Below, piece by piece: positions 1 to 64,000 of a stretch of 64,000 nt of DNA. The position numbers and the translations under genes are program-made. Location: sequence record ON470615.2, one strand, 5' to 3'. The notes under the pieces were generated by a model, which worked only from the letters and a program-made list of their open reading frames with translations, did no database searches and was not told where the DNA came from. The stretch is from Escherichia phage vB_EcoM-673R5. Numbering within the stretch: the stretch's first letter is position 1; every line of letters begins with the position of its first letter.

Positions 1-174
1 GCATTGTGGATTGAGCAGCGTAGGGAAGAAATCGCCGATATCGTTGATACAGGCGGTTATGGAGATGTTGATACTGAAGGTGTATCAAACGACCCATGGC
101 TGGAACAAGACCTGGACGAAGACGAGGAGGAAGACGAAGAAGTTACCCGCAAGCTATACGGGGATGATGATTAA
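1..174 (+). CDS. pacA: terminase small subunit PacA, C-terminal fragment (5' end outside window)
   Basis: Frame-1 ORF open from base 1; acidic tail ...[21 protein letters not shown]; TAA stop overlaps pacB ATG (TAATG, 172-176); lies upstream of large terminase as in P1. Confidence 0.5.
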
Positions 175-1658
175 TGGCCAGAAGTTGCGTAACGGATCCA
201 CGTTGGCGCGAGCTGGTGGCGCTATATCGTTATGACTGGATTGCTGCCGCTGATGTTTTGTTCGGCAAAACACCTACCTGGCAGCAGGATCTGATTATTG
301 AGTCTGTGCAGGAACAGGGTAGCAAGACATCTGTTTCGTCTGGTCACGGTACCGGGAAATCAGACATGACTTCTATCATGATCATGTTGTTCATAATCAT
401 GTATCCCGGTGCCCGCGCCATTATCGTTGCGAACAAAATTCAGCAGGTAATGACCGGTATATTCAAGTACATCAAGATAAACTGGGCTACTGCCACCAGC
501 CGTTTTCCATGGCTTGCTGATTATTTTGTTCTGACAGAAACCGCTTTCTATGAGGTTACTGGTAAAGGTGTATGGACTGTAGTACCGAAGGGCTTTCGTC
601 TGGGAAGTGAAGAAGCTCTCGCCGGTGAACACGCAGATCATCTTCTGTATATTATCGATGAAGCCTCCGGTGTCAGTGATAGAGCTTTCGGTATCATCAC
701 CGGTGCTCTTACCGGACAGGATAACCGCATCTTATTGCTGTCACAGCCTACACGCCCAAGCGGCTATTTCTACGATACACACCATAAACTGGCCAAGCGT
801 CCTGGTAACCCTGATGGCGTTTATACGGCGATCACGCTTAACAGTGAGGAATCACCGTTGGTAACGCCAGCATTTATCAAAATGAAGCTGGCGGAGTACG
901 GCGGGCGTGATAACCCTATGTACATGATTAAGGTACGCGGCCTATTCCCTAAATCACAGGATGGCTTCCTTCTTGGACGTGATGAGGTTGAACGTGCAAC
1001 GCGGCGGAAAGTCAAGATTGCCAAAGGATGGGGCTGGCTTGCATGTGTGGACGTTGCTGGTGGTACGGGACGGGATAAGTCCGTTATCAATATCATGATG
1101 GTGTCCGGCCAGCGAAATAAACGCCGTGTAATCAACTATCGAATGCTGGAATACACAGACGTTACAGAAACGCAGCTTGCCGCCAAAATTTTCGCAGAAT
1201 GTAATCCTGAGCGATTCCCAAATATCACCATAGCGATAGACGGCGATGGCCTGGGTAAAGCAACGGCGGATCTGATGTACGAGTATTATGGTATTACCGT
1301 ACAGCGTATACGCTGGGGTAAAAAGATGCATAGCCGTGAAGATAAGAGCCTGTACTTTGATAAACGTGCTTATGCCAACGTTCAAGCCGCAGAGGCCGTA
1401 AAATCTGGTCGTATGAGACTGGATAAGGGTAATGAAACTATTGAGGAAGCGTCGAAAATCCCTGTAGGGATTAACTCCGCAGGTCAATGGAAGGTGATGA
1501 GTAAGGAGGATATGAAGAAAAAACTCAACCTGCACTCACCAGACCATTGGGATACATATTGTTTCGCTATGCTGGCGGATTATGTTCCCCAGGATGAAGT
1601 GCTTAGCGTCGAAGACGAAGCGCAGGTTGATGAAGCTCTGGCATGGCTTAATGAATGA
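174..1658 (+). CDS. pacB: terminase large subunit PacB
   Basis: 494-aa ORF with Walker A GHGTGKS near N-terminus; terminase ATPase/nuclease layout; translationally coupled to pacA. Confidence 0.85.
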
Positions 1659-1661
1659 ATA

Positions 1662-1678
1662 TTTGCTCTAATAAATTG
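1662..1678 (+). promoter_or_regulatory. C1 repressor operator
   Basis: TTTGCTCTAATAAATTG, 15/17 match to P1 C1 operator consensus ATTGCTCTAATAAATTT. Confidence 0.55.
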
Positions 1679-1807
1679 TGTTTTTTAACTACCGATGTTA
1701 CATTGAGCCTGACCTCTTGCGCCTTGAGGCATTTTCGGTTTATGCTTATCAGGCACCTCATTAAAACGGGTGCCGGGATTGGCCTCCGCTTAAGTCTAAG
1801 GCGATAC

Positions 1808-1830
1808 AGACGCCGCTCGCGTCTTTTTTG
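1808..1830 (+). terminator. intrinsic terminator downstream of pacB
   Basis: GACGC-cgctc-GCGTC hairpin followed by T6 run. Confidence 0.45.
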
Positions 1831-1858
1831 TATCGGCGTACACGCACACCTCTACAAT

Positions 1859-1938
1859 GGTGGGCTGTATGGGGCTACCTTCGGGTAGGCTGGTTACCTT
1901 GGACGCCAGTAAGGCCAACTCCGTACAGTCCACCGCCA
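1859..1938 (+). ncRNA. c4: c4-like antisense immunity RNA, copy A
   Basis: About 80-nt tRNA-like element: 5' GGTGGGC pairs with 3' GTCCACC followed by GCCA; shares GGTGGG..ATGGGG..CTTCGG..CTGGTT..GCCAGT blocks with the element at 49637; sits just upstream of icd as in P1 ImmI. Confidence 0.45.
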
Positions 1939-1994
1939 GCAAGATTGGTCTCTTCTGCGGTGGTTACATACCAACGTCTAAGGAGGCTGCCAAT

Positions 1995-2216
1995 ATGGCT
2001 ACTATCCCTACCCCAACTCATCCTGAATTTATCTGGCGCTTTTACTCCTGCCAAAAACGTCACTATCACTTCGTTATTGCACCGACAGAAGATGAGGCCC
2101 GCTCTCAGCTTCCTGACGCCCCATGTATTTTCTCTGCCCGTTTTTCCACTGATTCACGCAATTCTCTCAGTTACTGGTGCCTCCCTGTTAACGCTTCTGC
2201 TCAGGAGGGACTATGA
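1995..2216 (+). CDS. icd: Icd-like protein, copy A
   Basis: 73-aa ORF with AAGGAGG RBS; stop overlaps ant start (ATGA); paralogous to the icd-like sequence at 49763 (shared EFIWRFYSC.K.HYHFVIA.TEDEARSQLPD). Confidence 0.6.
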   Translation: MATIPTPTHPEFIWRFYSCQKRHYHFVIAPTEDEARSQLPDAPCIFSARFSTDSRNSLSYWCLPVNASAQEGL

Positions 2217-3330
2217 GAACGTCATTAGTCACCCGTGAAGAGATGATCGAGGCAATTGAACAGCACACTGCCTGTATCAGTACCAGGGATATACCAAGCG
2301 TTATTGCCAACTACTTCATGATCACCAAACAACTTTACCGGAGAAAGGACAAGAACGCGGTTCACCGTATCCTGTTGTCTGATATCCGCGAATACCTGCT
2401 CGAACAGGGTCATCTGAATTACGCAACCGCCGCAGCCGAAGCACGCAAGGAGGCACACAGAATGAAAGCAACTAACGTTAAATCAGAAAAAATTCATGCA
2501 CCTTCAGTTCAAGAATCGGAGCTGGTGGTTGTTCAGAATCAGTCTGATGAAATTCCCGTTCTGGAATGGCAGGGAGTGCGTGTAGTGACAACCGAGACTC
2601 TTGCTAGAGGGTATGGGACAGAAACAATCCGTATTCGCCAAAATCATCATGAGAACAAAGTACGCTTTGTTGAAGGGAAGCACTTTTTCAAAGTTGAAGG
2701 AGAATCATTGCGCGAGTTGAAGCACAGAGTAGCTTTAAACTACTCTGTAAAAATTGCTCGCAATGTTCGCTCACTCACCCTCTGGACAGAACGCGGCGCA
2801 GCCGCCACGCTAAAATGCTCGAAACCGATCAGGCATGGGCATTCTTTGAAAAACTGGAAGACAGCTACTTCCGACAAAAAGAACAGCAACCGATCGCAAT
2901 CCCCCAGACGCTTCCTGAAGCCCTACGCCTGGCTGCCGAACTGGCTGAACAAAAGCAACTTCTGGAACAGAAAGCCCACCAGCTAAATCAGCAGCTGGTG
3001 GCCGCCGCTCCTAAAGTCGATTTTGCCGACCGGGTATCAGTAGCTAAAGGGATCCTGATTGGGAATTTTGCAAAGGTTGTTGGACTTAAACAAAACGCGC
3101 TGTTTGTCTGGTTACGGGAGAACGGCATCCTGATAGCGTCCGGTGGACGTAAAAATGTGCCGTTCCAGCAGTACATCAACGCGGGGTATTTCACGGTGAA
3201 AGAAGTGGTGCTGGATGATGAAGATGGCTACCAGATACGGTTGACGCCTCAATTAACGGGTAAAGGCCAGCAGTGGTTGACGCGTAAACTGCTCGATGCT
3301 GGCTTGTTAAAACCGGTGGCGGCTGAATAA
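2213..3330 (+). CDS. ant: antirepressor Ant-like protein, copy A; frame broken once near 2800
   Basis: ORFs 2213-2986 and 2815-3330 join into about 372 aa; antirepressor-like core (LTLWTERGAA / MLETDQAWAFFEKL); C-terminal KilA-C-like region near-identical to 50600-51022. Confidence 0.6.
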
Positions 3331-3335
3331 TGGAA

Positions 3336-3368
3336 GAATGCCCGGTTGATGCCGGGCATAATTTATTG
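3336..3368. terminator. bidirectional hairpin between ant (copy A) and c1
   Basis: ATGCCCGG-ttgatg-CCGGGCAT perfect 8-bp stem followed by AATTTATT. Confidence 0.45.
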
Positions 3369-3388
3369 CGCGCTTTCGGGGTTGTCGT

Positions 3389-4212
3389 TTACTGGCTGCC
3401 CCTTCTTGGTTTTACGGCTGCGCGTAACTGATGCGGCTGACTTAACCTTTTTCTCTTCGCGAGTGATGGCAATTTGTTTTTTACATTTTCAATATCTGCC
3501 AGGCGATATATTTTTGCTTGCGGCCAGCGGTCGCAGATGATCGGTTCTATGGAGTCATAAAGGCTAAATTTTGCTTTTTCGAATTCACCGTTGATGATAA
3601 TTCCATCACGAGAGAGTTTCATCGCAGATAAACACGCCACACAGTGGCACATGGTAACTAACTGATTTACCATCATTGTAGTTAGGGCTACTGGAAATGT
3701 AGTGGACGCGCAGCATTGTTTCGCTAAAGCCGTGTACGCGCATACGGAATTTTTCATCCTCCGGGTACTGCTTCATTAGCTCTTTTGTTGCTTCCAGGTT
3801 CTCTATGTATTTCGCACTGTGCTCATTGATCCCCGCGCTTTTTGGATGCGAATGTCCTTATCAATCAGATGAATAATGCGGCCAGCGGTCATGTTGACGC
3901 TGTTCACAGCTTCTGTCTGATAAGTTGTAACCTTACGCACACCGCGAAGGATGTTAGGCACTGGATATAAAATAGTCTTTGGGATATTGAGGTCTGGGTA
4001 CTGTTCCAGTTCCCGCGCCATTAAAGTCCATTTATCAATTTCAGCCTGAATGCTGTCAGTTTCTTTGAACGGTAGAACGACAACCGGGCGTACAGGACGA
4101 CCGTCGCTGGCTGTATCAACGTGTTGGGCGCGTGCAACAGCTTTTTTAGAAAGAGATCCCTGAAGCTGACGAACTCCTGGTACAGTTGTTCGCCGTAGAC
4201 ATAATTTATCAT
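3389..4212 (-). CDS. c1: C1 repressor of lysogeny; frame broken twice
   Basis: Pieces 4021-4212, 3803-4021, 3389-3757; N-terminus MINYVYGEQLYQEFVSFRDLFLKK and ...DKWTLMARELEQYPDLNIPKTILYPVPNILRGVRKVTTYQ match my recollection of P1 C1; first break falls in an A6 run. Confidence 0.75.
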
Positions 4213-4321
4213 TGATCCTCCTCCAGAATTGACATGGTCAATAACGCCCGGCTGAGAAAACCGGTCATTACTGACCTATATTATAGAGGATCAAACAAAA
4301 ATAATAGATTTATTAGTGCAT

Positions 4322-4531
4322 TTATTGTGAGTCTAACTGGTTAGTTGCCATGAGATATTCGATTGTGTCAGTGAGGTCATCCAAGTCGTCTTGGGTGATG
4401 CGGTACTCCTGATTGGATATCTTTGAGTAGTGTTCAGCAATGGCGCGGGCAGCGTCGGTTTCGGCAGGGTCTACAGATAAAGCGTTAGAGCAATGTCTAA
4501 CGTCGTCGATGGTTGGTTGAATGAAAGCCAT
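4322..4531 (-). CDS. coi: C1 inactivator Coi
   Basis: 69-aa ORF immediately upstream of c1 on the same strand; size and position as P1 coi. Confidence 0.6.
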   Translation of the reverse strand: MAFIQPTIDDVRHCSNALSVDPAETDAARAIAEHYSKISNQEYRITQDDLDDLTDTIEYLMATNQLDSQ

Positions 4532-4769
4532 AATTATGCCTCACTGTATTGACAACACAGAGCCTGAAGCTCTGACCTACTGTTTCACCCATGATCCATG
4601 CTGGGGTAATCTAACAACATTGCGCTGTGTGTAAGATGAGCAATGCATAGCTGTAATGCCGTTGTATAAGGTTTCCCTGTTTGCTCATTTCCTTCTGAGC
4701 CGCTCTACAACGCTGAAGACACATTAAATAGTGAATCCAAAGTCGTATTACGTAACGGCGGCAAAACTA

Positions 4770-4787
4770 TAATTTATTAGAGCAATT
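4770..4787 (-). promoter_or_regulatory. C1 operator (Op99-like)
   Basis: Reverse complement reads AATTGCTCTAATAAATT. Confidence 0.55.
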
Positions 4788-4850
4788 GTCAAACAACTAT
4801 GAAAAACAATCCAGTTTTTAGCTGGTGGAGTGGGATTTTTCTCCAAATTT

Positions 4851-4867
4851 ATTGCTCTAATAATTCT
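4851..4867 (+). promoter_or_regulatory. C1 operator (Op99-like)
   Basis: ATTGCTCTAATAATTCT upstream of the coi/c1 operon. Confidence 0.55.
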
Positions 4868-4910
4868 TGATTTTTGTGCGCAGCTGGACGTAAACTCCTC
4901 TTCGGACCTG

Positions 4911-4944
4911 ATAACTTCGTATAGCATACATTATACGAAGTTAT
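4911..4944. other. loxP: loxP recombination site
   Basis: Exact 34-bp ATAACTTCGTATA-GCATACAT-TATACGAAGTTAT: 13-bp inverted repeats around an 8-bp spacer. Confidence 0.97.
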
Positions 4945-4959
4945 CTTAAGGGTTATTGA

Positions 4960-5030
4960 ACATGATCAATTTACCTGTAAATCCATACAGTTCAATACCT
5001 TATCAGGTCAAATAGTGATCATTTGATCAA
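4960..5030 (+). promoter_or_regulatory. cre upstream control region with clustered GATC sites
   Basis: GATC at 4964, 5017 and 5025 plus an inverted repeat (GCGCTACG...CGTAGCGC) between loxP and cre; P1 cre promoters are Dam-sensitive. Confidence 0.3.
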
Positions 5031-5125
5031 GGTTGCGCTACGTAAAATCTGCGAAATGTTGGCAGTGTTAGTGCTCCAGATTTCGCGTAGCGCACTTAGC
5101 ACCACCAATCAATCAGAGGTGAAAA

Positions 5126-5347
5126 ATGGGATATTCAGCTGCTAAAGTGTCCACTCATCTTGAGCTTGAGAAAAACCGTGGTTACTGGCGGGCAAAAGGG
5201 TTTGATCGTGATAGTTGTCAACTGTCATTATCGCGCGGTGAAGAGAAAATAGAACGCACGCGCGGTCGCTGGCGTTTCTATGACGAGAACCATAAACAGG
5301 TAAAGGCAGAGCCGATCCTGTACACTTTACTTAAAACCATTATCTGA
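5126..5347 (+). CDS. hypothetical 73-aa protein upstream of cre
   Basis: ORF with GAGG RBS ending 8 bp before the cre start; basic small protein. Confidence 0.4.
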   Translation: MGYSAAKVSTHLELEKNRGYWRAKGFDRDSCQLSLSRGEEKIERTRGRWRFYDENHKQVKAEPILYTLLKTII

Positions 5348-5354
5348 GTGTTAA

Positions 5355-6386
5355 ATGTCCAATTTACTGACCGTACACCAAAATTTGCCTGCATTACCGG
5401 TCGATGCAACGAGTGATGAGGTTCGCAAGAACCTGATGGACATGTTCAGGGATCGCCAGGCGTTTTCTGAGCATACCTGGAAAATGCTTCTGTCCGTTTG
5501 CCGGTCGTGGGCGGCATGGTGCAAGTTGAATAACCGGAAATGGTTTCCCGCAGAACCTGAAGATGTTCGCGATTATCTTCTATATCTTCAGGCGCGCGGT
5601 CTGGCAGTAAAAACTATCCAGCAACATTTGGGCCAGCTAAACATGCTTCATCGTCGGTCCGGGCTGCCACGACCAAGTGACAGTAATGCTGTTTCACTGG
5701 TCATGCGACGGATCCGAAAAGAAAACGTTGATGCCGGTGAACGTGCAAAACAGGCACTGGCGTTCGAACGCACTGATTTCGACCAGGTTCGTTCACTCAT
5801 GGAAAATAGCGATCGCTGCCAGGATATACGTAATCTGGCATTTCTGGGGATTGCTTATAACACCCTATTACGTATAGCCGAAATTGCCAGGATCAGGGTT
5901 AAAGATATCTCACGTACTGACGGTGGGAGAATGTTAATCCATATTGGCAGAACGAAAACGCTGGTTAGCACCGCAGGTGTAGAGAAGGCACTTAGCCTGG
6001 GGGTAACTAAACTGGTCGAGCGATGGATTTCTGTCTCTGGTGTGGCTGATGATCCGAATAACTACTTGTTTTGCCGTGTCAGAAAAAATGGTGTTGCCGC
6101 GCCATCTGCCACCAGCCAGCTATCAACTCGCGCCCTGGAAGGGATTTTTGAAGCAACTCATCGATTGATTTACGGCGCTAAGGATGACTCTGGTCAGAGA
6201 TACCTGGCCTGGTCTGGACACAGTGCCCGTGTCGGAGCCGCGCGAGATATGGCCCGCGCCGGAGTTTCAATACCGGAGATCATGCAAGCTGGTGGCTGGA
6301 CCAACGTAAATATTGTCATGAACTATATCCGTAACCTGGATAGTGAAACGGGGGCAATGGTGCGCCTGCTGGAAGATGGCGATTAG
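5355..6386 (+). CDS. cre: Cre tyrosine site-specific recombinase
   Basis: 343-aa ORF starting MSNLLTVHQNLPALPVDATSDEVRKNLMDMFRDRQAFSEHTWKMLLSVCRSWAAWCKLNNRKWFPAEPEDVRDYLLYLQARGLAV; adjacent to loxP. Confidence 0.97.
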   Translation: MSNLLTVHQNLPALPVDATSDEVRKNLMDMFRDRQAFSEHTWKMLLSVCRSWAAWCKLNNRKWFPAEPEDVRDYLLYLQARGLAVKTIQQHLGQLNMLHRRSGLPRPSDSNAVSLVMRRIRKENVDAGERAKQALAFERTDFDQVRSLMENSDRCQDIRNLAFLGIAYNTLLRIAEIARIRVKDISRTDGGRMLIHIGRTKTLVSTAGVEKALSLGVTKLVERWISVSGVADDPNNYLFCRVRKNGVAAPSATSQLSTRALEGIFEATHRLIYGAKDDSGQRYLAWSGHSARVGAARDMARAGVSIPEIMQAGGWTNVNIVMNYIRNLDSETGAMVRLLEDGD

Positions 6387-6404
6387 CCGTTCATTTGCGC
6401 TTGA

Positions 6405-6421
6405 TTGCTCTAATCATTTGA
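6405..6421 (+). promoter_or_regulatory. C1 operator
   Basis: ATTGCTCTAATCATTTG. Confidence 0.5.
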
Positions 6422-6436
6422 TATTTATGGTGACAC

Positions 6437-6748
6437 ATGCGGAAGGATTTCAAAATAGACGGAAAATATGTGGTGCTGTCTGTAAGCTCTCAAATTCAGT
6501 CACCATCTGTCATTGTCACCGTAAAGTTGAGCGATAGGATGCCTGATATCGACTCGATATCTGTTGCGTTCCCCGTTAAAAGTATGCGGAGTGCTGAACA
6601 TTTTGTGATGAATGCAACGGAGGAGGAAGCGCGGCGCGGGCTTACTAGAGTGATGGCGGAATTTGGCGAACTCCTGGGTAAGGTAAACAATGCCCTTTCA
6701 ATCAGTTCAGCAAGATCCAAAGCGTTAACAGCTTCCATGATGAAATAA
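6437..6748 (+). CDS. hypothetical protein downstream of cre
   Basis: 103-aa ORF preceded by a C1 operator, followed by hairpin 6752-6771. Confidence 0.4.
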   Translation: MRKDFKIDGKYVVLSVSSQIQSPSVIVTVKLSDRMPDIDSISVAFPVKSMRSAEHFVMNATEEEARRGLTRVMAEFGELLGKVNNALSISSARSKALTASMMK

Positions 6749-6751
6749 AAA

Positions 6752-6771
6752 AGCCTGGCAAGGAGCCAGGC
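6752..6771. terminator. hairpin, putative terminator
   Basis: AGCCTGGC-aagga-GCCAGGCT with A-run 5' on plus strand (T-run on minus). Confidence 0.35.
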
Positions 6772-6879
6772 TGCACAAAAGAGCGGGTTTGTATTCCGCA
6801 TCCAATCAATCAAGAAGGAGTATAGCACACAGGTACTGAAGTGAAAAAATGTGATTCGCGATTAACAAAATATCTACCA

Positions 6880-6896
6880 TTGCTCTAATTGATTGC
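6880..6896 (+). promoter_or_regulatory. C1 operator upstream of ref
   Basis: ATTGCTCTAATTGATTG. Confidence 0.5.
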
Positions 6897-6991
6897 TATA
6901 ATTAAGCCGCAGTTTTTGTCAACTACGAAGACGTTGCCATTACTTAACTCCTTGACATCATTGGCGGCCATTAGGCCGCCTTTTTTGCCAT

Positions 6992-7548
6992 ATGAAAACA
7001 ATCGAACAAAAACTTGAACAGCGCCGCGAGTGGCAGAAGGCTGCCAGAGAACGAGCGATCGCTCGGCAACGGGAAAAGTTGGCTGACCCCGCTTGGCGAG
7101 AATCGCAATATCAGAAAATGCGGGATTCTATCGACCGCCGTATCGCTAAACAGAAAGAGCGCCCACCAGCCAGCAAAACGCGGAAAAGCGCGGTAAAAAT
7201 AAAATCTCGTGGCTTGAAGGGAGAACACCAACGGCGGAGGAACGGCGCATCGCCAATGCTCTTGGCGCTCTCCCTGCATTGCCTGCTACATGCATGGAGT
7301 AATATCTGAAGAGGTATCTCTGCACCATATCTCGGTCGTACCGCGCCGGGTTGTCACAAAAAGCAATTGCCCCTTTGTAGATGGCACCACCAGCATGCAG
7401 CACCGGCTGAAGTAAGAGAAAAATACCCTGGCTGGTCCCTGTTCATGCCGATGGTGTGGTTGGAGGCAAGAAAGAATTCACCTTGCTGAACAAGTCAGAG
7501 ATGGAGTTGCTGGCTGACGCCTATGAGATGGCAAACATCATGCACTAA
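6992..7548 (+). CDS. ref: Ref recombination-enhancement HNH endonuclease; several frameshifts
   Basis: N-terminus MKTIEQKLEQRREWQKAARERAIARQREKLADP...; C-terminal pieces ...EKYPWLVPVHADGVVGGKKEFTLLNKSEMELLADAYEMANIMH recoverable in other frames. Confidence 0.6.
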
Positions 7549-7583
7549 TAAATATATTATTTTTAATCTGAAATAATTGACAA

Positions 7584-7610
7584 CTGACAAGTGACTTCAG
7601 TCAGAATCAT
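7584..7610 (+). promoter_or_regulatory. putative Lpa-dependent late promoter
   Basis: ACAAGTGACT box followed by a -10-like element; same box recurs upstream of other late operons in this window. Confidence 0.35.
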
Positions 7611-7736
7611 CACATGCCCGGTACGGATGGATCCCTTTTCAAATATTCCATGGACGGCACAGTCTGAGTACCGGGCGCTACCTTCAGTTGTATTGCTAAG
7701 CCGCCGCTGGTGGCTTTTCTTTTTGTAGGGGGCGCT

Positions 7737-7988
7737 ATGGATAAGAAAATATGCGTTGTGTCGATGAGCGTCGGCAAACCGGCGTCAATGACTGCTGCAT
7801 GGATCAATAACGAGCTGATAATGGCTGAGCGGACCAGCTACCCTGAACGCCGCCGCGATATGGAACTCCAGCTGCTGCGCGAATTGCGAGAAAAAGAGGA
7901 AAAGGGTTTTATCGTGCTGGTGGAAGAGGAAAACAGCTTTATTACTGGTCGAGTTGGCCAGCGTGTAAGGTTGCGCGATCCTTCATGA
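7737..7988 (+). CDS. hypothetical 83-aa protein (P1 mat position)
   Basis: ORF downstream of late-promoter box; stop overlaps next start (ATGA at 7985-7988). Confidence 0.45.
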   Translation: MDKKICVVSMSVGKPASMTAAWINNELIMAERTSYPERRRDMELQLLRELREKEEKGFIVLVEEENSFITGRVGQRVRLRDPS

Positions 7989-8353
7989 ACGGCAGGCCGG
8001 TACTAATTGAGGCAATGCAGATTTATAAGGAGCTGGAACGCCAGAAAGCAATCAAGTTACCGCGCAAGGAATCCGGCAAATACATTCTCCACCAAAGCAT
8101 CTTCGATTCCGAACACGATAAAAAAGGCGATGAATTTTTCAACATCAACTGGAGCGAAATAACGACAGAGCATGTTCTGACGTTACTATGTTGCTTTGCG
8201 ACGGAATACAACAACGTTGCCAGCGCCGACTACATCAGGGCAATGGCTGGAGAAGTTGAGGCCCGCCAAGAACCATCGTTACTAAGTCCACTGATTAACA
8301 TAATTCTGGGCACCCAGATACTGGAACAAAAAAAGTGCCGAAAGGGGTATTAA
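7985..8353 (+). CDS. hypothetical 122-aa protein
   Basis: ORF translationally coupled to 7737-7988; no recognisable motif. Confidence 0.45.
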   Translation: MNGRPVLIEAMQIYKELERQKAIKLPRKESGKYILHQSIFDSEHDKKGDEFFNINWSEITTEHVLTLLCCFATEYNNVASADYIRAMAGEVEARQEPSLLSPLINIILGTQILEQKKCRKGY

Positions 8354-8469
8354 CAGGCAAGCATAATTATTTTTAACAATTACATACAGTAATTTTGTGG
8401 TTACATTCTCCATTGATTTTCTAACCGCTTTATCATTAGATGTAACAGCATGTAAATCATTTAAAATGG

Positions 8470-9578
8470 ATGAAAGCAATGGGGAATGAAGTTTATCAAA
8501 GTCAAAAATGCAAGTTGAAATATTCAAAATCTCAAATTGATAGGGCTGCTCAATTGATAAGGCACGGGTGTAGTGACGAAGAAAGGCAGCAATCTATTGA
8601 AATGATACAAAATTTCCGTGAGCTGCATCTTTATCCATTAATGCTCATGAAAAATCATTTAGCAAGAGCAGCTGCTAAGGTTGACAAGGACAAAAAGATT
8701 CTCGTTGCAAGAAGACTTAAGCGACTTTCTACCATAATAGATAAACTAGAGCGTCCTAGTCTTGATGGAGGCAGAACTAGCAATGCAATTAAATTAACAC
8801 GGATGCAGGACGTTGGCGGATGTAGGGCCATTGTCAGAAACTTAGACCAGTTGATACAGCTAAAGGAACGTCTTTTAAAAAGCAAATCTGTTCATAGGAT
8901 TGTTAAAGAGTATGATTATCTTACTCCCAAAGACAGCGGCTATAGTGGAATCCACCTTGCATACAGTTGCTTCGATCAGAAGAGGATCAATATCCGTGGC
9001 GAAAAACAAAGATTGAGATACAGTTAAGAACTCAATTGCAGCATGCTTGGGCTACCAGCCTTGAAATAATTGATACCCTTGAAGGTATCAAGCTGAAAAC
9101 TTCAAGTGAAGGGCATCCAGAATGGAGACGATTTTTCTATCTAGCCGGATGTCTTGTAGCGCACGACGAAAAAGCCTGCACTCTTGATGAGCTAGTTGTA
9201 TCTCAGTATGAAGGCGAGCTTAAAGAGCTGGAACGGACTTTATCTGTACGGAGGAAACTAAGCACATACACCATCGCCTTAAATTTAACTTCTGACGCGA
9301 ATTTGATTAAGAAGTTGCCAAAAAATCATAAGGGGCATTACTTAGTAACAATGAGAAATGCAGAAAACAAGCCCAATACAAAAAACAAAAAAATGTTCCT
9401 AGTGTCTGTTCGCGCATTTAAAACAAAAGAAGCAGATGAAGCCCTTGAGGCCTTAAATAAAGACGATTCTAATCCTAATGTATTGATATCTGTTCTCGTT
9501 GCTACAGATAACATTAAGTCACTAAAAAAGCCTACCCCAACTATTTTGGCTCAACAAACCAGTTTACAAAATTCTTAG
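8470..9578 (+). CDS. fused RelA/SpoT-domain toxin (toxSAS, CapRel-like); frame broken once in an A5 run near 9005
   Basis: ORFs 8470-9027 and 8967-9578 join to about 369 aa; RelA/SpoT synthetase motifs (DVGGCRAIV, GYSGIHLAY, EIQLRTQLQHAWA); AT-rich vs flanks. Confidence 0.65.
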
Positions 9579-9610
9579 ATAAGCATCTTCGTAACGAAGG
9601 ATAGTTGCTT

Positions 9611-9640
9611 AATTTTGCCCGGTAATTCCGGGCAAAATTG
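9611..9640. terminator. bidirectional intrinsic terminator
   Basis: TTTTGCCCGG-taatt-CCGGGCAAAA 10-bp perfect stem with A/T tracts on both sides, between convergent genes. Confidence 0.6.
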
Positions 9641-9889
9641 TCAATCTGCATTCAGGAGCAATGCGTTATCTATGATGATCTGCTCCCATTCTTCGAATGC
9701 CCGATCGCGGACGCCCTGGGGAACACTGTTAGTTTTGAAATCGACCACCGTCCGCCATTTCCCGTCCGGGCGGTACATGCGCAGAGCTTTACTTCCCCCT
9801 TCCCTGCGCACCTCAACGTTATGCTTATCAGCAAACTCTTGTAATGCTCGTAGCGTCCCATGCTTTACTGTGTAGTATCGCTTTTTCAA
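9641..9889 (-). CDS. 82-aa protein, Lxc/Bof-like by size and position
   Basis: 82-aa ORF downstream of darB operon genes; P1 lxc(bof) is 82 aa at the equivalent map position. Confidence 0.4.
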   Translation of the reverse strand: MKKRYYTVKHGTLRALQEFADKHNVEVRREGGSKALRMYRPDGKWRTVVDFKTNSVPQGVRDRAFEEWEQIIIDNALLLNAD

Positions 9890-10326
9890 GTTTTCTCTCC
9901 AGCCTGTGCCAAGGCTTCAACTTCCAAATCGTAAGACTCAAACTCATAGTCCTGGTCGTCAACTTCTTCAGGCACTGGCAGTAAATGCCAGGCTGAGTAT
10001 ATCTGACCATTATCAAAACGCTCCTGGCTGTAGAGCGTCGCGGCTATGAGTGTTAGCGCCGGGCGGTCATAACGGTAAATTTTGCGAACGTCACGGTCAA
10101 CGAGACGACCGAAATTACCATAACCGCGCTCCAGTAATAATTTTTTAATTTCCGGCCAGTATGGGCCATAGCTGCGGTACAGGCGGGGATTTTTCAGTAA
10201 TCGCCCGCGTAGCCCTGACAGGAAGAAATCAACGTATTCGTCTTCTGTCTTTCCTAACAATGCCGTACGCAGTACCGCCTCAAGATATGTTTTATTCGGT
10301 TTTATTGTATCAGATAGTGTGGCCAT
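9886..10326 (-). CDS. hypothetical 146-aa protein (ulx position)
   Basis: ORF whose stop overlaps the start of 9641-9889. Confidence 0.35.
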   Translation of the reverse strand: MATLSDTIKPNKTYLEAVLRTALLGKTEDEYVDFFLSGLRGRLLKNPRLYRSYGPYWPEIKKLLLERGYGNFGRLVDRDVRKIYRYDRPALTLIAATLYSQERFDNGQIYSAWHLLPVPEEVDDQDYEFESYDLEVEALAQAGEKT

Positions 10327-10359
10327 ATTATGCGACGCCCGGCGAACCGGGCGCTCCTG

Positions 10360-11133
10360 TTATGCGTATTGTTGGATGACGGCCAGAACGTCCGCCACGT
10401 TGTGTTTTGTCTCGATAATCCACCAGTTACCCGGGAAATCGCTGTTCTTCGCCTTCGCTGGCAGCCAGCGAGCGCCGAATTTCGCCTTGATTGCGTCTTT
10501 CGCACGGAAAAGAACGCCTTTCATGCCTGAGGCTTCCTGAAGCCCAAATACCTCGCCAGCGGCGAATTTTGGTGCGTACATCATCTTCAGGTCGGCGGTG
10601 GATACGCGATAATTCAGACCAAGAGACTGAGCTATGCTGGTGGCATCACCCTGTATTGATGATAACTCTTCTTGTTTCTCGTTTCTGGCGGCAATTTCTT
10701 CCTCCGTGATGTTGCCAAGGGCCAGGTTTATCCGATCAGCGTCGGCCTGTTTCTCTTCATCGGTGCGTCCGGCAAGAACCGTGTTAACTCTCTGCAATAT
10801 CTCCACATGATTCTTGCGCATGCTGAGCAATTCCGGCGTAACCTCGTTAAGATCCACCAGCCCAAGGATGGCAAGGTCGGAAAACATTGATACCAGGTTG
10901 TAGGTCATGCGATAGCTGAGTTGACCATAGGCTGATGGCAACTTCACCGCATCCATTTGATAGGCATCCATAAATTTAGAGCCGTCGTTTACGACATCCG
11001 CAATTGCCGGTGTGATTTTTCCTGTGGTGGCGGCCTCCCTGATTGCTGTTACCCACGATTGAGTCAGCGCGGCGACTGCATGATTCAGATTGGCTTTCCG
11101 TTCTGCTGCAATGTGCGCACTTGCTGCGTCCAT
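10360..11133 (-). CDS. hypothetical 257-aa protein downstream of darB
   Basis: Clean ORF, same strand as darB, 64 bp after the darB stop. Confidence 0.45.
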   Translation of the reverse strand: MDAASAHIAAERKANLNHAVAALTQSWVTAIREAATTGKITPAIADVVNDGSKFMDAYQMDAVKLPSAYGQLSYRMTYNLVSMFSDLAILGLVDLNEVTPELLSMRKNHVEILQRVNTVLAGRTDEEKQADADRINLALGNITEEEIAARNEKQEELSSIQGDATSIAQSLGLNYRVSTADLKMMYAPKFAAGEVFGLQEASGMKGVLFRAKDAIKAKFGARWLPAKAKNSDFPGNWWIIETKHNVADVLAVIQQYA

Positions 11134-11197
11134 TGCCTGCTTGATCTCGTCTTTATTGCTGTAAATGCCAATGGTGCCAAACTGTGCTGTGGTGATC

Positions 11198-14100
11198 TCA
11201 TAATCTGACGCCCGGACTCATGGGTACCGAAAATGGCATTGGTGACCTCAAGTTCAGAATCCCCGTTACGAGTAGCCCCTGGCTTGTTTTCTCCGGCATT
11301 TTTGCGATCGCATCCGCTATTTTCTCCTGAATTGCTTCAGGGGATAGCGTATCTCCGTATGACGCGATTACATCGCCATAATTGGAGCCAAACAATTCAA
11401 CCAGGAATGTTTCTGCCGAACGGATCTGGCGGTTATTCCCTTCCGACATCATACCAAGCACCCATTTTGCAATTGACGACTTCAGCGCGCCGTCACGGCG
11501 ATCCGGGTAAACCGCATGCTTCAGTGGGTCCGTATAGGTGCCAACAAAATCAATGCTATAGCCTGACTCTGTAGTCTGAACGCCGTATGAGTCAGTGATT
11601 TTGATCATGCCGCGCTGCTGGAAACGGTAGAAATCGTCACAGGAAATGATGTCGTTAATCCCGGCGATGGAGACGCCACCACTGATTTTCTGCATAACAG
11701 CATCTTCATCGGGAGTTACATCCACCTGTTTATCCAGCGTCTTCACATCCCAGTTACCCGATTTGGTGCCTTTGAAGGTAAAGATGATCTCCACGTCTGC
11801 GCGCTGGCTGTCGAAGTCCAGCGACTTAATGCGAACGATATCACCGGCACAATCATAGTATTGGCCTACACGCCATGAGCGATCGCCGATAACAAGGAAC
11901 TCATTCGCATGGTTAACCAGATCAGGATCAACATCCAGAATGCCTTTATTTATTGCATCCTCCACCAGCGGGCGCAGGCGTTTGATATCCGTCGCGGCCT
12001 TCTGAGTACGGTTCAATAATTTCTCATAGCGGGAGATGGCCTGAGAGATATTAGCCTTGCGCTGAATGGCGCTTTTCAACGACGCGCGATACTGTGCTAA
12101 CAACATACGGTCTGTGTGATGGACGCTACCCCAGCGGGCTTTCCAGTCTGCGTTATCAGCTGCTTTGGCCATTACCGCCTGTTTGAATTTGGCGACGTCG
12201 GCGGTGGTCTTTTCAAGTTCCGCTTTGCTTCGCTCCAATTCAGCGGTAAGTACCTCCACATCCTCACCAGCTGCGTGCTGCGCCTTGATGTAGTTCTGAA
12301 GGTCGATAGTAGCCTGTTCTTTCTGGCGAGCGCGTTTCGCAGCTTTCGCCTTATCCATTTGAACCTGCATCATTACCAGACGTTCGCCATCATCCTTAGC
12401 GGTATACATCTGCATTTCGATCATATCGTTGGCGTCGGCGTTCTCCATTTCTGACTTATCTGAACGGAGGATATCGGAGATCCAGCCTGCTTTACGCTTC
12501 AGCGTCTTCAGTCGGTATTCATCGAAAGAACCCTTGCCGCAGTAGTAATGAACGCGAACGCTTGCACGGTTGGAGCCAACTCGAGCACCGCGACCGTTAC
12601 GCTGTGCGATACTGGCTGGTGTCCATGGCAACGTCAGATGATGGATGTCAGTCGTTCCTCGATGCAGGTTGATACCCACCTCTGCCTTTTTGTTGCAGAT
12701 GATGATCGGAGTCCGGCCCTCCTGGAAGTCGGCTGCAATCTTTTCCAGACCGCCCAACGACATTTCATTTTGCTGCGCGATATAGGCGTCATACAGAGCC
12801 ATTTGCTCGTTGTATTTCGCTATCTGTGCATCTGTTGGTTCATCCGGTAACTCTTTCGGCGGTTTAACCGCTTTCAGTTTCTTACCGGTTTTACCTGCCT
12901 CGGCAACCGTCTGAGCATTCAGGATCCCCACCTTTGAAGGTTCAAGGTTAAGAGCATTGCAGATAATGCGCTTGAGCTTCTGGTGCTGCGTTTTTCGTCC
13001 GTGAAGATGATTTGCTTACCTTCCGGGAAAAACGCCTTCAGCGTGGCGATCAGCTTCGCGTATTTGGGTGTAACGGGGTGAGTTACGGTCTGTTCGTCAA
13101 TGCCAAACTTGGCCAGGCGATTATTCACTTCCTGCTCAAATGCTTCCGGTACCTGCAACTGAATAAACTCGCCCTTATCTATCAGGGAGTATTGCGATTG
13201 CTGCGTGATCGAATCATCACTGTCGTCGTCTTCGCTGGTGGCTTGTTTAGGCAAACTGTCCGCCAGCTGCTGCACCGCATCGGCGTACTCCGGCAGGAAA
13301 CGATAGGTGATCCTGCGATAGTACAGGTCCATGTCAGTACATACGCGGTCCATATCCCTGATTATTGAGAAGATCGGACGGGCTTTCTCGTGCTCAATCA
13401 CGCCGTCTTCATTGACCGAGGTCGTTACGCCATTGTTGGCTTTGGCTGCCGCTTCCGCCTGCTGACGCAATTCTTCATACGCCGCCAGTTGTTCTTCCGT
13501 AAGTGGTGCATCCTGCTGGTGTTCGTCCAGTTCCGGGATCTCCACGGTATCCTTAACGTCTTCCGCCGTTTTAAGCGTTGTCCAGCGATGGAATATGCCG
13601 CGCAGCGCATCAAGGTTTTCAAAGCCCACCAGCGCCATTTTTTCTTCAACTTCACCGCTGATTTTCTGTACCGTTTCCAGCCTGGTCTTGCCGAAGAATT
13701 TAACGAAGTCATCAGGACCGTAGATCCCCATCTTCTGCCAGTATTCCTTCGGCAGCACATGAGAAAGCATGTTGTATGCATCGATCGGGGTGTTAACGAC
13801 TGGCGTTGCAGTCAGGAGAACCGGTCCGCGCCCACCATTCTTTTTCATCAGGTACGCGTTTTTAATTGCCATATCCCGCGCCGATTGCGCCACCGCGCTG
13901 GTGGGCAGATAGGCCAGTTGTGACGCTTCGCGACCATTTTTATAGCTATTGCGGTAGTTGTGACCTTCGTCAGCGATCACACTATCGAAGCCCATATCCT
14001 CAAAGTACGGATACTTCTCTGCTTTTTCGGTGCCGGTATCTGAATACTCCGACAATACCCGGCGACGCGCGGCCTCTTTGCGGTGGGAGTCGGAGTCCAT

Positions 14101-17100
14101 TGCGCTGGCTACGCGCCCGGCGGCAACGAAGTCATAAAGCATATCCTGTGCATGCTCATCTACGGTGTCATCACGTAGCGGAATGCGGGCGTATTGTTCT
14201 TTGGTAAACACGACTGCACGGTAATTTGAGTGCGGGATCGCGTTCATCCGCGCCGTGATAGTGGCTTCATCTGCCAGTTTTAGGGCATCGCGCATAACTG
14301 GAGTGCCATCAGTACCAAGAACAGGTTTACCGTTCTCATCGAGCACCGGCACCTGGCGAATCTGATCGCCATCCATCAGCACATCAAGACCGACGAACAG
14401 GTAGTTACTGAATGCCTCTTCACTCAGGAATTCTTTTGCTTCGTAATACCAGTTTTCCAGCACTGATTTAGGCACTACATACGCAGTACGGGTGGAGCGA
14501 CCGTTCTCATAGTTGAACGCCTCAAGCGCCAGCGCGGTCGTAGTTTTACCCAGCCCGGTGCCGAAGCCCAGGATGCCGCGCCCATCTTCGGACAGTCGGC
14601 GCACTTCGCTATTCTGGTAATCAAATGGCTGGCGCTTACCGCTTAATCCCTTCAACCCAAGCGGATCGCCAGAGTGTTCATACGGGATATTGCTATTGAA
14701 CACATCGTTGTATTTGGCAACCAGTTCATCGTAGCGATCGTGCGTCTTGATCCACTTATTGAACTGGTCCTCAAGCAGTGCCATCTGCTCGCGGTAGCCG
14801 TTCGCCGTCGCGCTATCTTTGCCACCGATACGCGCACCATTGAGATACTTTTCCAGCTGTGCCGGGAACCCGGTCGCGTTTTCACCTGATTTACGGTCCC
14901 ACTCGTAGCGGATCTCGCCTGTTTCTTTATCCTTGCGCTGGACGACACCGTATCGGTGCCCGACGAACAGGCCATCACCACCGTGATAGGTGTCAGAAAC
15001 CATTTCGTCGCCTTCCAGCTGCACTGACTGCACATAGCGCAGATCCGGATAGCCGTTTTCCTGCAAAAACTCCAGAATGACGGAGCGGTCGAACCAACGG
15101 CTATTGAGCTTAAAGCGGATATTCTCTGCTGGCGTCTTGATGCGCTTCTCTTCGATCGCTGCCAGCTGATTAAGGACGTTGTTCTTTACTGGACCGTCGG
15201 GGAGTGTGGCAAGGAATTCCTGTTTTGGAGCCACTATCTCGTTAATGTCGCCGCTGGTGGCGCGGGCGAACGGAACAATCCCGCCATACGGAGAAACCGC
15301 AATACCAGGAGTGCTGGCCAATAAATTAAGCAACTCTTCATCACTGGCTGGCAGTTCGCCGGTAAACGCAAGGCGGAAATCATCGAGCTGGATTGGATCG
15401 CGGGTAAGATCGCTATAGAGATAACGCAGGGTGTCCTGATAGCTGGTGGAGTCATAACTGGCGCTGGAATCATGCGTAACCAGCTTTCCTGTTAGCTCGT
15501 CAGAAATAGTGCCATCCAGCTTAATTGCACCACGGAAAGCAAACCAGGCGCGCGCACCGCTTCCCGATAATTTAGCTATCGGACCGCGACCGGGGTTACC
15601 AAAACGGTCAATCTCTGCCTGCAAACGGGACACCAGAGAAAGGCGCTGCTGTTCGATTTGTTCAGCACTATGCCCGGCGGCCTTCATATCCTGATATTCA
15701 ATTAACATCCGGCCAATCATCGCCCCACGATACAAGCGTTCACGGTATTTTTCAGGCTGGCTGTTAATCCAGTCCACCAGCTGCACCATATCGTCGCTGA
15801 TTGATGTGGTGTACTTATCGCGGACATTTGCCATCTGGGTAAATGTCATACCGAGACGGCCTTCTGTTGTAGTCAGGTTACGCTGAAGAGCCTCCCAGCT
15901 ATCCGCGCCATAACTGGCAGCATCAATCTTAAGCTCCTTACCAGCATCAGCTTCAATCCAGCGACCACCAGCATATTTTTGCCATACGCCATTAATCAGG
16001 CGCATTTCCCCTTCATCAACAACATCTGCGGTCGGTGACGGTTCAGCCATATCGAGCAAAGACCAGTCGATACGACTTTCGAAACGATGAATCAGCTTCG
16101 CTTTAAGAGCCTGGTTATCAATCTGACCGTCGGCACGAACCTCAATACGCCCCTGGAAGCCCTTTTCCTGGGTGCCATGAACAAACCGGCGGCCATCCTT
16201 TTCAAACCACTTGCCAGAAATAAACGTTGGCCAAAGCACATTTGCCGATTCAAGAGTGCTTTCATCCACCAGGGGATTTTCTCAGCCATCTCTGCCGGAT
16301 GTTTGCGCATCAGCACCACATCAACGACTGTACTGGTCCCGTTTGCGTCAAAAGTACCGGTAGGCAAGCGGTGAGCGCCAAGAAATTCAGCTTTACGGGA
16401 TAAGCGCAGGCGTAACCGCTTCATGTTTGAACCTGAAACAATGGACGGCGGCACAATCACGCACATGAATCCGCCTGGCTTTATCTTGTCCAGCATGCGG
16501 AGCATGAAGTAAGAACCCATGTCCGTTTCTTCTGCGTAAGGCTTATCGATGTTGCGTGTGTTATCACGACCGCCGAACGGAACGTTACCCACAACATGGT
16601 CGAATGAATCGTTAGGCGTGCTTATAGCCAGCTGTTCGAACGGGGAAATCTGTACGCTGTCTTCCGGGTGTAACAACTGGTTTATACGACCGGAAACACT
16701 GCTGATCTCAGTCGCGGTCATCACCGTACCAACCGGTTTTGTCTCATTAAAAACGCCGGTTCCCGCCGATGGTTCCAGAGTGTTACCTACGTCCGCGCCG
16801 TAGAGCTTCATGATCTCCCAGACACCTTCAGCGATCGGCTTTGGTGTGTAATATTCGGAGACGGACCCGCCAATGCCGCCTTCACCGGTGTACCCAGCCA
16901 GGATCTGGCGCTGTTCATCTGTCAGTGTCGCGCCGTCCACCAGCGAATTAAGCAAATCTATCGCCTTCTGATTCGCCTCCCGGCGCAGTCGGTCATAGCT
17001 TTTGCCTTCCACCTTTTCCACGCCGTATTTAATCGGCGCTCGGTGAGATGTTATTGCCCTAATGTATTTCAATATTTCGCTGACACTTGAACAGCGAAAC

Positions 17101-17123
17101 ACCCCCATAAATAGCTTGTTCAT
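11198..17123 (-). CDS. darB: DarB antirestriction protein (methyltransferase-helicase fusion); frame broken at least twice
   Basis: ORFs 16092-17123, 12919-16269, 11198-12931; N6-MTase-like motif VVGNVPFG, helicase Walker A GFGTGLGKTT and DEGH box (VIADEGHNY); break at 12919-12931 spans a C4 run. Confidence 0.7.
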
Positions 17124-17132
17124 TGGTAATCC

Positions 17133-17156
17133 TTAACAAGTGACTAGTGTTAAATT
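17133..17156. promoter_or_regulatory. putative divergent late promoter box (darB / portal)
   Basis: Near-palindromic AACAAGTGACTAGTGTT followed by TAAATT; between divergent darB and portal gene. Confidence 0.35.
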
Positions 17157-17189
17157 CCGTTCAAACACGATGCGAATTATTCTAATTAA

Positions 17190-18920
<1,731 letters not shown>

Positions 18921-18924
18921 ACGG

Positions 18925-20150
18925 CAAACATTCCCAATTCACAGAGTCCGACCTAAACCACATGAAGCGGCTTAGGAATTACAGACTCTCCAAGGGCTAA
19001 CACTGCCAGCCCGGCAGCTTTTATATTACGGGCCGCGTTAATATCACGATCATGCTCTGCGCCACATTCCGGGCAGTGCCATTTACGAATATTAAGAGGC
19101 ATTTTTTGCATGGTGAAGCCGCAACTGCTGCAACGTTTGGAAGAAGGGAAATACTGGTCGATAGCGACAATGCTACGTCCACCCCATTCTCCTTTGTACT
19201 GGAGTTGGCGTACAAGTTCGCTCCAGCCTGCGTCAGCTATTGCTTTAGACAGCTTCGGGTTACGGATCATGTTTTTCACTTTAAGGGATTCGACGCAAAC
19301 AACTTGGTTTTCGTTAATCAGTTTGCGGGACAACTTATGCAGGTTATCCATCCGACAATCGACTATTCTCGCGTGGAGGCGGGCAACCTTTAAACGTGCT
19401 TTGGCGCGGTTCTTTGAGCCTTTTTGTTTCTTGCTCAATCTGCGCTGTAACACTGCTAATCGCTTCGCGTATTTAGCGTTGTGTCGAGGATTGCCAGTTT
19501 TAAAACCGGTATCGGTGACGAACAAATCTTTTAAACCAATATCAATGCCGACCGTGGAAACGGTGATCGGCAGTGATACAGGCTCAAACTCGCAGAGACA
19601 GGATACAAAATATCGTCCGGCAGCATCCCCTGGTGATAGTGACAGTGGATGGAGCAGACGGCAACGGACGGCTCCAGCGAACATCTAACGGCTCTTTGCT
19701 CTTTGCCATGTACAGCTTGCCGTCACGGTATTTAAATGCGCTGGCAGTTAGTTCTGCGGCCTGTTTATGCCGCTTGCTCTTAAAAACTGGGTATGCAGCA
19801 CGCCCGGCGAAAAAGTTAGCAAAAGCCGTTTGTTGGTGGCGCAGAGACTGCTGGAGGGGGACGCAGGAAACGTCATTCAGCCAAGCGAATTCTGGTTCTT
19901 TTTCAGTGCCGTTAATTTGGCGCTGGCTTGTGCATAGCCGACCCTCTCATGGCGTGCGTAGTACGCATCGGTGCGCCAGCGAAGGAGGCTGTTATAGACA
20001 AAACGCACACACCCAAAAGTCCGGGCTAATAGCTCGGTTTGTTCGGGAGTTGGATAGAATCGATATTTATAGGCACGCTTCATGTTCTATATAATACATT
20101 GAAACTAATGAGTATATAAATGAATACACGGACGAAAATGTTATCAAAGC
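18925..20150 (-). mobile_element. IS200/IS605-family element carrying tnpB only
   Basis: tnpB fills the interval between portal stop (18920) and protease start (20196); no tnpA; ends not mapped. Confidence 0.5.
18953..20083 (-). CDS. tnpB: TnpB (OrfB) of IS200/IS605 family; frameshifted
   Basis: N-terminus MKRAYKYRFYPTPEQTELLARTFGCVRFVYNSLL; C-terminal zinc-finger region (CSSCG...WHCPECGAEHDRDINAARNI). Confidence 0.7.
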
Positions 20151-20195
20151 CAATATACCAACAGACATTAGGTAAGGTAGCTGGAGGGCAATATA

Positions 20196-21215
20196 ATGAC
20201 TGATGTTTTGAAAACGGTCACTGACCGCTTTTGTCTCTATAGCAATGCTCGAAAAGGTCGCCAGAACGGGCGACAGTATGTATTAAGCGCGGTTAAGACC
20301 ATGCTTGAAAGCAAGGAAACTCAGGAAGGTTTACGCCTTGGAGAGCTTTTCGGCTATTACGGTCACGGTCGCCGACAGCTGACCGGCAAACTGGAAGTAC
20401 CAGAAACCAGCGTAATCATGGTGGAAGGTCGCCCGGTCGTAATCGACAATGTTCCAGCGTGCCGCACAGTGGCTATATCCGTTGACGACAACGGCATCGT
20501 TACCCATACACAGGAAATTCTTAACACAGAGCCGGGTAAAATTGTCGCCGCGATGATCGAAAGCCGAGCTGGTGGCTGGAGCTGGGCCACTGGCGGGCGT
20601 GAGTCCGGGAAAATCGCTGTAACCACCAGCTTCCATGGTGTGGATTATGTGACAACGCCGAACTATATCAGTCTGGATCATCCTGCCAGCGCCGGAATGT
20701 TTGAAAGCGCGGATTCTAAATCTTTACTGGCAGAGTCCCTGGCGGCGCATGGGTACTCCGACGAGTCAGTGCAGGCCGTTATATCCCATTACGGCAAAAT
20801 GGCTGAACTGGAAATGATGGTGGAGGCGACAGAGCGTACGGCAGAACTGGAAACTGCACTACTCGAAAGCCAGGGCCGCCACCTCGAAGCAATGGCCAAG
20901 ATCGCAGATGCTGAAGCGCGAATCGCTTTGCTGGAGGAAACAGCGGGTATCCGCGACGATGTGCTGGCAGCAATGCAAGACGAACTGGATAACCTCCCGA
21001 TCTTCGTCTCCGCCGCCCAAAAAGACGCATTCCGCCTCAAAGAACCTGGTGATGCAAAAATCGTTGCCACACTTTTCGAATCTCTGATCAAAGTTGGCGC
21101 ACGCAACTTGCCTGTCACCAAGAAAATTAAGGAGGTTCCGCAAGCGGCTAACGTCCAGGCACCGCGTGAGACAAGCATCATCACGTTTAATAATTCAATC
21201 AATCCGTTTAAATAA
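20196..21215 (+). CDS. head maturation protease (P1 pro position)
   Basis: 339-aa ORF with coiled-coil C-terminal half; synteny prt-pro-lyz. Confidence 0.45.
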   Translation: MTDVLKTVTDRFCLYSNARKGRQNGRQYVLSAVKTMLESKETQEGLRLGELFGYYGHGRRQLTGKLEVPETSVIMVEGRPVVIDNVPACRTVAISVDDNGIVTHTQEILNTEPGKIVAAMIESRAGGWSWATGGRESGKIAVTTSFHGVDYVTTPNYISLDHPASAGMFESADSKSLLAESLAAHGYSDESVQAVISHYGKMAELEMMVEATERTAELETALLESQGRHLEAMAKIADAEARIALLEETAGIRDDVLAAMQDELDNLPIFVSAAQKDAFRLKEPGDAKIVATLFESLIKVGARNLPVTKKIKEVPQAANVQAPRETSIITFNNSINPFK

Positions 21216-21225
21216 CCACCAAAAA

Positions 21226-21252
21226 TAACCCCGGCAGCTGCCGGGGTTCTCG
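21226..21252. terminator. bidirectional terminator
   Basis: Perfect palindrome ACCCCGGCAGCTGCCGGGGT followed by TCTCGTT. Confidence 0.5.
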
Positions 21253-21259
21253 TTAACTA

Positions 21260-21514
21260 TTATCGCCTTCGTGCCATATATTTGCGCACCGCGCGGCGTG
21301 GACAATCTGAAGCGGTTTCTTTCTGCTGCATCAATCTCGCAGCCATGCTCAAAAATGTCAGGCACAGCCGAAGCCCGGCATACAATAGCGGTTCCAGTGG
21401 CCACGTCTCATTGAGCACATATACCGCCATGAAAATCGAGTCAAAAACTATCGCCGCCAGCGATAACTTCATTGTCGAAAGTCGGCGGAGCTGCCGGAGT
21501 TTATTCATTGACAA
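21260..21514 (-). CDS. small membrane protein downstream of lyz
   Basis: 84-aa ORF with two hydrophobic segments; overlaps lyz 3' end. Confidence 0.35.
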   Translation of the reverse strand: MSMNKLRQLRRLSTMKLSLAAIVFDSIFMAVYVLNETWPLEPLLYAGLRLCLTFLSMAARLMQQKETASDCPRRAVRKYMARRR

Positions 21515-22057
21515 GCCCCGTCAGGCAAAGCTGGCGTTCTTTTTCACGGCGAATCTTTAAACCTCGCAGGGGCACGCCGTTACTGTTCACGAAATCAGGG
21601 AGATGGTTACACATATTCACCCATTCCCCTTTCTGCGCCCACTTGTGGATGGACGTTTCTACTCGCATGCCTCGCGCTTTGCTGTAGTAGGTCCGTAAGC
21701 TATTGCATCCCATATTGAATGCCGCGCTTGTCATTGCACTGAAGGCATTATCGGGCATGTCTTTGCCCCGGAAGTGCTGATTAATACAGCGTTCAGCGAT
21801 CAGGATATTCTTTTCCCAATCAGCGGCGATTTGCTGGTCGGTTTTTCGCACACCCGGCGTTACCCCGTGTGTATTACCGATCCCGTCAGTCCATACCCCG
21901 CCGGGCACATGTATGGATCACGTCGGCAACCTTCAGCGTTACCAATCAGCTCAAGCCCCGCCTGGTTGGTTCGCACATTGCCATTACCCATCACGATGGT
22001 AATCATCACCGCGATAGCGCAAATTGCACCGCCTCCTGCGGCTGTTTTTCCCTTCAT
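21501..22057 (-). CDS. lyz: SAR endolysin Lyz (T4-lysozyme fold); one frameshift
   Basis: MKGKTAAGGGAICAIAVMITIVMG SAR segment then ELIGNAEGCRRDPYMCPAG catalytic region; ORFs 21860-22099 and 21501-21908. Confidence 0.75.
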
Positions 22058-22140
22058 AAAGACCTCATAAGCGAATTTTTTACGCTCCAGGACAAACACC
22101 CATTCACAGCCAATACCGACTGACTCGATCCTTTAGAAGG

Positions 22141-22168
22141 CACAGGATAATGCAAATCACTTGTTAGC
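22141..22168 (-). promoter_or_regulatory. putative late promoter box upstream of lyz
   Basis: Minus strand AACAAGTGATT-tgcat-TATCCT. Confidence 0.3.
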
Positions 22169-22189
22169 TACGTTTCAAAGATATACATT

Positions 22190-22206
22190 ATTGCTCTAAT
22201 TAATTT
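22190..22206 (+). promoter_or_regulatory. C1 operator upstream of ssb
   Basis: ATTGCTCTAATTAATTT. Confidence 0.5.
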
Positions 22207-22225
22207 ATTTTATTAGGTAAGATAA

Positions 22226-22714
22226 GTGGCACAACGCGGTGTAAACAAAGTCATCCTGATTGGTACCCTGGGGCAAGACCCGGAGATCAGGTATATACCA
22301 AATGGCGGAGCGGTCGGAAGACTCAGCATCGCAACGAATGAATCATGGCGCGACAAGCAAACGGGCCAACAGAAAGAGCAAACAGAATGGCATAGAGTCG
22401 TTTTGTTCGGGAAACTTGCTGAAATTGCGAGTGAGTATTTACGAAAAGGTTCTCAGGTCTACATCGAAGGGAAACTTAAAACCCGTAAGTGGACAGATGA
22501 CGCCGGTGTAGAACGTTACACGACGGAAATTATCGTCAGCCAGGGCGGAACTATGCAAATGATCGGCGCCCGCCGCGACGATTCACAGTCCTCAAATGGC
22601 TGGGGGCAATCAAACCAACCTCAAAACCACCAGCAATACAGCGGTGGCGGCAAACCTCAGAGCAGCGCCAATAACGAACCTCCAATGGACTTTGACGACG
22701 ATATTCCGTTTTAG
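22226..22714 (+). CDS. ssb: single-stranded DNA-binding protein
   Basis: 162 aa; OB-fold N-terminus, Gly/Gln-rich linker, acidic tip DFDDDIPF. Confidence 0.9.
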
Positions 22715-22752
22715 AGTTAACTTGTGAGTTATTTGTAAATAGTTCATACACA

Positions 22753-22781
22753 GGCCCCTGTTAATACAGGGGATTTTTATT
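22753..22781 (+). terminator. intrinsic terminator after ssb
   Basis: CCCCTG-ttaata-CAGGGG hairpin followed by ATTTTTATTT. Confidence 0.55.
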
Positions 22782-22962
22782 TCTAGTAACTATAAGAGGT
22801 GTTAATTATTAATTGACAATCTTTAGTGTTTCGCGCACCTTGCAAGTATCCAATATTTACTGATTGTGGATGCATAAAGAAGATCCACAGCGTTACAAAT
22901 TTGTATTTCTTTCTTCAGCAATTAAGCAGGCGACTTGCTCTATCCTGCCCAAAGGAACACGT

Positions 22963-24316
22963 ATGACACACTGCAAAGAAAATACTTGGTATGAGCGTCA
23001 AGGGTACAATACCACCCGCCCGAATGAGATAAGGTCGGAGTATGAACGTGATCTTTCCCGGTTAATCCACTCTTCCGCTTTTAGGAGATTACAATCGAAG
23101 ACGCAGGTGTTGGGATTGGGCGAAAGCGATTTCTACCGTACGCGGCTAACTCACTCTATGGAAGTAGCGCAAATTGGCGGCGGTATCTTGTCTCAGTTGT
23201 CTAAGCGCGATACAGATGAGGGGGTAAATTCTTACCTGACCCAAGCCTGATGCAGGCTATCTGCCTTGCTCATGATATAGGACATCCCCCTTCGGTCATG
23301 GTGGTGAGGTCGCACTAAACTACTGCATGAGATCCTATGGCGGCTTTGAAGGTAACGGGCAGACACTGCGTATACTCTCCAAACTGGATAAGTACACCGA
23401 AACCAATGGGCTGGATCCCACCCGTAGACTTATTTTAGGCGTACTGAAATATCCAGCAAGCTATTCAGAGGTCGTCAATGAGAGGGCTTACAGCCAGTTA
23501 CAGCCAAGAAGCAATGAGTGGTTGTTTAAATCATCCGAATTTAAGCCCCCGAAATGTTACCTGGACTCTGAGGAGAACACTGTTAGATTCGCACTCCAAC
23601 CTTTTGATAGTGATGATGTTAAGTTATTCAAAACGGTAAAAACTACCGCGTTGAATAAGCACAAGGAAACAATATATAAAGCACTGGATACAACGATTAT
23701 GGACTTGGCTGATGAGATATCCTACTCACTCCATGATCTTGAAGACGCAATTTCTCTGAAGATGATCGACAAAAAAATGTGGGAGGAGCACTTCGAGGAC
23801 AAATCCCATTTATTTGCAGCTTGCCAATGCGACTCGTTTAATCTAAAAGCCGATGATGTAGCTGAAAAACTGTTCGGCGAAAGTTATCTACGCAAGGAGT
23901 GCATAGGGACACTTGTTCATCTGATGATCACTAGCGTTAAGCTTGAAGTGCAGAACTCTGATTTCAAAAGTAAAATTTTACGCTATAAAGTGGCACTTCC
24001 TGCCGCGGTAGAAGAGTTACGTAAAGCCATTTTTGAGCTGGTTAGGAACAAAGTTATTCAGCACGAAAACGTCCAACTATTAGAGTTCAAAGGTCAGAAA
24101 CTGATTGTGGAACTATTCAATGTACTGGCAAATGACCCAATACGTTTTCTCCCGACAGAAACTCGAAAGAAATATAATCAAGAGGAAGCAAAAGGTGATG
24201 ATAAAAAAATGCGTGTCATTTGCGACTATGTTTCAGGCATGACAGATGATTACGCTACTCGACTGTATGAGAAAATATTTGTACCGAGAAAAGGCTCTAT
24301 TTTTGATAGACTCTGA
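22963..24316 (+). CDS. dGTPase-family HD phosphohydrolase (dGTP triphosphohydrolase-like); one frameshift near 23250
   Basis: Motifs [24 protein letters not shown] and [15 protein letters not shown] typical of Dgt-type HD hydrolases; ORFs 22864-23250 and 23327-24316; lower GC than backbone. Confidence 0.65.
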
Positions 24317-24482
24317 TTTTTTTCTATTATATAGTACGTAGCCGGGTTCCAGAACCGCATAAAATTAGATCTGGATATAATTCATTTAATTATCTGTTAT
24401 ATGCCAAACATAACGATATATAATAGTGGATTAGATGTTACAACTTGACGCAGAATAAATAGCTTTTATTGGCGCATGATGC

Positions 24483-24508
24483 AAACCCCGCAATGAAGCG
24501 GGGTTTTA
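24483..24508. terminator. bidirectional intrinsic terminator
   Basis: AACCCCGC-aatgaa-GCGGGGTT with flanking A/T runs, between convergent genes. Confidence 0.55.
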
Positions 24509-24523
24509 ACTGTGGTAAATGAG

Positions 24524-24892
24524 TTATAATCTTTTAATCAGGCTCTCAATATTAGTTGGTTCAAAGTAATGCTTATTAACCTCTCCATTTATGAGGAAAC
24601 CGTCTTTTAGTAGTCGGTCTAGCTCACGCTCTGCTTCTTTGTTGAACATACCTGGATATATTCTCTTGTACAACTGAAACGTACCATTCATATTCCTGTA
24701 AGCATTCTCAGCAATTTCAATGGAGATTTCATTTCCGGCGTTAAATACAGGAATGAATATCTCAAGAATATCATTCTTTAACTTCTGTTTAAGTTTCTTT
24801 TTTTCAACAATATTAGAATAAAAGATACCTAAAAAAAATGTGCAGATACCAGGAAGCCAATTATTAACGAAAACCTCAGACAAAGCGTCCAC
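24524..24892 (-). CDS. hypothetical membrane-anchored protein, AT-rich gene
   Basis: 122-aa ORF, N-terminal hydrophobic segment (WLPGICTFFLGIFYSNIV) then charged domain; GC visibly below neighbours. Confidence 0.45.
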   Translation of the reverse strand: MDALSEVFVNNWLPGICTFFLGIFYSNIVEKKKLKQKLKNDILEIFIPVFNAGNEISIEIAENAYRNMNGTFQLYKRIYPGMFNKEAERELDRLLKDGFLINGEVNKHYFEPTNIESLIKRL

Positions 24893-25098
24893 TATCTTAC
24901 TCCAGAGTTAAGATTGATTCTCATAACGCACAAACTCCGTTCAAGGCGATTTTTATATTACAAACTATACATAAACGCTGATCAATATCTCCAGATTTTG
25001 TGTGCCTGTGCATGAATATGCACTAATCATAATCGACCAGAACTTCCGTTAATCGCTAAACTCGAACGATTCTAGCCACATAGACGATCTGTTAGTAT

Positions 25099-25407
25099 CT
25101 AATATACAAACTGATCCACATGATCACCCAAATCATCGTCGTCGTCCTCATCGCCACCATCTACTGCTGGCCAATCAACAAACCAGCCAGCGTAAAGATG
25201 CAGCGTTCGGAGAACATCACTTGCGGGAGCATCAAGGGTGTTAACGAATCCCATATAGCTATTGGGATTTGCTCCAGCTATGGCTTCAGCGATCATGTCC
25301 TCGGTAATGTCACCGGAGATAATGCTTAAACGCCCGGAAACTTCTTCATTATCATCAAATTCGATAATGGCATCTCCACCTAATGGCGCTGCGATTTTAA
25401 TCTGCAT
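25099..25407 (-). CDS. acidic 102-aa protein (darA-operon distal gene)
   Basis: ORF ending in DGGDEDDDDDLGDHVDQFVY; overlaps next gene start. Confidence 0.4.
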   Translation of the reverse strand: MQIKIAAPLGGDAIIEFDDNEEVSGRLSIISGDITEDMIAEAIAGANPNSYMGFVNTLDAPASDVLRTLHLYAGWFVDWPAVDGGDEDDDDDLGDHVDQFVY

Positions 25408-26086
25408 TATTTAGCTCCTTTGCCACACCTAATAACAGTTCCAGCAATCCGTCACCATTCATCAGTGATGCGGCAGCGGCCTCTTTGTCATGATACAACT
25501 GAAGAGCCATAGAGAATACTTCCGTTGCTGACGTTTTGGAAATAGTCGGTGATTTCTGCCGAATTTTCCCGGTGTTACTTACTGAGGCTGGCGGGTATAC
25601 CTTCGCCATATAAATATTACTCAATCGAGATCTGAAGCACCATTCAGGCTTGCCACGCCCACCGATATTGACGAAAGATGGCTTATCCCCTTCAACATTG
25701 GCCTTCAGGAATGACCGGGCTTTCTCTAACAAACCAGGGTTACTGTACTCAAGATGATGACCCAGCTCGTGCCACAGTGCACTTGCATTTTCATCGTTCA
25801 AATTGACAGCAACAACACCATTAAGATTTGCATACGCCCTACCCTTGTGGTGAATTACCCTTGATAAGGTTGATATTTTCCCGCCGGTCAGGCGATAAAT
25901 ATCAGCAAGTTCCTTGCGCAGGTCTATTCCACCATTCTGTCCAGCGCGGGCTTCTTCCACTTCTTCCGTGATAAAAGAGTCGGCCCACTCAAGAGCTTTT
26001 TCTTCAGATACGGATGAGTTGGCAATCGCACTGTTCATGGCAGATAACACTTTCTCGTGGACCGAACCCATACTTTGCTGATTCAT
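25397..26086 (-). CDS. HExxH-motif protein (putative zinc metallopeptidase-like)
   Basis: 229-aa ORF with WHELGHHLEY; start coupled to stop of upstream gene (ATGA). Confidence 0.45.
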   Translation of the reverse strand: MNQQSMGSVHEKVLSAMNSAIANSSVSEEKALEWADSFITEEVEEARAGQNGGIDLRKELADIYRLTGGKISTLSRVIHHKGRAYANLNGVVAVNLNDENASALWHELGHHLEYSNPGLLEKARSFLKANVEGDKPSFVNIGGRGKPEWCFRSRLSNIYMAKVYPPASVSNTGKIRQKSPTISKTSATEVFSMALQLYHDKEAAAASLMNGDGLLELLLGVAKELNNAD

Positions 26087-28113
26087 TTGCCAGCGTGTCT
26101 GCGGGTTATATGAGAATCGCTTAAGTAGTTGGTCAAGCTGCTCAAGTTCTTCTTCACTGACATACCTTTTAGCCTCACCAATAATGCCAGGAGAATATTG
26201 CCGTTAGGATTAAACGCTCGCGAAAGGAAGAGTTTCAGCGCCCCCATGCCCTCCGATGCTTCAATATCACCAATAACCCGGTTAACAATGGCCGCACTCT
26301 TCGGATTAGCATCCGCCAACGCTCTGGCTACGATTTGCAGGGACGATACGACCTCACGCTGCATATCAGTCCTGATCTCATCAATAAACTCTGGCGTTAT
26401 GCCGTGCTCTTTAAGGATATCCCGGCCTTCCGCCGTTACCCCATCGATATCACCGACATGTTTATTAACACGACTTTGCAATGCCTTAAATGCCTTCAGA
26501 ATTCCACGGGCATCATCCGCTTTACTAACGGCCTTCCTGAATGCTGGCAAGAAGTCTGAGTTAACCTCATTTTGTTGATCGGCCCACTGAATGGAGGCTT
26601 CTTTCATCTCGTCCAGAGTCAGATCACCCAACGCGGTATGGTCTGTGAATATGAGCGACAACCTCTGAACCATTTCTGCCAATGGTGATGCCGAATGCGC
26701 CGCGCTAAGGAATGCTTTCACCCTGGTTGGGCGAATGGAAAACCAGTCAATAGCTGGTGGCATATCTCCGTTTTTTATCGCCTGCGCTATCTCGTCAAAG
26801 CCATCGCGCCCAAGGGAGGATGCGTGATTTAACAAGCCGCGAAGTAACGAATTGCTGATACCGAATAATCGGCACCATTTTTTCACGTCGGCAACAGGCA
26901 TTCGAACAAAATGCGCAAGCACTTGTACAAGCTGTTCATCCTGGGGATCTGTGCGGGAAAGCAGCCTGATCAGATGAATAATGTCTTTGATGCCGGATGC
27001 CCGATGTAATAGCAAACTGGTATACGGAGCAACACCGTTGTAACTACCGCCGGAAACGGACTCGAAAAGACCGCCGGATATCCCTTGCATGCCTTCGTTT
27101 TCCAGTTCCTGAGACACCTGGCGAAGGATATCCTGTAACGACACATCGCCGCCGCCAAACATATCCCCCAGCGCCTGGCCCTGGTGCTGTAACTCATCAT
27201 TGATACGTTGAGCCATCAACTTAAAGGCGGTGGCCATACGCTTCGCGCTACGGTTATTCGCGACGATGAACAACGCGAGTGCTTTCACTTCCGGGGCCGT
27301 TTCGCTGAACATATCCCCCTGAGCAATAACATCGGTAATATGCTGGCCTGACTCCTTCGATTGCCTTACCAGGTCTACCGCATCTTTCAATGCCGCCAGC
27401 GCCATTTTATCGAGGCTATCTGCTGTCTCAATGCCATCAACAATAGTTGTCACAGCCTGCTTGTGCGCTTCTCCTGATAAAGCCTGCATCTGGACAAAAT
27501 CATTGGCTGCCGCATTAAGCGCCGTCAGAACATTACGCATATCCGGATCAGGTTCTTCTGCAACCATCCTTACCAGGCGCGCATCCTTATATGCCTTGGC
27601 AAAGATCGCGTTTTGTATACGGTCTACAAGTTGCCGTGTTGGTCGCCCATCTTCAGTTACAAGGCCAGCCGCCTGTGTGGCACCAACTTGCGTCATAAAT
27701 CCGCGAATAAACGCGTCATTACTGCGGCTAAGCAGATCTCCGCTTTCTGACGGGTTAAAAAGCGCCATCATCGCCGGTGTTATGCTGTCGGCATCAACAA
27801 AAGCTTTTTCACTGGCTGCCATTTCCTGAAGATCAGAAATATTTGAGTCCTTGGCAAACTGAACGCGGTCAACCTTAGTTAACCGGCGGCGCACCAGTAC
27901 CGGAGCCGTCATTGATTCAACCTTTTCAGGAGGTATGCCGAATTCGGTCGCATGTTCAATCAGGTACTCATGATACCGATCCGCATTGCCGTCCTGATAG
28001 GCTTTGATGATCCCCATGGTCCGTCCATTACCTGACTCAACGGCATTGTCCTCACCAATTATCGGCGCACCATGGCTGGATAAACCGGAATCAGTAAGCT
28101 GAGCTGGCCGCAA
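26083..28113 (-). CDS. large darA-operon protein (DdrB-like by position)
   Basis: 676-aa ORF; 5' end overlaps ORF 28059-28382 in another frame, so the true N-terminus may lie further upstream. Confidence 0.45.
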   Translation of the reverse strand: MRPAQLTDSGLSSHGAPIIGEDNAVESGNGRTMGIIKAYQDGNADRYHEYLIEHATEFGIPPEKVESMTAPVLVRRRLTKVDRVQFAKDSNISDLQEMAASEKAFVDADSITPAMMALFNPSESGDLLSRSNDAFIRGFMTQVGATQAAGLVTEDGRPTRQLVDRIQNAIFAKAYKDARLVRMVAEEPDPDMRNVLTALNAAANDFVQMQALSGEAHKQAVTTIVDGIETADSLDKMALAALKDAVDLVRQSKESGQHITDVIAQGDMFSETAPEVKALALFIVANNRSAKRMATAFKLMAQRINDELQHQGQALGDMFGGGDVSLQDILRQVSQELENEGMQGISGGLFESVSGGSYNGVAPYTSLLLHRASGIKDIIHLIRLLSRTDPQDEQLVQVLAHFVRMPVADVKKWCRLFGISNSLLRGLLNHASSLGRDGFDEIAQAIKNGDMPPAIDWFSIRPTRVKAFLSAAHSASPLAEMVQRLSLIFTDHTALGDLTLDEMKEASIQWADQQNEVNSDFLPAFRKAVSKADDARGILKAFKALQSRVNKHVGDIDGVTAEGRDILKEHGITPEFIDEIRTDMQREVVSSLQIVARALADANPKSAAIVNRVIGDIEASEGMGALKLFLSRAFNPNGNILLALLVRLKGMSVKKNLSSLTNYLSDSHITRRHAGK

Positions 28114-28382
28114 ATCTTTGGATATCTGGTTAACCTGAAGAAGGCTGGATGCGCGGGTCGGTCGCGCGGCTGAAGTTCCCGGGGATAGTCAGGATTAATT
28201 TTCCCATCCAGAGTATTGGATACCAAAAGAGCTGAGGCATCGACGATATCAAACGCTGTTTTTACCTCGTCTCCCTTCGCTGTCACCACATACGAAACCC
28301 GCCCATAATCGGGCAGGTTCTTTAGCAGCTCGATCAGCGTTTCTATGCTGGTGGCCATTACCACCTGATCGCTTAAGCTCAT
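28059..28382 (-). CDS. hypothetical 107-aa protein or N-terminal piece of the 26083-28113 gene
   Basis: ORF overlapping the next gene by 55 nt in a different frame. Confidence 0.3.
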   Translation of the reverse strand: MSLSDQVVMATSIETLIELLKNLPDYGRVSYVVTAKGDEVKTAFDIVDASALLVSNTLDGKINPDYPRELQPRDRPAHPAFFRLTRYPKICGQLSLLIPVYPAMVRR

Positions 28383-28420
28383 CCCTGTTACGCCTTATGC
28401 TGCCTCTTTAATGTTGGCGG

Positions 28421-28762
28421 CTATCCATGCCGCCGTGTGTGCTGTTTAACCTGGTCCAGGTCGATGTATGTGCCAACATATTGACTCAAATCCTGCAAGG
28501 TACCGATAAATGCATCGGTGCTCTGATCGACGAATTTATCAGCCAGGAAATCAGCAACCAGTTTTGGCACACCATCATGTACCGAAGGTTGTTTTTCCTC
28601 GCCACTACTGCCGCCGGACACACCGTACCCCATCTGTTGCATGATCTGGTCAATTTCATCGCTGATATCCAGCAACTCCATGCCACTCGCGGTAGCCGCT
28701 TTGGACATCAGAGCATCCAACTTATCGCTGAGATCCATTAACTCAATAGCTGATAGTGTCAT
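28421..28762 (-). CDS. hypothetical 113-aa acidic protein
   Basis: ORF in tightly packed operon. Confidence 0.35.
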   Translation of the reverse strand: MTLSAIELMDLSDKLDALMSKAATASGMELLDISDEIDQIMQQMGYGVSGGSSGEEKQPSVHDGVPKLVADFLADKFVDQSTDAFIGTLQDLSQYVGTYIDLDQVKQHTRRHG

Positions 28763-29079
28763 GCCGCTACCCCCGCTTTCTGGATTGCTACCAACAGATC
28801 AGCCAGGTGGCGAGCTGCGCCGTTAACCAGCTCTTCGTTTTCCTCAAAACGTCCGGCAGCCTGAAGGGCTGCAATCGCTTCCCGGACATTGCCCCGGGCG
28901 TTACGGATCTCCGCCATGTCAGTGCTTTGTATATCCATCACGTTATTGAGATATTCAATGGCTTTATTAGCCTCTGCATCTGCTTCGCTAACCGTTTCAT
29001 CAGGCTGTGCCGTGGCCGGTTCTGGCTGAGTAATCTCACCGACTTCGGCCTGCAATGCATTGATCATGCTCTGCACCAT
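28759..29079 (-). CDS. hypothetical 106-aa protein
   Basis: ORF with start overlapping upstream gene end. Confidence 0.35.
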   Translation of the reverse strand: MVQSMINALQAEVGEITQPEPATAQPDETVSEADAEANKAIEYLNNVMDIQSTDMAEIRNARGNVREAIAALQAAGRFEENEELVNGAARHLADLLVAIQKAGVAA

Positions 29080-30609
29080 TTTCTCGGTGCCAGCGCCCCC
29101 AGGAAACGCAATATTGGGGAAAGTTTTTGAAACTGAGTTTTCAGCATTACGCGGAACTCGTCTGGTGAGCTGGTGGCCAGCTCCAGAGCTTTTTGTGCAT
29201 ATTTGCCAAACGGACCATTAGTAAGTGTCTTAGCCAGGAAGTCGAAAGAATCCTCGCGAGGCAATAACTTCAGGTCGTACTCACTCATTTGCTGATCAGA
29301 AAGCGGGGTATCGTAAGTAGTAATGCCGTAGCGTGCATATTCATAATACGGGTCACCTTCATCAGGGCGCGGCAGAATTGCTTTGTTACCTTCAGGTATT
29401 GCGCCGGGGGCCGCCGGACGCATTTGCAGGGCATATCGATATGCACCTACAGAGACTTCTGGTTCAGGCGAAGAGCTACCGGTATCCTCCGCTGGTTCAG
29501 GTTCGACGTTTTCCGGTTTATGTTCTTCTGGTTGGACCAGGTATTCCGATACATTACCCGCTTTATAGGCTTTAAACAGCTTGCCGATCGCATCTGCCAT
29601 GTCCACACCCTGTATGGATTTAGCCTTGATCATGTATACGCTGCCATCCGGATCGGTTAACTGGATATACCCTTCGCCGCCCCCAATGAATTGCTTCATT
29701 GATGCACCATTACTGAGCGTCACTTCCCCGTCCATATGCATACGATTTTTGATACTGGCAAGGCGATCCGTCAGCGCGCGAGAGTGCCCACCAGTCATCC
29801 CCGCTGGAGCAATGGTATCGCGCCCACCAGTGCGATTGAGCTGATCAATCTCCGTCTGCAAACGCTCATTCTCTTCATAAAGAGAATCCGCTTCCGATGC
29901 AACAGCGTTAATTTTCTGCTCCAGATCTGCCTTCTGCCCTTCTACCGCTGCCACCTGATCCGCGAGGTCGCTCATGGCATCCTCTTTCTGGTCACTGTCA
30001 GCCTGTAGTTGGGTTATTTCATCAACAAGGGCTTTTTTCTTCTTCTGCGCACGCTGGAATTTTGCCGAGTTTTTCTCTGCAAGGTTGGCAAGTTTCATGG
30101 TGACCTGCGCCAGCGTCATATCACGTCCACTCATCGGAGCAACGGTGTGAGTAACGTCTTTTTATTCAGTAAGAACTGGAAAGCAACCAGCGTATCGCTA
30201 TTGGTGATCCGGTTTTCCGCTGTCGGGCTATGAAACAGAATGCTGATAGTCTGACCATCACTGAGCGGAATAATGGCTGGCAGGACCGGCAGCCCGTTAA
30301 CGTTCCGTGCCCGGCCAATTTCAGCACCGCCGATCGCGCGCGCGCCGCTCTGGGCCACATCCCCGTTTTATCACTCCCCGCAGAGATTCCGGTACCATTC
30401 AGCTTCTGGTTCAATGCCCGGACAAATGCCTGCATGGTCCGGTGTAACTGCAAACGAGTAGAACTAATCGCCTCCAGTAAATCCGTAGCACACCAGTGGA
30501 TCGGCGTGTCATAGAAGAACGTAGCCTCGATTTCCTCCAGGGTGTTGGATTCCGTCATCAGATAGCGGTCCTCACCGGCCATTAATGCGCGATATTCATC
30601 ATCAGTCAC
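29064..30609 (-). CDS. DarA-like internal head/antirestriction protein; frameshifted
   Basis: ORFs 30166-30609 and 29064-30134; coiled-coil-rich; position between hdf-like gene and ddr genes. Confidence 0.4.
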
Positions 30610-30675
30610 TGGCGGGGAAGCACGTCAAGCCCAGGCTTGATCGTCACCCCTTTATTGATATTGAACTGTTCCATG

Positions 30676-31287
30676 TTAATTTCCTGCTTTCAGTTGCTTA
30701 AGACGGCGTTTGAGTTCGCCATTTCGGGCCTTTTCGTTATTGAGTCGGCCTGTCTCCTTATCCAGCTTCGCCCGCAAATCAGTGATCTGCTGTTGATTGA
30801 AAGACACCGAGTTCTGCGCTGATTTATAAGCGGCAACCACCTGAGCATTCCGCTGTTTTGCCTCTTGCAGGCGCTGAAAGTTGGATTTTACTGCCGGTTT
30901 CTTGTCTACCGGATTGGCAACACGTTTCGCTTTGGCGATCAGTGATTTCTGGAATTTTGCGGAGTTTTTGCGGGCCGCTTGCCCCATGACGGTACCAAGC
31001 GTCTTGATATCCGGCGATTGAGCGTTAGGAATAGCTTTTCCATTCAGCCTCACAGACGATATATCGCCAGTATCGTTTACCTGTATGGCAAGAATTTGTC
31101 CGTCGTTAAGAACCAGCTTTGCGGTTTTAACTTTAACGCCATCTTTCGTTGTTGCGCGGTTGCTGGAGTCAACCTCAATTACCGTAACACCGGTTTTATT
31201 GATCGCCGCGATAAGGGATTTCAGCCCCTTTTCATTAACCTGGTCAAAATCGACCGTTGCATACTTATTTTTCGTCATCTGACACAT
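30676..31287 (-). CDS. Hdf-like protein
   Basis: 203-aa ORF upstream of darA-like gene in lysis/dar operon. Confidence 0.35.
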   Translation of the reverse strand: MCQMTKNKYATVDFDQVNEKGLKSLIAAINKTGVTVIEVDSSNRATTKDGVKVKTAKLVLNDGQILAIQVNDTGDISSVRLNGKAIPNAQSPDIKTLGTVMGQAARKNSAKFQKSLIAKAKRVANPVDKKPAVKSNFQRLQEAKQRNAQVVAAYKSAQNSVSFNQQQITDLRAKLDKETGRLNNEKARNGELKRRLKQLKAGN

Positions 31288-31700
31288 CCTGTGCGAGATT
31301 TATTACGTAACTTCTGCGGATTTGCTGAGTAACAGGGAAAATCCGATACAACGGGTTAATGAACGAGTCGCCATGCGTAACCATGACGTTGAAATGCCAC
31401 AGTCGCTCTCCTTTACCCATATATTCAGTGGGTATGTACAACCATTCACTGTTTTCGCCCTGTTCAGCCGACGTCAAACAACGTTGTTCGCCTTCAATCA
31501 CTGTCGTCGGCTTCTGAACATCGCGGATCAATATCTGACCGTTGCGCCGCGCAAAAACGGGAATTTAGACCGGTATTTGAACGGCACCCGGATGAAACCC
31601 GGTTTAATTTCCACATCACCAAGTTCTAAATGCGTGATGTCCTTGCGTTTTAGCAAATAGCGATCGGCTAAGGCTAACGCAAGAACGCATACACCCCAGC
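31265..31700 (-). CDS. membrane-anchored protein of lysis operon; frameshifted
   Basis: N-terminal piece MIGWGVCVLALALADRYLL... joins ORF 31265-31531. Confidence 0.3.
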
Positions 31701-31703
31701 CAA

Positions 31704-32033
31704 TCATTTCCCGCCTCCCTTTTTCACCAAACTTGTAAGAACATTCAGAATGCTATCGATATTCACTCGTTTCATCCCTGAAATCACCTCATGACCGTTA
31801 TTGCTGGCTATCGTTACCATTAAGTACGTAATGGATAACTCCCAGCCCTCGTGTTGCCCCAATAGGTACGCCACCGCGCCAGCTGTCACTGCAACAAAGA
31901 TCTCCGTAACCAATCCCAACAAATTGCCAGACTGGCGACCGTCTCGGACATCCATCAGGAACGTGCCTATCCCACCAATTACTGAAAGCAGGAGCGCAAT
32001 AGCAACTGGAGCTAATTCCTGTGTGTCAAGCAC
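31704..32033 (-). CDS. holin-like membrane protein (LydA-like)
   Basis: 109 aa with three hydrophobic helices and charged C-terminus; in lysis operon position. Confidence 0.45.
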   Translation of the reverse strand: MLDTQELAPVAIALLLSVIGGIGTFLMDVRDGRQSGNLLGLVTEIFVAVTAGAVAYLLGQHEGWELSITYLMVTIASNNGHEVISGMKRVNIDSILNVLTSLVKKGGGK

Positions 32034-32107
32034 AAGTTCCCTCCTACGTTGTCAGGAGGTAATGGTATGCAAAGTAACTTCTCAACCGGTTATGTTGCAT
32101 AAGAGAC

Positions 32108-32371
32108 TTACCTATTCAACCGACTTTTGGAACCTTCAATAATAAGCCTGCTATTGGCGCTGAAAATAAGAACCATGCAGCTCTGAAGGCTTTCATTCAT
32201 ATCCTTATATTCCGCGAGATACATGCCAATAAAGCCAGCAAGTACGGCGGAAATACATTCGGCCAGCAATTTCTTGCATGAAGACTCGTAACGGTTTTCA
32301 CACAGCCCACTCAAATACGAATACACCCCACCAAGAAGGGATAACATCACGATATGTACATAAAATGTCAT
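32108..32371 (-). CDS. small membrane protein, first gene of operon
   Basis: 87-aa ORF with two hydrophobic segments. Confidence 0.4.
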   Translation of the reverse strand: MTFYVHIVMLSLLGGVYSYLSGLCENRYESSCKKLLAECISAVLAGFIGMYLAEYKDMNESLQSCMVLIFSANSRLIIEGSKSRLNR

Positions 32372-32376
32372 TTTTT

Positions 32377-32398
32377 ACCTATACAACAGTAAGTTGAA
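32377..32398 (-). promoter_or_regulatory. putative late promoter of lysis/darA operon
   Basis: Minus strand CAACTTACT-gttg-TATAGG; resembles the box upstream of R-S-U. Confidence 0.3.
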
Positions 32399-32497
32399 CA
32401 ACATCTGAGAACGGTATGCACTTTGTGATTTCCACACACACTGGTTTTGTTAATTAAAACCTGTAGCTTGCAATAAATAACGATAGTGGGCAGAAAA

Positions 32498-32720
32498 TAT
32501 GCTAATAGGCTATGTACGCATATAGACAAATGAACAAAACACAGCTATGCAGTGAAAAGCACTTGAAAGCGCAGGATGTGAGCTAATTTTTGCGAATAAG
32601 GCGAGCAGCAAAAGGCTGGGCACCCTGGGTTAAAAAGGTTCTGCGTATGCTTTCCAGAGGTGATACCCTAGTCTCGGGCTAGGGACAACATTTCGAGGAC
32701 AGTTTTCATTAGCGGTCAGC
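32498..32720 (+). pseudogene. relic of a second Hin/Cin-family serine invertase (N-terminal fragment, multiple stops)
   Basis: Reads MLIGYVRI*..TNEQNTAMQ*KALESAGCELIFANKASSKRLG..GDTLVS across three frames, paralleling Cin MQIGYIRVSTNDQNTDLQRNALNCAGCELIF. Confidence 0.5.
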
Positions 32721-32804
32721 AGGCGCTAGATACATCGAATTGATGTGCCGCGCGATAAATGTACCTATTCTATCAAGATAAATTACACCGACGCGGCATT
32801 AGAA

Positions 32805-33385
32805 TTACAGCTCAGATTGAGTTTGGCGCTTCTCTACAGGATGATAACGATAAATCGTCGATACACCGATATCGTAAATAATTGCCAACTGTTTCCTGCT
32901 GTAGCCATTTTCGATCAACCTCGCTATTTGCTCATGTTGTTCTTTTGTCAACTTCGGGCGACGTCCGCCAATGCGTCCCTGTTCGCGTGCAGCTGCCAGT
33001 CCGGCCAGTGTTCTCTCAACAATTAATTCACGTTCCATTTCTGCTAAAGCCCCCATGACGTGAAAAAGAAACGCCCCATGGGTGTTGATGTGTCAATACT
33101 GTCTGTCAGACTACGGAAATTAACACCTTTTTCCCGCAACTCCTCTATAAGCGTGATAAGGTGTTTCATACTTCTGCCAAGCCTATCCAGCTTCCAGACA
33201 ACCAGCGTATCTCCTTCTGATAACGTTCTGAGCAGCTTTTTCAAGCCTGGTCTGGCTGACTTTGTTCCGCTTATTTTATCTTCAAAAATCAGTTCACATC
33301 CTGCGCAGTTCAGTGCATTTCTTTGTAAATCTGTGTTTTGGTCATTTGTTGACACACGAATGTAGCCAATTTGCATGAAAAACAA
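32805..33385 (-). CDS. cin: Cin-family serine DNA invertase; one frameshift near 33050
   Basis: MQIGYIRVSTNDQNTDLQ...GDTLVVWKLDRLGRS catalytic domain plus C-terminal HTH (SRKQLAIIYDIGVSTIYRY); ORFs 33044-33385 and 32805-33056. Confidence 0.8.
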
Positions 33386-33435
33386 CCTCTTTGTTTAGTT
33401 AAAAATACATCGTTGGTATAGGTAGGGATTAAGAC

Positions 33436-33457
33436 TAAAACGTTGGTTTGGGGAAGG
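33436..33457 (+). repeat. cix-like crossover site 1
   Basis: TAAAACGTTGGTTTGGGGAAGG; imperfect dyad around central TT. Confidence 0.5.
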
Positions 33458-33875
33458 CTCTGCACTGCCCGTTGGCGTGCCCGTTCCGTGGCCATCAGCC
33501 ACACCTCCAACGGGGTGGCTGAAATGCAATGGCGCAGCATTTTCTTCTGAAAAGTACCCAAATCTGGCAAAGGTTTACCCCACTAATAAATTGCCGGATC
33601 TACGGGGCGAATTTATTCGTGGCTGGGATGACGGACGAGGTGTGGACAATGGGCGAGCATTATTAAGCAGCCAAGAGGCTACAAACTTTTCTCAGTGTGC
33701 CGGAAATATAGGCAATGGTGCGGGGCACGCAATTAATTTTCATGATGGCATCGTCGGAAATCAGCCAGGATTTTCACGATTTAATTTCACCAGTAACTCT
33801 GTAGGTGATGGTATAAATTTTGTTGCTGTCAGGCCGCGAAATATCGCATTTAATTACATCGTAAGGGCGGCATAA
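33458..33875 (+). CDS. tail-fibre variable C-terminal cassette Sv-a (promoterless)
   Basis: GEGSALPVGVPVPWPSATPPTGWLKCNGAAFSSEKYPNLAK...RPRNIAFNYIVRAA; stop abuts next site. Confidence 0.5.
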
Positions 33876-33893
33876 AAACGTTGGTTTGGGGGA
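33872..33893 (+). repeat. cix-like crossover site 2
   Basis: AAAAACGTTGGTTTGGGGGAAGG. Confidence 0.5.
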
Positions 33894-34366
33894 AGGCTCT
33901 GCATTGCCTGTTGGCGTACCTGTTCCGTGGCCCTCAGCCACACCTCCAACGGGGTGGCTGAAATGCAATGGTGCAGCATTTTCTTCTGAAAAGTACCCAA
34001 ATCTGGCAAAGGCTTATCCCACCAATAAATTACCGGATTTACGGGAGAATTTATTCGCGGCTGGGATGATGGGCGCGGGTGGATGCGGGCCTACGGGGTC
34101 GTGCTTTATTGAGCATTCAGACAGGAATGCTGGAAAAGCATCGACATATTGTTGTAGCCAATGATGGTTACGACACAAAGATGAATGGGAGCTGGCGACA
34201 ATTTTCAAAAAACATACACACAAGGATGGGGACTTGATGCCACAAATACAGGAGGGAGTCTGATCCCATCACCGACACTTCATTCACGAGGAGTATCGGT
34301 AATACTGGCGGGAGTGAAACCCGTCCACGAAATATCGCATTTAATTATATCGTAAGGGCGGCATAA
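33894..34366 (+). CDS. tail-fibre variable cassette Sv-b; frameshifted
   Basis: Same conserved N-block; ends ...GGSETRPRNIAFNYIVRAA; indel in a GGG run near 34045. Confidence 0.45.
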
Positions 34367-34384
34367 AAACGTTGGTTTGGGAGA
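34363..34384 (+). repeat. cix-like crossover site 3
   Basis: AAAAACGTTGGTTTGGGAGAAGG. Confidence 0.5.
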
Positions 34385-34854
34385 AGGCTCTGCATTACCT
34401 GTTGGTGTCCCTGTTCCGTGGCCTTCAGCCACACCTCCAACGGGGTGGCTGAAATGCAATGGTGCAGCATTTTCTTCTGAAAAGTACCCAAATCTGGCAA
34501 AGGCTTACCCGACAAATAAATTGCCTGATTTACGTGGTGAGTTCATTCGTGGCTGGGATGACGGGCGCGGGATTGATCCGGGGTCGCTCTATTTTAAGCG
34601 AGCAAGGATATGCAACGGAGGATCATGCTCACGGATTACCGTCAAAATCAACCGTAGCAACTGACAGCTCAATTAATTTCTACTTTGACGAGGCATGGGC
34701 TACTAGTGGTAATACGGGAGTTATCAGATGGGGGAACACAAGCGATGCAGGATTGCCAGCCCCTAATTATGGAACTTTTAAAACATATAAACAGTCCGTA
34801 GCTAATTTAGGTACTGCTGGCTTAGAAACCCGCCCTCGTAATAGCCACATTTAA
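34385..34854 (+). CDS. tail-fibre variable cassette Sv-c; frameshifted
   Basis: ORFs 34377-34664 and 34459-34854; ends ...LETRPRNSHI, followed by degenerate site remnant. Confidence 0.45.
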
Positions 34855-34902
34855 TTATATTGTGAGGGCGGATTATATCAACTGGCTGTAGAAAGTTGTT
34901 TT

Positions 34903-35522
34903 TCAGGCCAGTTGAGATACCCAAATGGTTAAATCCATCGCGTTCAGCTCGTCTATATAATCTAGCACGGAGTTAAGCTGCGTGGTTTCTGCCTGCGTCA
35001 ACTTCCGTCCAGCCCGTAATTTCAACTGAATCAGACTAATGGAATCCATCGCAGTATCAATCAATGACTGACGTTTTGTTTCTGCTGTACTCCCTCGTGA
35101 ATGAAGTGTCGGTGATGGGATCAATCTACAGCTGCACTATGTTGAGCCTCAGTATCAACCACCCATTTCTCTCCATCCCATTTGTCGTATGGTGTTAGCG
35201 GGGCGATAGTGGTTGTATTTTCCGGATAGTCGCCCCAACACCGTGATTTCTTCGGGATTCCCTGTGTCAATGCTATAGACAGTTTCGCCACGATGATCTG
35301 GCACATACTCCCATGAACTTAAATCCTCTGAACGGAGAATCGCATAACCTGCTTTATGTGAACTGGAGCATCAAACAAGAATGTGCCGGAATACCAACGA
35401 ATAACAGCAAGATATTCAGTTGATGCAGAAATATATTCCCGATTACCACCATCATAGTTATAAACGATAATGTTTCCTGCCTGTATGGCTATAAGTTCGC
35501 TATTTAATATCGCATTATCCAT
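34903..35522 (-). CDS. U: tail-fibre assembly chaperone U (Tfa family); frameshifted
   Basis: Tfa-like ...KWDGEKWVVDTEAQHSAAVD and C-terminus ...LIQLKLRAGRKLTQAETTQLNSVLDYIDELNAMDLTIW; three ORF pieces. Confidence 0.6.
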
Positions 35523-35524
35523 TA

Positions 35525-35967
35525 TGCTGCTCTCACAATATAATTGAAGGCATGTTACGTGGGCGGGTTTCATTCCCCCAGATAACTCCGTTCTGTATTG
35601 ACTGGTAAATTTACCATTAATCGCTCCTTCTTGGACGGCGTTATCTGTCGACAACAGGCTATCCCCCCTCTGTCATTTGGCACCAATACCGTGTTATCCC
35701 ACGCGTCCCATGACCGAATATTATGATAATGACTTCCTGTTAACCACCCCTGTATGCTTAAGATGACCCTTCCCGCATCCACACCGCGCCCATCATCCCA
35801 ACCACGGATAAACTCACCGCGTAAATCAGGTAATTTTAACGTTGGGTAAACCTTTGCCAGATTTGGGTACTTTTCAGAAGAAAATGCTGCGCCATTGCAT
35901 TTCAGCCACCCCGTTGGAGGTGTGGCTGATGGCCACGGAACGGGCACGCCAACGGGCAGTGCAGAGC
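35525..35967 (-). CDS. tail-fibre variable cassette Sv-d
   Basis: MPVPWPSATPPTGWLKCNGAAFSSEKYPNLAKVYPTLKLPDLRGEFIRGWDDGRGVD...; directly upstream of U. Confidence 0.45.
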
Positions 35968-35990
35968 CTTCCCCAAACCAACGTTTTCAT
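35968..35990 (-). repeat. cix-like crossover site 4
   Basis: Minus strand GAAAACGTTGGTTTGGGGAAGG. Confidence 0.5.
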
Positions 35991-36009
35991 GCCGCCCTTA
36001 CGATATAAT

Positions 36010-38833
36010 TAAACGCATATGTTACGAGGACGAATGGTTACATAATTAACCCCATCACCTCGTGAAGGCCCTAAATGAAAAACGGGAAAATCCTGGTTGG
36101 TAGAAACAATTTGGTCATAGTTATTGATTGAATGACCAGACCCAATGTCGAAATTACCTCCGTAATGAGAAAAACTTTACCATCCTGCCCTGAAAGCTTA
36201 AAATAGACGTCCCGCATCAATCCCGCGCCCATCATCCCAGCCACGGATAAATTCACCGCGTAAATCCGGTAATTTATTGGTGGGGTAAGCCTTTGCCAGA
36301 TTTGGGTACTTTTCAGAAGAAAATGCTGCTCCATTACATTTCAGCCAGCCCGTTGGAGGTGTTTCTGAGGGCCACGGAACGGGCACACCAACAGGCAGTG
36401 CAGAGCCTTCCCCAAACCAAGGTAATTAAGAACGCTCTGAATACTGGGCTTACTAAGAATTGCACGTCCAACACTTGTCAGTGCAGTTAACGCGGCACGA
36501 TCAACCCCTGTGAAATAAGGGAGTTTATCTGCTGCGGTAGCTAGTGCCGCTAGAGCAGTGAGCGTAGCGTCTGCCGCTTGCTTTCCATTAGCCAAATCAT
36601 ATGCAGCCTTGACAGCTTTCGGTGTAGCGGCCAGCACTTCAGACGTGCTGTTAGTGGCACTACTGAGCTGAGTGATGCCTTTCGCTGTCAATGAAGCTGT
36701 TGGCACACCAGTGATCTGATTCGGGGATGTGTATGACTGGATGGTGCCTTTCCGGCTGCTAGATCGTATGCAGCTTTAACTGCTTTTGGCGTTGCAGCTA
36801 ATGTTTCAGAAGTGCTGTTGGTGTCGCTACTGAGCTGAACTATCCCTTTTTGTGTCGTGGTTGCATCCTGGGCTGTATACTTCCCGTTAGCCAGGTCATA
36901 TGCAGCCTTGACAGCTTTCGGTGTGGCGGCCAGCACTTCAGACGTGCTGTTAGTGGCACTACTGAGCTGAGTGATGCCTTTCGCTGTCAATGAAGCTGTT
37001 GGCACACCAGTGATCTGATTCAGGGATGTGTATGACTGGATGGTGCCTTTCCGGCTGCTAGATCGTATGCAGCTTTAACCGCTTTTGGCGTTGCAGCTAA
37101 TGTTTCAGAAGTGCTGTTGGTGTCGCTACTGAGCTGAACTATCCCTTTTTGTGTCGTGGTTGCATCCTGGGCTGTATACTTCCCGTTAGCCAGGTCATAT
37201 GCAGCCTTGACAGCTTTCGGTGTGGCGGCCAGCACTTCAGACGTGCTGTTAGTGGCACTACTGAGCTGAGTGATGCCTTTCGCTGTCAATGAAGCTGTTG
37301 GCACACCAGTAATCTGATTCCAGGGATGTGTATGACTGGATGGTGCTTTTTCGGCTGCTAGATCGTATGCAGCTTTAACCGCTTTTGGCGTTGCAGCTAA
37401 TGTTTCAGAAGTGCTGTTGGTGTCGCTACTGAGCTGAACTATCCCTTTTTGTGTCGTGGTTGCATCCTGGGCTGTATACTTCCCGTTAGCCAGGTCATAT
37501 GCAGCCTTGACAGCTTTCGGTGTGGCGGCCAGCACTTCAGACGTGCTGTTAGTGGCACTACTGAGCTGAGTGATGCCTTTCGCTGTCAATGAAGCTGTTG
37601 GCACACCAGTGATCTGATTCCAGGGATGTGTATGACTGGATGGTGCCTTTCCGGCTGCTAGATCGTATGCAGCTTTAACCGCTTTTGGCGTTGCAGCTAA
37701 TGTTTCAGAAGTGCTGTTGGTGTCGCTACTGAGCTGAACTATCCCTTTTTGTGTCGTGGTTGCATCCTGGGCTGTATACTTCCCGTTAGCCAGGTCATAT
37801 GCAGCCTTGACAGCTTTCGGTGTGGCGGCCAGCACTTCAGACGTGCTGTTAGTGGCACTACTGAGCTGAGTGATGCCTTTCGCTGTCAATGAAGCTGTTG
37901 GCACACCAGTGATCTGATTCAGGGATGTGTATGACTGGATGGTGCCTTTCCGGCTGCTAGATCGTATGCAGCTTTAACCGCTTTTGGCGTTGCAGCTAAT
38001 GTTTCAGAAGTGCTGTTGGTGTCGCTACTGAGCTGAACTATCCCTTTTTGTGTCGTGGTTGCATCCTGGGCTGTATACTTCCCGTTAGCCAGGTCATATG
38101 CAGCCTTGACAGCTTTCGGTGTGGCGGCCAGCACTTCGGACGTACTGTTAGTGGCACTACTGAGCTGAACTAATCCCTTTTGCGTTGTGCTTGCATCCTG
38201 CGCCGTATACTTGCTTTTCGCCAGATCGTAGGCTTTTTTAACTGCCAGCGAACTCGCAGCAACATCACTTCTGGTACTGGTTACAGAGTCTGAAATATCA
38301 ATGCCGATCGTGCGGTTGATACGCTCGGATGTATCAATCATCTCTTGAGTAATGGTAGATACGCCAGCAGGGATATTCACCGTACAAACCAGCAGTTCCC
38401 CATCACCTAACTGATATGAATCGGTATAGGTTCTGGCAACAAATTCAGCTGCATGAATATGTGACGCGGTATTCACCTGATAGGTATCTTCTCCAAGAAG
38501 GTATCTTCCCTTCAGCACAATTGCATATTTCTTGCCTGCGTTAAGTGCAAGAGAGATATCCTTACGATGCTGAATAGTTACCTGGTAGAATTCACCAATA
38601 TCCACTGACGCCGCGCCAGCGGTTTTATCTCCATCCACTGAGGTGATTAACAGGTTCATCCCACCGCCAGGCTTAGGCAAGAAACCAGCATAAAATCCCG
38701 GGTCAACAATTCCCCTGAATTTTCGGTTTAGAGCGGCTGACAGATATGGTTCGTGGTATTGCACATCAGCCACCAGAGCCAACGACTCGGGTGATGGGTA
38801 AGTAACCGATGTAACAACTGTAACGTCATTCAT
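36010..38833 (-). CDS. S: tail fibre protein S (constant part plus currently joined Sv-e cassette); several frameshifts in repeats
   Basis: Starts MNDVTVVTSVTYPSPESLALVADVQYHEPYL; contains 100-aa tandem repeats; joins cassette at site 5; ORFs 37919-38920, 37020-37904, 36688-37005, 36341-36706, 36198-36386. Confidence 0.7.
36408..36430 (-). repeat. cix-like crossover site 5 (Sc/Sv junction)
   Basis: Minus strand TTACCTTGGTTTGGGGAAGG. Confidence 0.5.
36575..38250 (-). repeat. tandem 300-bp coding repeats (about 5 copies) inside S
   Basis: Unit ...GTGATCTGATTC(C)AGGGATGTGTATGACTGGATGGTGCC... recurs at 36710, 37005, 37305, 37605, 37905; encodes repeated TASLTAKGITQLSSATNSTSEVLAATPKAVKAAYDLA motif. 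Confidence 0.75.
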
Positions 38834-38844
38834 CAAGCATATCC

Positions 38845-39294
38845 TTATGCTGTAGTCGAGTTTATGGCCATAACTGCGGTATATGTTTTGCCCACATACA
38901 GCGAGTCTTCCTGGACACAAATAATGGCGATTGGCTTATTCTCGTTATCCAGAACAACCAGAGTGTTGAATGGGTAGTTTTTCCCTTCCTGCAACTGACT
39001 TTGATCAAGGTCCATTCGGACAGTAATTATCCCGCCTGAGTAGGTTGGGACGAGGTTGATGGTGCAAAATTGACTGGTCAGTTCTGCCAGATCGAAAGCC
39101 TTTGGCAGTTCTCCAATCTCATAAGTGCCATCTCCTTTCTTAGTAACCAGTGAACTGGTACCGAAAACGGCCTTGCTGATTAAAAATCGAGAGCCTTTGT
39201 TAATGGACGATTCAGCGCGCCGCTGATAGTAATAGTCCAACAACTGACTCTTATAGAGGTTTGTTGAGACGTCAGACATGATTTTCCTAATCAA
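38845..39294 (-). CDS. tail-fibre operon protein R
   Basis: 149-aa ORF ending 11 bp before S start. Confidence 0.45.
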   Translation of the reverse strand: MIRKIMSDVSTNLYKSQLLDYYYQRRAESSINKGSRFLISKAVFGTSSLVTKKGDGTYEIGELPKAFDLAELTSQFCTINLVPTYSGGIITVRMDLDQSQLQEGKNYPFNTLVVLDNENKPIAIICVQEDSLYVGKTYTAVMAINSTTA

Positions 39295-39307
39295 TGTTGT
39301 GAAGCCT

Positions 39308-39333
39308 CATTGTAAGATAAGTAACTTGTCACC
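39308..39333 (-). promoter_or_regulatory. putative late promoter of R-S-U operon
   Basis: Minus strand GGTGACAAGTTACT-tatct-TACAAT. Confidence 0.35.
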
Positions 39334-39356
39334 CCGCCCTGCGGACGGGGTGATTG

Positions 39357-40196
39357 TCACGCATCGCTATCCAACAGCAAATCATCTGCGCGGGTGCGAT
39401 CAAACGTAGGCGTTGCTTTCACAATAGTGCCGCCCGGCGTTGCAGTGATCGGGGCGTTAATCGACGTAACTTCAGTAAGCGAAGTTGTATCCGAAGTTTC
39501 AAACCAGCAGAATGCTTTTTCGGTATCAGAAATCTCATTCAAAGTGATCATGTCGGCCTGTTCATTTACAACAACCGACAAATAGAGCGTAAGCCCATCA
39601 AACACTATATGCAGTGGCAGTAGAGGCTTTACGAACTGATTAAACTTTCTGAGAATTTCTTCTGTAATTGCGGACTGATCTATCGTTCCAGTAATACCCA
39701 TTGTCCGGGCCAGGTCGTTTATGGGAATACTGATCATTCCTCTGGAAGTCAGAAACATCTCGCCGAATGTGCCGCCGGTGGTTTCCAGTGTGCTTTCTGG
39801 AATCAGGACCGTGCCATAGGGATGACGTTCAAAGTCCACCGGAGCATATATTGGATCCCATAAAACCGATATACCGTTAAATTCGCGATAAATTGTCTGG
39901 TTTATAGGGCGTTCAGTACCCTTAAAATGGATCTCATCAAACCGCTGTTGTAACAACATCGGAACGGAAGATGAATTCGACGTTCTGATAGTAAAAAACT
40001 GGCCAAGTTCATTTGTCCTAGTCTCCAGATCCTCCTTGCTCATGGAGAAAATAGACTTCCGGTTGGTAATTCGCTCCAACCATGGGTCAACAAAGGTGTC
40101 CATCATTGACTGAACCAAATCAGCCAATGATTTATAAAGTAATGACTTTTGCTTAGCTGATGTAAGCCGGTTATTAAACCAGGAACGCTGCATCAC
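39357..40196 (-). CDS. baseplate/tail structural protein
   Basis: 279-aa ORF in tightly coupled tail gene block. Confidence 0.4.
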   Translation of the reverse strand: MMQRSWFNNRLTSAKQKSLLYKSLADLVQSMMDTFVDPWLERITNRKSIFSMSKEDLETRTNELGQFFTIRTSNSSSVPMLLQQRFDEIHFKGTERPINQTIYREFNGISVLWDPIYAPVDFERHPYGTVLIPESTLETTGGTFGEMFLTSRGMISIPINDLARTMGITGTIDQSAITEEILRKFNQFVKPLLPLHIVFDGLTLYLSVVVNEQADMITLNEISDTEKAFCWFETSDTTSLTEVTSINAPITATPGGTIVKATPTFDRTRADDLLLDSDA

Positions 40197-40570
40197 TCCT
40201 CCTCATACGAAATATTAAAGGTGGAGTTTTCTGTATCCAGATAAACGAAATCGTAAAAGCCGTTGGACTCATTCCACTCGACAAATTCCAGATAAAAGTC
40301 GCGGAAATAACCCAGCGTTTCGATAAATGCCCAAACGTCTTTTTTCTTGATTAGGATGTACTTGCCGACACGGTTCGGATCAAAGAAAGTTGAGTCACGC
40401 CCAAATTTTGTTTCCAGTGCCGACTTCAGCTCATCAGTCACGTTCTCAATGGTCAGGCTTGCCGATATCCGCCCAGTGATAGTGATCTTAAAGGGGAGTT
40501 TTCTGACCTCTTTATACGAGAATTTCTTGTTCAACTCATTCGGCACCTTCTTAAAGGCAGCCAGGATCAC
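40193..40570 (-). CDS. baseplate/tail structural protein
   Basis: 125-aa ORF, stop/start overlap with neighbours. Confidence 0.4.
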   Translation of the reverse strand: MILAAFKKVPNELNKKFSYKEVRKLPFKITITGRISASLTIENVTDELKSALETKFGRDSTFFDPNRVGKYILIKKKDVWAFIETLGYFRDFYLEFVEWNESNGFYDFVYLDTENSTFNISYEEE

Positions 40571-40686
40571 TTCTTCAAGCTCTGACTGGCTTTTGTTTGG
40601 ATGCCATCCTGAAATAAATATCTTATTGATATTCCGAACATTATAAGCACCATCTAATTTCTCTTGCTGGCCTTCGCCCCATGCCT

Positions 40687-41625
40687 TTACCAGGACAGTC
40701 CCGGGATGTTACGCACCAAAAAATACGTATAGTCCCCGCCCCATACGACCTGATCATCATAGGCAAGGTAATATTGTGCACGATTACGTGTGATCTCCGT
40801 TGTTTCGGCATCGGTACCTGCGGTTATGGGTGTCGTTGTCTTAACTGAAATCAAATTAGCTAAATTAGCCGCAGAATCGACAGGCGTCAGGTTTTGGCCA
40901 GCAACCAGGGTTATATCTCCGTTGGTGCACCATACCTTAAGTGTAATGGTCGAGCCTTCTGGCGGTATTTGCCCAATTAGCCCATCACCGAATCGAACCC
41001 CCAACTGCTCGGATGGCTTATAAAACTCAACGTAGACCTGGCTTTTACTACCGGCTAACCGGAACATAGTGCTGGAAGACCACTGCGTGGTCTTACCATC
41101 GGTCGTCACGAATACTTCCAGCTTATAGCAGACAGCAGTGAGAGCCTTTGATAACACGACTTCCAGAAATTCTTTGGCTGCCGTAACGGTATATGTCACC
41201 TCCTGGATTTCCAACTGTGCCACTTCTACCGTACCGGTGCCGTCAACCAACCTGCATACATCCATAGTCATGTAAGGGTACTGGTCGTCAGATATTAAAG
41301 GCATATTTTTGGGGATTACCGCTGGGGCATCTTCACTTGTGGCGGTGATCTCAATCATCCCCGATGACGGTGTTGGCTTGGTACCAACGTAACTATTCGT
41401 TTCTGCCGCTGCCAGGATAGAGGAACGCCGCGTCGCGGTCGATATAAAGCCTTCAGCCAGCGCCGCATCGGCATACTGAAAGCACCTGTAGACAATCTGG
41501 GTAATAAACAATGTCAGCATCGAGACAAATTGAGAGCCGACAAACTTCGACCAGAATGAATCTTTCTCGACAAGCTCTTCAAACTCTGCACGAATACTGT
41601 CTTTAGTCGGTGTTGTTTTACTCAT
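40687..41625 (-). CDS. baseplate protein (J-like by size and position)
   Basis: 312-aa ORF overlapping the following gene by 4 nt. Confidence 0.4.
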   Translation of the reverse strand: MSKTTPTKDSIRAEFEELVEKDSFWSKFVGSQFVSMLTLFITQIVYRCFQYADAALAEGFISTATRRSSILAAAETNSYVGTKPTPSSGMIEITATSEDAPAVIPKNMPLISDDQYPYMTMDVCRLVDGTGTVEVAQLEIQEVTYTVTAAKEFLEVVLSKALTAVCYKLEVFVTTDGKTTQWSSSTMFRLAGSKSQVYVEFYKPSEQLGVRFGDGLIGQIPPEGSTITLKVWCTNGDITLVAGQNLTPVDSAANLANLISVKTTTPITAGTDAETTEITRNRAQYYLAYDDQVVWGGDYTYFLVRNIPGLSW

Positions 41626-41981
41626 AGCACCACGTCCTGTGTGATAGTTATATCCCTGATACGAATGGATATTTTCAACTTATCAAAAGCATCTCCCTCG
41701 GCTACTGACAAGCCAGAAATCGGTATGTCAGGTAAATCTACCGTCAGTTTTTGCAACAGCATTGCCTCAACCGCAATTTGAACATGCGACAAGTTGGTCG
41801 GTTCGTGTTTAAACTGCGGTAAAACATTGCCCCATGACGGATCTCCGTATACCTCACCCTGATAAGTGTTTAGCCACTCATATAAACGAGCGCCCCAGGC
41901 CTCCTCCTGGGACTCATACGTTTTTACGCCGGATAACTCCAGCGTCAGTAAAGGATCAATTTCATTATTGTTGGCCATCAA
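41622..41981 (-). CDS. baseplate wedge protein (gpW/gp25-like by size)
   Basis: 119-aa ORF coupled between two baseplate genes. Confidence 0.35.
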   Translation of the reverse strand: MMANNNEIDPLLTLELSGVKTYESQEEAWGARLYEWLNTYQGEVYGDPSWGNVLPQFKHEPTNLSHVQIAVEAMLLQKLTVDLPDIPISGLSVAEGDAFDKLKISIRIRDITITQDVVL

Positions 41982-42556
41982 TCAACTCTCGCGTAGTCAT
42001 TCATCAACGGATCATCAATTGACAGTGGCACCGTGCGCATAACGCCCGGTTGAGGCGTGCTGACCTTTACGACAGTTCCCTGGCCTTTCGCCGAGTCTTT
42101 AGTGTGCTCTTCAATCCTGGCAAGCAATGAGGTCATCTGCGCAAACAGCCGCTTCGTTTCACCATCAAGTGAAACGGTATTATCAGCCAACTGCATTGTC
42201 GGCTTGGCACCGGAGCCGCCAAGGTCACTAATAACCTGTCCGTCTATCTGCATACGACCGGTTGGTTGCTGCAAATCGTTGGCGGCAGTCGTCACCTGGG
42301 ACGTGGAGGCTGGTTCAGGCGCATTATTTTTCCGCATCCCCGGCGAGTTGCGGAGTTTATCAAATAGTCCATCAATCCCCATTTGTGCGCCGAGTTGGTC
42401 AAAGTAACTTGAGTTGCTGGCCACCGGACGCGCCTCTTCAACTGGCATCGGAGTATCAACATACACATTGCCAGCTGCTGTTGCGGTCCCCTTCCCTCGT
42501 GCACGTTCTTCGAGCGTTCCCTGAACGACTTCCCGACGCATACCCCGGCCATTCAT
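41978..42556 (-). CDS. baseplate/tail protein
   Basis: 192-aa ORF immediately after sit. Confidence 0.4.
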   Translation of the reverse strand: MNGRGMRREVVQGTLEERARGKGTATAAGNVYVDTPMPVEEARPVASNSSYFDQLGAQMGIDGLFDKLRNSPGMRKNNAPEPASTSQVTTAANDLQQPTGRMQIDGQVISDLGGSGAKPTMQLADNTVSLDGETKRLFAQMTSLLARIEEHTKDSAKGQGTVVKVSTPQPGVMRTVPLSIDDPLMNDYARVD

Positions 42557-42603
42557 GAATTTGTTGACCAGATCGTTAACGCCAACAGCATTGCCAATTT
42601 TGT

Positions 42604-45600
42604 CTACCAGACCGCCTTTCTCAAACGGGCTATCACCAGGGTAAACGCCAGGCCAGTAGACTGATCGATAACAGCGTTATCAGGCAGTGGTCCCCTCACT
42701 CCATATTGCGCCCCACCCTGTGCTCCTGCTCCAGGTGTATAGATTTCACCACCTAAATAGCGAGCACGATGAGTATTGACCTTGATCGCGTACTCACGGT
42801 TTTCTTTCGATAAGTCACCTGTGCCTTTTTTCCACTTATTGATAGTGCCAAACCCAGCATTATATGCAGTGATGGCCTCGTTTAAGTCTCCATTGGCTTG
42901 CTTCAGATATTTGCTCATGAGAAGAGCCGCAGCTTCTGCCGATTTCACAGGATCAAACGATTCACCTTCAGCTAAGCCAGTCTCTTCACGAGCAATCCCC
43001 GTGAACTGAAACATCCCCAGAGCACCGGTTTGGGATTTTGCATACGGATTACCACCAGATTCAGTTGCAGCAATCGCGTAAAGAGTGCCTTCTGGAAGAC
43101 CGTATTTATTCTCTAGTTCGGCAAAATACGGAGCCAACTTATCGAGATTTGCCTTACCTTCAGCGCCAAGACTTCCGACTTTTACATCCAAGTTGCCATT
43201 GTTGTAGGTATCCGCAGCTTTCTGAATGTCATTCCTGGTGCCAGTGGTATTAAGCGACGATGATGACGAGCTATTTTGACCAATAGCTTTATCAATTTTC
43301 TGCAACGCGCTATTGCCCGTTTCTACGGCATTTGCATTGATAATCTGATTAGCAGTTTCTTTAACTGTTTTATTGCTATCTTTCGCCGTATCTAGGGATG
43401 CATTTACAACACGAGTGACAATATTAGCCTTTTTAGGGGTATATTCAGTCTTAGGAGCATTGTCCTCTGACTTTCTTTAGCTGGTGTTTTTAATTCAGGT
43501 GTAACCTCTTTCGCATCCGCTTTGTTGACTAGCTTTGATGCAACCAGGCCACAGGGGTGCTCTGAACAGCGGCATCTGCAACCTCACCTGAAAGCTCTTT
43601 TGCGGCACTCCATAGATTACTGCCAGCTTCTTTAATGTATTTCCCTGGGTTCTTAATGAAATCAATTGCACTATCAATTGCATCACTGAAAACCTGTTTC
43701 AGGTTATCGACAGTAAAGAAGTTTTTGATGGCGTCTAATTTTTCGTTCAGGTTCTTTGTTGTGTCACTGAACCATGCTGAAATAGCATCACCAATCTTTG
43801 CAGTATAATCACTAAATGTCGTGGATATAGTATCACCAAGGTTAGAAATATATGTTTCTAAATTGGTAATCCCACTATCAATGGCCTGGGCAATACTTTC
43901 CGTCGAAAATGATTGCAACATATTGCCGATATCCTCAAATCCAAGTGATTTGAGAACGCCGCCAATGGCACTGCTAATACCAGATACCAGTCCTCCCATA
44001 TCGAGAACGTTAGCCAGTGTATAAGCCGCTTTTTGCTGAAAAGATGGATCTTCCCCATCCTTAAGCCCAAAGGTCCGACGTTGTGCTTCTGTATCATTCC
44101 AACCGGTTACCGCATCATAGATACCTCCAGCCACCGTGCCGACTAGCGGAATTGCGCGTAAAGCCCCTTTGCAAGAGCCTTAACACCTAGTTTCCCCAAT
44201 CCCTTAGTTGCAAGTTTTCCGGCACCGCGAGTAGCCAATTCGCCAGCTTCTTTGGCAGCAGCTTTTTTCCCACCAAAGCCCAATAAGCTTGCAACTTTTT
44301 TTATACCTAAAGCGCCTAGTGCCATCGAGCCAACTTTCTTTAGTACCCCACGGCCAAAAATAAGGGAAGCAATACCACCGGCCCCCTTCCCTAACAGGCT
44401 AAATAGTTTGGACAGCAAGCCGCCCTTCTTTTTCCCGGTGTTTTTGGCTATCTGATCAAGGGCGCTGAGAATCTTGTCATTGCCCTCTTTAATTTCGCTG
44501 GTCTGCTCCTGAAGTTCCTGAACCGTCCGTTTTTGGGTGTTAACCTGAACGACATCGGCACTATTTTGCGATTTACGCCTAAAAAACCTTTTCTACGGCT
44601 GTTATCGTCATTGCCACGAATCACATCGGCAATAGACTTTCTGGCACCATTAAGCGATCCACCAACTTCTTTTGATATCCCGCCAAGCTCCTTCCCTGCT
44701 GCCCACAATGGACCAGCAACGGCATAACCTAACGCATCGACGGCACGAGTCTCTGAAGGGTTACCTATGCCTTCAGCTACTTTTGACAGTTTTTTTAATA
44801 AACCTGATTCAGCATTTAGACGCTCATCATCCTCTTTGCGCCTGGCCTTTTCAGCACGTTCAGCACGGACATCTTCCGCTGCGGCCTTACTCCCTGACTT
44901 TCCAATAAAACGACCACGCGCATCGCGTTGGTTTTGGCTTTTTGCGCACCGCCTTTTTGATCGAACATTTCGCGAGCGTGTTCGGCTGCTTCGGTCCGTT
45001 GTGCCTTTATATCCTCTGATATAGCCTTCCTGCGTCTTTTTTTACCCTTTGGTGTAGTTGATTTGGCCTGCTGTTCCTCTTGAGCAATGCCCTCTGAACT
45101 ACACGAGAAACGTCCCCTAAATTAAGCCGTTTCATTGCGTCAACAATAGGGTCTACTGATGGCGCATTGGCCACAAAGTCTGGCCGGGAATTTTCGATTG
45201 TTCGATTTAATGCCGACACACTGCGAGATACTGGGTCAACCGTTGCAACGCGTCCCCTCTCAAATCACGAGCGAGTTTGACCGTTTCTAACCGCTGTGCT
45301 TTAACATCCTCTGTTATTGCCTCTCTTCGTCTATTTGGGGGATTGTGCGCTGTTGGTGCAACCTGCTGTTCACGGTTAGTGACTTTGTCCTCCCGTATAC
45401 GAGAAACGTCCCCTAAATTAAGCCGTTTCATTGCGTCAACAATAGGGTCTACTGATGGCGCATTGGCCACAAAGTCTGGCCGGGAATTTTCGATTGTGCG
45501 ATTTAATGCCGACACACTGCGAGAGACAGGATCAACAGTTGCAACTCGTTCCCCTTTCAAATCTTCAACAGCTTCCCGAATACCTGCAAGCTCTTCCAGC

Positions 45601-45665
45601 TCTTTCGCGCTGGCGGTTTCAACTGTCCTTATAACATCGTCAATATTGGCGTTTTTTCTTTCCAT
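42604..45665 (-). CDS. sit: Sit-like tape-measure/injection transglycosylase; multiple frameshifts
   Basis: C-terminal SLT lytic transglycosylase domain (YAIAATESGGNPYAKSQTGALGMFQF); Gly/Lys-rich tape-measure-like segment; internal tandem duplication. Confidence 0.6.
45103..45562 (-). repeat. tandem duplication inside sit
   Basis: About 165-bp near-identical blocks at 45103-45265 and 45400-45562, period about 297 bp. Confidence 0.65.
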
Positions 45666-45746
45666 GATCTTATCGCCTACCGTTTCGGTTTAAGTTTTTC
45701 TTCCAGTTTCTCCAACAGGAAAAACGCATAGGATTCAGTAAGCCTT

Positions 45747-46628
45747 TCAGCGTCCTGAATCGGTATACCCCCATACAAAACCAGGTTGGACACTAAGGTC
45801 TGATAGCTTTTCAATCCCCACCTGTGGAATGAAGTCGGTAGCCCGAAAGGGCACCCACAGACGGGTATACGCACCCTCTGTGGACTCCTTTGTATCCTGG
45901 TTTGGGCATTTGTGCGGCGGGAGACGAAGACGCATTTCGCCTTTATCGATGTAGCACGGTAAACCATGTTCGAGCTTTTCATGAGCCAGCCGGATGTGTG
46001 CCGCCAGCTTCATAAATTCAGTATCAATGGCCATCCGTTTGATCGTTTCATAACGACGCTCAGCCTGCTCTTCACGAGTACCGCTAACATCGTTATAAAG
46101 TTCACACTGATAAGCGAATTCCCAAAAACGCAAATCAACGATCGCTTCTTTGAATTCCGCGTCGTCTTCAGGTGGCAATGCTGCTCGGCGCATCTCCAGC
46201 ATTTCCATTGCCCAACCATCAAGCGGCACGATACGCCATTGATAAGGCACGCCCTCTACAGACACCTCAATATCGTCAATGAACGGTTCCACTTCCAGGA
46301 CCTGGATATCTTCAGCCAGAGCATTCATATCGCAATCGTAATAATGCTCTTTACCGCAATGTTTACAGGTGTAGGTAAATGTCTCGATCGGTGTTTCGCG
46401 GGAGCCAGTAAATATCCACCATAACGCGGTAATCCGGTCCTGTGCCGTCCATTTCAGTGGATCATGTTTCGCAGCTTCAGCCAGCAAGGCTTTTAAATAC
46501 GCTGTTGTCTGCTGTTCTTGTTCCTCCGGTGTTATCGAGTTGAAACGCATCGCATCAGCAATATTTGGCTGACGGAACTGGATTAATTCAGTTGGCCGCG
46601 ATGGTAGCGGGAAAAGGGGTAAAAGCAT
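45747..46628 (-). CDS. morphogenetic protein (pmg-like)
   Basis: 293-aa ORF upstream of sit. Confidence 0.4.
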   Translation of the reverse strand: MLLPLFPLPSRPTELIQFRQPNIADAMRFNSITPEEQEQQTTAYLKALLAEAAKHDPLKWTAQDRITALWWIFTGSRETPIETFTYTCKHCGKEHYYDCDMNALAEDIQVLEVEPFIDDIEVSVEGVPYQWRIVPLDGWAMEMLEMRRAALPPEDDAEFKEAIVDLRFWEFAYQCELYNDVSGTREEQAERRYETIKRMAIDTEFMKLAAHIRLAHEKLEHGLPCYIDKGEMRLRLPPHKCPNQDTKESTEGAYTRLWVPFRATDFIPQVGIEKLSDLSVQPGFVWGYTDSGR

Positions 46629-46642
46629 CCTTGCTCCTTAAT

Positions 46643-47254
46643 TTAAAGCGAAAAACTAAAGCCCAGAAGGGAAGCTAAAGAACTTGAGGATTGGTTAAAC
46701 GTGCTGTGCAACGCGAAGGTCATTGGGAATGACTTAAATTCCGTAACCTGATCCCGCGCATAGGTGACATCGCCGGTAGTGACCGGGAATACCGTCATCT
46801 CATTTTCCAGTTTGGTTAAACCGGAGGACAGCAACCGATAAATACGCACATTGAGCAAATATTTAGACGGTATATTCCCGGTACCGTCCGGATTGATCAC
46901 CCGACTTTTTGCCGTCTTAAACCAGTCCAAAACGAGGCCATCAACGGTATCCCTGACCATCATTGTTATCTGCCCAGGCGAACGCTCCGTTGGCTGAAGG
47001 ATATTCCCTCCGCCGATTTTAATCGTTTCATATTCGATGCTGTAATCGTGGTAGGTAATGTCTTTAGCAAAGAAGTCTGCCCCCTCCAGACCATCAACTT
47101 CGACAGAGAACTGCCATCCTTGCGCGAACAGCATTTTGTTCATGATGATTGACGTCAGCTTACCAACTTCCCGCTCACCAACGCCGGAGCCAAATAATGT
47201 CGTCGTTAATGCCGAAGATACATAAGACTTTACTGAAGCAACATTAAGCCCCAT
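46643..47254 (-). CDS. morphogenetic protein (pmg-like)
   Basis: 203-aa ORF. Confidence 0.4.
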   Translation of the reverse strand: MGLNVASVKSYVSSALTTTLFGSGVGEREVGKLTSIIMNKMLFAQGWQFSVEVDGLEGADFFAKDITYHDYSIEYETIKIGGGNILQPTERSPGQITMMVRDTVDGLVLDWFKTAKSRVINPDGTGNIPSKYLLNVRIYRLLSSGLTKLENEMTVFPVTTGDVTYARDQVTEFKSFPMTFALHSTFNQSSSSLASLLGFSFSL

Positions 47255-47264
47255 ATCAGCCCCC

Positions 47265-47855
<591 letters not shown>

Positions 47856-47862
47856 TTAACCG

Positions 47863-47884
47863 ATTCTACGAGTAGTCATTTGTT
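47863..47884 (-). promoter_or_regulatory. putative late promoter
   Basis: Minus strand AACAAATGACT-actcg-TAGAAT. Confidence 0.35.
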
Positions 47885-48019
47885 CATTGAGTGGGAATAT
47901 TGCCGTCCGGGAGTAATATGGTATCATTAAGTTAGAGTAGGTAGTGTAGATGGAATGAGGAGTATCATATGGTTATCACACAATCAGGTTGCTTTGAGTC
48001 AGGTTGTTTTGAGTAAAAC

Positions 48020-48050
48020 AATAAAACGCCCTTTAATGGGCGTTTTGTTA
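48020..48050 (-). terminator. intrinsic terminator
   Basis: AAACGCCC-tttaat-GGGCGTTT hairpin with T-runs on minus strand. Confidence 0.5.
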
Positions 48051-48078
48051 AAACTTAAATTGACTATCCTTTCAAATA

Positions 48079-48444
48079 CTATTTTAATTCTATGTAATTT
48101 TTAAATTCCCTCTCATATTTATACATGATGTTATCAAATCCTTCCATTACATCAACGAATTGTTGTGAACATTCCGGCTTCCAAGGCGTACACTTACGAA
48201 CCATATCCATTTTATTCTTATCCTTCGTTGTATCGACTAAGGATAGGTACCCTATAAAATTCATCATCTGAACAGGATCTTGATTTGTGAATATATATTT
48301 GACGTTTTGCTTAGTAGGTGAAAAAGAATCAAAAGCAGGGAACATATATTCACCAGAAAAAGAGAGTGCAGCATCAATGACGTCAGTTGCTGGAGTGCAG
48401 TTGCTCAGAATTGGCACTAACCTAAAATTAGCACCGGAGCACAC
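48079..48444 (-). CDS. hypothetical small protein, AT-rich islet
   Basis: 121-aa ORF, low GC. Confidence 0.4.
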   Translation of the reverse strand: MCSGANFRLVPILSNCTPATDVIDAALSFSGEYMFPAFDSFSPTKQNVKYIFTNQDPVQMMNFIGYLSLVDTTKDKNKMDMVRKCTPWKPECSQQFVDVMEGFDNIMYKYEREFKNYIELK

Positions 48445-48520
48445 TGCATATATATCATCCCTTTTTTTAGTTTTAACAGAGAGTTTTGTTTTGAATCCAA
48501 CACTTTCAATTTGATATAAT

Positions 48521-48889
48521 TTAGTGGCGTTGCATTTTCCCTGGAGTAAATAACTCTACAATTGGTTCATTATTCACCATTCTTATGGATTTTATTTCAC
48601 CATATAGAATTGAAATTGTATTCCATTTTTCCTGAGCGGCAAATTCATTATCTTTAAAATCATTAACCAACTCAGATGGAAAATGATAACCAAATTGATT
48701 ATTCATTGCTTTCGAGGCAAATCCAGACAAATAGAACACCCTTACTAAATCATAATCTTTTTTTGAAGTAGAAAGCCAATCTGGCAATTTATTATCAGCT
48801 ATCGCGCTTCCAGCAAAAATAGCACAACAAAATGTTATTACATTAAATAATTTCATTTTCCATTCACTCATTAATCGGTTTAAACTCAC
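48521..48889 (-). CDS. small secreted protein
   Basis: Internal start MKLFNVITFCCAIFAGSAIA looks like Sec signal peptide. Confidence 0.4.
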   Translation of the reverse strand: MSLNRLMSEWKMKLFNVITFCCAIFAGSAIADNKLPDWLSTSKKDYDLVRVFYLSGFASKAMNNQFGYHFPSELVNDFKDNEFAAQEKWNTISILYGEIKSIRMVNNEPIVELFTPGKMQRH

Positions 48890-49199
48890 TAATCAATTCA
48901 CCAAGACTATTTGGGTATGCTTTATAAATAACATACTCCGAAGAGCCATCTGAATATTGGTAAACACCATAACAAACCAGTTTATTTATTCCTTTCTGAA
49001 TAGTTTTTTGATTATAAGAATCAACCACTGTTATTCCATATGACGATAATATTTCGTTATATTCTTCAATAAGAGCTTTTCTTGTTTCCACTGAATTGCA
49101 ATCTACCTTCGAAAAGTCAACTTCATCAGCAAAAACATTAAATGTTAAAAAGGAAAGCACTAAAAACAAACGAATCAGCATAAATCCACTCCTACGCAT
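48864..49199 (-). CDS. small secreted protein
   Basis: MLIRLFLVLSFLTFNVFA signal-peptide-like N-terminus. Confidence 0.4.
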   Translation of the reverse strand: MRRSGFMLIRLFLVLSFLTFNVFADEVDFSKVDCNSVETRKALIEEYNEILSSYGITVVDSYNQKTIQKGINKLVCYGVYQYSDGSSEYVIYKAYPNSLGELISEFKPINE

Positions 49200-49202
49200 G
49201 GA

Positions 49203-49334
49203 TTAATAGTCATTGATCGCAAAGGCGTAAACGTGCCCAAGGTATTTCGTATAATCGGTACAAATCTCCTTTACGCTTGATGCTGCATTAACAGTCCCGG
49301 CCATAAATAATAACGGTAGTAATAGTCTTCTCAT
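49203..49334 (-). CDS. 43-aa secreted peptide
   Basis: MRRLLLPLLFMAGTVNA signal-like N-terminus then 26 residues with one Cys; not in ORF track (below 60 aa). Confidence 0.3.
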   Translation of the reverse strand: MRRLLLPLLFMAGTVNAASSVKEICTDYTKYLGHVYAFAINDY

Positions 49335-49429
49335 TATAATCTCACCTGCCTTATAACCCATTTAGGGTACATATTTTCGCCTTTAAAAAAAGAGGTTATT
49401 AGATCCATTTGTGCATTTATTGCACAAAT

Positions 49430-49446
49430 AATGCTCTAATAAATTT
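49430..49446 (+). promoter_or_regulatory. C1 operator upstream of ImmI-like module
   Basis: AATGCTCTAATAAATTT. Confidence 0.5.
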
Positions 49447-49636
49447 GTATTTTTAAGTCGCGAATGCTATCTTTTCGCATCATATTGACCTTTTAATCGT
49501 TCAGGCTTATAGTTCCGCCGTCGTAGCAAATTCTGCGACCGGGTTTAGCAGCCTGAATACGGGAATGCGGACAACCGCAGATATCCGATATTGCGGAATT
49601 TTTGTGTCCGTAAAACCACGTTACGCCCGAATTATG

Positions 49637-49713
49637 GTGGGGCGTGATGGGGAGGCTTCGGCCTGCTGGTTTCATTCGTGCCAGTCTGCTAACCCCGTCA
49701 CGTCCTGCCACCC
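49637..49713 (+). ncRNA. c4: c4-like antisense immunity RNA, copy B
   Basis: 77-nt element GGTGGGGCGTGATGGGGAGGCTTCGGCC...GCCACCC; homologous to 1859-1938 but divergent in internal segments. Confidence 0.45.
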
Positions 49714-49762
49714 GTTTAGCAGCGGGGCGCAGGTTGTTAAACCTACGAATGAGGCCGTAACT

Positions 49763-49978
49763 ATGGTTAATGCCAATCCTTGCGCACGCCAAGAATTCAT
49801 CTGGCGTTTCTATTCCTGTAAAAAACACCACTATCACTTCGTTATCGCAGCAACAGAAGACGAAGCACGCTCTCAATTGCCTGATGGCCCCTGCATTTTT
49901 ACTGCCCGTTTTTCAACTAACTCGCGCAATTCACTTAGTTACTGGAGCCTCCCCTTCTCTGCCGACGTTCAGGGGGTT
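49763..49978 (+). CDS. icd: Icd-like protein, copy B (stop missing; reads in frame into ant)
   Basis: MVNANPCARQEFIWRFYSCKKHHYHFVIAATEDEARSQLPDGPCIFTARFSTNSRNSLSYW; junction at G5 run differs by 2 nt from copy A. Confidence 0.5.
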
Positions 49979-51022
49979 ATGAAAACACCTCTCGTCACCC
50001 GTAATGAAATAGCCGAAGCGATCGCCTTGCATACTGCCTGTATGCCGACACGGGAGATCCCCGGCGCAATTGCTAACTATTTCATGATAACCAGACGTTT
50101 TTATACCCGAACAGATAAGGCTGTGATCAACAGGCTACTGATAGCCGAGATCAGGGATTATTTGATTGAACAAGGACGTCTACGTTACGCAACAGTGGCA
50201 GCAGAAATGAGAAAGGAGGCACATAGAGTGACCGGTAAAAATTTGAATGTTGAGAAACCAGCACCTGTTACGTCAGCTACGCCAACACCAGCCGTGAATG
50301 TCATCCCCAACACCGGAGACACAATCGACAGCCAAACATTGTTGAAGATGGTCAATGAGGCACGCAAGTTATGTGGAGAACCAGAGGTTAGAAACAATAA
50401 ATTCATCGAAAAAATACTCGATGAACTTGAAGGTGAATTTTACACAAAAAGTGCAAAATCCCATGGCACAAGGGCTGGGCGCTCTTTTGAGGTCATCACC
50501 ATGACCTACAAACAAGCCTTGCGAGTCGCCGCGCGTGAGTCAAAAGCGGTCCGCCGTTCGCTGATCGACAAACTGGAAGAATTGCAGCAGGCAAACTCCC
50601 CTGCCCCATCGATCCCCCAAACATTACCAGAAGCTCTACGCCTGGCTGCCGAGTTGGCAGAACAGAAAATGCAGTTGGAACAGCAGCTGGTGGCCGCAGC
50701 CCCTAAAGTCGATTTTGCCGACCGGGTATCAGCGGCCAATGGAATCCTGATCGGGAACTTTGCAAAGGTCGTTGGACTTAAGCAAAACGCCCTTTTCTCA
50801 TGGTTGCGCCAGAACGGCATTCTCATGGCTTTTGGTGCGCGCAAAAACGTACCGCGCCAACAGTACATCAACGCCGGGTATTTCACGGTGAAAGAAGTGG
50901 TGCTGGATGATGAAAATGGCTACCAGATACGGCTGACGCCCCAATTAACGGGTAAAGGCCAGCAGTGGTTAACTCGCAAGCTACTTGATGCTGGTTTGTT
51001 AAAACCAGTAGCAATAGGTTAA
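49979..51022 (+). CDS. ant: antirepressor Ant
   Basis: About 347 aa from MKTPLVTRNE; C-terminal KilA-C-like domain shared with kilA and with copy A. Confidence 0.65.
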   Translation: MKTPLVTRNEIAEAIALHTACMPTREIPGAIANYFMITRRFYTRTDKAVINRLLIAEIRDYLIEQGRLRYATVAAEMRKEAHRVTGKNLNVEKPAPVTSATPTPAVNVIPNTGDTIDSQTLLKMVNEARKLCGEPEVRNNKFIEKILDELEGEFYTKSAKSHGTRAGRSFEVITMTYKQALRVAARESKAVRRSLIDKLEELQQANSPAPSIPQTLPEALRLAAELAEQKMQLEQQLVAAAPKVDFADRVSAANGILIGNFAKVVGLKQNALFSWLRQNGILMAFGARKNVPRQQYINAGYFTVKEVVLDDENGYQIRLTPQLTGKGQQWLTRKLLDAGLLKPVAIG

Positions 51023-51032
51023 CAAAAGAAAA

Positions 51033-51060
51033 AAACCTGCCAGCAAACTGGCAGGTTTCT
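51033..51060 (+). terminator. intrinsic terminator after ant
   Basis: ACCTGCCAG-caaa-CTGGCAGGT followed by TTCT. Confidence 0.5.
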
Positions 51061-51100
51061 GAGCAGATCGTCCAACCCGATCTGGATCGAGTCAGAAAAA

Positions 51101-51117
51101 TTTGCTCTAATAAATTT
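51101..51117 (+). promoter_or_regulatory. C1 operator upstream of kilA-repL
   Basis: TTTGCTCTAATAAATTT. Confidence 0.55.
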
Positions 51118-51186
51118 CGTTTTCTAAGTGCAAAGAATCACCATTTCGAGCTGGTGATTGAAGGTTGATGCAAATTTGGAGAAAAA

Positions 51187-51987
51187 ATGCAACAAACATT
51201 CAATGCGGATATGAATATATCAAACCTTCATCAAAATGTCGATCCTTCAACCACTCTGCCTGTTATTTGTGGTGTTGAAATTACGACCGACCGCGCTGGC
51301 CGTTACAACCTTAATGCTCTACACAGAGCGAGCGGACTCGGTGCCCATAAAGCGCCAGCTCAATGGCTAAGAACGCTGTCAGCCAAACAGCTCATCGAAG
51401 AGCTTGAAAAAGAAACTATGCAGAATTGCATAGTTTCGTTCGAAAACCGTGGCGGCGGCACTTTTGCCCATGAATTGCTCGCTGTGGAGTACGCAGGCTG
51501 GATTTCTCCCGCGTTTCGGCTGAAGGTAAACCAGACATTTATCGACTATCGAGCCGGAAGATTACAACCTGCTATTCCGCAGAGTCTCCCTGAAGCTCTC
51601 CGTTTGGCTGCCGACCTGGCAGAGCAAAAGCAACGGCTGGAGCAAAAAATGCTTATGGATGCACCTAAAGTCGAATTCGCCGAACGCGTTGCTACCGCCA
51701 GCGGGGTTCTAATCGGCAACTATGCCAAAGTGCTCGGCCTGGGCCAAAACTATCTCTTCACCTGGTTGCGTGATAACGGAATTCTGATCGCAACCGGTGA
51801 ACGCAGGAACGTCCCCAAACAAGAATACATATCCCGTGGGTATTTCACCCTTAAAGAAACCGTGATCGATACAAGCAATGGAAGCAGGATTTCTTTCACG
51901 ACTCGTATAACCGGCAAAGGTCAGCAGTGGCTGATGAAGCGATTGCTTGATGCTGGTGTGCTGGTACCTGTCGCGGCAACGCGCTAA
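51187..51987 (+). CDS. kilA: KilA
   Basis: 266 aa; KilA-N-like N-terminal half and KilA-C-like C-terminal half (IPQSLPEALRLAADLAEQKQRLEQ...TGKGQQWLMKRLLDAG). Confidence 0.75.
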   Translation: MQQTFNADMNISNLHQNVDPSTTLPVICGVEITTDRAGRYNLNALHRASGLGAHKAPAQWLRTLSAKQLIEELEKETMQNCIVSFENRGGGTFAHELLAVEYAGWISPAFRLKVNQTFIDYRAGRLQPAIPQSLPEALRLAADLAEQKQRLEQKMLMDAPKVEFAERVATASGVLIGNYAKVLGLGQNYLFTWLRDNGILIATGERRNVPKQEYISRGYFTLKETVIDTSNGSRISFTTRITGKGQQWLMKRLLDAGVLVPVAATR

Positions 51988-52016
51988 CAGACGTAGTAAG
52001 AACCACCAGCATTGTA

Positions 52017-52861
52017 ATGCTGGCTAAAGTCACTTTCCTGAGCTGTATAACGATGAGCGATTTTACTTTTTCTGGCTATGAATTGGCCTGCTTTGTAACA
52101 CACTCCGGTCTATCCCGTAGCGCCGGGCATATCCTGTCGCAATGTGCAAATCTCGCGGCAACAACCAGTGAATACTTCATTCACAAGCCTCACCGCCTGA
52201 TCGCGGCAGAAACTGGTTATAGCCAATCAACCGTCGTTCGTGCATTCCGTGAAGCTGTAAACAAAGGAATCCTGTCTGTAGAGATTGTTATCGGCGATCA
52301 CCGTGAACGTCGCGCTAACCTGTACCGGTTTACACCATCCTTTTTGGCCTTCGCACAACAAGCCAAAAATGCGCTGATTGAAAGCAAATTAAAGATCTCT
52401 TCAGCGGCAACCAAGGTTAAAGCTGTTCTCGCTAAGACATTGGCTTTATTTAATTTTTTATCCACACCCCCATGTCAAAATGATACCCCCTCCCCTGTCA
52501 GGATGACGTGGCAATAAAGAATAAGAAGTCACAAGTTAAAAAAACAAAAAGATCAGTTTCCGGCGGTGCCGGAACGAGCAGACTCAAAAAATTGACTTCA
52601 TGGATCGCTGAGACAAAAGCAAAGGCTGACAATCTGCGGTTATCCAAAAAACGCGCACAAAAACATGAGTTCAAGCAGAAAGTAGAGGCGGCAGCGCGGA
52701 AATATGCTTACCTGAAGAACAAGCGTTCTCCTGATATTGGCGGGGTATCAAACTTCGATAATTTGCCGCATTGCATGACGGTAAACGAAGCTCTTAATGC
52801 GGTTTTAGCCAAAAATAAAGATAACGAAAAATGGGGTATACCGGCAGGATTCAGAGGGTGA
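52017..52861 (+). CDS. repL: RepL lytic replication protein; one frameshift near 52510
   Basis: ORFs 52017-52517 and 52508-52861 join to about 281 aa; follows kilA. Confidence 0.6.
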
Positions 52862-52864
52862 TAG

Positions 52865-52881
52865 ATTGCTCTAATCTGGAG
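52865..52881 (+). promoter_or_regulatory. C1 operator-like site
   Basis: ATTGCTCTAATCTGGAG, 11/17 consensus with conserved core. Confidence 0.4.
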
Positions 52882-53337
52882 TCACCTGGCGTTTTCAGTT
52901 TGAGGTCGGAGATGCAATCTGATTTTTTACAGTTAGCGATCGCTTTTGCAGGATATGTTTGTATTGGCTTCTGTGTATACATGATCAGCCGAAAAATGCT
53001 TGTCGATATCGACCGCAAAGAACGAGCAGAGAGATCTTAGTATGGATTTTCTTTGGCGCGGTCTGGCCATTAGGGATCATGTTTGCTGCAACATTTCTTC
53101 TGATGTGGATATTCACCCTTCCAGGTGATTTCTATAGAAAAAAGCCAGACATTGATACAATCGCTGCGGGTGCTTGAGGCTATCTGCTTCAGGCATTACC
53201 CGACAAGCAGATAGAAGAAAGCCCCAGATAACATTACGCGTCCTGCAAGACGCTTAACATTAATCTGAGGCCATATCTATGCTTAGCATACGTAGATTAG
53301 CCCTCTCCCCTTTTTAGGAGCAAGGAATTTTTTACTG

Positions 53338-53853
53338 CTATGCCGCCTTTCCAATTATGGATTCAGCGACCAGAACAACCCCATGCTTACTTCGATCTGG
53401 GTGTTCACTCCATATCTCGGATTCAGGAATACTTACCCCGTCATAGCAAACACGTTCGCCGTCAAACGGGTAATACTGAGCGGCATCGGTGTCGAGGATA
53501 AACACTTTTAGCTCGGAAGAGCGACGGGCGATGTGTTGCCAAAGAGCTTTTCCACCTTCGTATTGCTCATTATCACTGAGCAAAACAACACCAGCTTTTG
53601 AGGCTACGGTTTCGTAAACAAAAGTAGCTAAACCGACATCCCGGACGGTTCCATCAACCACGATACCTTCAATCTGGGCAACATCGCTATCCTCCCAGAA
53701 CTTCCTTACCAGTACGCCTTCAAGCTGCGGGCGACGTTGAAGTTCAAGAGTAGCGACAACCTTATGGCGCATATCACCATCGATAACAGAAGGCGCAGCC
53801 TCTATTACAGCTGCAAATGGGGTTTTGGAATCCCATATAACCTGGTAAAGCAC
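53338..53853 (-). CDS. hypothetical 171-aa protein
   Basis: Clean ORF, no recognised motif. Confidence 0.4.
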   Translation of the reverse strand: MLYQVIWDSKTPFAAVIEAAPSVIDGDMRHKVVATLELQRRPQLEGVLVRKFWEDSDVAQIEGIVVDGTVRDVGLATFVYETVASKAGVVLLSDNEQYEGGKALWQHIARRSSELKVFILDTDAAQYYPFDGERVCYDGVSIPESEIWSEHPDRSKHGVVLVAESIIGKAA

Positions 53854-54059
53854 ACCTGGATGGTAACTCCGTCCGGGATCGAAAATCGACGAGCGACAGT
53901 ACCCGGGGAGTACGACATTGGAATCACAGCCATTTTAGAGTCCCCCTTTAACAGTACAGGCACAAACATCTACCTCAATAATTGTAGTTTATTAGAACAT
54001 TAATAATCTAACATAAAACTCAAGACAATGTTATCGATGCATTCTTATATAAAATAGTT

Positions 54060-54084
54060 ATAAAAAAAGCTCCCGAAGGAGCTT
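54060..54084 (-). terminator. intrinsic terminator downstream of structural operon
   Basis: AAGCTCC-cgaa-GGAGCTT followed by T7 on minus strand. Confidence 0.5.
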
Positions 54085-54104
54085 TAAAATACAAGGGATG
54101 ACTC

Positions 54105-54614
54105 TTAATCCCACTCAATCCAGTTGTAGACGATACGAAGTGACGGGCGCACAGCGGCAGTCACATCTTCGGTACTAAAGTCGATTGCATCACTGTAGAT
54201 TTTGCAGTCCAACATTTCAATTGTTGTAGCAGCTTTTGTCACAGCGTTAACCCCGGAAGATTTGGATTCAGGGGTAGCAGCCATCGTGATATCAACATAG
54301 TCCTTCGCCGCAATGCGATCCTTGATGAACTGAAGAATATCGCCTTCGATAGTCTCCACGCACTGGACCTGGATTTCCCCAGAGTTTCGAATTGGTCCGT
54401 GCTGGTTGAACTTCACACCATTCGGACCATAGTCCTCCACATCCTCGCGTGTCATTTCAGGGATTTGCGACGTGCGAACCAGTACGCTGATATCTTCATG
54501 GCCTGCAAAAGTGAGCTGGAATTCAGAAGATACCAGTCGTTCGCCTTTGGCCGCGTTGGCAGTATAGCGGCCCTTAATAAATTTACGGTTTCCCTTAGTG
54601 TTATTGTGCCCCAT
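54105..54614 (-). CDS. tail structural protein (tube-like by size)
   Basis: 169-aa ORF downstream of sheath gene. Confidence 0.35.
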   Translation of the reverse strand: MGHNNTKGNRKFIKGRYTANAAKGERLVSSEFQLTFAGHEDISVLVRTSQIPEMTREDVEDYGPNGVKFNQHGPIRNSGEIQVQCVETIEGDILQFIKDRIAAKDYVDITMAATPESKSSGVNAVTKAATTIEMLDCKIYSDAIDFSTEDVTAAVRPSLRIVYNWIEWD

Positions 54615-54625
54615 ATAAAATCCTT

Positions 54626-55089
54626 TTACTGGAACGCCCGAACAATATCGGAGCTGTTATATATCGAAGAACCGGTCAACTGGAGGTTGACGGTGTTTTT
54701 CAGGAAATATCCATTACTGTCCCTTGGCGCATCGAGATCAAAACTTAAGTCCTGGATGGCGACATCGGTGATGTTGATCCGGCGACCAATGTTTAGCGTC
54801 ACGCGCTCCGGGATTCGACCACCAACATTGGCCGCTTTTAGTTCCGGGCTAATCATGGCTGTCAACGCGGCGATAGCGCCTGAAACTTCAATGAATGGAT
54901 TGTTCAAAGCAATGAAAGTTACAGGCAGCGTGAACGTCGGCGGAGTCCCCCTTCCCAAACCATTAAGCTATTCCAACGGGCAACCGACGTTGTTTCAGTA
55001 CCTACTTGCACAAAACCACCCAGAGCACCAGAAACAGATCCCATGGACATACCGGTAAACGGCGCTTCCCAATTCTGGGCCATGTTCAT
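54626..55089 (-). CDS. structural protein; frameshifted
   Basis: N-terminal piece MNMAQNWEAPFTGMSMGSVSGALGGF joins ORF 54626-54958. Confidence 0.3.
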
Positions 55090-55266
55090 TGCCGCTCCTG
55101 GCTGATATATCCGGTAACCTGGTACTGAGAGTTCGTTAAAGTAACTTTCAGAAATGGCGATACACCGTCAGCCTGGCTGTAAACCCCATAAGGTATAGGT
55201 GCCATTCAAGTTAAAGGCCGGAGTTCTCCGGCCTCCTCCTTTAGCCAAGGCGCTTACGGCGCAGTT

Positions 55267-56022
55267 TCATTGACTTTTTGCGGGCAAGTTTTGCCGCGCC
55301 GGTCTGGGCTTTTCGACGCGCTTTTTCAGCGCCGATTTTTGAGCCGCAGTCAGACGTTTTTTACGCAGGCGTTTACGGATGAGTTTGATCTCACCGTTAC
55401 GAACAACCTTCTTAAATGCTTCAGTCAGCATTTCATCAGAAGTGCCAGCAACAACAAACGCCGCTTCCAGTTCGTCGCGGTCGTCGCTATCTAAACCAGC
55501 GATAGAGGCACCAACATCAGCAGCAGCGTCGTCGTCTTCATCGTCAGCCAGTGCTTCGATCAGGTCATCATCTACACCGCATGCTGCGAGGAAGTCAGCA
55601 ACATTTGCCCATGCTTCGTTATAGGCATCGTCCTGTTCTTCTGTAACTTCGGAGTCGTCGTCATCAGAGATACCAGCGATAGCCTGAACGAAACCATCAA
55701 GGGAGTCGAAAGTCAGATCACCGCTATCAGCCCAGGAGAAAACGGCGTCGGCCGCATCACTCAACGCATTCTGCATAGCACTTCGATTTGCAGCTTCCAG
55801 AATCATCTGGTGCGCCTGTTCGACGGTCCATTCTTTACCGTCTTTCCCTTCCAGGATTTGCTCTGGAGCCGGGGCAGATGGAACGTTATCGTTAGTCTGT
55901 GCCGCCGGTTCCGGATTATTATTAATAACCGGATCTGTTGGCGGTTCGGCGCTTGCTCGGGCAGACTCCATCAGCTGCACAGGATCAGAGTTCAAAGCGA
56001 AACGGGACAGTCCATTCCCCAA
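55267..56022 (-). CDS. acidic structural/scaffold-like protein
   Basis: 251 aa, Asp/Glu-rich middle, Lys/Arg-rich C-terminus. Confidence 0.4.
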   Translation of the reverse strand: MGNGLSRFALNSDPVQLMESARASAEPPTDPVINNNPEPAAQTNDNVPSAPAPEQILEGKDGKEWTVEQAHQMILEAANRSAMQNALSDAADAVFSWADSGDLTFDSLDGFVQAIAGISDDDDSEVTEEQDDAYNEAWANVADFLAACGVDDDLIEALADDEDDDAAADVGASIAGLDSDDRDELEAAFVVAGTSDEMLTEAFKKVVRNGEIKLIRKRLRKKRLTAAQKSALKKRVEKPRPARQNLPAKSQ

Positions 56023-56063
56023 AAATGCCCCGGATTGAAAAAGTTTTTGCTCATTGTATTCCC

Positions 56064-57653
56064 TTACTTAATAAGCAGCGGTACGCCCTGGATACGACGG
56101 GCTACGCCAGTCGGGCAGCAGGCCCAGACTACTTCCCATTTATCGAATTCCGCCTGCGTAACTTTCAGCACATACGGTTCTGTACCGTCAGCATCGGGAT
56201 CACGAGGAGCCACCAGAGCGCCGGAGGCGACAAAGCGATCTAAAAGTTTGGTCATCCCTTTAGTCAGGCCAGCCGCAGTAATACCGTCCGGGCTATGCTT
56301 CATCTGTCGGGCTAACTGGACAAAGAAACGACTGATTGCATTCATCAGGGATGGGACGTGCTGGAAGTGCAGATAGTTATCCTGCGTGCAGCAAGTTAAA
56401 GCATCGTCGATGATCATCTGGCCAGAGGTGCCAACAGATACTTTATTGAGACGGCCCTTGACCATTGCTTCTTCGTCCGGGGTATCTTCCGGATACAGCG
56501 GTTGAATTGACGCACGAGCAATGACGGCACGTTCTTCACCAGCCGGTGAGTAATGCCAACCGCCGACATCAGAGTTTTTCTTGACGCCACGAGCTTTCGC
56601 CGCATACGCCGCGCCAGACAGACCGAAGACCACACGGGATTGGGTCCATTTGTCTTTGCAGGAGAACGGGTAGTGATAGACAGAACAGCTTACATAATCG
56701 GTACCAAGTAAACCGGTACCCTCAACAGCTGTTAGTGCTTCTGCGTACCTTAATGTCGGTTTGACATCAAAGAAGCCATCAATCAGGCGATCTGCACAGA
56801 TTTTACCTAATGCGGTGATAGCCGCATTGTCATAGCAGCCCAGGCCAAGAACAGCGGTGTACATGTACGGCGCATTATTCAGCACTTTAACCGCACGCAG
56901 GTAAGCAGCGGTTGAGATTTTCGACTGATCGCCATTGGTACCGCCAGTGAATGCCACCGATTTTTTATTTGTTACTTTCGCTGTAGAAATCAGCTCTTCA
57001 TTAACAACCGCACGCAGATATTTAGAACGGGCTTCCAGAGCCGTAGGCAGATAACACAAGCGGCCCATGTCATCTTTCGCTTCTTCCGCCAAAGACACAG
57101 TGTGTGTCTCCGGGGTCGTTACCACACCGAGCGAAGTCGTCTGGGTCAGTTTTAAGAGGAAGCGTTCATTACCCGCGCTGTCCGCTGTTGCCGTTTCGAT
57201 GGTTAACTCACGGGTAGGTGAAATACACGGATCACCATCATCAACGTAGATAGCAAAGGCTTCGCCGCTATCAAGTTCAATTTCAGAACCGTATGGCAAC
57301 GCACTGTTAGCCGGTTCGCCTGATTCATCGAACATAATAATCGGGAACTTCGCATCATCCGGAACAGCACGGACAACATAACCAGACGTTTGCTGAATAG
57401 CTTCGTACACATGGCGAATTGGTTCAAACTGTGAGCCGGAAGACGGCTTCAGCGGTTCGCCAAGAACATCTTCGTAATTGGACTCAGTAACCGCAAGAAC
57501 AGTAAACGGCTTGCCACGCGCAAATACGCCAATACCAGCCCACAAGCTGCTATTTAATGCAACACCGGTAGATAACGTCGCATCGGCATTGATCGGGCTA
57601 ACCGCGACGCCGGATGCATTACCTAATGACTGTTGAATTGAATATTGAGACAT
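56064..57653 (-). CDS. tail sheath protein (P1 gene 22 position)
   Basis: 529 aa, about 58 kDa; between capsid and tube-like genes. Confidence 0.5.
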   Translation of the reverse strand: MSQYSIQQSLGNASGVAVSPINADATLSTGVALNSSLWAGIGVFARGKPFTVLAVTESNYEDVLGEPLKPSSGSQFEPIRHVYEAIQQTSGYVVRAVPDDAKFPIIMFDESGEPANSALPYGSEIELDSGEAFAIYVDDGDPCISPTRELTIETATADSAGNERFLLKLTQTTSLGVVTTPETHTVSLAEEAKDDMGRLCYLPTALEARSKYLRAVVNEELISTAKVTNKKSVAFTGGTNGDQSKISTAAYLRAVKVLNNAPYMYTAVLGLGCYDNAAITALGKICADRLIDGFFDVKPTLRYAEALTAVEGTGLLGTDYVSCSVYHYPFSCKDKWTQSRVVFGLSGAAYAAKARGVKKNSDVGGWHYSPAGEERAVIARASIQPLYPEDTPDEEAMVKGRLNKVSVGTSGQMIIDDALTCCTQDNYLHFQHVPSLMNAISRFFVQLARQMKHSPDGITAAGLTKGMTKLLDRFVASGALVAPRDPDADGTEPYVLKVTQAEFDKWEVVWACCPTGVARRIQGVPLLIK

Positions 57654-57710
57654 AACTTTCCCTGTTATGCGCCGCGCGGGGGCGCTATGTTAAACGGAGA
57701 GCTTCCCTGA

Positions 57711-59438
57711 TTACTCAGAGTCACCAGCATCAATCGTGTTACCGGTCAGGAAGTTAATTCCGCCATTTTTTGCCATAGTCAGAGTTACACGGGTGAAGTA
57801 GTCAGCACCGTTGCGTGGATGCATATCGTTGATAGCCGAACCCCACAGAGTGGTTCGGTTGACTAGTGCCGGGGTGGTCGGATGCTGGAATGGGACAGCC
57901 GGGACTGCATCACCAGTTACGAAGCCCGCTTTGCCCGGATTTTCATCACGGACGTAGCACAGCACATCCATTGGGCTGAACTGGATACCGTCGGCGGTCA
58001 GGTTCGTACAAATACCTTCTGGTACTTCGAACACTTTGACGTTGCCGAACAGAGTGCCAATGTAGTGGACGTATGGGGTCTGGATGTAATCTTCTGCTGG
58101 CTGGAAGAAATCCTTCGGCAATTGTTTGAAGAAAGATGCCGCATCAGCACCGGCATACATCCCCATCGCACCAGAAGATTTAACACGCTCAATAATACCG
58201 CGATATACCGTCTGGAATTTGCCTCGAATGATGGTTGCCCACACATCAAAGGTCTGGTTAGCTGGTAGTGCAATATCAAAGGAGTCGGTCGCAAGAGTTC
58301 GCCAAATCATGATACGAAGACGAAGCATATCTTGCTCATGGGACAGGTATTCCTTCAGGGTGCGGAACTGTAGGGAGCCAAGATCCAGACCAAATTCACG
58401 CTGTGCTTCATACGCCGCCTGTACCGTGTGCTCAGCCGCGATGACGAACTGGTTTGGGAACAGGGTGTAACTCTTCATTTCGTGGTTGATAAGTGGGATC
58501 AGCTCAGGAGCTGCTTCTATATTGATCTCCGCCTCAATGGCGATCTCAGTGCCTTTATCCGGCGCTTTGGAGAACGACAGGGCAATCTGACCAACGTTGT
58601 AATTCAAAGAGCAAGTAACAGTGATTTGTTCGCCTGCTTTGTTATTGAATGTGTGAAGCAGAGTACCGGAGCCGTTATCAACAACAGACTTAATACGGTT
58701 AACGTAGATGTTTGTGCGACCTTTGCGAATCGGGACATTCTGACCTTCGACATCTTCCATCTTGAAGGTTGCAGTTTTGCTGGTGCCGTCGGAGCTTGCA
58801 ACCAGCACATAGCGGCGGCGCAACTGGCTGTACACGCCAACGGATTGCATGTCCAGAACATCACCAATAGCATAGGAGCCAAAAGAAGAACCCGCTACGT
58901 TAAAGATTTCATAGATTTCGGACTTGTCACGCGTAACCGGAATGAATGTACACGCATCAGCGGTAGCTGCCCCCAACTGAACAGGCAGGATCATCGCCAA
59001 GAATAAAGGCAGACGCATAACCCCGTCAGAAACACTCATCATCTCTGCCGCGACTGATTCCAGCATCGCTTTATTGGTGGCGTCCATGCTATTGCGGGTG
59101 GACTCAATCAGGCAGTTTTCCAGCGTCTGATGGCAGGAGGCCAGAATTTCCGGACGTGGCATAGATTTATGTGTTGCGGCGTAGTCAGCCAGTGCACTTG
59201 CCCACGCTGTAGCGATTTGAGCGGTGGCATTATCAGAGATACCCGCAAAAATTGGGTCTTTACGTGCAGCTTCAAGGATAGATGCGGCACGCGCGGCATC
59301 ATCTTTAATGAATTGGTTATCAGTACCGAACTGCGCAGTGCTTGCCCAGCCAAGCACAGCTTTAGAGCGTTTTGCGATATCTGCAATACGATTCTGGTAT
59401 TCGCGTAAGTTACTCAATTTACTCTTCCTTAAACACAA
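57711..59438 (-). CDS. major head protein (P1 gene 23 position)
   Basis: 575 aa, about 63 kDa; adjacent to parS as in P1. Confidence 0.5.
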   Translation of the reverse strand: MCLRKSKLSNLREYQNRIADIAKRSKAVLGWASTAQFGTDNQFIKDDAARAASILEAARKDPIFAGISDNATAQIATAWASALADYAATHKSMPRPEILASCHQTLENCLIESTRNSMDATNKAMLESVAAEMMSVSDGVMRLPLFLAMILPVQLGAATADACTFIPVTRDKSEIYEIFNVAGSSFGSYAIGDVLDMQSVGVYSQLRRRYVLVASSDGTSKTATFKMEDVEGQNVPIRKGRTNIYVNRIKSVVDNGSGTLLHTFNNKAGEQITVTCSLNYNVGQIALSFSKAPDKGTEIAIEAEINIEAAPELIPLINHEMKSYTLFPNQFVIAAEHTVQAAYEAQREFGLDLGSLQFRTLKEYLSHEQDMLRLRIMIWRTLATDSFDIALPANQTFDVWATIIRGKFQTVYRGIIERVKSSGAMGMYAGADAASFFKQLPKDFFQPAEDYIQTPYVHYIGTLFGNVKVFEVPEGICTNLTADGIQFSPMDVLCYVRDENPGKAGFVTGDAVPAVPFQHPTTPALVNRTTLWGSAINDMHPRNGADYFTRVTLTMAKNGGINFLTGNTIDAGDSE

Positions 59439-59469
59439 GGCACTTGTGTGAATCCCTTTTCGGAAGAGA

Positions 59470-59494
59470 TTTTATTGAAAGTCACTTGTTGACT
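59470..59494 (-). promoter_or_regulatory. putative late promoter of head/sheath operon
   Basis: Minus strand GTCAACAAGTGACT-ttcaa-TAAAAT. Confidence 0.35.
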
Positions 59495-59550
59495 TTCTCG
59501 TGACAAGCAATTTTTTTATTTTTTTCGGGAGTAGGGGAGGAAGGTAAAAT

Positions 59551-59638
59551 CCAAGGTGAAATCGTGGCGATTTCACCTTGAAATTTTAGAGTGATTTACT
59601 TTAAAAACAGTAGTTTAATAGTGAAATTTGAATGGCGA
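59551..59638. other. parS: parS partition site
   Basis: Heptamer ATTTCAC/GTGAAAT and hexamer TCGCCA/TGGCGA boxes flanking an A/T-rich IHF-like core; immediately downstream of parB. Confidence 0.8.
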
Positions 59639-59642
59639 AAGT

Positions 59643-60643
59643 TTAAGGCTTCGGCTTTTTATCGAGGCTCTTTCTAAGGATATGCCCAATCATCCTGTCG
59701 AGTTCTTCCTGTAGCTCTTTTGAAAGTCGATTAAACTCATAAGAAAATGCACGGCCTTTCACGCGCTTCCTTGCAAAGCGATCCTTGTCCTCAAATTTCC
59801 ATAATTCAGTAACTACGGACTTATCTTTAGAACCTTTATCCGTGAGTAGTGAGGCTTCCTTTGTTATCAAGCGCAGGATTTTATTTTTAACTTCATCTTC
59901 GGCCATTTCTTCAATGGATAAGATGTCGTTTATTTCCGGGGATATGTTTTGAATAAGCTGATCAAACTCTAAATTCTTGTTCCCCATTTCGTCGCCAACA
60001 GCACAAAGCGTTTTGTAGTCCGAAAAGGTTAATTCCGACTGCACAGGGAAAAGGGCGACTAATTCTTCCGGAGCACTCGCTGCCTGGAGAGCACGCGTGA
60101 CCTTCGCCTGAGACAGCCCTTCTTTGGCTGCAATATCCTTCTGACTCATCCCATCATTTTTCATTCGCATCAAACGCAGACCTATTTCTCGAATGCTGTG
60201 CTGCAATGCTGTCTGAACGTCTTTCGCTAAATTTTGCGCTTCCTGAACGCTGATCTCCTGGTCCGTGACTAAAACCCGCAACCCTACGTTCTCTAAGATG
60301 GCAGAAGCTCGACGCCGGGAACCATCCAAAATTTCAATTTTCCCTGTAGCCCGTCTAACACCTATTGCAGGGTAAAATTGCTGATGCTTAATAGTGCTTC
60401 GGATACTTTTTAATGATTTTGGCGTAAGAGATGCCTGGTCACGCCCGTTGTTATGCTGATCAACAAAGGTATCGCTTTTACCTGGTTCGGAGGTATTACC
60501 TCTTCAATAAATGTGGCCTGGCGACCAGTTGATAACTTGAATACCTGCTCGACTCGATCGCCAGAGGCTGAAGAACTATCAAATCCGCTTAATATTGAAG
60601 GATTAAGGGTTCGCCCAATTGTTGGTCTGTTTTTCTTTGACAT
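59643..60643 (-). CDS. parB: ParB partition protein; one frameshift
   Basis: N-terminus MSKKNRPTIGRTLNPSILSGFDSSSASGDRVEQVFKLSTGRQATFIEEVIPPNQV; ORFs 60410-60643 and 59643-60329; about 333 aa. Confidence 0.85.
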
Positions 60644-60659
60644 GGGGGTTTCTTACTCC

Positions 60660-61856
60660 TCAGTTAGATCTGATAAATTCAATACGGTCAAAAACTGCTT
60701 TAGCAAAATCTTCCGCAGCAATTCGCGCGTTCTTCAATGCATCAGCACTACCAACATACGTTGCCGGGTTAGCTGAAATAACAGTGTCAAAAGACTCGCC
60801 GCAGCGTTCAAAACCGTCAAGGCGAGGGAGGACAACATCAAGCATATCCCCACCGAACACTTCTTTAGCCAGGCTATGGCAATACTTATGGTCTGCCTTG
60901 TTACTCAACTTGGACATAAAACCAATGTTAGTTGCAAGCTGACACTCGCAGCCTTCATCCGAAATGAGTTTCACCAACTCAGGAAGGCGGGCAACGTATT
61001 TAAGCGATGAGTGGAAATCAACCGTTGCAGGCGGCAGAGGTGTAAACAGTATATTGGCCGAGGCCAAAGCATTTTTCAGGAAGGCGTCAAGGTGAGGACC
61101 ACTATCAACGAGGATAAAGTCATAATCGCTCTTCAGCTTATCAATCACATTTTCTTTCAGGACTGCATGGATGTTCTGACCCGGTAGATGCTCATTGCAC
61201 AGCTCTCTCCAATCGGATGCAATAAAGGCATCGTCAATCGACGCAGGCATAACGTCAACCCCAGGTACAACAGAAGGAACAATAAACTCCTCTAACAGCT
61301 CTTCACGGCTTACATTCTGCAACATAGCCTGTGCAGATGTTGCGTTTACGATACCAATAGAGTGTTTATGGCTTAAAAACATCGTTGCTGAAGATTGCGG
61401 ATCAAGGTCAATAACCAGAATCCTTAAATCTTCCATCAGAAGATGAGGATGAGCACGCATTGCATGCGCCAGAGAAACCGTCGATACAGTTTTTGACACA
61501 CCGCCTTTAAGATTGGAGATGAAAATCACATACGCTTCGCTGTAGCGATCCCGGTATTTTGGCACTCCGCGATGTTCATATATGTCAATGATGTTCTGAA
61601 TTGACATCGCATATTTCATTGAAGAGCCAGCAGGGCGTTTATCGAAAACATAACCCTTTTCTTCCATTTCACTTACGGCATAGTCAACGTTCGCACGAGT
61701 CAGTAGAGGCAATTTTGCCAGTGCCGCTTTCGCATAGACCTGGTAAAACTCGTTCGCGTGTAGCTCATCCTTTTGCAACTGTACTTGTTCAGTCAGAACA
61801 TTGAGCATTCTATTTGCTCTTTGAGCAACCTTGTGAAGCTGGCTGGAATCACTCAT
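60660..61856 (-). CDS. parA: ParA partition ATPase
   Basis: 398 aa; deviant Walker A KGGVSKT; long N-terminal HTH extension typical of type Ia ParA. Confidence 0.9.
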   Translation of the reverse strand: MSDSSQLHKVAQRANRMLNVLTEQVQLQKDELHANEFYQVYAKAALAKLPLLTRANVDYAVSEMEEKGYVFDKRPAGSSMKYAMSIQNIIDIYEHRGVPKYRDRYSEAYVIFISNLKGGVSKTVSTVSLAHAMRAHPHLLMEDLRILVIDLDPQSSATMFLSHKHSIGIVNATSAQAMLQNVSREELLEEFIVPSVVPGVDVMPASIDDAFIASDWRELCNEHLPGQNIHAVLKENVIDKLKSDYDFILVDSGPHLDAFLKNALASANILFTPLPPATVDFHSSLKYVARLPELVKLISDEGCECQLATNIGFMSKLSNKADHKYCHSLAKEVFGGDMLDVVLPRLDGFERCGESFDTVISANPATYVGSADALKNARIAAEDFAKAVFDRIEFIRSN

Positions 61857-62024
61857 CGAAAGTCATCCTTTATGCTGTATTTTTGAATTTAATTAAAAAT
61901 GCTGCATAAAATAATAATGTATGCGTAGATGCTTGTACATAGCATTTTCTGCATGTTTGGTTCATTTTGCACGATTGAGAGTTACAAGGAGGGCACAAAA
62001 AAGCCCCGTTCAGGGGCATCAGTG

Positions 62025-62832
62025 TTATTTGCTAAGAGCAGCGAATAATCGTTCGAAATCGATAGTATCTATAGCACGCGTAAGCGCCGGAAGTTCAGCC
62101 TCAAAGTACCCGTGTCGATCGTAAAAGAAGGGACCGAAGAGCGAGGCATGTTGGATTCTACTTCGCCCCAGCCCGGACACACAGTTAAGCCCATTACCGG
62201 CTAAAAGGCTAAAAAACTTCTCTGGATTATCGTGGTAAAGCTGGGAATCAATGGTGGCGGTTAACTCTTCCATAGGGAAGCACACCCGCCCTGTATCCCA
62301 GGGATATTTAGTCCGAAGCATAAACATTGCTTTCAGCAATTCACATTGAGCGCGGATCGCGTCCGGTTCATAGCCAGATATGGAGACATAAGCCACGTCC
62401 CTCATTCCTGCGTCATCTTTGAAAGTCACGATAGAAGTAACATCCAGCTCTTTTTCGAAAGAGCAAGCAGCATCTACTGGACGCTGAAGTAAATCATTCG
62501 ACTTAATGCGCTCGAGAATCCCTCCCCACATATCATTTAGATATTCGATATGAGCCAAAACCTTATCAAGACACTCTCGTGTAAACCATTCAGTATGCCG
62601 CCACCGACGCTTTTCTCCCACGGCGCATTCCAGGGAAAAAGGTTGCGTGTAAAGCCCGCTCAAGATTAACCATTGCCAAACGCGTACCACGATAGACCCG
62701 TGAAAGCGCAAAATCGGGACTCACTTGTAGCCCTTTAAACCGTGCCAATGGACCACATGAAATGCCGATTTTAAAAGTATCTCCGTTCTCTGGCACCAGA
62801 ACGTAGAGGTAGTGTTGTTTCTCTTCTTGCAT
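62025..62832 (-). CDS. T5orf172/GIY-YIG-like domain protein; one frameshift
   Basis: N-terminal YLYVLVPENGDTFKIGIS...ERALHATF...TEWFTRE pattern; ORFs 62590-62832 and 62025-62711. Confidence 0.45.
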
Positions 62833-62859
62833 ATCAATACCACTGCTTGATGAGAACCG

Positions 62860-63125
62860 CGCAAATGTTGACTATGCGCGAAGGTTAATGTGAATAGTTG
62901 ACTATGCGCGATGTGACTACAGTCAAAAGTTGACTGTAGTCGATTTAACTCCACCAAAGATCGACTATGTAAGATATTGTCGGGAGAAACGTTGACTATA
63001 CGCGATGAAATGCCCCTAAAAGCCATCTCAATAGCGACTTGCAGAATATTGACGCCAGCAAAAATCCACCAGCGTCAACGAATGTCGCCTATAGTCAACT
63101 TCTCGCTATCGCATATAGTCAATAT
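62860..63125. repeat. iteron array downstream of repA (incA-like)
   Basis: At least 6 copies of about 15-bp GTTGACTAT(G/A)CGCGA in both orientations (62867, 62897, 62928, 62991, 63085, 63109). Confidence 0.55.
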
Positions 63126-64000
63126 TATGGATTGCGCTTATGGATCTGGAAGCCGATTTTCCTGCCGTTTTTTATCTCTGAAAATTTAAGATATTCAATA
63201 GCTTCCAAATCTTTCATGGCTTTTCTGATAACGCTATTTTGCACGCTAACGGATGATTTGAGATTAAGCCTCGCTCTAAGGCGCTCAATGCTGACAGGTG
63301 CCGGGTTGGCGGGTAGAGCCTCAAAGAATGTATACAGTACCTTGGCCGTCTCTTTGCGCCCTAGTTTATCCAGCATCTTCAGCTTCAGGATTCGCTTATA
63401 GTCAACATAGTAAAGTTCAGATAGCTGTTTCTGCGGCTGGATCTCGATAACATCAAGCTCGGTATTCAGGCTGCTATATGCCAACAAGTTGACGTTAATG
63501 TTATTGAGATGACCTTTTGCCGCCGGGAAGCGGAATTTGACAACTGTCTGCTGAATGCGTGTCAGAGAGTCATCAATACTTTTACGGAACGCCTTTGAAA
63601 GGCGCTTACGTGGATAGCCGCATCGATCGGCAAACTCGGAGAATGGCAGGGTGATTATGCCGTCATCATCAGGTGCGTAGTCAAACAACGCGGAGGTTAT
63701 GCCCACCCACACCTTAAAATCAGTATCCATATCCAGGCGTGGACCATGAATTTCAATTCCCTCATAGCCTTCCTGCTCAACAATTTTGAGGCTTGATAGT
63801 TCTTCAGTTGCGTTCGTTGTGTTTGTTGTAACTGACGATCCGCGACGTAGCGCCACATTGGTAGATTTTAAGGTTGGCACAAACACACCTAAGCGCAACA
63901 AAGCGATGGGTTGTATAGTGCTGTTGTTATTGGGCTTCAGGCTGTGGATTTCTCCTGTATTTCCTGCAACTTCTTCAACGCTAAGGAAGCCTTTACTTTC
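63125..64000 (-). CDS. repA: RepA iteron-binding replication initiator (N-terminus beyond window end)
   Basis: Frame open to base 64000; flanked by iterons; followed by par operon. Confidence 0.65.
   Translation of the reverse strand, partial: ESKGFLSVEEVAGNTGEIHSLKPNNNSTIQPIALLRLGVFVPTLKSTNVALRRGSSVTTNTTNATEELSSLKIVEQEGYEGIEIHGPRLDMDTDFKVWVGITSALFDYAPDDDGIITLPFSEFADRCGYPRKRLSKAFRKSIDDSLTRIQQTVVKFRFPAAKGHLNNINVNLLAYSSLNTELDVIEIQPQKQLSELYYVDYKRILKLKMLDKLGRKETAKVLYTFFEALPANPAPVSIERLRARLNLKSSVSVQNSVIRKAMKDLEAIEYLKFSEIKNGRKIGFQIHKRNP

Follow-up and report, generated by a model that had tools for sequence, protein, structure and literature searches.

A probable p15B-type Min tail-fibre shufflon in error-prone sequence of Escherichia phage vB_EcoM-673R5

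A Min-type locus in place of the P1 C-segment

The stretch of DNA analysed here (64 kb of record ON470615.2, referred to as the window) carries a tail-fibre locus that we identify, with a probability of roughly 0.9, as a Min multiple-inversion system of the p15B type, carried by a P1-family phage-plasmid (Table 1). Knowledge of Min-type tail-fibre shufflons dates back to 1990; P1-like phage-plasmids of E. coli commonly have them, and the locus is an ordinary example of this already known kind, in a copy from error-prone sequence. The Min system of p15B was reportedly described by Sandmeier, Iida and Arber in 1990-1992.

Collinearity of the window with P1 extends to P1 position 31836, within cin, and resumes at P1 position 37095, within S. 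Between these defined boundaries the cin gene and C-segment of P1 are replaced, and a P1-like 5' fragment of cin is left behind. In the five p15B-homologous blocks annotated in the P1 RefSeq record, the window is 85, 89, 85, 99.5 and 96.5% identical to P1, and the identities annotated there for p15B in the same blocks are 83, 89, 84, 99 and 96%; the comparison with p15B was made through these annotated values and the substitution boundaries. The first-pass annotation had proposed a multi-cassette invertible locus resembling p15B Min, and the boundaries and identity values support the view that the two loci are, beyond resemblance, orthologous.

Table 1. Features of the tail-fibre locus in the window
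Feature	Position	Strand	Remarks
P1-type cin remnant	32410..32673	+	promoter region and first ~177 nt; left boundary of Min substitution
Min/Pin-type serine DNA invertase gene	32805..33376	-	190 aa once corrected; Gin/Hin-family
Fis recombinational enhancer homologue (putative)	33282..33352	-	inside invertase 5' end; ~90-160 bp from site 1
Crossover site 1	33431..33456	+	AAGACTAAAACG TT GGTTTGGGG[G]AA; fixed invertase-side half and front of cassette alpha
Cassette A (segment alpha)	33445..33875	+	142 aa; silent orientation; G5 to G4 in site, otherwise intact
Crossover site 2	33869..33894	+	GGCATAAAAACG TT GGTTTGGGGGAA
Cassette B (segment gamma)	33883..34366	+	158 aa; silent
Crossover site 3	34360..34385	+	GGCATAAAAACG TT GGTTTGGGAGAA
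Cassette C	34374..34875	+	165 aa; left arm of double-ended segment epsilon; convergent with tfa
tfa (U-like) tail-fibre assembly chaperone gene	34903..35520	-	single; 203 aa in relatives; among cassettes
Cassette D	35520..35979	-	152 aa; right arm of segment epsilon; only cassette followed by tfa
Crossover site 4	35968..35993	-	GGCATGAAAACG TT GGTTTGGGG[G]AA
Cassette E (segment beta)	35987..36418	-	142 aa; presently fused to S constant part
Crossover site 5	36407..36432	-	TTCTTAATTACC TT GGTTTGGGG[G]AA; Sc/cassette junction
S constant part (Sc)	36421..38833	-	six ~300-nt tandem repeats, Phage_fiber_2
P1 late promoter LPs	39309..39327	-	upstream of R-S; 100% conserved

Crossover sites, cassettes and the S gene

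Five crossover sites of 26 bp lie next to the invertase gene, and their number and strands (three plus, two minus) are as the first-pass annotation had stated. The accompanying repeat block of ~200-230 bp occurs in five copies with pairwise identities of 87-93% (direct families D2 and D4, inverted pairs I1-I6), starting at ~33437, 33875 and 34366 on the plus strand and ending at ~35987 and ~36425 on the minus strand. The site core AAACGTTGGTTTGGG is present in four exact copies, and a fifth with two mismatches, TTACCTTGGTTTGGG, marks the point where the S constant part is joined; no further core match occurs in 64 kb (chance expectation 0.73; five reached in 0 of 100 shuffles). All five sites share the TT core and the conserved right half GGTTTGGGGGAA, and the left half of the fifth differs from the others and is S constant-region sequence. 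As in Din-family sites generally, imperfect 12-bp half-sites flank a non-palindromic 2-bp core and inverted orientation occurs, and the sequences agree with published site examples and their consensus (PMC4134206). With more than two sites, overlapping invertible segments are formed, in the window four segments from five sites.

Site 5 encodes ...NYLGL/GEGS... and occupies the same position in S as cixR of P1. In relatives, each site is in frame, reading ...NYLGL/GEGSALPVGVP..., and alternative 3' cassettes are fused by the sites in frame to the constant 5' tail-fibre gene. Three of the five window sites have G4 where the relatives all have G5, GGGAG or AGGGG, and therefore the reading frame from Sc into the cassette is broken; as written, only two of the five right half-sites keep the frame, a loss that we attribute to homopolymer undercalling.

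The cassettes total 142-165 aa, and conserved parts are the first ~76 aa, forming a collar domain detected by Pfam in every cassette, and the last 13 aa (RPRNIAFNYIVRAA). The earlier description of a different C-terminus of ~140-160 aa in each cassette holds in so far as five different inserts occur in the five cassettes, but only the middle ~50-75 aa are variable; similarly, beta, now joined to S, is not the single shortest cassette but ties with alpha. Cassette A is 99.8% identical to segment 1 of the plasmids L005 and L004 (collar domain, 7e-15), and cassette B differs from relatives by five 1-nt deletions and a 9-nt scramble. Cassette E has 95% identity with 12 gaps to true beta, and its conserved block is a fine-scale chimera in which beta-specific (B) and generic (g) bases alternate as gBBgBgBgBgggggg; no plasmid in PLSDB matched it above 95.7%. 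The delta cassette of 514 bp, present in the near-identical plasmids L003-L006, is absent from the window.

The annotated single U chaperone was found as one tfa gene, which overlaps the end of cassette D by 1 nt and is broken in the window by several defects, one of them a 36-nt foreign patch (35088-35124); the intact tfa of a relative matches Caudo_TAP (Pfam, 3e-30). Sc is split into four ORFs by three 1-nt deletions, each at CATCCCTGGAAT (all at CCCTGG). LPs presumably drives the operon of S, cassette and, where present, tfa.

Invertase gene, enhancer and cin remnant

The recombinase gene had been taken for P1 cin. It is instead of the min/pin type, 70% identical to cin at the nucleotide level and transcribed away from the invertible segment, and a truncated P1-type cin remnant adjoins it. 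As written, the gene is split into ORFs of 110 and 83 aa by one T missing from a T6 run (plus-strand A run 33063-33067). Restoring this T gives a protein of ~190 aa with the Din-family arrangement of an N-terminal resolvase catalytic domain (Pfam Resolvase, 2e-51) and a C-terminal HTH_7 (3e-15), which matches the Gin structures 3uj3 and 4m6f over its full length (1e-91). The T deletion is the sole difference from WP_001165547.1, and the exact intact protein is found on at least 1000 contigs and in UniRef as Q05517_ECOLX 'DNA-invertase', which is probably the p15B entry. The Min-type invertase of another P1-like plasmid shares 98.5% amino acid identity with p15B Min, X62121 (PMC6906374).

Within the invertase 5' end, positions 33282-33352 are 84.7% identical to P1 31684-31754, overlapping the annotated 'enhancer of Cin-mediated C-segment inversion', and from this likeness may act as an enhancer. 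The cin remnant is 89.4% identical to P1 31570-31832, harbours a second enhancer copy (32526-32592, 89.6% identical to the P1 recombinational enhancer) and, together with the active invertase gene's 5' end, makes up inverted repeat I7. A search for a sigma-70-like promoter of the invertase gene returned none.

Alternative arrangements in relatives and the nature of the frameshifts

Over 25 kb, the plasmids L003-L006 share 99.9% identity with the window. They carry segments alpha, beta, gamma, delta and epsilon, which are 100% identical between plasmids and differ in signed order. Each plasmid shows a different legal arrangement, and all observed arrangements fit the rule predicted below, with six to seven sites in relatives and five in the window. 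The delta front is joined to two different cassette ends, the switch being limited to AAAACGTTGGTTT, and the exchange points fall within a 13-nt stretch that includes the central TT. The window arrangement equals that of L006 after one inversion, minus delta. This comparison of sister plasmids argues for site-specific inversion at the level of the lineage. A fixed arrangement or duplicated cassettes had been named in the first-pass annotation as observations that would speak against it; what was found are differing signed orders of the same segments in near-identical plasmids.

Frameshifts, which the first-pass annotation had missed, run throughout the locus and affect, as written, the invertase, S (three), tfa and four of the five cassettes. 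Almost all breaks are 1-nt deletions at homopolymers or CCWGG sites, and the same kind occurs in the flanks, where nine of ten defects are losses of one base from a homopolymer run; of the 22 left-flank runs of at least five, 6 are undercalled, among them three of five runs of six, and conserved genes are affected. Defect density is nine-fold higher in the invertible segments (1.16%) than in the flanks (0.13%; Fisher p = 1e-11). In addition, a sister strain has a 2,021-bp leftover record composed of Min segments only, and leftover small contigs are a sign of isomer mixtures (PMC4134206). We attribute the frameshifts to sequencing error (undercalls at homopolymers and Dcm motifs) together with a muddled consensus of co-existing isomers, and not to biology. 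The nine-fold defect excess and the chimeric consensus are indirect signs that the sequenced sample may have been a heterogeneous mixture of isomers.

That the locus is instead a decayed, locked relic, with real frameshifts, a fixed arrangement and no functional fibre, appears improbable. All components except cassette alpha are indeed disrupted as written, the T5 invertase allele is natural on 42 contigs, including otherwise intact P2-like prophages, and the GenBank phage vB_EcoM-813R1 has the same split invertase. However, the same 1-nt homopolymer deletions hit conserved flanking genes, the backbone is 99.9% identical to plasmids whose intact invertase and cassettes are mutually 100% identical, and a column-by-column chimerism is poorly explained by any mutational process. 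Moreover, the prophages L009 and L010 have the T5 allele and yet differ cleanly by inversion, so this activity can be provided in trans. It is likewise unlikely that the T6 loss (codons RFFFH) is real in the plasmid and represents a recurrent natural off-switch of Din-family invertases; if it were, the shufflon would depend on other resident invertases acting in trans, or on slippage in the T run.

We regard it as very unlikely that the arrangements arose by RecA-dependent homologous recombination between the ~200-bp blocks rather than by site-specific inversion. The length of the blocks (200-230 bp) and their 87-93% identity would permit it, and neither the loss of delta in the window nor the duplicated beta or gamma segments of L003 and L004 can be produced by inversion alone, the latter possibly being assembly artefacts. 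Yet, with a difference of ~13% between the blocks of different cassettes, segments delimited at TT still show 100% identity from plasmid to plasmid irrespective of what they adjoin, and exchange is confined to the 13-nt interval with TT and, in L009 and L010, also occurred at the core. An origin of the extra cassettes by duplication of a simple two-state segment during assembly is hardly credible: assembly is noisy here, and some related assemblies have duplicated segments or leftover contigs, but the five variable inserts are all different and the same cassettes recur in many independent plasmids.

Predicted mechanism and isomer number

Under the Min-type reading, a Din-family serine invertase (Min) would bind the 26-bp crossover sites and, helped by an enhancer that Fis occupies within the 5' end of the invertase gene, would make cuts staggered by 2 nt at the central TT and invert the DNA between any two oppositely oriented sites. 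Catalysis by the invertase of the window, Fis dependence and expression from LPs are predictions from sequence likeness. Each site provides the first codons of a cassette, followed by the collar domain, a variable receptor-binding insert and the conserved tail, and whichever cassette adjoins the fixed site where the S constant part ends is therefore fused in frame to S; the fusion, expressed from LPs, would set host range. Since a cassette end has to meet a cassette front at each junction, only certain arrangements are legal: single cassettes pointing right come first, the double-ended segment (C, tfa, D) follows, and single cassettes pointing left come last. With n single cassettes the number of isomers is n! 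x (n+1) x 2, i.e., 240 for n = 4; the window lacks the delta cassette, so n = 3 and 48 isomers are expected. Five tips would be expressible, the present isomer having beta fused to S and tfa co-oriented with S.

The biological addition is small, and the practical value lies in annotation. The 'hypothetical' and 'phage tail protein' fragments of the window are silent cassettes of one gene, and its split ORFs are best read as artefacts of sequencing. Invertible loci lower the quality of a long-read consensus and give rise to leftover contigs or duplicated segments in assemblies labelled 'complete'. The arrangement rule and the isomer formula offer a quick validity check for assembled Min regions.

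Comparison with known inversion systems

The locus shares with p15B Min its genomic position and substitution boundaries relative to P1, a Min/Pin-type invertase gene directed away from the segment, a residual 5' piece of P1-type cin, several crossover sites at the heads of short collar-domain cassettes, and one double-ended segment. In contrast, p15B has six sites and six tips, the window has five of each, and the window copy is frameshifted as written. For p15B, 240 isomers are given (PMC2481393), the number that the arrangement rule also yields for the six-site form.

With P1 Cin/C-segment and Mu Gin/G-segment it has in common a Din-family serine invertase and 26-bp sites with a 2-bp core, and with P1 also the location of sites at the YLGL junction of gene S, a putative enhancer in the invertase 5' end, a tfa/U chaperone within the invertible DNA and an LPs-R-S operon conserved at 95-100%. 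However, P1 has two sites and two states, its Sv and Sv' of ~520 aa are unrelated to the window cassettes and each has its own U, and its cin points towards the segment, with cixL overlapping the cin 3' end, whereas the window invertase points away and site 1 is located 67 bp upstream of its start.

Two-state inversion systems of P2-like and other E. coli prophages (EC958 Phi2; e14 Pin) have near-identical site sequences. In EC958 Phi2, the sites are TCCTCAATTACC TT GGTTTAGGAGAA and GAGAGATAAACG TT GGTTTGGGGGAA, and the layout is similar, with a Phage_fiber_2 constant part and a Collar-domain invertible 3' part (PMC4134206). The L009 and L010 prophage loci share the first 105 invertase residues and the T5 frameshift tail (identical 110-aa truncated product). 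P2-like prophages with the T5 allele nevertheless occur as both inversion isomers. Unlike the window, these two-state systems have two sites only, and every alternative tip has its own tfa. Clustered multiple inversions also choose the C-terminus of a surface adhesin or receptor-binding protein in the R64 shufflon (Rci) and the bifidobacterial Rin shufflon (PMC2481393, PMC6109161), but these employ tyrosine recombinases and short asymmetric sites, have no Fis enhancer and, in the case of R64, target the pilus adhesin PilV and not a phage fibre.

Organization of the invertible tail-fibre locus

Repeat finding on positions 31000-38500 of the window recovered a block of about 200-230 bp in five copies with pairwise identities of 87-93%, three on the plus and two on the minus strand, as the first-pass annotation had described. 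The core AAACGTTGGTTTGGG matched exactly at four positions of the 64-kb window and, with two mismatches, at a fifth that abuts the tail-fibre constant region. The window has no others (0.73 matches are expected by chance), and five or more occurred in none of 100 shuffles. The 26-bp sites are a close match to the crossover sites of E. coli prophage invertases, which have been tabulated together with a Mu/P1/e14/p15B consensus (PMC4134206).

Features of the locus; the 26-bp sites are written in the reading direction of the cassette that each heads
Feature	Coordinates	Strand	Position or content	Site
Recombinase gene	33376 to 32805	minus	left of site 1	
Site 1			right of recombinase gene	AAGACTAAAACG TT GGTTTGGGG(G)AA
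Cassette A (alpha)			follows site 1	
Site 2			right of cassette A	GGCATAAAAACG TT GGTTTGGGGGAA
Cassette B (gamma)			follows site 2	
Site 3			right of cassette B	GGCATAAAAACG TT GGTTTGGGAGAA
Cassette C			follows site 3	
tfa (single)		minus	converges on cassette C	
Cassette D		minus	right of tfa, converges on cassette C	
Segment epsilon			C + tfa + D, double-ended, 1.6-kb	
Site 4			between cassettes D and E	GGCATGAAAACG TT GGTTTGGGG(G)AA
Cassette E (beta)		minus	between sites 4 and 5	
Site 5			between cassette E and S constant part	TTCTTAATTACC TT GGTTTGGGG(G)AA
S constant part (Sc)	38833 to 36421	minus	upstream: R and P1 late promoter LPs	
Tandem repeats in Sc	36425-38221		six of ~300 nt (Phage_fiber_2)	
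Truncated P1-type cin	32410-32673		promoter, 177 nt, own enhancer copy	
Terminator-like hairpin	32785-32799	minus	directly 3' of invertase stop codon	
tfa patch	35088-35124		inverted copy of gamma 34259-34294	
31-nt inverted repeat	34261-34291 / 35093-35123		gamma copy / tfa copy	

Pfam searches of intact relatives identified Resolvase+HTH_7 in the recombinase, Caudo_TAP in the tail-fibre assembly gene tfa and Phage_fiber_2 repeats in Sc; all cassettes have a Phage Tail Collar domain. LPs is 100% conserved. The cassettes encode 142-165 aa and have conserved ends, ~76 aa at the start and 13 aa (RPRNIAFNYIVRAA) at the close. The earlier proposal was of different C-termini of about 140-160 aa; only the central 50-75 aa differ. 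The stop codons of the single cassettes sit within the left half of the following site. The length of Sc varies despite 99.9% identical backbones, with 2415 nt in the window, 2148 nt in the plasmid L004 and about 1517 nt in the plasmid L003, so that the repeat copy number is either unstable or mis-assembled. Further away, the counterpart of window positions 1-25000 in relatives carries annotations for an N-6 DNA methylase, an anti-phage dGTPase, a RelA/SpoT-domain protein, a TnpB/IS element, terminase and portal, which make up the phage-plasmid's accessory and defence cargo.

Rearrangement among near-identical plasmids

Window positions 1-25000 have counterparts of 99.8-99.9% identity in six PLSDB plasmids. 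The Min regions of four of these were compared, every locus being cut at the central TT, into segments alpha (439 bp), beta (439 bp), gamma (487 bp), epsilon (1581 bp) and delta (514 bp), an extra cassette of the relatives. Four segment types are 100% identical between plasmids, and delta is 99.8-100% identical; order and orientation differ, which speaks against a single fixed arrangement.

Segment arrangements (> rightward, < leftward)
Sequence	Arrangement
L003	beta> gamma> eps delta< gamma< beta<
L004	alpha> eps beta< delta< beta< gamma<
L005	alpha> beta> delta> eps' x<
L006	alpha> gamma> delta> beta> eps
Window	alpha> gamma> eps' beta<

The conserved blocks diverge by ~13% between cassettes and the segments are nonetheless identical from centre to centre, which places the exchanges in the shared core. 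As the delta front follows both ...CATAAAAACG and ...CATGAAAACG, the switch is confined to AAAACGTTGGTTT. One inversion, between the beta-heading site and the site at Sc, together with the loss of delta, turns the L006 order into that of the window. This absence of delta, compared to the six-site form, could have arisen by deletion between direct sites, by homologous recombination or by assembly collapse. L003 (NZ_CP103764.1) and L004 (CP119117.1) have seven sites and carry beta and/or gamma twice, and L003 is without alpha; inversion alone cannot account for this composition, which represents either unequal exchange or an assembly artefact.

Each single cassette has one 'front' (the right half-site) and one 'back', epsilon has two fronts, and the fixed ends of the locus are backs. 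As every junction has to join a back to a front, a legal order begins with rightward cassettes and ends with leftward ones, with epsilon between them in one orientation or the other, a rule obeyed by all five observed arrangements. The number of isomers is n! x (n+1) x 2; four single cassettes give 240, the figure reported for p15B (PMC2481393), and the window (n = 3) gives 48 isomers with five expressible tips.

Sequence defects and a probable isomer mixture

As written, S is split three times, tfa lies in three pieces and the reading frame shifts within four of the five cassettes. A G4 run stands at sites 1, 4 and 5, against G5, GGGAG or AGGGG in all relatives. Alignment of the 4-kb left flank with L003 gave a single substitution and seven indels; each indel is a 1-nt deletion on the window side, and six are located in runs of five or more. 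At each of the three breaks in S one base is missing from CATCCCTGGAAT, which includes a CCWGG site. Homopolymer- and methylation-sensitive sequencing is expected to give such a pattern of deletions. Against near-identical plasmids, 1-nt deletions at homopolymer runs and CCCTGG were located at 30159, 30361, 30614, 31529, 32610, 32632, 33063, 36723, 37021 and 37920, with about 29 more in 1-25000, a stretch that is 29 nt shorter than its counterpart in 99.9%-identical relatives. Due to these systematic deletions many window ORFs look split, among them a darA-like one at 30614.

The defect density was 0.13% in the flanks (10 in 7.5 kb aligned) and 1.16% in the invertible segments (35 in 3.0 kb aligned; Fisher p = 1e-11), where 16 of the 35 were complex scrambles. 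At the 15 positions that separate true beta from all other cassettes, cassette E reads gBBgBgBgBgggggg (B, beta-specific; g, generic). In a check for a real allele, PLSDB contained no plasmid that matched cassette E above 95.7%. Such fine-scale alternation is expected of a column-wise consensus of reads from different isomers, not of gene conversion. We therefore infer that the sequenced population was probably a mixture of isomers. Consistent with such a mixture, the 'complete' assembly of a sister strain contains a 2,021-bp leftover record (NZ_CP142924.1; companion NZ_CP142921.1) consisting of epsilon plus beta only, and the Min region of its main plasmid is garbled. The sequence of this record was checked, and it looks like a leftover alternative-isomer contig rather than a plasmid, a phenomenon of isomer mixtures also described for EC958 (PMC4134206). 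Records of 2-3 kb in some other 'complete' E. coli assemblies (NZ_JBQJRS010000019.1, NZ_JBQJRT010000008.1, NZ_JBQJRM010000005.1) are known from match annotation only (tail-fibre and tfa genes).

Within tfa, a patch of 36 nt stands in place of 2 nt. It is an exact inverted copy of a stretch of gamma and has the correct CCC, which is undercalled in the window's own gamma copy. The patch is absent from all 102 plasmids matching its flanks, and may be either an artefact of assembly or polishing or a templated insertion private to this sequence. An adapter or miniature mobile element was rejected as the origin of the perfect 31-nt inverted repeat, since the gamma copy is native and occurs in all relatives; only the tfa copy is foreign.

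The invertase gene and its apparent frameshift

The recombinase matches Gin crystal-structure sequences over its full length (1e-91). As written, its gene is split at 33063; after restoring one T the product is exactly WP_001165547.1 (UniRef Q05517_ECOLX), which occurs intact on at least 1000 contigs. An undercall is much the likelier cause, because three of the five runs of six in the left flank are undercalled, and it is very improbable that the frameshift is real in the window. The 110-aa truncated product occurs on 42 public contigs, including two P1-like ones that are equally noisy and are records distinct from the window (L008, L016), and the GenBank phage vB_EcoM-813R1 has the same split invertase and broken S. 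The view of the frameshift as a pure artefact had to be softened, as the shortened T run (T5 allele) is also present in two P2-like prophages (GCA_012613865.1 and GCA_031439085.2; locus coordinates 6177-7936 and 8001-8599), in whose assemblies the other genes are intact and the allele looks real. Both share the first 110 invertase residues and are 99.98% identical, yet they differ by one clean inversion of a 1.76-kb fibre segment between their two sites. The T5 allele is thus no bar to inversion, presumably because other resident invertases act in trans; the inversion suggests either such action in trans or slippage along the T run.

A promoter scan around the invertase gene was negative, with no sigma-70-like promoter detected from site 1 to the start codon. 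The truncated cin adjoins the min-type invertase gene in inverted orientation, so that, with its own enhancer copy, two enhancer-like sequences are present at the locus.

Relation to P1 and p15B

Window and P1 are collinear (95%) over P1 27146 to 31836, a stretch that takes in the cin promoter and 177 nt of the 5' end of cin, and again from P1 37095, within S; window positions 32674-38086 are a substitution relative to P1. The resident recombinase gene is only 70% identical to cin at the nucleotide level. In the P1 RefSeq record, homology to p15B 'locus ECP15BG' is noted for five blocks, with identities of 83, 89, 84, 99 and 96%; the same blocks compared between window and P1 gave 85 (83 ungapped), 89, 85, 99.5 and 96.5%. 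Sandmeier et al. (1992) reportedly described p15B as a P1-like genome with a substitution by a Pin-like Min system. The proposed resemblance to p15B Min is borne out by the substitution boundaries and the matching block identities, a link that is indirect but specific. P1-like plasmids bearing a Min-type invertase have been reported (PMC6906374).

The first-pass reading of a multi-cassette invertible tail-fibre locus was correct and well interpreted, with segments reordered among near-identical plasmids, and the locus is nothing new in kind but already known. The locus would work like P1 Cin or Mu Gin, except that its sites are multiple. Differences from P1 are the orientation of the recombinase gene, which is opposite to that of cin, the short collar-domain tips in place of a ~520-aa Sv, and the single tfa, against two in P1. 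With p15B Min it shares every testable defining feature, although it is without the delta of the six-site form.

Follow-up and report, generated by a model that had tools for sequence, protein, structure and literature searches.

Between the morphogenesis operon and ImmI of Escherichia phage vB_EcoM-673R5 lies a short AT-rich islet that a preliminary description had read as four consecutive genes for small exported proteins. What is this islet, how many genes does it hold, and what might its products do? Here, the window is the whole stretch of DNA that was analysed, 64,000 nucleotides of sequence record ON470615.2. Our explanation, which as a whole we consider very probable, is that the islet is the simA-simB-simC (superimmunity) operon of a P1-like plasmid prophage. 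The operon would run on the minus strand from the Oc4 side to a terminator upstream of LPsit, SimC would be its exported exclusion protein, and the apparent split of simC would be artefactual.

Identity and boundaries of the islet

The interval 47900-49450 has a GC content of 0.331, compared with 0.476 for the whole window and about 0.48-0.49 for the flanks on both sides. It is the lowest-GC 1.5-kb stretch of the 64 kb (0.33, where the median is 0.48), and so it was rightly called AT-rich. The four minus-strand open reading frames are all present at the sizes first given (121, 111, 105 and 43 aa). On the plus strand no gene is supported, as the islet has merely short unconserved reading frames there, and no Rfam family was found within 47900-49450. 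The reading frames and the elements that bracket them are as follows.

47863..47881, minus strand: late promoter LPsit of the downstream pmgC-tub-pmgB-sit operon, with -10 element TAGAAT at 47868..47863
48046->48023, minus strand: intrinsic terminator that closes the sim operon, AAAACGCCC-ATTAAA-GGGCGTTTT and then a T run
48079..48444, minus strand: reading frame of 121 aa, GTG start
48521..48889, minus strand: reading frame of 122 aa, or of 111 aa from the ATG at 48856 (48521..48856)
48864..49199, minus strand: reading frame of 111 aa, or of 105 aa from the ATG at 49181 (48864..49181)
49203..49361, minus strand: reading frame of 52 aa, or of 43 aa from the ATG at 49334 (49203..49334)
49430..49446, plus strand: C1 operator Oc4 (Op51), start of ImmI, AATGCTCTAATAAATTT
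49630-49715: c4 RNA, Rfam match

Both edges bear out the earlier placement of an intrinsic terminator on one side and of a C1 operator and ImmI on the other. The terminator has a 9-bp stem (-14.6 kcal/mol, z -4.7) and is kept in P1, in phage vB_EcoM-813R1 and in the plasmid p50579417_1. Oc4 has one mismatch to the consensus. Past it, Rfam matches to RF03163 and RF01695 that exceed their gathering scores mark the a1/b1 targets and the c4 antisense RNA. The coordinates of LPsit were carried over from the P1 annotation through a gap-free alignment.

The homology search and the comparison with P1 that had been recommended gave a clear identity. By megablast, the islet matches phage P1 over its full length at 94.8% DNA identity and vB_EcoM-813R1 at 97.3%, and its identity to many P1-like plasmids of E. 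coli, p50579417_1 (NZ_CP033882.1) among them, is 99.8%. The best plasmid and E. coli matches differ from it by 3 gap positions alone. In the P1 record the interval holds simC, annotated as 'superimmunity' (264 aa), and the smaller genes simB (111 aa) and simA (52 aa), with pmgC and LPsit on one side and Oc4, c4, icd and ant on the other. Because the aligned stretch carries this annotation, we identify the islet as the P1 sim operon. simA, simB and simC are each orthologous to their P1 counterparts. They sit between pmgC/LPsit and the Oc4/c4 end of ImmI and are transcribed away from ImmI. The location first reported, between the morphogenesis operon and ImmI, is correct. The sim operon is an already known system, and its low GC, its variability and its recent acquisition among P1-like phage-plasmids have been described (PMC9603915; PMC6906374).

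The P1 operon (NC_005856 46786-48070, M34382) resembles that of the window in locus, gene order, strand, flanks, terminator and signal peptides. The two differ by about 5% in sequence, and the SimC proteins are about 95% identical once two bases are restored to the window. They also differ by two homopolymer deletions in the window simC, which we judge artefactual, by a 15-bp tandem duplication and a 23-bp insertion in the spacer between the terminator and LPsit, and by a 9-bp inverted repeat beside Oc4 that the window has and P1 lacks. The plasmid p50579417_1 and about 137 other sim-carrying P1-like phage-plasmids are closer still and differ from the window just by indels of the sequencing-error type. 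p50579417_1 has 0 mismatches in simB and simC, and its simC is intact (WP_024166536.1). More distant sim-like operons occur in other P1-like phage-plasmids, L007 and L009, where a 179-aa protein is followed by a SimB-like protein (55-59% identical) and a SimC-like protein (39% identical). As in the window, these operons lie upstream of pmgC-tub-pmgB-sit and adjoin icd/ant, and all of their proteins have signal peptides and conserved cysteines.

Interruption of simC and sequence quality

Our reading departs from the preliminary description in the number of genes, which we put at three. The 121- and 111-aa reading frames are the C- and N-terminal halves of simC.

48079..48856, minus strand: simC, precursor of 259 aa from MKLFNV (264 aa in the P1 annotation), broken into an N half (48521..48856) and a C half (48079..48444)
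48538..48542: first frameshift site, plus-strand CCCC(TGG) in the reference and CCC in the window, overlapping a CCWGG (Dcm) site
48458..48462: second frameshift site, plus-strand CCCC (AAAAAAAGGGG on the coding strand) in the reference and CCC in the window

As given, the simC reading frame of the window is interrupted by two 1-nt deletions. Alignment with P1 places them in two G4 runs, each of which lacks one G. The first deletion closes the N-terminal reading frame after residue ~111, and the second lies 80 nt downstream. When the two bases are put back, the result is an unbroken 259-aa SimC that matches the P1-type cluster representative at 247 of 259 residues.

Could the two halves be expressed separately, as members of a set of four independent genes for small secreted proteins? 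Both reading frames are there in the raw sequence, yet several observations make this reading scarcely credible. The 121-aa frame is the C-terminal part of simC in its own frame. It has a GTG start without a Shine-Dalgarno sequence, it has no signal peptide, and in related genomes it has no start codon of its own. The two frames are collinear with a single protein of 259-264 aa, as seen in P1, 138 plasmids and homologues that are 39% identical. Additionally, the OB-fold domain predicted for SimC (see below) spans the break.

The quality of the sequence was surveyed by aligning all of the window with p50579417_1, its closest relative among complete plasmids, over about 68 kb. This gave 62 mismatches, mostly in the tail-fibre region; outside that region substitutions are almost absent. 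The alignment also contains 97 indel events, and in 85 of these it is the window that lacks bases. Of the window's deletions, 64 fall in homopolymers 3 nt or longer and 12 in 2-nt runs, and 10 coincide with CCWGG (Dcm) sites. Half of the reference coding sequences (23 of 46) are frameshifted in the window, most of them with 0 mismatches. Among these are sit (1231 aa, 8 gaps), the c1 repressor gene (4 gaps), parB and the gene for lysozyme. The simC deletions were found in none of the other records, 304 plasmid and 293 E. coli genome matches. Of 40 records sampled from 138 plasmids, 38 have simC as one uninterrupted frame by tblastn.

We judge the simC deletions to be artefacts because the same class of deletion is spread over the window, with substitutions nearly absent, and because relatives have an intact frame. 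The pattern is most probably the signature of uncorrected long-read assembly error and not of gene decay. Judging from these sequence comparisons, simC is almost certainly intact in the real element, and the islet would then comprise three genes.

It is very unlikely, in our view, that simC has truly been pseudogenised by two independent frameshifts, which would leave an islet of simB, the simA remnant and two dead fragments, with exclusion lost. Both deletions are present in the sequence as given, the simC of vB_EcoM-813R1 is also annotated in two pieces (through different lesions), and sim is dispensable for lytic growth, all of which would fit such a loss. However, the same deletion class hits half of the genes of the window, c1 and parB included, while substitutions are essentially absent. 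This is unlike natural decay and is incompatible with a maintained plasmid prophage, and the two lesions occur in no other record. Programmed frameshifting was also considered and rejected, as two -1 lesions 80 nt apart leave the frame unrestored, the relatives have a single reading frame, and the error class is found window-wide.

The chief value of this analysis is therefore a correction: the apparent four-gene structure stems from homopolymer deletions that hit half of the genes of the window. Other findings that rest on reading frames from this window need to be rechecked against a polished relative.

The three Sim proteins

Coordinates of the two smaller genes are given here.

48864..49181, minus strand: simB, 105 aa from an ATG preceded by TAGGAG (in P1, 111 aa from 49199)
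49203..49334, minus strand: simA, 43 aa from an ATG with the Shine-Dalgarno sequence AGGTGAG (in P1, 52 aa from the upstream ATG at 49361)

Three Sec-type signal peptides had been proposed for the islet. The quoted N-termini are present, and all three pass a rule-based check: each n-region is basic, the hydrophobic core has 10 or more residues, and the cleavage site is of the small-X-small kind. The mean Kyte-Doolittle value of the three hydrophobic cores is 2.35-2.67. We ruled out a lipoprotein reading for all three, as the lipobox [LVI][ASTVI][GAS]C is absent and the sites are of the AXA type. For SimA the signal peptide is MRRLLLPLLFMAGTVNA|A, with cleavage at VNA|A, and for SimB it is MLIRLFLVLSFLTFNVFA|D, with cleavage at VFA|D; neither has a lipobox. 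That of SimC, MKLFNVITFCCAIFAGSAIA, has K2 in its n-region, a hydrophobic region with a mean Kyte-Doolittle value of 2.67, no lipobox, and cleavage at AIA|D at residue 20. Thus, the rule-based check indicates a cleavable Sec signal on SimC, and this feature is conserved in its homologues. The description of the products as small exported proteins holds with respect to export, on these signal features. It does not hold with respect to size for the effector SimC, whose precursor has 259 aa.

SimC belongs to a very narrow family. When 1.84 billion cluster representatives were scanned exhaustively with HMMER, 13 matched, several of them fragmentary. Among the diverged members, just P0002 (83% identity) and P0017 (39%) are full length, and P0026 (28%) is a partial match. 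The full-length relatives whose context was examined (L007 and L009) lie at the same locus. In the alignment, the signal peptide, an NDFxxNExAAxxKW/Y motif and four cysteines (precursor residues 140, 154, 223 and 230) are conserved, and the N-terminal hydrophobic segment and the four cysteines are kept in homologues down to 28-39% identity. These four conserved cysteines fit with an oxidising periplasm and with disulfides.

From profile matches and a structure model, we infer that mature SimC has a central tRNA_anti-like OB fold (residues ~55-160) followed by a helical C-terminal domain. The Pfam family PF12869 matches P1 SimC at 19 bits (E 1.1e-3), under the gathering threshold of 23.5 bits, and matches the distant homologue P0026 at 25.9 bits, above it. 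The simC fragments of the window gave no PF12869 match. In the AlphaFold2 model of SimC, residues 60-160 have pLDDT values of 70-84; the overall pLDDT is 58 and the C-terminal domain is unreliable. The OB barrel of this predicted model superposes on PDB 3f1z, the solved PF12869 structure. That structure is a 'putative nucleic acid-binding lipoprotein' of Klebsiella, whereas SimC has no lipobox and has an extra C-terminal domain of ~100 aa. The viral structural matches to the SimC model are tRNA_anti-like proteins and lipoproteins, and one BFVD match is annotated 'host cell surface-exposed lipoprotein', an Ltp-type name. The alignment profile of SimC gave only spurious eIF4A matches in the PDB (E 0.02). 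Overall, the evidence supports SimC as an exported, non-lipidated and probably disulfide-bonded protein with an OB-fold core. PF12869 itself is a family without known function.

SimB is 105 aa long and shows 0 mismatches to the closest plasmid. Its mature form would have about 87 aa and two conserved cysteines. We regard it as a separate small periplasmic protein with a predicted cystatin/NTF2-like fold and a putative accessory role. SimB homologues are also found where SimC is absent, as orphan genes on chromosomes and on unrelated elements.

The 43-codon frame had been counted as an ordinary gene, and it appears instead to be a truncated one. SimA and the N-terminus of a 215-aa secreted protein of phage vB_EcoM-Ro157c2YLVW share 90% identity over 41 aa. 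SimA is also homologous to the N-terminus of the 179-aa proteins that head the sim-like operons of L007 and L009, and in the profile phrog_3933, which has 213 positions, it aligns with positions 1-41. By tblastn, P1-type simA copies cover just 27% of the long form. The DNA homology to the long form stops at about codon 49, where the ribosome-binding site of simB starts. L007 and L009 have a complete first gene (179 aa), of which P1 and the window keep just the first ~40-48 codons; these are simA. On sequence grounds, simA thus appears to be the 5' remnant of a gene for a secreted protein of 179-215 aa.

Other database searches gave little. Pfam matches of SimA to Ecm33 (E 0.18) and of SimB to TcpS (E 0.07) were dismissed as noise. 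NCBIfam and PDB sequence searches with SimA, SimB and SimC gave nothing useful, and none of the three matched PADLOC-DB at E <= 1.

Exclusion function and variability of the locus

Superinfection exclusion was among the functions first suggested for the islet, and this is the function attached to the sim operon by the P1 annotation and the literature. Citing papers call simC a superinfection exclusion gene (PMC2409434), state that sim gives P1 superinfection exclusion (PMC9177967) and that Sim may prevent the injection of superinfecting phages' DNA into the cytoplasm (PMC8546580), and group Sim with T4 Imm and P22 SieA as blockers of phage DNA translocation (PMC9952470). By these accounts and the GenBank annotation, the exclusion function of P1 sim is already established experimentally. 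Receptor masking had been offered as another possibility; the same papers place the Sim block at DNA translocation instead. By CRISPRi, lytic growth does not require simA, simB or simC (PMC10695390). Looking for open-access accounts of Sim processing, we found only citations, and in the literature we found no resolved molecular mechanism of Sim.

Based on these data, we propose a model for SimC. SimC would be synthesised as a 259-aa precursor, exported by the Sec pathway and cleaved after AIA20. It would then stop superinfecting P1-type phage at the translocation of DNA into the cell, a step taken from published P1 experiments. Since SimC has an inferred OB fold and four conserved cysteines that suit periplasmic disulfides, we propose that it would act in the periplasm on the ejection pathway. 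It may do so by binding a component of that pathway, which could be the phage ejection proteins, the DNA or its conduit, or a host inner-membrane factor. Proteins, sugars and DNA are all among the ligands of OB folds, so the fold of SimC does not fix the mechanism.

T4 Imm, P22 SieA and Ltp of S. thermophilus phage TP-J34 are, like Sim, described in PMC9952470 as phage-encoded proteins that act at the envelope and halt DNA translocation after adsorption. They have no sequence relationship to Sim (no Pfam, PADLOC or NCBIfam match). Imm and SieA are inner-membrane proteins, and Ltp is a lipoprotein. SimC, in contrast, would be a soluble exported protein with a predicted cleavable SPase I signal.

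The locus itself varies among P1-like elements and is a swap site for cassettes that encode different secreted proteins. When the window is compared with P7, homology is lost directly beside Oc4 and regained just upstream of LPsit, so that Oc4 forms the right edge and LPsit the left edge of a variable cassette. At this locus P7 has upf50.5 and upf50.0. Upf50.5 is a lipoprotein that has a glycine-zipper region and resembles TraT weakly, with a match below threshold, and Upf50.0 is a DUF5384 protein. Ro157c2YLVW has a long simA and a gene for a 158-aa secreted protein. Four types of cassette were seen: the simA remnant with simB and simC; long SimA with the 158-aa protein; the 179-aa protein with SimB-like and SimC-like proteins; and the P7 lipoprotein with the DUF5384 protein.

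Do such cassettes serve mainly host fitness or envelope modification, as in lysogenic conversion, with the exclusion seen in clones an effect of over-expression? The orphan SimB homologues and the outer-membrane-type lipoprotein and DUF5384 protein of the P7-type locus could be taken in this sense, and the Sim phenotype was reportedly first described with multicopy clones. Against this, exclusion is the sole experimentally reported function in the papers cited above, and SimC is confined to P1-like elements, judging from the 13 HMMER matches and from the context of its full-length relatives in L007 and L009. We therefore consider a primary role in host fitness unlikely and retain exclusion as the function of the operon.

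We tentatively suggest, as a possibility we would not yet favour, that the Oc4-LPsit interval may be a dedicated swap site for alternative cassettes of exported envelope proteins, each perhaps with its own exclusion specificity. SimC might then represent an uncharacterised class of periplasmic OB-fold exclusion proteins that capture either the DNA or part of the ejection apparatus. What our analysis adds to the known sim system is modest, namely the OB fold of SimC, the fold of SimB, the simA remnant and the swap-site locus. The OB fold of SimC, the cystatin/NTF2-like fold of SimB and the simA remnant at the cassette swap site offer experimental handles on a periplasmic block of myovirus DNA entry.

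The frequency of the sim cassette was counted in 304 plasmid records that match the flanks. The cassette is present over at least 80% of its length in 137 of them, and SimC is encoded in 141. These counts agree with the published designation of sim as variable region 4 (PMC9603915).

Exchange of gene cassettes between LPsit and Oc4

We found that the interval between the late promoter LPsit and the C1 operator Oc4 is a swap site that holds alternative cassettes of exported proteins. Its coordinates in the window and those given for two further compared loci are as follows.

LPsit-Oc4 swap interval
Window, 47885-49429
Locus L006, 1183-2558
Locus L010, 1333-2700

The P7 cassette encodes a glycine-zipper lipoprotein, which has a weak match to TraT (E 7e-5, below cut-off), and a DUF5384 protein. 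In phage vB_EcoM-Ro157c2YLVW the interval carries a long SimA and a 158-aa secreted protein. P1-type simA (49203-49334, minus strand) appears to be a 5' remnant, about 40-48 codons long, of a secreted protein of 179-215 aa. Full-length forms of that longer protein occur in Ro157c2YLVW, in Cronobacter phage JK004 and in diverged P1-like plasmids (L007 and L009).

Homologues of SimB also stand alone (44-62% identity), one on a 5-Mb chromosome, where it adjoins a DUF3313 lipoprotein gene, and one on an element of about 82 kb, where it adjoins an LprI-domain protein. We did not find simC near either gene.

Stand-alone SimB homologues
Locus L014, 4001-4447
Locus L011, 4001-4351

Non-coding sequences flanking the sim operon

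A perfect 9-bp inverted repeat, ATTTGTGCA-N5-TGCACAAAT (49407-49429), immediately adjoins Oc4 and falls where the P1 annotation places the -35 element of PsimA. The window and phage vB_EcoM-813R1 have this repeat; P1 and Ro157c2YLVW lack it. At the other end of the operon, the spacer that separates LPsit from the sim terminator (47925-48012) differs from that of P1 and 813R1 in two ways, each shared with the reference plasmid p50579417_1: 15 bp are duplicated in tandem (CTCAAAACAACCTGA / CTCAAAGCAACCTGA), and 23 bp are inserted. Within the operon, a published in-silico scan placed two neighbouring Arg-box-like sequences, putative ArgR sites, in simC and a third one at the simA/simB junction (PMC2409434).

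Arg-box-like sequences from that scan
P1 coordinates 47270, 47906: simC and simA/simB junction

Sequence quality and neighbouring reading frames

Comparison with the near-identical plasmid revealed about 85 short deletions in the window, located in homopolymers or at CCWGG sites.

Example sites of the deletion pattern
1787, 3482, 7221, 16275, 23224, 30617, 44167, 49976, 57673, 62635

These deletions frameshift half of the reference genes (23 of 46), including c1, parB, sit, the lysozyme gene, ref and cin. From this pattern, the source looks like an unpolished long-read assembly; therefore, ORF-based findings anywhere in the window need a renewed check.

Two GG indels, an insertion at 49562 and a deletion at 49976, distort the c4-icd-ant1 frames. 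The 485-aa ORF at 49565-51022 (plus strand) is an artefactual fusion; the reference plasmid has two distinct, overlapping genes here, icd (73 aa) and ant1 (347 aa). An isrK match (Rfam; 49520-49603, plus strand) overlaps the a1/b1 leader upstream of c4 and is sub-threshold (41.5 bits versus a gathering score of 50).

A second icd/antirepressor (KilAC) module, additional to the ImmI copy, lies beside c1. This arrangement has also been described in RCS47-type P1-like plasmids (PMC6906374).

Second icd/antirepressor module
Window, 2213-3330 and upstream
NZ_CP033882.1, 26438-27912

Follow-up and report, generated by a model that had tools for sequence, protein, structure and literature searches.

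Odn (Gp88), the origin-directed nuclease of Vibrio phage ICP1 (Barth et al. 2021, PMC8263062), is among the closest described parallels to the gene examined here. Both proteins carry a T5orf172 nuclease domain in which the catalytic glutamate is kept (Odn E180, equivalent to E58 of the present protein), and the Odn E180A mutant is catalytically dead (PMC8263062). The second domain of Odn is related to the origin-binding domain of a replication initiator, a likeness suggested for the present protein by a modest predicted fold only, and both genes are found amid the swapping of replication modules between related elements. The DNA-binding domain of Odn is 42% identical to PLE RepA_N (PMC8263062), whereas the C-terminal domain of the present protein is without sequence similarity to Rep proteins. 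The domain order is also reversed, the nuclease domain being N-terminal here, and the gene for Odn belongs to the attacking element and stands apart from any replicon, whereas the present gene is part of a replicon cassette.

The T4 Seg proteins and I-TevI are examples of free-standing GIY-YIG homing endonucleases of phages. Together with the putative homing endonucleases of ICP1, they resemble the present protein in having an N-terminal catalytic domain of GIY-YIG type, a linker and a separate C-terminal domain, and their genes resemble the present one in lying between conserved genes as a small unit that ends in a terminator, evolves fast and frequently decays; the difference is that the present gene is fixed within its cassette type and that the mobile unit is the whole cassette. 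CapR, from the V. cholerae PLE satellite, belongs to the same lineage of T5orf172-type putative homing endonucleases of phages, being a small DNA-binding repressor without a nuclease domain that matches the N-terminal, non-T5orf172 part of the putative homing endonucleases of ICP1 (bioRxiv 10.1101/2020.11.28.402263); unlike CapR, the present protein retains the complete catalytic domain. Similarity to SLX1 and At-HIGLE (PDB 6seh, 7cq2 and 7wme) was at the level of fold only (11-16% identity), and the RING/PHD domain and the SLX4 partner belong to SLX1.

The gene itself already carries a generic annotation as a GIY-YIG nuclease family protein. We found one paper with a mention of it, in which an unknown gene (gp57) and repA' (p0111) replace the IncY repA (PMC9603915), and we found no functional study of it in the literature. 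Its strict cassette membership and the possible Rep-like second domain are described in no paper that we found.

Layout and sequence quality of the locus

The window analysed is a stretch of 64,000 nucleotides from Escherichia phage vB_EcoM-673R5 (ON470615.2). The genes parB, parA, the T5orf172-family gene and repA lie in this order and in one orientation on its minus strand, and a preliminary description of the sequence was borne out in placing an extra gene of about 269 aa between the iterons and parA. The features of the interval 60660-64000 are listed below; window positions equal the coordinate in the extracted locus (L001) plus 57797.

60660-61856, minus strand: parA, open reading frame
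61911-61939, minus strand: par operon promoter (Ppar), from a promoter-like site and the P1 annotation; outside the cassette and common to P1
61955-61958, no strand: right-hand junction of the replicon cassette; canonical P1 similarity (Ppar, parA) lies below it
61993-62017, minus strand: hairpin resembling an intrinsic terminator, GCCCCTGAACGGGGC with a T run after it (62017-62003), located 8 nt past the stop codon of the T5orf172-family gene and ahead of the par promoter
62025-62832, minus strand: T5orf172-family gene, 808 nt in the window; the intact form has 810 nt and encodes 269 aa (WP_001154687.1)
62025-62519, minus strand: C-terminal domain (aa 106-269) and stop codon; predicted winged helix
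62520-62832, minus strand: T5orf172 nuclease domain (GIY-YIG superfamily) at the N terminus, aa 1-105
62598-62599, no strand: 1-nt deletion, CC against CCC in intact alleles; almost certainly artefactual
62633-62635, no strand: 1-nt deletion, GGG against GGGG in intact alleles; almost certainly artefactual
62866-63005, no strand: five direct iterons of GTTGACTATGCGCGA type, 30-32 nt apart, the nearest ending 33 nt before the ATG of the T5orf172-family gene
63085-63123, no strand: two further iterons, oppositely oriented and directly adjoining the repA stop codon (L001 5288-5302 and 5312-5326)
63125-64000 (L001 5328-6212), minus strand: repA, p0111-type Rep_3 initiator of 294 aa with Pfam Rep3_N and Rep3_C; its start lies just past the window end

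The five direct iterons (L001 5069-5208) are immediately upstream of the T5orf172-family gene, and seven TCGCGYATAGTCAAC-type iterons in all lie between the repA stop and the ATG of this gene. An eighth iteron-like copy (TCGCTTATAGTCAAC) is present within the repA coding sequence at 63392-63406 (L001 5595-5609). The window RepA is 42% identical to P1 RepA, and a hairpin equivalent to the one at 61993-62017 was found 3' of the homologue in another locus of the family (L009). The last iteron ends 25-35 nt ahead of the gene's ATG in all four lineages of the family. In all four, the stretch from repA to the gene contained no terminator, nor any promoter-like site beyond the rate expected by chance; Rfam gave no RNA family in the interval. 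From this arrangement we infer that transcription of the gene would come from repA by read-through, influenced by iteron-bound RepA.

The preliminary description had claimed one frameshift, in place of which we found two 1-nt homopolymer deletions that leave the gene as two overlapping ORFs in different frames (80 aa and 228 aa); with both missing bases restored, the protein was identical to WP_001154687.1 (269 aa). Compared with the E. coli plasmid NZ_CP027133.1, the gene showed 0 mismatches besides the two deletions, and window positions 57802-64000 showed no mismatches and four 1-nt deletions (two in the T5orf172-family gene, one in parB and one intergenic). Over the 53.4 kb that could be aligned, the window differed from this plasmid by 64 one-base deletions, 7 insertions and 7 substitutions, with 62 of the deletions located in homopolymers, next to an identical base. 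Such deletions are found, for example, at 1787, 3482, 7221, 16275, 23224, 44167, 57673, 59518-59525 and 60478. The pattern has the error profile of an unpolished long-read assembly and, because 64 deletions stand against only 7 substitutions, both frameshifts in the gene are almost certainly sequencing errors. It is hardly credible that the gene is a true pseudogene whose frameshifts are real in the source plasmid: natural null alleles do occur in the p0111 clade, but both lesions are single-base homopolymer losses like nearly all others in the window, another such deletion breaks the essential parB, and substitutions number only 7 in 53 kb. Many window ORFs, parB included, will thus appear frameshifted for technical reasons.

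In the window, parB (59643-60643, minus strand) is cut into ORFs of 77 aa and 228 aa by the deletion at 60478 (TTTCTA to TTTTA); in NZ_CP027133.1 it is intact, encoding 333 aa identical to P1 ParB. Around 21220-21248 the window is without about 680 bp of NZ_CP027133.1 (record 7907-8586), which carries an IS200C transposase gene there, so that the window appears to hold the uninterrupted site relative to that plasmid. The region at about 29100-38200 is not collinear with NZ_CP027133.1: matches within the tail-fibre region were inverted and duplicated, and 36581-38168 gave a ladder of matches at an offset of about 300 nt, which suggests tandem repeats of about 300 nt together with an invertible or rearranged tail-fibre segment.

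The nuclease domain and the C-terminal domain

The N-terminal T5orf172/GIY-YIG pattern noticed in the preliminary description held up, beyond chance, in a profile search: the intact 269-aa protein matched Pfam PF10544 (T5orf172) over aa 8-85 with 26.9 bits (E = 6.9e-6) against a gathering score of 20 bits, and the 80-aa window fragment by itself scored 18.8 bits, slightly below this threshold. The nearest relatives in an exhaustive phmmer search matched aa 5-105 only. Across 16 relatives the residues Y10, K21, G23, R31, D40, S44, E58, L61, H62 and E82-W83-F84 were invariant, and relatives that share the invariant catalytic Tyr, Arg, Glu and His were only 21-44% identical. The T5orf172 domain of Odn aligned to a profile of the N-domain with E = 2.8e-9, placing Odn E180 on E58 and a conserved Arg on R31, and the N-domain showed the GIY-YIG alpha/beta fold. 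As judged from these alignments, it is a T5orf172-type nuclease domain of the GIY-YIG superfamily with its catalytic residues intact. This conservation bears on one alternative, namely that the protein is a domesticated, non-cutting DNA-binding regulator like CapR, for example tuning repA or par expression. Endonuclease-derived repressors have precedent and the gene sits between two autoregulated operons, but invariant catalytic Tyr, Arg, Glu and His at 21-44% identity would be unexpected once catalysis had been lost, and we regard a regulator of this kind as improbable.

Against NCBIfam the intact protein gave no match, and against the PADLOC-DB 2.0 defence models no family at E up to 1; its PHROGs match was only to phrog_2876, a family of unknown function. 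The BFVD matches of the N-domain include proteins annotated with a CapR homology domain. A match on a Cupriavidus plasmid covered the N-domain only, and its gene context was uninformative. A homologue in phage phi456 (OR339795.1, 39982-40788) was deposited as 'terminase small subunit', a label that is almost certainly a misannotation.

The preliminary description had also called the C-terminal domain unrelated to known families, in agreement with our finding that its approximately 165 aa (106-269) matched no Pfam, NCBIfam or PADLOC family. The intact protein gave no hit to the Rep3_N and Rep3_C profiles at E up to 10, whereas the adjoining repA matched them. Among 1.84 billion representative proteins, phmmer recovered as C-domain relatives only the homologue P0004 and fragments of the same gene, with no Rep protein among the matches, and neither a word-indexed homologue search nor exhaustive phmmer found C-domain relatives outside the four lineages of the family. 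In a profile-profile comparison, the C-domains of the homologues P0010 and P0011 aligned to the window C-domain with E = 5e-4, collinear over 131 columns (probability 32%), which suggests that they are strongly diverged forms of one domain.

For the structure of the C-domain, an earlier model from a two-sequence alignment was unusable (pLDDT 52); a model from an alignment of four sequences predicted, with moderate confidence, a winged helix. Generic winged helices aside, its top matches among solved structures were the WH1 domains of iteron-binding Rep initiators (RepE 2z9o, pPS10 RepA 1hkq and MSBI1.176 6h24), with about 95-102 aligned residues covering most of WH1; Foldseek scores were modest (RctB, E = 0.024; MSBI1.176, E = 0.026, probability 0.9; many RepE54 chains). 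No homology was detected when a C-domain profile was compared by hhalign with seven local Rep_3 initiators (E = 0.27, probability 0.2%), and a profile search against PDB sequences gave a chance hit only. The structure prediction proposed in the preliminary description thus yielded a winged helix nearest to Rep WH1, at moderate confidence and with modest scores, and the Rep-like fold is to be taken as a lead, not as a result. The C-domain is acidic (pI ~5.1). We considered whether this rules out DNA binding and dropped the argument, the WH1 half of the cassette's own RepA having a pI of 4.9 and whole Odn a pI of 5.9. The N-terminal (WH1) half of the p0111-type RepA, at pI 4.9, can be set beside the initiators of P1, L007, L009 and RepFIB, at about 9 or higher, and the Providencia RepA, at 8.5.

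Exchange, prevalence and decay of the replicon cassette

In canonical P1 there is no CDS between incA and Ppar, in line with the preliminary description, and similarity to the window ends at about 61955-61958; a relic of the gene was looked for in the 214-bp incA-Ppar spacer of P1 and none was found. The left junction between window and P1 lies within oriR, where it separates the DnaA/GATC part from the iterons. The loci L004 and L007 (Logan ERR2144811 and SRR6505940; also Salmonella GCA_007478465.1) carry, respectively, a p0111-like and an IncY-like cassette. Their backbones are 96-99% identical and the flanks near-identical (UpfB 98%, PpfA 99%, ParA 100%, ParB 98%), whereas the cassettes are unalignable: RepA is 41% identical, and the T5orf172 proteins are 28% identical over full length and 39% in the N-domain. 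DNA identity between the two ends about 160-180 nt upstream of repA and returns 63-84 nt past the stop codon of the nuclease gene, and the cassette junctions lie at matching places in the window/P1 and L004/L007 pairs, the left one about 160-200 nt upstream of repA and the right one some 100-110 nt ahead of the parA start codon (ATG). L004 and L007 are a second, independent case of the P1/window replicon swap and, because the junctions in the two pairs coincide, the unit of exchange consists of the origin iterons, repA, the control iterons and the nuclease gene as one block, a moving unit of 2.2 kb. In each lineage the GC content of the T5orf172-family gene tracks that of repA, not that of parA. 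L007 has an IncY-like RepA (83% identical to that of P1) and P1-type iterons, yet carries a family member, and canonical P1 is therefore the form that lacks the gene.

Databases of 1.8 to 5.8 billion proteins yielded only four diverged full-length lineages (P0001, P0004, P0010 and P0011), each of them placed between repA with its iterons on one side and parA-parB on the other, on P1-like phage-plasmids 90-96 kb in size. The comparison of the incA-parA interval across P1-like plasmids that the preliminary description had called for therefore returned the same slot, repA-iterons-gene-parA, in every lineage. Scans of genome, viral and metagenome contigs gave only p0111-type copies and two unrelated N-domain hits, and viral contigs scanned with P0010 gave nothing. 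In PLSDB, about 398 records have the p0111 RepA type and about 401 the T5orf172-family gene, and among 5,426 complete E. coli genomes the gene is found in 412 (~7.6%). Essentially all p0111-type cassettes carry the gene and no canonical IncY P1 does, its presence or absence varying only by cassette (P1 versus p0111 type; P1 versus the IncY-like L007). The p0111-type cassette, the whole specificity part of the replicon, is by this comparison an alternative to the IncY cassette of P1, and the gene occupies one and the same slot in four diverged cassette lineages, of which one is IncY-like. The lone insertion into the plasmid-maintenance core that the preliminary description had proposed is accordingly not what is found, the whole p0111-type cassette standing in place of the IncY cassette of P1.

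Between the window and L004, which have the same iterons, identity was 84% for RepA, 89% for ParA, 64% for the nuclease N-domain and 32% for the C-domain. Within 45 p0111-type loci, pN/pS was 0.31-0.36 for the T5orf172-family gene, compared with 0.02 for repA, 0.01 for parA and 0.08 for parB; the gene is therefore under purifying selection, hence functional, and this selection is much weaker than that on its neighbours. Null alleles (nonsense or interruption) were present in 9 of the 45 loci, about a fifth, and comprise a Q228* allele in phage SJ46, supported by a 684-nt CDS, five contigs with S112*, one with W68* and two interrupted copies; the complete E. coli genomes additionally held an IS1 insertion in the gene and several split annotations. 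Plasmids that are maintained, SJ46 included, can thus carry nonsense or insertion alleles, and the gene is evidently dispensable for plasmid maintenance.

Possible roles of the gene

Our leading, still tentative reading is that the gene encodes a cassette-borne selfish or competitive nuclease, homing-like or Odn-like, directed against related replicons. We favour it because an intact nuclease domain is joined to a second domain that evolves fast, the gene lies at one edge of a swapped cassette, constraint is weak and decay is recurrent, which fits the cycle of invasion, fixation and degeneration of selfish nucleases. The gene is the last of the cassette, after the origin iterons, repA and the control iterons and before the terminator, and read-through from repA over the iteron array would give most expression when RepA is scarce, for example upon entry into a new cell. 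The nuclease would then cut a co-resident P1-like plasmid with a different cassette, and the rival plasmid would either be destroyed, as Odn does to PLE origins, or, as in homing, have the break mended by way of the conserved flanks (oriR in its left part, and Ppar-parA), which would convert it to the cassette that encodes the nuclease. In this scheme we infer the target, the timing of expression and the fate of the rival plasmid. A narrower version, an origin- or iteron-directed nuclease by which one cassette kills or converts its rival when two P1-like phage-plasmids share a cell, is possible but doubtful.

Several points count against a nuclease of this kind. No target site could be predicted from sequence; an acidic C-domain is unusual for a DNA-binding module, though the WH1 half of RepA is as acidic; the gene does not appear sporadic in the manner of a classic free-standing homing endonuclease gene; the P1 spacer holds no relic of it; and escape from incompatibility can by itself account for the exchange of cassettes, with no need for a nuclease.

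Among the alternatives, the strongest, although unlikely, is a replication or copy-number accessory factor whose WH1-like C-domain pairs with RepA or binds its own iterons, bringing nicking activity or regulation to the control iterons. In favour of such a factor are the one-to-one linkage with RepA type, the place of the gene straight after the control iterons in all four lineages, the match in GC content to repA, and the best fold matches of the C-domain, which are to Rep WH1, the dimerisation domain of Rep proteins. The same gene, however, has nonsense, IS-disrupted and truncated alleles in maintained plasmids, including phage SJ46, and a pN/pS some 15 times the repA value; with the same iterons and RepA at 84%, the C-domains of the window and L004 are only 32% identical; and the homologous replicon of P1 works without such a gene. 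The preliminary description had held that its reading would fail if the gene were a conserved accessory factor for replication in this type of replicon, and of this the strict linkage to the replicon type stands, while the null alleles show the gene to be dispensable.

A single-gene anti-phage defence (or anti-defence) nuclease carried as phage-plasmid cargo seems quite unlikely. A nuclease domain, fast divergence and frequent loss are typical of defence genes, and the relative NZ_CP027133.1 bears defence-type genes (a dGTPase and a RelA/SpoT-domain protein); on the other hand, PADLOC gave no match, the gene lies in the replicon cassette, outside those regions of P1-like plasmids that are known to hold variable cargo (PMC9603915), and it keeps the same slot in four diverged lineages while being exchanged along with repA. 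The evidence therefore favours selfish homing-like and plasmid-competition roles over defence.

A selfish or competitive nuclease would matter for a family of practical weight, in which P1-like phage-plasmids with the p0111-type cassette carry ESBL and other resistance genes (PMC9603915) and the IncY and p0111 replicon types serve for typing. Why both replicon types coexist and swap is explained in no paper that we found. If our reading is true, the cassette nuclease would be a concrete driver of plasmid exclusion and replicon replacement, and the principle of Odn, a nuclease turned against a competitor's replication module, would extend from phage-satellite to plasmid-plasmid conflict. On the narrower, origin- or iteron-directed version, the nuclease would also drive the IncY/p0111 polymorphism and the repeated swapping of cassettes, amounting to the 'homing' of a whole replicon in a resistance-carrying family.
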